The notes under the pieces are model-generated. The model saw nothing but the letters and a program-made list of their open reading frames with translations. It searched no databases and was not told the DNA's origin. The position numbers and the translations under genes are program-made. Below are positions 1 through 20,000 of a stretch of DNA of 20,000 nucleotides, piece after piece (position 1 is the first letter of the stretch; the number at the start of each line of letters is the position of its first letter). The DNA comes from an uncultured virus (IMG/VR IMGVR_UViG_3300032232_000272) (taxonomy: Duplodnaviria > Heunggongvirae > Uroviricota > Caudoviricetes): IMG/VR virus record IMGVR_UViG_3300032232_000272. The stretch is one strand, 5' to 3'.

Positions 1-2
1 AA

Positions 3-293
3 AAGCTGGTACGCAGCGGAGTTTCTGTAGGATCTGATGAGTATTACAAACGCATTGACGATAGAATGCGTAAATTGTTCCCCGAAACGTTCGAGGACTC
101 AAACGACGACGAAGAAGTAGAGGCTAAAGTAAAGCCTAAAGCTAGTCCCACGGTAGTTGCTCCAGCGTCGCGTAGTACGTCTCCGAAAAAGATCAGACTA
201 AGCAAAACGCAGGTAATGCTAGCCAAAAAGCTAGGATTAACACCAGAGCAGTACGCCCGTGAACTAACTAAATTGGAGGCCCAAAATGGCTGA
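3..293 (+). CDS. C-terminal part of a putative capsid scaffolding protein (5' truncated by window edge)
   Basis: The frame is open from nt 3 (KLVRSGVSVGSDEYYKRIDDRMRKLFPE...). An acidic/Pro-rich linker precedes the helical C-terminus 'IRLSKTQVMLAKKLGLTPEQYARE'. It lies three genes upstream of the capsid gene. Confidence 0.6.
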   Translation, partial: KLVRSGVSVGSDEYYKRIDDRMRKLFPETFEDSNDDEEVEAKVKPKASPTVVAPASRSTSPKKIRLSKTQVMLAKKLGLTPEQYARELTKLEAQNG

Positions 294-729
294 AGTAAGA
301 AAAACTCGTGATGTAGATACTCGTGCAACTCAAGAGCGCCCTATGCAGTGGCAGCAACCTGAATTGCTCCCAGAGCCAGATAAACAGGCTGGGTATGCAT
401 ATCGCTGGATACGTGTTGCAACCTTGAATCAAGCTGATCCTCGTAATCTATCCGCAAAGTTGCGTGAAGGATGGGAACCAGTAAGGATTGAAGAGCAACC
501 CAAATTCCAACTGCTAGTTGATCCTAATAGTCGTTATAAAGACAACATTGAGATCGGCGGCTTGTTGTTATGCAAGACTCCTGATGAGTTTGTGGCGCAG
601 CGGAATGCATATTACCGCAAACAAAGCGATGCTCAGACGGAAGCTGTTGACAACAATTTAATGCGCCAGAGCGACCCACGGATGCCACTCTTTAAAGAGC
701 GGAAATCGTCAAGTAGCACTGGAAAATAG
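286..729 (+). CDS. Conserved phage head-region hypothetical protein
   Basis: 147 aa ORF with a GGAGG RBS upstream, overlapping the previous gene. Contains 'YRWIR...LREGWEPV...IGGLLLCK', a pattern I recognise from genes between scaffold and capsid in this kind of phage. Confidence 0.75.
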   Translation: MAEVRKTRDVDTRATQERPMQWQQPELLPEPDKQAGYAYRWIRVATLNQADPRNLSAKLREGWEPVRIEEQPKFQLLVDPNSRYKDNIEIGGLLLCKTPDEFVAQRNAYYRKQSDAQTEAVDNNLMRQSDPRMPLFKERKSSSSTGK

Positions 730-754
730 TTAATTTTTAATTTAGGAGATTTAA

Positions 755-1384
755 ATGGCTTATCCAACCGTTTCAGCTCCCTATGGTTTACGTGCAGTTA
801 ACCGTGTAGATGGTCTACCATATGCAGGTGCAATTCGTCAGATTCCTATTGCATCCACATATAACACCCCAATCTACTTTGGTGACATTGTTCGTATCGC
901 CGCAGGTGGCACAATTCAAAAATCAACTGTAACTGTTGACTCTACTACAGCAGCTGCAAACAACACCGTTGGTGTGTTTGTTGGTGTTCAGTTTGTTAAC
1001 AGCCAAAGTCAGCAAGTACAAGGTCAAGCATATATCAGCAACACCGCTCAGACCTCTGCTATTGCTTATGTTGTAGATGATCCTTTAGCTTTGTTTAAAG
1101 TAGCCGTAACCAATACCAATGGTAATGGTGCTATGTCTTCTGTAAACCAAAGCATTGTCGGTACCAATATGGCTATTGTTCAAGGTACTGGTTCTAACAC
1201 TACTGGCGATTCCGCTGTTTCTGTCTTTGCAACTACTGCACAAGGCAACGCAGCAGCTCTTCCAGTTCGTGTTATTGCTGGTGTTCCTGATACAGAAACA
1301 TCAACTGGGCTCTACACTGAAGTATTAGTGAAGATTAACAACCATCAGTACAACAACGCTTCTGCGTTGAACTACACAGCATAA
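755..1384 (+). CDS. Putative capsid decoration/cement (minor head) protein
   Basis: 209 aa with an AGGAG RBS, beta-rich A/T/V/G composition and T/A-ending codons like the capsid gene. Directly upstream of the capsid gene. Confidence 0.6.
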   Translation: MAYPTVSAPYGLRAVNRVDGLPYAGAIRQIPIASTYNTPIYFGDIVRIAAGGTIQKSTVTVDSTTAAANNTVGVFVGVQFVNSQSQQVQGQAYISNTAQTSAIAYVVDDPLALFKVAVTNTNGNGAMSSVNQSIVGTNMAIVQGTGSNTTGDSAVSVFATTAQGNAAALPVRVIAGVPDTETSTGLYTEVLVKINNHQYNNASALNYTA

Positions 1385-1396
1385 GGAGCTATATAA

Positions 1397-2305
1397 ATGG
1401 CTATTTCACGCGCACAACTATTGAAAGAGCTCCTCCCTGGCTTGAACGCTTTGTTCGGCTTAGAGTATGCTCGTTACGGCGAAGAGCACAAAGAGATCTA
1501 TGAAACTGAGACCTCTGAGCGTTCTTTTGAAGAAGAAACCAAATTGTCTGGCTTTAGCGCCGCACCTGTCAAAAACGAAGGCTCTGCCATCGCTTATGAT
1601 AACGGTCAAGAAGCATGGACAGCTCGCTATAACCACGAAACCATCGCCCTCGGCTTCTCCCTAACGGAAGAGGCAATTGAGGACAACTTGTATGACAGCC
1701 TCTCGGCTCGTTATACCAAGGCTTTGGCTCGTGCTATGGCATATACCAAGCAAGTAAAAGCTGCTGCCGTTTTAAATACGGGCTTTAGCGCAAGCTATCC
1801 AGGCGGTGACGGTGTTGCATTATTTGCAAACAACCACCCACTTGTTTCTGGTGGCACAAACAGCAACATTCCTACGACTCCTGCTGACCTCAACGAAACT
1901 TCCTTGGAAGCCGCCGTTATTCAGATCAGCTTGTGGACTGACGAACGTGATCTGTTGATCGCTGCTAAACCCAAGAAGTTGATTGTTCCACCTGCACTCC
2001 AGTTCGTTGCAACTCGCTTGCTTGAGACTGAATTGCGTGTTGGTACAGCCGACAATGACATCAACGCAATTAAGAACAATGGTTCGATTCCAGATGGTTA
2101 CACAATTAACCACTTCTTGACCGACACCAATGCTTGGTTCTTGACTACTGATGTTCCAAACGGTATGAAGCATTTTGAGCGTACCCCCCTCCAGAACAGC
2201 ATGGATGGCGATTTCGATACTGGTAACGTCCGTTACAAGGCTCGTGAGCGTTACTCTTTCGGCTGGTCTGATCCACTTGGCATGTTCGGTTCTGCCGGCG
2301 CCTAA
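1397..2305 (+). CDS. Major capsid protein (HK97 fold, resembles 'Mu-like gpT' head subunit family)
   Basis: 302 aa with a TAAGGAG RBS. Motifs 'FSLTEEAIEDNLY', 'ALARAMAYTK', 'PKKLIVPPAL', 'FLTDTNAWFL' and 'YKARERYSFGWSD' are typical of this capsid family. Followed by a strong terminator. Confidence 0.9.
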   Translation: MAISRAQLLKELLPGLNALFGLEYARYGEEHKEIYETETSERSFEEETKLSGFSAAPVKNEGSAIAYDNGQEAWTARYNHETIALGFSLTEEAIEDNLYDSLSARYTKALARAMAYTKQVKAAAVLNTGFSASYPGGDGVALFANNHPLVSGGTNSNIPTTPADLNETSLEAAVIQISLWTDERDLLIAAKPKKLIVPPALQFVATRLLETELRVGTADNDINAIKNNGSIPDGYTINHFLTDTNAWFLTTDVPNGMKHFERTPLQNSMDGDFDTGNVRYKARERYSFGWSDPLGMFGSAGA

Positions 2306-2329
2306 TCAAACCTACTCCTCTGGGTTTGG

Positions 2330-2358
2330 ATCCCCTGCTTCGGCGGGGGATTTTTTTT
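2330..2358 (+). terminator. Rho-independent terminator after the capsid gene
   Basis: ATCCCCTGC-TTCG-GCGGGGGAT hairpin (9 bp with one G-U pair, cUUCGg tetraloop) followed by a T run. Confidence 0.92.
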
Positions 2359-2367
2359 GCATATTTA

Positions 2368-2396
2368 TTGCTAAATTTATAAAAGAGGTGTATAAA
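2368..2396 (+). promoter_or_regulatory. Sigma70-like promoter
   Basis: TTGCTA (2368-2373), a 17 nt AT-rich spacer, then TATAAA (2391-2396). The predicted start near 2402-2404 coincides with the 5' end of the structured RNA. Confidence 0.55.
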
Positions 2397-2400
2397 GATA

Positions 2401-2475
2401 GGAACCGGGTGAACCGGCTTATTAGACTGCCCCGGCAGACGCTTACACGACTAATAGGCTATATCTTTGTAAGAA
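2401..2475 (+). ncRNA. Structured RNA with possible double pseudoknot; candidate Mu-gpT-DE-type motif
   Basis: Pairings: 2417-2425/2451-2459 (9 bp), 2427-2429/2436-2438, 2405-2409/2431-2435 and 2442-2447/2468-2473. Its position downstream of a gpT-like capsid gene matches the described context of the Mu-gpT-DE motif. Confidence 0.7.
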
Positions 2476-2487
2476 GGACAATTTGAA

Positions 2488-2688
2488 ATGGCAAAAACCA
2501 CATTTAGTGGCCCAGTTAGCTTGGGCACATACACTGTTGCAACCGCTCCAGCTCCAACCACAAACCAAAGTTTAACTGGCACTATTACTTTTTTCTCAAA
2601 CGGTGCTAATGGATCTCCTGTTGTAGCTTTCTACAATGGAACAAACTGGTTGCGCGTTGATACTCTTGGCGTTATTTCGGCTACCTAA
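2488..2688 (+). CDS. Small virion-associated protein (possible head fibre)
   Basis: 66 aa with an AAGGA RBS, N-terminus 'MAKTTFSGPV' and C-terminal 'VAFYNGTNW' strand motif seen in fibre proteins. Confidence 0.7.
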   Translation: MAKTTFSGPVSLGTYTVATAPAPTTNQSLTGTITFFSNGANGSPVVAFYNGTNWLRVDTLGVISAT

Positions 2689-2701
2689 TTAGGAGGCCCT
2701 T

Positions 2702-2992
2702 ATGGGTATGCAATATGATGTAAAGTCAACGGCGATAGCCGCGGCTCAGACTGACGCAGCTGTATTTGCGGGCGCTGCTCGTATCAAAGGAATGGTTGTT
2801 GGCGTTCCTACAGCTGGTGGCACTCTAACTTTAAAGAACGGTTCTGGCGGCACTACGGTGTTTTCAGTCGTTATTCCAGCAAACGCAGGTGGCGCTTCTA
2901 ATATCGTAATTCCTGGTGAAGGTATTCGCTGTGAAAACGGTATTTATGCAACCACCCCAGCCAGCATGACGGTTACGGTGTTCTATGGCTAA
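2702..2992 (+). CDS. Conserved small beta-sandwich structural protein
   Basis: 96 aa with an AGGAGG RBS and C-terminus 'IPGEGIRCENGIYAT...VTVFYG'. Confidence 0.7.
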   Translation: MGMQYDVKSTAIAAAQTDAAVFAGAARIKGMVVGVPTAGGTLTLKNGSGGTTVFSVVIPANAGGASNIVIPGEGIRCENGIYATTPASMTVTVFYG

Positions 2993-3305
2993 GAGCCCTG
3001 CTTGGACTCGTAAGGAAGGCAAAAACCCCGAAGGCGGTCTAAACGCTAAGGGGCGAGCTTCCTATAATGCCGCTAACCCTGGTAAACCTGGTTTAAAGGC
3101 TCCTCAACCAGAAGGCGGCCCACGCAAGAAGTCATTTTGTGCACGGATGTCAGGCATGAAGAAAAAGCTAACTTCCGCTAAAACCGCTAATGATCCAAAC
3201 TCACGGATTAACAAGTCTTTACGGGCTTGGAATTGCAAAGAAGGTGGCGCTGTCCGTGGCGGTGGCTGTGAAGTTAGGGGTAAGACTAAGGGTAAGATAG
3301 TATGA
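2985..3305 (+). CDS. Small basic protein (DUF6321-like) with C-terminal Gly/Lys tag
   Basis: 106 aa, Lys-rich core 'AWTRKEGKNPEGGLNAKGRASY...SFCARM...RINKSLRAWNC', then 'KEGGAVRGGGCEVRGKTKGKIV'. The family call is from memory of the motif. Confidence 0.7.
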   Translation: MAKSPAWTRKEGKNPEGGLNAKGRASYNAANPGKPGLKAPQPEGGPRKKSFCARMSGMKKKLTSAKTANDPNSRINKSLRAWNCKEGGAVRGGGCEVRGKTKGKIV

Positions 3306-3487
3306 AAGAGCATTTAACCGAAGGCACTAAACACGCTGTAGACGGCTTATCTTTAATTACAGTGGTAGGCACACTAACAGATTTATTGCCTGCGGTAGCG
3401 GCTTTATTTACGATTGTATGGACATGCATTCGTATTTATGAAACCAAGACAGTTCAAGGATGGATTGCTCGTGCCAAGCGTAAGTAA
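3302..3487 (+). CDS. Small membrane protein (holin-like topology)
   Basis: 61 aa, ATGA-coupled, with hydrophobic segment(s) 'LSLITVVGTLTDLLPAVAALFTIVWTCI' and a basic C-terminus. Confidence 0.65.
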   Translation: MKEHLTEGTKHAVDGLSLITVVGTLTDLLPAVAALFTIVWTCIRIYETKTVQGWIARAKRK

Positions 3488-3899
3488 AAAACAACACAAT
3501 TTTATGGCAGCAGTGGCTAACAACCCTAAGTTTGCCAAGAAAGCAGGAGTGCCTCGCTCTGTTGGTGAGGAATTTTTAACTGCCGATAAAGGCAAAAAAT
3601 TTAGAGAGGGCGGTATGGCGCTTAAACCAGTAGACTCAGAAGACAACCCAGGATTAGCAAAATTACCAACCGAAGTACGTAACAAAATGGGATACGCAAA
3701 GAAAGGTGGAATTATGAAACATTCAGATATTAAACAAGATATGCCAATGATGAAAAAAGTCGCTGGCGCAGCTGTTAAAGGGCATGAAAAGAAAATGCAT
3801 GGCATGGCTAAGGGCGGAGTAACCCGTGGCGATGGTTGTGTTACCAAAGGTCACACCAAAGGCAAAATGATTACTATGAAAAAAGGCGGAGCCTGCTAA
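3471..3899 (+). CDS. Basic Lys/Gly/Met-rich modular protein with four x-x-[KE]-GG motifs
   Basis: Likely GTG start at 3471 (AAGGA at 3456-3460; MPSVSKKQHNFMAAVANNPKFAKK...), in frame with the 3414 ORF. Confidence 0.7.
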   Translation: MPSVSKKQHNFMAAVANNPKFAKKAGVPRSVGEEFLTADKGKKFREGGMALKPVDSEDNPGLAKLPTEVRNKMGYAKKGGIMKHSDIKQDMPMMKKVAGAAVKGHEKKMHGMAKGGVTRGDGCVTKGHTKGKMITMKKGGAC

Positions 3900-3901
3900 T
3901 C

Positions 3902-4129
3902 ATGGCTACCAAAGATGAGTTGCCACAAGAGATGGTAGACCGCCTCACTCGTGAGGAGAACGAAGCCAATCCTATGGTTAAACTGCGTGACAAGATTTTT
4001 GGGCCTGAGAAAGTAAAGCAGCCAAAACCTGAGCCAGTTAAAAAAGCTAAGGGTGGCACAGTTAGCTCTGCATCAAAGCGAGCTGATGGATGTGCTATTA
4101 AAGGCAAAACGAAAGGACGTATCGTATGA
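3902..4129 (+). CDS. Small protein with C-terminal KAKGG...RADGCAIKGKTKGRIV tag
   Basis: ATG at 3902, two nt after the previous stop, with GGAG at 3888-3891. In frame with the 3836 ORF. Confidence 0.7.
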   Translation: MATKDELPQEMVDRLTREENEANPMVKLRDKIFGPEKVKQPKPEPVKKAKGGTVSSASKRADGCAIKGKTKGRIV

Positions 4130-4377
4130 GACCTAGCCGCGGAATGGGAGATATTGCTCCATCCAAAATGCCTAAAGGAAAACGTAAAGAGCGCCGGGAT
4201 GATACGGACTTTACCCAATATGCTAAAGGCGGCAAGGTCGGCTTATATGCCAATATTCATGCAAAACGTGAAAGAATTAAAGCAGGATCAGGGGAGAAAA
4301 TGCGCAAGGTAGGCTCCAAAGGCGCCCCTACTAAACAAGCCTTTATTGAGTCAGCAAAAACTGCAAAGAGGAGGTAG
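4126..4377 (+). CDS. Small basic bipartite protein split by YAKGG
   Basis: 83 aa, ATGA-coupled and very Lys/Arg-rich. Second half is 'KVGLYANIHAKRERIKAGSGEKMRKVGSKGAPT'. Confidence 0.7.
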   Translation: MRPSRGMGDIAPSKMPKGKRKERRDDTDFTQYAKGGKVGLYANIHAKRERIKAGSGEKMRKVGSKGAPTKQAFIESAKTAKRR

Positions 4378-4379
4378 TT

Positions 4380-4577
4380 ATGGATTTTATGAAGCAACAG
4401 ATTGATGCATCAGAGCGTTTGTTTAGAATGATGCTACAGGATCACGAAGAGCGCTTGCACCAAAGCCAAATTATGGGCGAGATTACTACTGGTCTAATGA
4501 AGAAATTGGATGAGCGTGATACTGAGATTTTGCGTTTGCGGGATGAGCTAAAGATTCTCAAAGGAATTCAAAAGTGA
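4380..4577 (+). CDS. Hypothetical coiled-coil protein
   Basis: 65 aa with a GAGGAGGT RBS and heptad-like C-terminus. Confidence 0.65.
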   Translation: MDFMKQQIDASERLFRMMLQDHEERLHQSQIMGEITTGLMKKLDERDTEILRLRDELKILKGIQK

Positions 4578-4723
4578 ACTTTGTTTTTACATGGATCCTT
4601 GATCTCTTTAAAAGAGATGAGCCAATCATTCCTACTGCGCCTATTAAATCACAGCGTAAGAGAAGACCAGCAGTTAAAAAAGCTGCTCCAAAGATTACTG
4701 TCAGAAAGAAAAAGGCAGCCTAA
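4574..4723 (+). CDS. 49 aa protein with amphipathic N-terminus and histone-H1-like K/A/P/R tail (not in ORF track)
   Basis: GTGA overlap with the previous stop, TAATG overlap with the next start, AAGGA upstream. MNFVFTWILDLFKRDEPIIPTAPIKSQRKRRPAVKKAAPKITVRKKKAA exactly fills the gap. Confidence 0.65.
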   Translation: MNFVFTWILDLFKRDEPIIPTAPIKSQRKRRPAVKKAAPKITVRKKKAA

Positions 4724-5649
4724 TGACCACAACTGGGATTAGTTCATTCAACCTTGATATTAACGATATCATTGAAGAAGCATTTGAGCGGTGCGGGAAA
4801 GAATTGCGTACCGGCTACGACTTTAGAACAGCGCGTCGTAGCTTAAACCTTCTTTCTATTGAATGGGCTAATCGAGGTCTAAATCTTTGGACGATTGAAC
4901 AAGGGCAGATTCAGTTAAATACTGGGCAGATTACTTACCCATATCCAACAGATACAGTAGACCTGTTAGATCAGGTTATTCGTACCAATAACGGTCAGAA
5001 TATGACCCAAATTGATATTAATATCAGCCGTATTAGTGAATCTACCTATTCCACATTACCTAATAAAAGCGCTCAAGGGCGCCCTATTCAGGTATGGATT
5101 AATCGTCAAACAGGCGGTATTGCCAGCATTCCACAGACTACTTTGTCGGCTAATTTATCCTCCACAGCAACCACGATTTCGGTGCTTTCGGTAGCAGATC
5201 TACCAGCCACTGGCTTTATAAATGTAGATAACGAGACTATCCTCTATCAAAACATCGTAAACGGGCAATTAACCAATTGTTTCCGTGGTCAGAATGGTAC
5301 AACCGCAGCTTCCCATTTAAGTGGCGCTAATGTCTTTGTAAACCGTCTACCATCGATTAATGTATGGCCCAGCCCCAATGCGCCTGGCAATCAGTATATG
5401 TTCGTCTATTGGCGTATGAGACGGATGCAGGATACTGGAACTGGTGTTAGCACAGAAGACATTCCATTCCGTTTCTTAAACTGCCTAATTGCTGGCTTGG
5501 CGTATCAATTAAGCAACAAGCTCGCTGATATTGATCCAAATAGAATAATGATGTTAAAAGCAGATTATGAGCAACAATGGCAATTGGCTGCCGACGAAGA
5601 CAGGGAAAAAGCCCCGATCCGTTTTGTGCCAAGAGCATTATTCTATTGA
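4723..5649 (+). CDS. Head-to-tail adaptor / tail tubular-like protein with inserted domain
   Basis: 308 aa. N-terminal 'IIEEAFERCG...TARRSLNLL..EWANRG', central 'GRP' and helical C-terminus 'IPFRFLNCLIAGLAYQL...DYEQQW' fit podovirus adaptor proteins. Confidence 0.65.
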   Translation: MTTTGISSFNLDINDIIEEAFERCGKELRTGYDFRTARRSLNLLSIEWANRGLNLWTIEQGQIQLNTGQITYPYPTDTVDLLDQVIRTNNGQNMTQIDINISRISESTYSTLPNKSAQGRPIQVWINRQTGGIASIPQTTLSANLSSTATTISVLSVADLPATGFINVDNETILYQNIVNGQLTNCFRGQNGTTAASHLSGANVFVNRLPSINVWPSPNAPGNQYMFVYWRMRRMQDTGTGVSTEDIPFRFLNCLIAGLAYQLSNKLADIDPNRIMMLKADYEQQWQLAADEDREKAPIRFVPRALFY

Positions 5650-5657
5650 GGATATGA

Positions 5658-6083
5658 ATGCCATCACGTTTTGCGTCTGGGAAATGGTCAATTGCGGAAT
5701 GCGACAGGTGCGCACAACGCTATAAGTTAAAAGAATTAAAGATTCAGATTCTTAAAACTAAGCCGTATCGTATTAAAGTTTGTCCGACTTGCTGGGATCC
5801 AGATCATCCACAATTACAATTGGGAATGTATCCAGTTAATGATCCTCAAGCAGTTCGGGATCCAAGACCTGATGTTAGTTATTTGGTTTCTGGACAAAGT
5901 GGATTACAGACAAATCAGACTGGTATTGGCCCAGACGGGTTTGGCAGTCCAGAAGGTGGTAGTAGAGTGTTTCAATGGGGGTGGGCGCCAGTCGGTGGCA
6001 CAAGAGCGGATGATGCTGGTCTAACGCCAAATGATTTGGTAATATCTGTACAGGTGGGATCGGTAACAGTAACAACAACTTAG
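5658..6083 (+). CDS. Conserved hypothetical protein with CxxC...CxxC zinc-ribbon-like N-terminus
   Basis: 141 aa with CDRC and CPTC, then 'WDPDHPQL...DPQAVRDPRPD'. GAGG RBS. Confidence 0.7.
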   Translation: MPSRFASGKWSIAECDRCAQRYKLKELKIQILKTKPYRIKVCPTCWDPDHPQLQLGMYPVNDPQAVRDPRPDVSYLVSGQSGLQTNQTGIGPDGFGSPEGGSRVFQWGWAPVGGTRADDAGLTPNDLVISVQVGSVTVTTT

Positions 6084-6092
6084 GAGTAAAAC

Positions 6093-6287
6093 ATGGGATT
6101 CAGAAAATCAGCAGGCGGTATTGAAAAGAAAGGTAAAACCGATACTAAGGTTTACCCTAATGATGGTAAACACATCGTTGACCAAGGCCCAAAGAAAAAC
6201 GTCAGCACGTTAAATCGTGATATGAAAGCTATGGGTCGTAACTTAGCTCGCGCTAAGAACCAAATGAAATCAGGAAGAGGTCGATAA
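6093..6287 (+). CDS. Small basic protein with N-terminal variant of the shared tag
   Basis: 64 aa with an AGGAG RBS, 'SAGGIEKKGKT' and 'MKAMGRNLARAKNQ'. Confidence 0.7.
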   Translation: MGFRKSAGGIEKKGKTDTKVYPNDGKHIVDQGPKKNVSTLNRDMKAMGRNLARAKNQMKSGRGR

Positions 6288-6553
6288 TGGCTAAGTTCTC
6301 TATGAAAAAAGGTGGCAAAGAAGTCGGCCCAGCCGAAGTCTATGCAGAGCCACACAATATGCAGGGTGGTGCTATTAACGTAAACACATACAGTGGTTAC
6401 GAGCCAGGCGCTAAGGTTATTGATAATATCAACATCTCTGTTGGCGGTATCAGCAAAGGTAACTACAAGCCAGTAAATCCATATGGCGTTGGCGAGATGC
6501 GCGGTTATGGCGCTGCTACTAAAGGTCGCAAGATTAGCGGAAAAATGGGCTAA
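6287..6553 (+). CDS. Small Gly/Lys-rich protein with MKKGG and RGYGAATKG motifs
   Basis: 88 aa, TAATG-coupled at both ends. Confidence 0.7.
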
Positions 6554-7479
6554 TGAATTACGTCCAGCTATACCAAGCCGTTCAGGATTATGCGGAATCT
6601 ACAGAGCAACTCTTTGTAGATAATATTTCCACCTTTGTCCGTCAGGCAGAGGAAAGGGTATATAACACCGTACAAATCCCGTCGTTACGTAAAAACGTAA
6701 CTGGTACGCTGACGTCTAGCAATAAATATTTAAGCTGTCCAAATGACTATCTGTCTACGTTTTCAATGGCGGTTATTGAAGGTTATGGCACAGCTAACGA
6801 AACCTATACGTATTTACTCAATAAAGACGTTAACTTTATTCGTGAATCCTACCCAAACCCCACGGATACTGGTCTGCCTAAATACTATGCGCTCTTTGGT
6901 TCTCAGTACTCTAACTCCAACGAACTGTCTTTTATATTAGGCCCAACTCCAAATAGCAACTATACAGCTGAATTGCACTATTATTACTACCCAATTTCAA
7001 TTGTTCAGGGCGCCATTTCTGGTGGCACTGTTACGGGCGGTTCTAGCTATGTAAACGGGATTTACAGTAATGTACCGTTATCTGGTGGTCAAGGCTCTGG
7101 GGCAGTAGCAAATATTGTGGTAAGTGGCAATGCTGTAACCAGTGTAACCATTAAGAACCAAGGTAATTTCTATGCCGCTGGAGATGTTTTAACGGCGGCT
7201 TCTTCTTATATTGGGGGCTCTGGTACGGGCTTTTTATACACAGTTACCTCTGTGGATAACGCTGCTGGCACATCTTGGCTTGGTGATAACTATGATCCAT
7301 GCTTGCTATATGGCACATTGCGTGAAGCCGTTATATTCCAAAAAGGTGAGCAAGATATGGTCGCTTACTACGAGAAGCAATTCCAAGAGGCTATGGGTCA
7401 ATTGAATCGCCTTGGCACAGGTCTTGAGCGTGGTGATGCATATCGCGATGGTCAGGCTAAGATTAAGGTTAATCCATGA
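6553..7479 (+). CDS. Second adaptor-like (neck/tail) protein with inserted beta domain
   Basis: 308 aa: '[13 protein letters not shown]...FVRQAEERV', 'GLPKYYA', 'LGPTP...ELHYYYYP', 'WLGDN...LLYGTLREA'. Confidence 0.65.
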
Positions 7480-7886
7480 TTACCCAAACCGCATGCACCG
7501 TATTTAAAGTCAATCTTTTGAATGGCGCTGAGAACTTTACAACCGGCACCTATAAGATGGCTCTGTATACTGCATTGGCAGATATAAATGCTGGTACTTT
7601 GGCATATACAACCAGCAACGAGATTAGCGGAACTGGCTATACCCCAGGGGGCAAAACCTTAACAAATATCGTACCCACATCTAGTAATAATGTGGCGTAT
7701 ATCTCATTCGATACATTAATTTGGAACCCAGCATCCTTTACTGCAAGAGGGGCGTTAATTTATAATAATGCAACAAGTGCGGCAGTTGCGGTACTAGACT
7801 TTGGATCGGATAAAACAGCTACAAATACATTCACCGTAACATTCCCAGCAGCTACATCTAGTAGCGCTGTTATTAGATTGGCTTAA
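7476..7886 (+). CDS. Small virion structural protein (tail/fibre-associated)
   Basis: 136 aa: 'YKMALYT...[14 protein letters not shown]...ARGALIYN...VLDFGSDKT...FTVTFP'. Confidence 0.65.
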
Positions 7887-7896
7887 AGGAGCAATT

Positions 7897-8502
7897 ATGC
7901 AAAAAGAACTATCAAATTTTGGCGACCATGCTGTAGCTACCCTACAAGCAAACGCCGCTGGTAACGAGACTGTTGGTATGGAAGGTGTATACCATGTTGT
8001 CTGCCGTGACAAAGACGGTAACGTTAAATGGGAAGAGCAACTCCCTAATCTAGTCAATGCCGTAGGCAAACAGCTTATGCTGGACACTTTGTTAAAAGGC
8101 TCTTCATACACCGTTGTTGGCCCATTCTTAGGCTTGATTTCTGGTGCTAGCCCAACCTTTGTAGCGTCTGACACAATGACCTCGCATAGTGGCTGGACTG
8201 AGTTTACTAATTACACCGTTGGTGGTTCGGCTGTTCGTGGAACCGCTGTATTTGCTTCGGCAACCTCGACTGGTACAACACCATCTAACGTAACGACTTC
8301 TGCTGCTGCGGCGATTACTTATACGATTACAGGCGCAGGCGGCACGGTTGGTGGATGTTTCTTGGTTACTGGATCCGGTGCTTCTTCGACACAAGGCAAT
8401 ACGTCTGGTACTTTATATAGCGCTGGTGCATTTACGACCGCTAAAATTACAACCGCTGGTGATACTGTTTCTGTAACTTATAGTACTACCGCTACAAGTT
8501 AA
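7897..8502 (+). CDS. Virion structural protein
   Basis: 201 aa with an AAGGAG RBS, 'KWEEQLPNLVNAVG' and a T/G/S/A-rich C-terminus 'GTLYSAG...GDTVSVTY'. Confidence 0.65.
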   Translation: MQKELSNFGDHAVATLQANAAGNETVGMEGVYHVVCRDKDGNVKWEEQLPNLVNAVGKQLMLDTLLKGSSYTVVGPFLGLISGASPTFVASDTMTSHSGWTEFTNYTVGGSAVRGTAVFASATSTGTTPSNVTTSAAAAITYTITGAGGTVGGCFLVTGSGASSTQGNTSGTLYSAGAFTTAKITTAGDTVSVTYSTTATS

Positions 8503-8512
8503 GGGGGCATAA

Positions 8513-10786
8513 ATGCCTTTGGTTTTAGCAGATCGGGTTCAAGAGACTTCGACTAGTACAGGCACAGGTTCGTTCACACTCGCAGGAGCTGTAACGGGCT
8601 ATCAATCCTTTGCTGTCATTGGTAACGGCAATACAACTTACTACACCATTGCCGATCAAGGCGGAGCAAACTGGGAAGTAGGTATTGGTACCTATAGCAC
8701 TACTGGGCCAACTCTTGCTCGTACTACTGTTTTATCGTCTAGCAATAGTGGTAATCTAGTTAACTTTACTGCGGGCACTAAAACCGTATTTGTTACTTAT
8801 CCGTCTTCGCAATCTGTATATGAAGATGCCTCTGGTAACGTATCACCACTAGGCACTATTGCTTCTGGTGTATGGCAGGGTTCTACGATTGGCGTAGCTT
8901 ACGGGGGTACAGGCGTAACAGCTTCTTCTGGCGCTAATTCGGTAGTTTTAAGGGATGCTAGTCAAAACATAACGGTTAACCGGGTTAATCAAGCTAATAC
9001 AACTACTACAGCCGCTGGTGGAACCACCGCACTAACAGCCGCTTCAAGCTATATCCAGACTCTTGTGGGTACTGGAGGGCAGACATACACACTACCTGAT
9101 GCCACTACCGTAACTACCGGGGTAGCGTTTGTATTTAACAATCTTGCTACAGGCACTCTGACAGTCCAAAATTACGCTGCTGCAACAGTCGGCACTATTG
9201 CCTCTGGTGGAGCTGGAGCAGTATTTTTAACGAATAATGCCACTACTGGCGGTACATGGGATTTGCATGCCTATCTTCCTGAAGGCGTGACTTTTGGCAC
9301 CAATTCATTTAATCTTGGATCCGCTGTTATTTCGGGTGGCACTTGGCAAGGTGGTACAGTCCAACCTGCTTATGGTGGTACGGGGCTAACGACTTTTACT
9401 GGCGCTAATAATGCGCTCTACTCAACAGGATCTACTACATTAACTGCTGGTACTTTGCCTGTAGCCGCTGGTGGTACTGGGGTTACAACTTCTACTGGTA
9501 CCGGCTCTGTTGTATTAAGCAACTCGCCAACTCTAGTTACTCCAGCTTTAGGCACACCCTCTTCGGCTACTTTAACCAATGCTACTGGTCTGCCAATTTC
9601 TACTGGCGTGTCTGGTTTAGGTTCTGGCGTTGCTACATTTTTAGGCACACCAAGCTCTGCTAATTTAGCCGCTGCAGTAACGGATGAGACAGGCTCTGGA
9701 TCTCTAGTATTTGCAACTAGCCCAACCCTTGTAACGCCAGCATTGGGAACCCCGTCTTCAGCAACACTTACTAACGCTACTGGCTTACCACTTTCTACTG
9801 GTGTAACAGGCACATTACCAATCGGCAACGGCGGTACAGGGCAAACCACAGCGGGTGCAGCGTTTAATGCGCTAAGTCCAATTACTACTACGGGCGACTT
9901 AATTGTCGGTAACGGCACAAATAGTGCAACTCGCCTTGGTATTGGCTCAACAGGTCAAGTATTAACAGTTAGTGGTGGAACAACTGTATGGTCAACACCA
10001 TCATCGGGCGCTGGTACGATTACACGCACGGACTTTACGGCAACGGCTGGGCAGACTGTATTTAGCGTTGCTTACTCGGTTGGCTTAATTGATGTTTATC
10101 GCAACGGTGTTAAATTAGCTACAGCAGACTTTACTGCTACTAACGGCACATCATTTACATTAGCTACCGCTGCCAACGCTGGCGATATAGTCCAAGCAGA
10201 AGTATTTAGTTCGCTCAATCTGTACAGCAGCATGACGGCTGATACCTTTAGTGGTAACGGTTCACAAACAGCCTTTACGATGTCGGTGTCTCCAGCTAGC
10301 GCCGCATCTGTTTTAGTGGTTGTTTCTGGTGTTACTCAAGAGCCATCAACATACACGGTAGCTAGTACAACTTTAACGTTCTCCGCCGCACCCCCATCGG
10401 GAACTAATAACATTTCTGTTCGATATTTGGGCGTACCATCGGCTACAACAGTGGCATCATTTAGTGGTGGCACAACAGGCTTAACACCAGCGACAGCTAC
10501 TACAGGTGCTGTTACCCTTGCGGGCGTATTAAACGTAGCAAACGGCGGTACTGGTCAGTCTTCTCCCGGTGCGTCAGGCAACGTCTTAACATCAGACGGC
10601 ACAAACTGGGTATCAAGCCCCTCATCTGGCGCTGTTGCTAACGGCACGATGTACGAGAACAGTTTAGTTATTAGTTCAAATTACACTTTGACTGCTGGTA
10701 AAAACGCATTTAGCGTTGGGCCTATCACGATCAATTCGGGCGTGTCGGTTACGGTGCCATCAGGTCAACGCTGGGTAGTAATGTAA
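8513..10786 (+). CDS. Long tail fibre / fibre scaffold protein
   Basis: 757 aa, T/G/S/A-rich. N-terminal '[15 protein letters not shown]...WEVGIGTY' module, repeated '[LI]xVAxGGTG' motifs, two small beta domains and a C-terminal '[21 protein letters not shown]' module. Confidence 0.8.
9497..9811 (+). repeat. Diverged internal duplication (~40 aa, 195 nt offset) in fibre gene
   Basis: [40 protein letters not shown] (9497-9616) vs [40 protein letters not shown] (9692-9811). Confidence 0.9.
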
Positions 10787-10795
10787 AGGAAAGAT

Positions 10796-11368
10796 ATGTC
10801 AATTGTACTTGTCGGATCAACTAGTGGAAGCGTTACATTACAAGAACCAGCCATTGCTGGCTCTACTGTATTAACTTTGCCAGCAGTAACAGGAACAGTT
10901 CTTACAACCACATCGCCTAAAGCTGGTAATGTGATTCAAGTAGTAACTGCTGAATATTCAACACAAGTTAGTATATCGAACACTACAACTTGGACTGATT
11001 CAGGTTTATCTGCTTCTATTACTCCTTCAAGTTCTTCTAGCAAAATATTAGTCATTATTTCTCAAGCTACACAAGTAGAAAGAGCATCTACATCGCCAAC
11101 ACTAGGCAATGTTCGTTTATTGCGTGGTGCTACAAGTATTTGGTCTAATACAGATTTTGTAGGTGGAATTGCCGCTACTGGAGCATTTAGCGTAGCAAAT
11201 TGGAAAATTACTGGCTCTATTGTTTATTTGGATAGTCCAGCAACAACCTCATCTACAACTTACAAAACACAGGGCAGACCAAATTCTGCGGAAGCGAGCT
11301 ACTCAGTTAATTTTCAAAATGCAGGAACAAATACCTCGACAATTACTTTGTTGGAGATAGCGGTATGA
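10796..11368 (+). CDS. Fibre tip / adhesin-like protein
   Basis: 190 aa: 'GNVIQVV...SASITPSSSSSKILV...YLDSPATTSSTTYKTQ...TITLLEIA'. Confidence 0.65.
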   Translation: MSIVLVGSTSGSVTLQEPAIAGSTVLTLPAVTGTVLTTTSPKAGNVIQVVTAEYSTQVSISNTTTWTDSGLSASITPSSSSSKILVIISQATQVERASTSPTLGNVRLLRGATSIWSNTDFVGGIAATGAFSVANWKITGSIVYLDSPATTSSTTYKTQGRPNSAEASYSVNFQNAGTNTSTITLLEIAV

Positions 11369-11634
11369 ACCACAATGTTATATTTAAATTAAATCCTAGC
11401 GTTACAGTAATTCGTGGCGATGTCGCCTACGATGCCGATGGCAACGAAGTCGCATACGATAAAGACGCAGTACAGGCTTATGTAGATGCTCATGCTTATA
11501 TTGCTAAAAGAGCCGCAGAATACCCACCCATCACCGATTACATTGATGGTGTAGTAAAGGGTGACCAAGCACAGATTGATAAATACATTGCTGACTGCTT
11601 GGCGGTCAAAGCCCGTCATCCTAAAGGAGCATAA
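11365..11634 (+). CDS. Small fibre-associated (chaperone-like) protein
   Basis: 89 aa, ATGA-coupled, with 'YIAKRAAEYPPI...VKARHPK'. Confidence 0.6.
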   Translation: MNHNVIFKLNPSVTVIRGDVAYDADGNEVAYDKDAVQAYVDAHAYIAKRAAEYPPITDYIDGVVKGDQAQIDKYIADCLAVKARHPKGA

Positions 11635-11636
11635 CA

Positions 11637-12560
11637 ATGGCATCAATTATTAACGCCACAACTACAAACGGATTATCAACAAGTGCTGATAATTCAGGCT
11701 CATTGCAACTTGCTACTAATAATGGTACTACTGCCGTAACGATTAACACCAGCCAACAGGTGGGTATTGGTAAAGTTCCTAGTACTGGTAGAACATTAGA
11801 AATTGCTACTGCAACAGATTATACAAACATTGTTTTACAAAACACTTCAACTGGCTCAGGATCAACAGACGGATTCCTTTTAGAAGCTGGCGGTTCAGAT
11901 GCCCTAGTTGTTAATTATGAAGTAGGTAATATGCGGTTTTTTACAAGTGCCACAGAACGGATGCGTATTGACTCTAGTGGTAATTTGTTGGTTGGTGCAA
12001 CTGGTCAAATTAGCAGCGAAAAACTTGGAGTAACACAATCGGCAAATAGTCAAGCAATAACAATTAGTGCTACTAATGCTTCATATACAGCCGATGCTTT
12101 TATTGTGTACGCTTCTAGAAATACTACAAATAATTCATTTTATGTTTTTAATTATTTTAATACAGGTGCGAGTGCTTATAAATTTAGGGTTGCTGATTCA
12201 GGAAATGTAACAAACACCAACGGTTCTTACGGCACTATTTCGGATGCAAAACTAAAAGAAAATATTGTTGATTCAACACCTAAATTAGATAAAGTTAATC
12301 AATTAAAAGTTCGTAATTATAATTTTATTGGTGATGAATTAAAACAAATTGGCTTTGTTGCTCAAGAGTTTGAACAAGTCTTTCCATCAATGGTAGAAGA
12401 ATCTGCCGACAAAGATGTAGATGGAAACGACTTAGGAACAACCACAAAGACAATTAAAACTACTGTTCTTATTCCAATTCTTGTAAAAGCTATCCAAGAA
12501 CTAAACGCTAAAGTAGAAGCACAAGCAGTCCGCATCGCTGAATTAGAAGGAGCAAAATAA
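11637..12560 (+). CDS. Fibre/spike protein with C-terminal intramolecular chaperone (peptidase S74) domain
   Basis: 'TISDAKLKENI' (S-D-x-x-x-K autocleavage motif), 'IGFVAQEFEQVFP' and 'ILVKAIQEL' plus a coiled coil. Shaft motif 'ERMRIDSSGNLLVG'. Confidence 0.88.
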   Translation: MASIINATTTNGLSTSADNSGSLQLATNNGTTAVTINTSQQVGIGKVPSTGRTLEIATATDYTNIVLQNTSTGSGSTDGFLLEAGGSDALVVNYEVGNMRFFTSATERMRIDSSGNLLVGATGQISSEKLGVTQSANSQAITISATNASYTADAFIVYASRNTTNNSFYVFNYFNTGASAYKFRVADSGNVTNTNGSYGTISDAKLKENIVDSTPKLDKVNQLKVRNYNFIGDELKQIGFVAQEFEQVFPSMVEESADKDVDGNDLGTTTKTIKTTVLIPILVKAIQELNAKVEAQAVRIAELEGAK

Positions 12561-13552
12561 TGCCTATTACCTTAGACGGCACAAACGGAATAACAACTCC
12601 CATGTACAACGGGAGTATTGCTGCTAATGCGGTAACTCCTGTAACTGGATTTAAAAATAGAATAATTAATGGCGGGATGACTTTCGACCAGCGTAATGCT
12701 GGTGCTAGTGTTACTGCTACTGGAAGCCCATTTTCTGTGGATAGGTGGCAAGCTATTGTTTCTCAGGCTTCAAAATTTACTATTCAGCAAAATGCTGGTT
12801 CTATAACACCGCCTGCTGGTTTTACAAATTATGTTGGCGTTACTTCAAGTTCTGCATATTCTGTATTAACTAACGATTATTTTATTTTAAATCAAACAGT
12901 CGAAGGTTTTAATATTGCTGACTTGGGTTGGGGAACTGCTAACGCTAAAACAATTACCATTTCATTTTGGGTGCGTTCTTCATTAACAGGCACATTTGGT
13001 TTGGCATTAAGCAATCAAGATTGGAATTACTCTTATCCAGCCAGTTACACCATTTCTGTTGCAAACACTTGGGAATACAAAACAGTAACTATTGCTGGTC
13101 CAACTGCTGGAACTTGGAACACTAATAATAATGGTGGTGTAAGGGTGCAGTTTGGTCTTGGCGTAGGTTCAACATATAACGGAACTGCTGGGTCTTGGGC
13201 AGCCGCACAATATCTTGGAACTACAGGAGCAACATCTGTAGTCGGCACAAACGGAGCAACTTTCTACATTACTGGAGTTCAGCTAGAGGTAGGCTCTACA
13301 GCTACTAGCTTTGATTACAGACCTATAACTACTGAATTGGCTTTGTGTCAGAGGTACTACACACAATCAACTGCTACATATACTGTTCTTAACACAGATA
13401 ATACTTTTGTTGTTTTTAAAACAACCATGAGGGCTACACCAACAGTTACAGCATCTGCTGGCACAATCTCAGGCGGTTCTTATACAGGTGTTGATTATTT
13501 TAGAATTACAGGAAATACAGATTTTACTTGGACAGCATCTGCGGAGCTATAA
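12560..13552 (+). CDS. Fibre/adhesin with carbohydrate-binding-like beta sandwich
   Basis: 330 aa: 'FKNRIINGGM..DQR...DRW', 'TISFWVRS', 'VQLEVGSTATSFDYR...ELALCQRYY...MRATPT'. Confidence 0.75.
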   Translation: MPITLDGTNGITTPMYNGSIAANAVTPVTGFKNRIINGGMTFDQRNAGASVTATGSPFSVDRWQAIVSQASKFTIQQNAGSITPPAGFTNYVGVTSSSAYSVLTNDYFILNQTVEGFNIADLGWGTANAKTITISFWVRSSLTGTFGLALSNQDWNYSYPASYTISVANTWEYKTVTIAGPTAGTWNTNNNGGVRVQFGLGVGSTYNGTAGSWAAAQYLGTTGATSVVGTNGATFYITGVQLEVGSTATSFDYRPITTELALCQRYYTQSTATYTVLNTDNTFVVFKTTMRATPTVTASAGTISGGSYTGVDYFRITGNTDFTWTASAEL

Positions 13553-13726
13553 ATGTATAAACTTATTAATACTAAATATACTAATGGAACATCGGCTGTA
13601 TCGTCCGTAATTCGTTTATTTGATAATGCTTGCATCCCATTCGACCCAGCCAACACCGATTACCAAGCATATTTAAAATGGCTTGAAGAAGGCAATACTC
13701 CATTACCAGCAGAAGGAACTGAATAA
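13553..13726 (+). CDS. 57 aa fibre-associated small protein (not in ORF track)
   Basis: [64 protein letters not shown], abuts the upstream stop and has a TAATG overlap downstream. Confidence 0.85.
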
Positions 13727-14832
13727 TGCCATTAACAATCGTACAACCCGGAGTAGGAGGTACAGGGCTATCAACAGGCACACCCCTTTCTTCTACAACT
13801 GCGCCAGCTACCAACCCCGCTACTGGCACTCCATCAGCTAGCACATACCTACGGGGTGACGGCACTTGGGCATCTATTGCGTCTACATCGCCGGGCGGTT
13901 CAAACACTCAGGTTCAATACAACTCAAGTGGGTCTTTTGCTGGGTCTAGTAATTTTGTTTGGGATAATTCAAATACTAGATTGGGTATAGGTATTAGTAG
14001 CCCTGCAGCAGCCATTGATGTTTTGGGTTCTTATTTAAATGGTGGTAGTTCTCGAACAAATACCAATACTAAAACATTTGGATTTAGAGTTCCACATTGT
14101 TTTACAGCAACAAACCCAATGAATGTTATCGGTGGCTTGTCTACTACATCGATAAATAATGTTTACATTGGAGGTAGCGACTCAAATATTGGAGGCACGG
14201 CTGCAACGAATTTACTTTTTTATACTGCTGCAAATAACACTACGGCAGACGGAACATTGCGTATGGCTATAGATTCTGCTGGTAATGTAGGTATTGGTAC
14301 TAGTAGTCCCGGGGTTAAATTAGATGTAAGCGGTGGGGATTTTAGAATCCAGCAGTCTGCTGCTACAGCCAGACAGCGTTTTGTTGCTGGTTCAAATCAA
14401 TGGAACGTAGAGGCATCAAATTCTTCAAATACATGGGGCGTATATGATGCAGCCGCAGGAACTGCAAATATGGTTCTTAGTGGCTCCAATCTTCAATTCA
14501 ACTCAGGATACGGATCTGCTGCTACTGCATACGGCTGCCGTGCATGGGTAAGTTTTGATGGACAAAACACACCATCTATTCGTGGAAGTGGAAATGTGAG
14601 CAGTATTACTGATGATGGAACCGGCAGATTCAGGGTTAATTTTACAAATGCTATGCCTGATGCAAATTATTCAGCAGTTGCCACTGCTCGTGCGCCCGGA
14701 ACTGTTACGGCTTTTACTAACTTATTTGATAATAGTGGGGCATACAGCACAACACAATTTGCTCTTACTTTTTACAGTGCTAGTGATGGTTATATTGACC
14801 CATCTATTTTTAATGCCGTGGTATGCCGTTAG
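13726..14832 (+). CDS. Tail fibre protein
   Basis: 368 aa: 'TYLRGDGTW', 'PGGSNTQVQYN', two 'GIGxSSP' shaft repeats and tip 'RAWVSFDG...GNVSSITDDGTG...MPDANY'. Confidence 0.8.
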   Translation: MPLTIVQPGVGGTGLSTGTPLSSTTAPATNPATGTPSASTYLRGDGTWASIASTSPGGSNTQVQYNSSGSFAGSSNFVWDNSNTRLGIGISSPAAAIDVLGSYLNGGSSRTNTNTKTFGFRVPHCFTATNPMNVIGGLSTTSINNVYIGGSDSNIGGTAATNLLFYTAANNTTADGTLRMAIDSAGNVGIGTSSPGVKLDVSGGDFRIQQSAATARQRFVAGSNQWNVEASNSSNTWGVYDAAAGTANMVLSGSNLQFNSGYGSAATAYGCRAWVSFDGQNTPSIRGSGNVSSITDDGTGRFRVNFTNAMPDANYSAVATARAPGTVTAFTNLFDNSGAYSTTQFALTFYSASDGYIDPSIFNAVVCR

Positions 14833-14841
14833 GAGATATAA

Positions 14842-15039
14842 ATGACCAAAAGAATTATTTATCCAAATGACGAAGGCGGTGTATCTATTTTGATACCGAC
14901 AGAAGAATATCTTGCAGAACATACCATTGAAGAACTAGCCGCTAAAGACGTACCAGAAGGCAAACCTTACAAAATTGTAGACGTCAAAGATATTCCAACA
15001 GACAGAACTTTTCGTGACGCATGGGAGTACACAGAATGA
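14842..15039 (+). CDS. Small fibre-associated protein
   Basis: 65 aa with an AGGAG RBS and 'AAKDVPEGKPYKIVD...PTDRTFRDAW'. Confidence 0.7.
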   Translation: MTKRIIYPNDEGGVSILIPTEEYLAEHTIEELAAKDVPEGKPYKIVDVKDIPTDRTFRDAWEYTE

Positions 15040-15257
15040 TTACGATTAATCTAGACAAAGCAAAAGCTATCACCAAAGACCGTCTACGCAAAGAACGTGC
15101 GCCGTTACTGGCAGCACAAGACGTGCTTTATATGCGAGCTACCGAAGCAAACCAAGATACAACTGAAATCGTAGCTGAGAAACAACGCCTAAGAGATATT
15201 ACTAAACTGGCTGATGAAGCCACCACGCTTGAAGAACTCAAAGACTTAAAGGTATAA
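15036..15257 (+). CDS. Tail fibre assembly chaperone-like protein
   Basis: Likely start is the ATGA overlap at 15036 (GGAG upstream). Helical pattern 'LRKERAPLLAAQDV...KQRLRDIT'. Confidence 0.7.
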   Translation: MITINLDKAKAITKDRLRKERAPLLAAQDVLYMRATEANQDTTEIVAEKQRLRDITKLADEATTLEELKDLKV

Positions 15258-15259
15258 CC

Positions 15260-16015
15260 ATGTCACAAGCAGATAACTTAGCAGCGCTCGGTTCAAACGT
15301 AAACTCATCTGGTGTATTACAGCCAGCTAGTGGGGGTACTGGGGCAACTACAACGGCGGGAGCAGCAAACGCTATTCTCCCAAGCCAAACTGGGAATACT
15401 GGTAAATACTTAACTACAGACGGTACAAATACTTCATGGGGCACTGTTACAAGCAACCCAGGTACTGTAACTTCTGTAGGTGGCACAGGCACAGTCAACG
15501 GCATTACGCTTACTGGTACAGTAACTTCATCAGGTAATTTAACTCTTGGTGGTACTTTATCAGGTGTAAGCCTTACCACTCAAGTAACAGGAACTTTGCC
15601 TGTAGCCAATGGTGGCACAGGAACTTCTAGCCCATCATTAGTAGCGGGTTCAGGAATTAGTATTAGCGGTTCTTTTCCTAATCAAACTATTACTAATACT
15701 TCATCTGCATCAGGAACAGTTACATCTGTAGCAACAGGTAATGGACTTAGTGGTGGAACTATTACTACTTCAGGAACTTTAAGTGTTGCTTGTCCTACAT
15801 TTAATACTGTTGGTAGTTATGCATTTTGTTTAACAGAAGGCGGTTCTGTTAGTAGTGGTTCAAATTATTCACCAACAAAATCTTGGACTATGTATAACGC
15901 AGGTGAAGGTCTTGATGCAGATAATTCAACTAATTTATCAGGAACTTGGAAAGTTATGGGTGCTAGTTCAAGTGCTCGGAGTGTTTATTTTTGGCTTGGT
16001 TGTAGAGTTTCATAG
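15260..16015 (+). CDS. Short fibre protein
   Basis: 251 aa with repeated 'GTVTSV...G..L.G..TxSGxL' units, 'GTLPVANGGTG' and tip 'VGSYAF...SGTWKVMG...CRVS'. Confidence 0.75.
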   Translation: MSQADNLAALGSNVNSSGVLQPASGGTGATTTAGAANAILPSQTGNTGKYLTTDGTNTSWGTVTSNPGTVTSVGGTGTVNGITLTGTVTSSGNLTLGGTLSGVSLTTQVTGTLPVANGGTGTSSPSLVAGSGISISGSFPNQTITNTSSASGTVTSVATGNGLSGGTITTSGTLSVACPTFNTVGSYAFCLTEGGSVSSGSNYSPTKSWTMYNAGEGLDADNSTNLSGTWKVMGASSSARSVYFWLGCRVS

Positions 16016-16023
16016 GAGAATAT

Positions 16024-16272
16024 ATGTTTACACTTGAATATGCTAAAAACCCTATTTACAACAATGAAGAAGGCACAATAATTCTTTTAACAGTTAAGTG
16101 GGAAGAATTTGTAGAAGAAATGCCATTTGGTGCTTGTTCTTATGACTCTGAAGAACATGGTCGTGATTTATTTAATCGTGCAAAAGCAGGTGAGTTTGGT
16201 GAAGTAGCATCTTATGTAGCACCAATTCAACCAACTATTGATTTTGAGCCAACCCCAACAAATGCAAACTGA
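16024..16272 (+). CDS. Small fibre-associated (chaperone-like) protein
   Basis: 82 aa with an AGGAG RBS and 'PF..SYDSEEHGRDLF..AKAGEFGEVA.Y'. Confidence 0.7.
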   Translation: MFTLEYAKNPIYNNEEGTIILLTVKWEEFVEEMPFGACSYDSEEHGRDLFNRAKAGEFGEVASYVAPIQPTIDFEPTPTNAN

Positions 16273-16432
16273 GTATTACAAAGGCAGAATTTACCCAGGC
16301 TCAGTGCCTGAGTTCAAAATGGTGCAAAAAGAGAACGGCGCCATGGTAATGCAAGTGCGTTATCGTAACGACCCGATGGGTTATTGCGGTAAATGGATGG
16401 ACGTACAGACTGAGAAAGAAGTAACTGAGTAA
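16262..16432 (+). CDS. Hypothetical protein
   Basis: Probable ATG at 16262 (in frame with the 16238 ORF). TAATG-coupled to the next gene. Confidence 0.55.
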   Translation: MQTEYYKGRIYPGSVPEFKMVQKENGAMVMQVRYRNDPMGYCGKWMDVQTEKEVTE

Positions 16433-17337
16433 TGTTCGGAATAGGCGCTTTTGCTCAAACCCCGTTTGCTTCTTTAGCAAGCATCTTCCATGACGCCTCT
16501 GTCACGGAGAACTCTGGGCTTGCCGATTCTTGTGTGGCTTCTGCTAGCTTCACGGACAGTCTTACCGAAAACGTTAACATGTTTGAGTTTGACACCACTA
16601 CTGGTGAGTTTTACGGGCTAATTAACGAGTTTGTTACGATGGCAGACACCCCTGCTATTACCGCCCAGTTTGCCTCTAGCCTAACCGAAAACTTTACCCC
16701 AGAAGACACCTCAACTATAGCCGCTCAGTTTGCCGTTAGCCAAGCCGAAAACTTTAACCCTGCTGACGTTTACGAGGTGTATTTTGCTGCACTGCAAGAC
16801 CTTACAGAGCCAATTAATGAAGTAGCCGACTCCAGTGCCCAGCAGTCTGCTTTTGGTCAAAGCATAGCGGAAAACAGCAACCTAGCAGACATAGAAACCA
16901 TTACCGCCCAGTTTGCCTCAAATATTACCGAGCCATTAACTTCTGAAGATACCCCCGCTATTTCTGCTCAGTTTGCGGCTAGCATTGCCGAGGCTACCTC
17001 GATGCAGGATGTGATTACTATTATTTCGTTGTTTTTCTTGGATATTACCGAGCCACTAACATCCAACGACATAAGGGCTATTACAGCGCAGTTTGCTGGG
17101 GCGGTGACAGAGAACACTAACCTAGCCGACTCCAGCACCCAAACATTTAATTTCTTACAAACTATTACCGAGAGCTTTACCCTTTTGGACTCGCAAATTC
17201 CAAGGGGTTGGTTTAGAATCAACGATGACCAGACAGTAACTTGGCAAGCTGTTAACAACACACAAAGCATCACTTGGCAAGACATTGGGAATAGTCAAAA
17301 CCCCAATTGGATAGAAATCGACAACTCGCAAGGGTAA
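16432..17337 (+). CDS. Acidic, lysine-free protein of ~20 aa repeats with C-terminal 11 aa Trp repeats
   Basis: 301 aa with recurring 'I[TSA]AQFAxx[LIV][TA]Exxxxx[D]' units and four W-x10 repeats at the C-terminus. Confidence 0.8.
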   Translation: MFGIGAFAQTPFASLASIFHDASVTENSGLADSCVASASFTDSLTENVNMFEFDTTTGEFYGLINEFVTMADTPAITAQFASSLTENFTPEDTSTIAAQFAVSQAENFNPADVYEVYFAALQDLTEPINEVADSSAQQSAFGQSIAENSNLADIETITAQFASNITEPLTSEDTPAISAQFAASIAEATSMQDVITIISLFFLDITEPLTSNDIRAITAQFAGAVTENTNLADSSTQTFNFLQTITESFTLLDSQIPRGWFRINDDQTVTWQAVNNTQSITWQDIGNSQNPNWIEIDNSQG

Positions 17338-17346
17338 GGATAAATT

Positions 17347-18486
17347 ATGGCAAGTACATTTTCACCATCACTACGCATCGAGCTAATCGGTGACGGCGAC
17401 CAATCTGGTATTTGGGGTCAAACCACTAATACCAACCTAGGAACCCTTATAGAACAAGGCATTACAGGCGTTCAGGGTATTACCATGGTAAATGCTACCT
17501 ACACGCTGACTAACTTTAACGGGGTGTCAGACGAGGCACGAAACGCTGTACTGGTCGTTACTGGCACAAACACCGCCCAACGAGACATAATCGCTCCTCT
17601 GGTAGAAAAGACTTACATTATTTATAACAACACTACAGGCGGCTTTGCCATACGTATTATTGGTGCTTCTGGGCTTGGCGTAGTTATTCCTAACGGCATT
17701 ACAGCGTTTGTTTATTGTGATGGCACAAACTTCTACAACGCCATATCTGGTTCGGTAGGTAACTTCACGGTTAATGGCAATTTAGCAGTTACTGGCACAA
17801 CGGCTTTAACAGGCGCTACAACACTTTCTGCTGCTTTAACTTATGGCGGCGTAGCTTTATCTAACTCGGTTACAGGCACTGGAAGCATGGTTTTATCTGC
17901 TTCGCCAACATTTACTGGGGTACCTGCGGCACCAACCGCAGCAGCTGGAACTAACACTACTCAGATCGCTACAACGGCTTTTGTAGCCCAGAATGCTGTT
18001 TTATCTGGCGCTTTGTTAATGTGGCCCACTGCTTCTGCGCCAACTGGATATTTGCTTTGCGATGGTACTGCGGTATCTCGTACAACCTATGCGGCGCTAT
18101 TTGCGGTTATTGGCACTACATTTGGAGCGGGCGATACAACAACTACTTTTAATCTGCCAGATTATCGTGGAAGAATGCCTATCGGAGTAAGCGGTTCTTA
18201 CGCTTTAGCGGCAACGGGTGGAGCAGCAACTACAACATTAAGTACTCCTAATTTACCTTCGCATACCCACTCTATTACAGATCCGGGGCATAGCCATGGT
18301 GTTCTTACCTATCGTGGTAGTGGCCCAGAAAACTGGATTAGTGGTTCTTTTTCTGCGTCTCCAGTAAATACATACACAACAAATTCAGCAGTTACCGGCA
18401 TTACAGCAACGGATGCAACAGGTTCTGGTACAGCGGCAACAACGATTTCTCCGTACCTTGCAATTAACTTCATCATCAAAACCTAA
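17347..18486 (+). CDS. Tail fibre protein with phage tail collar domain
   Basis: Canonical collar motif 'GALLMWPTASAPTGYLLCDGTAVSRTTYAALFAVIGTTFGAGD...FNLPDYRGRMPIG', HxH motifs 'SHTH...GHSH' and terminal 'INFIIKT'. Confidence 0.88.
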   Translation: MASTFSPSLRIELIGDGDQSGIWGQTTNTNLGTLIEQGITGVQGITMVNATYTLTNFNGVSDEARNAVLVVTGTNTAQRDIIAPLVEKTYIIYNNTTGGFAIRIIGASGLGVVIPNGITAFVYCDGTNFYNAISGSVGNFTVNGNLAVTGTTALTGATTLSAALTYGGVALSNSVTGTGSMVLSASPTFTGVPAAPTAAAGTNTTQIATTAFVAQNAVLSGALLMWPTASAPTGYLLCDGTAVSRTTYAALFAVIGTTFGAGDTTTTFNLPDYRGRMPIGVSGSYALAATGGAATTTLSTPNLPSHTHSITDPGHSHGVLTYRGSGPENWISGSFSASPVNTYTTNSAVTGITATDATGSGTAATTISPYLAINFIIKT

Positions 18487-18504
18487 AGGTGCGAACAGTG
18501 GATC

Positions 18505-18957
18505 ATGGCGGACGAACTGGGGTTAGCGGCTGGTGCCAAGGGGATCAGCGAAGGGTTTAAGACTGGGCGAGAAGCCGGTAAAGAGATTGGTAAGAACATC
18601 GAGGATGTTCAGAAGGAAGCAGTAGATTTAGCAAGGCAGCAAGCGAATGCAAAGATTCGTGAGCGCAGAGAAGCAGAGTTAAGGAAAGAGCGGGCGATAT
18701 TTAAAGCCCTTGAAGAGTACCGGCACCGTAAGAAAATATCGGATGAAGAGTACAAATTAAGGGTGGATTTTATAAAGCAACACGGCACCAAAGAGTGGCA
18801 AAAGGTGCTAGACATCAAGACGGAAATTGAGCGTCTTGAGAAAGAAGATAAGAAGTATTTTGATGCAGAGTTGGCAAAGGTTAAATGGGTGCAGTTCTGG
18901 TGCTTTATGGTGGCTGCTTGGATTGCTTATTACATAGTGTGGGGGTCTAAAAGATGA
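18505..18957 (+). CDS. Coiled-coil protein with C-terminal membrane anchor
   Basis: 150 aa charged helical body with hydrophobic tail 'WVQFWCFMVAAWIAYYIVW'. Confidence 0.7.
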   Translation: MADELGLAAGAKGISEGFKTGREAGKEIGKNIEDVQKEAVDLARQQANAKIRERREAELRKERAIFKALEEYRHRKKISDEEYKLRVDFIKQHGTKEWQKVLDIKTEIERLEKEDKKYFDAELAKVKWVQFWCFMVAAWIAYYIVWGSKR

Positions 18958-19214
18958 ATATGCAAGACGTACTAAAGGCGGTTATTCCGATTCTTGTAGC
19001 CTGTATAGCGTGGCTACTCGGTCAGGTTTCTTCATTTCAGACCCGCCTAACCCAGATTGAAGGCAAGATGCCAGCGTTGATTACTAGCGAAGGCATACCA
19101 ACAGACAGCCCTATTTCAGCCGAGCGTAGAGCAAAGATGCGTGAAGAACTGTACAAAGAACTCCATGACCTCCATGTGCGGGTCAAACTCCTTGAAGAAA
19201 GAGGAAAAAAATGA
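18954..19214 (+). CDS. Membrane protein (N-terminal TM plus coiled coil), lysis-cassette associated
   Basis: 86 aa, ATGA-coupled, with 'VIPILVACIAWLLG'. Confidence 0.65.
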   Translation: MNMQDVLKAVIPILVACIAWLLGQVSSFQTRLTQIEGKMPALITSEGIPTDSPISAERRAKMREELYKELHDLHVRVKLLEERGKK

Positions 19215-19693
19215 TTACCCTATTTACTACCCTTATATCGTTTCTTTCCGGCGGACTACCCAGCCTATTAGGGTTTTTCCAAGACAAGTCCGACAAGAAG
19301 CACGAGATGGAAATGGCTCGTTTGCAGACAGAACGGGAACTTCAGATGGCAGAGCGTGGTTTTGCTGCCCAAGCCCATGTAGAAGAGATTAAGACCCAAC
19401 AGATTGAGATGCAGACCCAAGCCCAAGAAAGGGCTTCTTTGTATGCCCACGACATTGAGATTGGTAAGGGTGCTTCCCAGTGGGTTACAAATTCACGGGC
19501 AATGGTTAGACCAGCCATTACCTACGGTATGTTCATTATGTTTATGTTTGTAGAACTGTTTGGGTTCTGGTTTGCTTTTCATCGGGAAGTGCCATTTGAC
19601 GTGGCGTTAAACCTCCTATGGGATGACGAGACCCAGATTATCTGGGCAAGTATTGTTTCCTTCTGGTTTGGAACACAGGCATTTAAGAAGTGA
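19211..19693 (+). CDS. Putative holin (3TM / gene-transfer-release holin-like)
   Basis: N-terminal hydrophobic segment, coiled coil, 'WV...RAMVRPAITY' then a TM, and C-terminal 'IVSFWFG'. Directly upstream of the endolysin. Confidence 0.65.
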   Translation: MITLFTTLISFLSGGLPSLLGFFQDKSDKKHEMEMARLQTERELQMAERGFAAQAHVEEIKTQQIEMQTQAQERASLYAHDIEIGKGASQWVTNSRAMVRPAITYGMFIMFMFVELFGFWFAFHREVPFDVALNLLWDDETQIIWASIVSFWFGTQAFKK

Positions 19694-20000
19694 AAGTAAG
19701 CGATAAAGCCATCAAAATGATTAAGCACCATGAGGGCGTTCGTCAGCGTCCATATCGCTGTCCCGCAAAATTGTGGACGATTGGTGTGGGTCATGTACTC
19801 TACCCACGGCAGGGTGCTTTGAAGATAGATGAACGGGATGCCTACCCACTGGAATATAAAGACGACCGTACCTTTTTGATGGAGGAAGTAGATGACATTC
19901 TTAGAGACGACCTTAATCGCTTTGAGCGAGGTGTTGAACGCTTCTGTCCTGTCAAGCTCACTCAAGGTCAATTCGATGCTCTTGTATCTTTTAGCTTTAA
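19690..20000 (+). CDS. GH24 phage lysozyme (endolysin), 3' truncated (not in ORF track)
   Basis: GTGA overlap start. MKVSDKAIKMIKHHEGVRQRPYRCPAKLWTIGVGH...LTQGQFDALVSFSF carries an E-x8-C-x5-T catalytic motif. Confidence 0.92.
   Translation, partial: MKVSDKAIKMIKHHEGVRQRPYRCPAKLWTIGVGHVLYPRQGALKIDERDAYPLEYKDDRTFLMEEVDDILRDDLNRFERGVERFCPVKLTQGQFDALVSFSF

Follow-up and report, generated by a model that had tools for sequence, protein, structure and literature searches.

What might one short peptide be doing on five small proteins that otherwise have little in common? The question is raised by a window of 20,000 nucleotides from an uncultured virus (IMG/VR record IMGVR_UViG_3300032232_000272), in which an earlier reading, made from the letters and their open reading frames (the sequence-only reading), had noticed five similar terminal peptides and proposed them as a capsid-loading signal. 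All five peptides lie in the head-neck block of an HTVC023P-type podophage (Table 1). Among marine phage groups, HTVC023P-type phages have been called the most abundant one known (bioRxiv 2019.12.14.876532). The major capsid protein of the window is 73.7% identical to that of phage MinM2 and 62.9% to that of HTVC023P; its matches in GTDB fall in genome bins of many unrelated phyla, which are probably mis-binned. The five peptides are exact translations of five plus-strand ORFs at the positions first reported. An independent contig with 81 differences spans 3552-6549, and the arrangement is thus not an assembly artefact.

Table 1. Genes and tag copies in the window, with the evidence for each.
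Feature	Position	Strand	Evidence
Major capsid protein (context; candidate partner)	1397..2305	+	Pfam Phage_capsid_4, PHROG major head protein
g2985: DUF6321 domain with appended C-terminal tag	2985..3305	+	PF19846, E 1e-19
Tag copy 1 (type A, GGG-C-E variant), to C-terminus; CKEGG 3234-3248, core 3255-3293	3234..3302	+	27.4 bits, 0/2,000 shuffles
g3471: modular basic protein, GTG start (by inspection), N-module in common with phiKZ gp165.1	3471..3899	+	72% over 47 aa to PHIKZ165.1
Tag copy 2 (type A): MAKGG, core 3825-3863, followed by another end, MKKGG-A-C	3804..3896	+	33.0 bits, 0/2,000 shuffles
g3902: variable, disordered-looking payload with canonical tag	3902..4129	+	no Pfam match at cut-off, no PHROG
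Tag copy 3 (canonical type A): KAKGG 4043-4057, spacer, core 4079-4117, R-I-V-stop	4043..4126	+	34.4 bits, 0/2,000 shuffles
g4126: small basic protein, Gly-Gly motif (YAKGG 4219-4233), without core	4126..4377	+	motif scan
Adaptor-family gene, end of main tagged block	4723..5649	+	Pfam SU10_adaptor
g6093: type A core at N-terminus (6105-6140), without Gly-Gly leader	6093..6287	+	16.3 bits, 0/2,000 shuffles
g6287: N-terminal MKKGG (6302-6316), C-terminal type B tail (6500-6550)	6287..6553	+	39.9 bits on type B profile, -1.7 on type A
Second adaptor-family gene (context; downstream anchor)	6553..7479	+	Pfam SU10_adaptor

The tag is bipartite, consisting of a [M/Y/F]-[A/K]-x-G-G motif, a variable spacer, the core R-A-D-G-[I/C]-A-x-[K/R]-G-K-T-[K/R]-G and a further 2-3 residues to the C-terminus. 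At about 25-30 residues, it is longer than the ~13 originally proposed. The copy in g3902 is the first row of our alignment (A1). The upstream element given as [KE]GG in the sequence-only reading corresponds to this [M/Y/F]-[A/K]-x-G-G motif. All five peptides are indeed near a terminus, with the core of g6093 at the N-terminus and that of g3471 followed by 11 residues; orthologs of g6093 start M-A-[Y/F]-x-x-S-A-D-G-[I/V]-A-K-K-G-K-T. A cysteine that had seemed conserved is incidental, since the position is I in 58%, C in 27% and V in 14% of 85 seed cores, a mix that rules it out as an essential residue. The codons of the invariant residues vary freely, which excludes a DNA repeat or an RNA element and bears out the proposal of conservation at the peptide level (synonymous change is far greater than amino-acid change, with pS 0.73 and pN 0.20 in 1,500 between-genome pairs, the rows having been picked by motif). 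Fold prediction of the tag alone gives one short helix at low confidence (pLDDT 64.8). Neither the tag nor the capsid profile matched any PDB sequence, and the 30 nearest ESM Atlas clusters are all unnamed viral hypotheticals.

A type A profile for which no sequences but those of capsid-seeded relatives (L001-L080) were used recognises four of the five copies, in g3902, g3471, g2985 and g6093, each scoring above all 2,000 composition-preserving shuffles (Table 1), while none of the other 28 proteins of the window exceeds 3 bits. The copy in g6287 falls outside this profile, with 415 of 2,000 shuffles scoring as high. The idea of a single tag on five proteins thus holds for four of them, and the fifth is a separate subtype, B (R-G-x-G-A-A-T-K-G...R-G-P-M-A-stop), that is distinct on its own profile (0 of 2,000 shuffles) and weakly linked to type A. 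Exactly one type B gene is present in each of 28 capsid-seeded loci. Direct comparison of the two profiles is weak (HHalign probability 8.7%, P 0.0038). On a profile made with the tails of 29 proteins in distant relatives, 0, 3, 9 and 20 of 2,000 shuffles score as high as g6287, g3902, g2985 and g3471, respectively, and 1,610 as high as g6093; these tails were collected by a pattern chosen after both subtypes were known, which makes the link between A and B partly circular.

Apart from the tag, the five proteins belong to different families by Pfam and PHROG, as the sequence-only reading had it. A 28.8% alignment between g2985 and g3471 appears with composition correction switched off and is read as compositional. 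Of 58 DUF6321 relatives of g2985, 46 end at the last Cys of the domain and 12 carry the tag, which is therefore optional on a conserved domain and, by the same token, portable. On the DUF6321 tree, the tag state needs three changes, at least two of them forced by well-supported branches, and none of 200 bootstrap trees has a single change. The payloads themselves are hypervariable and disordered-looking; 237 of them, from 21 to 426 aa, form 123 clusters, of which 101 are singletons. No tblastn match to g3902 was found in 50,697 phage records and no credible one to g6287 among cultured phages. One payload module also starts proteins annotated as structural in 121Q-type phages (database labels), and the PHROG matches of g3471 are to the N-termini of “virion structural protein” families. 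Sequence comparison strongly supports a portable tag, conserved as a peptide, at the ends of unrelated basic proteins that the virion operon encodes.

Tagged genes, from 1 to 5 per locus, are present in all 28 capsid-seeded relatives that span the block. A single 31-position tag profile matches 8,516 protein clusters (50% identity), all unannotated, and in 137 of the best 150 matching clusters the core lies exactly five residues from the C-terminus. Among 404 type A proteins, 261 have the core at the C-terminus, 115 within 9-25 residues of it, 18 at the N-terminus and 10 internally. An anchor gene is present in the locus for 313 of these: 279 precede the first or second adaptor gene, 30 follow the capsid gene in loci where the other anchors are missing, three straddle the start of a circular record (G004), and one is inverted. 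All 73 long loci recovered by the tag pattern alone hold head or neck genes of the clade. The type A core is found in none of 36 spanning loci with capsid identity below 73%, and the profile marks the freshwater branch. Thousands of otherwise unrelated mini-proteins in an abundant freshwater phage group carry the same short basic end-peptide. A search of the open-access literature found no description of the tag and no virion proteome or structure of the clade.

Our preferred reading, held tentatively and at somewhat less than even confidence, is that the tag is a procapsid address label, similar in its working to the capsid targeting sequence (CTS) of T4 without being a member of that family. 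Small proteins, basic and disordered and varying as a set, would be made late in infection. Their shared terminal peptide, unfolded when alone, would bind a conserved site on the assembling head, possibly the inner face of the capsid protein, the scaffold or the portal, and so pack the attached payload into the procapsid. Inside, the Lys- and Arg-rich passengers would most probably lie against the packaged DNA, together with which some may be delivered.

The T4 precedent is a set of diverse internal proteins whose common part is described as the targeting sequence only (PMC3012670), a 10-20-residue N-terminal propeptide that is cut after Glu by the phage head protease (PMC3012670, PMC5694885). 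As in the T4 proteins IPI-III, variable small proteins have nothing in common but a short conserved peptide at one end, with proposed loading into the prohead. Unlike the CTS, however, the tag lies mostly at the C-terminus and is basic, rich in Gly and bipartite. Alignment A1 has no conserved Glu, and scans of structural and core proteins gave no head protease for this podophage. The tagged payloads look disordered, unlike IPI*, which is a folded inhibitor. Encapsulin cargo-loading peptides, the other analogy offered by the sequence-only reading, have a hydrophobic consensus and serve cellular nanocompartments, in which the shell gene lies beside that of an enzyme cargo. They too are short terminal peptides on a flexible linker that dock cargo inside an HK97-type shell, as is proposed here, but this shell gene shares its phage operon with the genes for the portal, the terminase and the ejection proteins, the tag is basic, and the payloads do not look enzymatic. 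Membership of either system fails on position and sequence.

Several observations count against an address label, among them the lack of the type A core in spanning loci with capsid identity below 73%: none of 150 tagged proteins passes a Pfam cut-off, leaving no folded cargo domain, and the tag resembles neither the scaffold end of the window nor the tails of g286, a conserved head-block protein, which also disposes of an origin as a copied scaffold tail. Co-folding of the capsid protein (A2), the only partner used, with the tag (A1) gave a score of 0.00, which has no bearing either way. A stronger form of the preferred reading, which we consider doubtful, is a cargo system lacking a recognisable head protease in which a bipartite tag of ~25 residues makes almost any disordered sequence head-packaged and possibly injected. 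If so, one of the most abundant aquatic phage groups would draw on an open-ended repertoire of fast-turnover passengers, thousands of proteins in all, and the machinery that handles the ejection proteins would also read the Gly-Gly element. With a defined tag, the way in which short-tailed phages select proteins for the head interior becomes open to test, and a tag that does load cargo would also serve as a short capsid-loading handle for engineering.

The charge of these proteins suggests another role. All five are basic, as first noted (pI 9.7-10.9), 89% of the payloads are net positive, and order-promoting residues make up 14.7% of payloads against 27.8% of the capsid protein. With its median net charge of +5, the tag might itself be the active part, a sequence-specific basic peptide that binds or condenses DNA, the proteins entering with the DNA, the payloads being near-neutral filler and extra copies raising the dose. 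Gly-Gly units repeat in a protamine-like manner in marine relatives, and lysines of T4 internal proteins are reported to contact packaged DNA (PMC3012670). Invariant Asp, Gly, Ala and Thr and a fixed distance to the C-terminus are better explained by a pocket on a protein than by charge neutralisation, however, and the Gly-Gly motif also occurs in acidic contexts of ejection proteins. We consider this role unlikely.

Gene position bears on where the proteins might act. Hypervariability is typical of exposed parts, and the tag could anchor minor structural proteins outside the head or neck, their disordered payloads serving as a coat or decoy layer. The tagged genes do lie among head, decoration and adaptor genes, with types at fixed positions flanking the adaptor genes. 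Against such a surface role, which we regard as quite improbable, the payloads are basic and lack an Ig-like or other surface domain, and their Gly-Gly motif is shared with ejection proteins and not enriched elsewhere. Holin-like genes are interleaved in the block, and the conserved free C-terminus is a feature also typical of host protease tags; both would suit late non-virion factors (in host shut-off, ribosome or membrane binding, lysis timing or as a degradation signal) whose tag binds a host protein. This is the least probable of the explanations, given the confinement of tagged genes to the head-neck block, the motif in common with ejection proteins and, weakly since kin share traits, the parallel divergence of tag and capsid protein.

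The Gly-Gly element, which the sequence-only reading had not set apart, is a separate and more widely used motif. It lies within 25 residues upstream of 245 of 248 C-terminal tags (spacers 5-26), with M, Y or F three places before the glycines in 82%. Statements on ejection genes and proteases rest on relatives G001-G005. In five complete genomes, [MYF]xxGG occurs 41 times against 18.5 expected in ejection-block ORFs, 35 against 10.3 in the small-gene block and 41 against 47.8 elsewhere; for a narrower form, the values are 17 against 2.5, 19 against 1.5 and 2 against 4.2. Off-register controls in the ejection block are also somewhat raised (25 against 16.7, 28 against 18.3). Internal proteins are not alone in having the short motif, since the terminase has a conserved F/Y-R-x-G-G in five of five genomes. 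Under the address label reading, the motif would be a second recognition site for head-internal proteins and may also be a cutting site.

Cutting is central to a further alternative, in which the genes encode polyproteins and cleavage between the bulky residue and [A/K]-x-G-G, by analogy with T5, frees an active peptide of 20-25 residues for head maturation or for the host. Gly-Gly motifs separate the modules of g3471 (3600-3614, 3804-3818, 3876-3890) and follow its type of N-module in 60 of 79 copies. The T5 tape measure protein pb2 is reported to be cut at R1127, before A-E-G-G (PMC10038345), and in lambda gpH, FATGG and YATGG are found close to the end that is cleaved, the site being unmapped (PMC12617516). 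Ejection-block proteins of the five genomes likewise have x-A-x-G-G at module junctions, and the C-domain of the clade's first ejection protein starts at the motif, with weak tape measure matches (E 0.2-0.9). Its alignments to lambda gpH and T5 pb2C are not significant, however; there, the motif heads a 90-120-residue domain of one tail protein, whereas in this clade it stands before a short peptide, on numerous small proteins without a tape-measure C-domain. In phiKZ and PhiPA3, S-x-E comes after the shared N-module and agrees with the phiKZ head-protease motif, but this is so in only 2 of 8 jumbo-phage copies examined. No head protease was found in scans of three overlapping sets of 36, 24 and 32 structural and core proteins, in which the only protease-type domains are a tail-fibre S74 domain and an early-region DUF2201; an unrecognised enzyme or one of the host may be at work. 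N-terminal cores such as that of g6093 lack the motif altogether, and we consider polyproteins very unlikely.

Adenovirus core precursors, which adenain cuts at (M/I/L)-x-G-G, are also basic proteins punctuated by a bulky residue and Gly-Gly. The spacing here is one residue longer, the shorter spacing occurring 12 times against 8.1 expected in the small-gene block, and no adenain-type clan CE protease was matched among the structural and core proteins scanned. The conserved protein g286 was considered as a protease but is not supported as one, as it has no invariant Cys, His or Ser and no protease-like match; its best PDB match has a Z of 4.0, and its matches are only to uncharacterised viral proteins.

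In cultured HTVC027P, the small Gly-Gly-bearing gp47 and gp50 are described as late genes (PMC12753301). In the window, g4126, absent from the first list of five, also carries the motif, and a PHROG 16028 module starts directly after its YAKGG.

All five short peptides that the sequence-only reading had marked near the termini of small basic proteins lie exactly where it placed them, on the + strand (table below). A profile of the core of the type A tag, built from 85 motif instances in the capsid-seeded relatives L001–L080 with the window left out, scores the peptides of genes g3902, g3471, g2985 and g6093 (named by start coordinate) at 34.4, 33.0, 27.4 and 16.3 bits, respectively, each matched by 0 of 2,000 shuffles. 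No other protein among the 32 tested in the window exceeds 3 bits; when all 38,456 ORFs were shuffled three times, there was one match at 15 bits and none at 20. With this profile, an excess over shuffled sequence is found for these four peptides; the profile misses that of g6287.

The g6287 tail represents a second subtype, type B, which occurs as one copy per locus in 28 of 28 capsid-seeded loci spanning the block; in the genomes read through, its gene lies directly upstream of the second adaptor gene. Types A and B have x-x-G-[A/I]-A-x-[K/R]-G in common, and HHalign gives the pair a probability of only 8.7%. Intermediate tails are found in distant relatives (108 loci), with 34 matches among 2,839 sense-strand ORFs vs. 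0 among 3,645 antisense ORFs. A profile of 29 of these tails places four of the five window proteins above shuffles, g6093 being the exception. A common origin of the two types is likely rather than established, since the collecting pattern was chosen with both subtypes already known.

The full type A tag reads [M/Y/F]-[A/K]-x-G-G, a spacer, and then R-A-D-G-[I/C/V]-A-x-[K/R]-G-K-T-[K/R]-G-[K/R]-[M/I]-[V/C/I]-stop. Gly-Gly is found within 25 residues upstream in 245 of the 248 C-terminal tags analysed, at a variable distance from the core (5–26 residues), which makes the two parts separable. The Cys noted earlier in three copies is one of three residues permitted at its position (I/C/V). Invariant residues in 213 cores use many synonymous codons, and even in 73 tags whose loci were not picked by the DNA pattern all four codons occur for the invariant Gly. 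For the 213 cores, pS and pN are 0.73 and 0.20 between genomes and 0.66 and 0.13 within genomes, with pN biased low because the rows were selected by motif. Conservation therefore lies at the peptide level, as proposed earlier, and, judging from these codons, selection acts on the peptide. After the Gly-Gly, the tag carries a net charge of +5 (median) and, modelled alone, adopts no confident fold. A role of the tag itself as the DNA-binding unit is considered unlikely.

The window is one module of a short-tailed phage, coding for head, neck and tail. Its capsid protein shares 73.7% identity with that of MinM2/Pag-Yong1/Pra-JY27, 64.5% with that of DSL-LC04 and 62.9% with that of pelagiphage HTVC023P. 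In complete relatives (61–79 kb), the gene order is terminase, portal, GroES-like, scaffold-like, g286-family, cement-like and capsid genes, a block of small basic genes, the two adaptor-family genes, and then the tail, lysis and ejection-protein genes. Four public runs (at most four studies) supply contigs that cover 30 of 30 bins of positions 2300–6700, and a single contig bridges 3552–6549 with 81 differences from the window.

Features of the window and of related loci
Coordinates	Feature	Remark
286-729	g286	147-aa gene flanked by the scaffold-like and cement-like genes; conserved in 5/5 complete relatives; model pLDDT 81.7; best PDB Z 4.0, matching uncharacterised viral proteins only
1397-2305	capsid gene	
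2328-2353	terminator-like hairpin	strong (11 pairs + T run); directly 3' of capsid gene, ahead of small-gene block
3255-3293	peptide in g2985	type A
3471-3611	N-module of g3471	
3825-3863	peptide in g3471	type A
4079-4117	peptide in g3902	type A
4723-5649	adaptor-family protein	inserted region matching tail and baseplate protein families
6108-6140	peptide in g6093	type A
6500-6526	peptide in g6287	type B
6549-6552	variable insertion point between g6287 and next gene	163 extra letters in contigs of two runs
6553-7479	adaptor-family protein	inserted region matching tail and baseplate protein families
L059:3164-3904	246-aa gene immediately 3' of capsid gene	product presumably a homing endonuclease, from its resemblance by eye
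L265:6426-6665; L290:12091-12294; L353:15834-16118	protamine-like proteins in marine relatives	repeated Lys-rich Gly-Gly units
L275:740-1099; L275:6249-6482	small proteins in a marine relative	another common C-terminal tail, G-G-E-V-x-I-x-K-G-x-D-Y-I-K-D-L

One to five type A genes are present in each of the 28 capsid-seeded IMG/VR loci spanning capsid to second adaptor. Co-occurrence with the capsid family holds among close relatives, in 68 of 68 spanning loci with at least 80% capsid identity to the window (25 of them selected by tag pattern, and some being pieces of one contig that overlap) and three of four at 73–80%, and fails below 73% (0/36). When IMG/VR was scanned with the tag pattern alone, at least 134 loci were found; among the matches listed, all 73 with long flanks have head or neck genes of the window’s clade, and the 61 with short flanks are mostly uninformative. 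The core is C-terminal in 261 of 404 distinct type A proteins, 9–25 residues from the C-terminus in 115, N-terminal in 18 and internal in 10. Searched against 1.84 billion representatives, a 31-position tag profile finds 8,516 clusters at an E-value of 0.001 and 2,011 at one of 1e-10. The best 150 of the 8,516 are 30–417 residues long; in 137, five residues separate the core from the end, and none of these 150 passes a Pfam cut-off. The cultured phage MinM2 encodes a single type A protein (MM2_5); DSL-LC04 and HTVC023P have diverged tails. GTDB also has capsid relatives, in genome bins assigned to many unrelated groups of bacteria and archaea (L321–L378), consistent with mis-binned phage contigs. 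Three records, OQ594354 (L081), OL906435 and PP438419, have identical length (65,014) and capsid score, yet three different cyanobacterial hosts on file; these assignments look doubtful.

The payloads, the parts of the proteins outside the tag, are 21–426 aa long (n = 237, median 85) and fall into 123 BLAST clusters, 101 of them singletons; members of the largest (64) are chained via small common modules. Order-promoting residues make up 14.7% of payloads vs. 27.8% of the capsid protein and 31.5% of the adaptor, and 89% of payloads are net positive.

One payload is DUF6321 (PF19846), the domain of g2985, for which the open-access literature searched yielded no papers. Its last Cys is the protein end in 46 of 58 distinct copies, and in 12, including the window’s, the tag follows directly, with that Cys standing where the Gly-Gly motif has its bulky residue. 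On a DNA tree of 53 domains, from which the tag columns were omitted and copies lacking the N-terminal anchor dropped, tag presence requires three changes, at least two forced by well-supported branches, and 0 of 200 bootstrap trees allow a single change. They are compatible with a single gain plus two losses; in any case, on this tree the tag comes and goes on a single domain.

At its N-terminus, g3471 has a module with 72% identity over 47 aa to phiKZ gp165.1. This N-module is matched in 125 phage records, chiefly from jumbo phages, in which it either makes up a protein by itself or starts larger proteins labelled structural; by database label, it also starts structural proteins in 121Q-type phages. 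In the window’s clade, the Gly-Gly motif follows the module in 60 of 79 copies. Of eight jumbo-phage copies, two (phiKZ and PhiPA3) continue with S-x-E and a short tail, three stop at the module's end and three differ. The phiKZ head-protease motif is given as S/A/G-X-E (PMC5694885), and the parallel with the clade’s Gly-Gly is suggestive only.

The Gly-Gly motif extends beyond the tag. Across five complete genomes, the small-gene block has 35 occurrences of [M/Y/F]-x-x-G-G where shuffles predict 10.3, the ejection block 41 (18.5 expected) and the remainder 41 (47.8). With control spacings one residue shorter and one longer, the counts are 12 (8.1 expected) and 8 (8.7), respectively, in the small-gene block, and 25 (16.7) and 28 (18.3) in the ejection block. 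The latter was recognised by a PHROG “DNA ejection protein” match and a transglycosylase domain, and its ORF sets contain some spurious frames. A narrower, tag-derived form occurs 17 times in the ejection block (2.5 expected) and twice elsewhere (4.2). F/Y-R-x-G-G is also found about 25–30 residues before the C-terminus of the terminase large subunit in all five genomes, where it could act as a helix cap or represent the same recognition motif.

The best, if tentative, reading is an address label for the head interior, in line with the capsid-loading signal first suggested: the terminal peptide stays constant while the disordered bodies that carry it change freely, it is confined to the head-neck block, and it has a motif in common with ejection proteins. 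An anchor on the outside is rated improbable. The T4 capsid targeting sequence is likewise described as the sole conserved part of diverse internal proteins (PMC3012670), and the tag is proposed to work in the same way. However, it fails as a member of the T4 class on both position and cleavage motif, and the earlier analogy does not extend that far. The open-access literature searched gave no account of the type A tag. The novelty appears to lie in this particular bipartite C-terminal tag, in its portability and in its scale; the tag is real, and its function is inferred.

The tag might instead be a released peptide. In T5, the tape measure protein is cleaved after R1127 (PMC10038345), where the sequence is V-P-R followed by A-E-G-G. 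In lambda gpH, FATGG and YATGG occur close to the cleaved end, the exact site being unmapped (PMC12617516). By analogy with T5, a cut in the window’s clade, if any, would precede [A/K]-x-G-G. No head protease was found among the structural and core proteins scanned in relatives, and fold comparison of g286 gave no protease-like match. Release is rated improbable as the tag’s role, and it would be compatible with the address label if cutting comes after loading.

HTVC027P gp47 and gp50 are small, basic and Gly-Gly-bearing, and by inspection lack the type A core. Table S3 of PMC12753301 lists both as late genes, with TPM at the last time point of about 8,460 and 4,075, respectively, and 74,585 for the capsid gene. 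Since the core is absent, this expression backs the gene class and not the tag. A late, non-virion role for the tagged proteins is rated the least probable reading.
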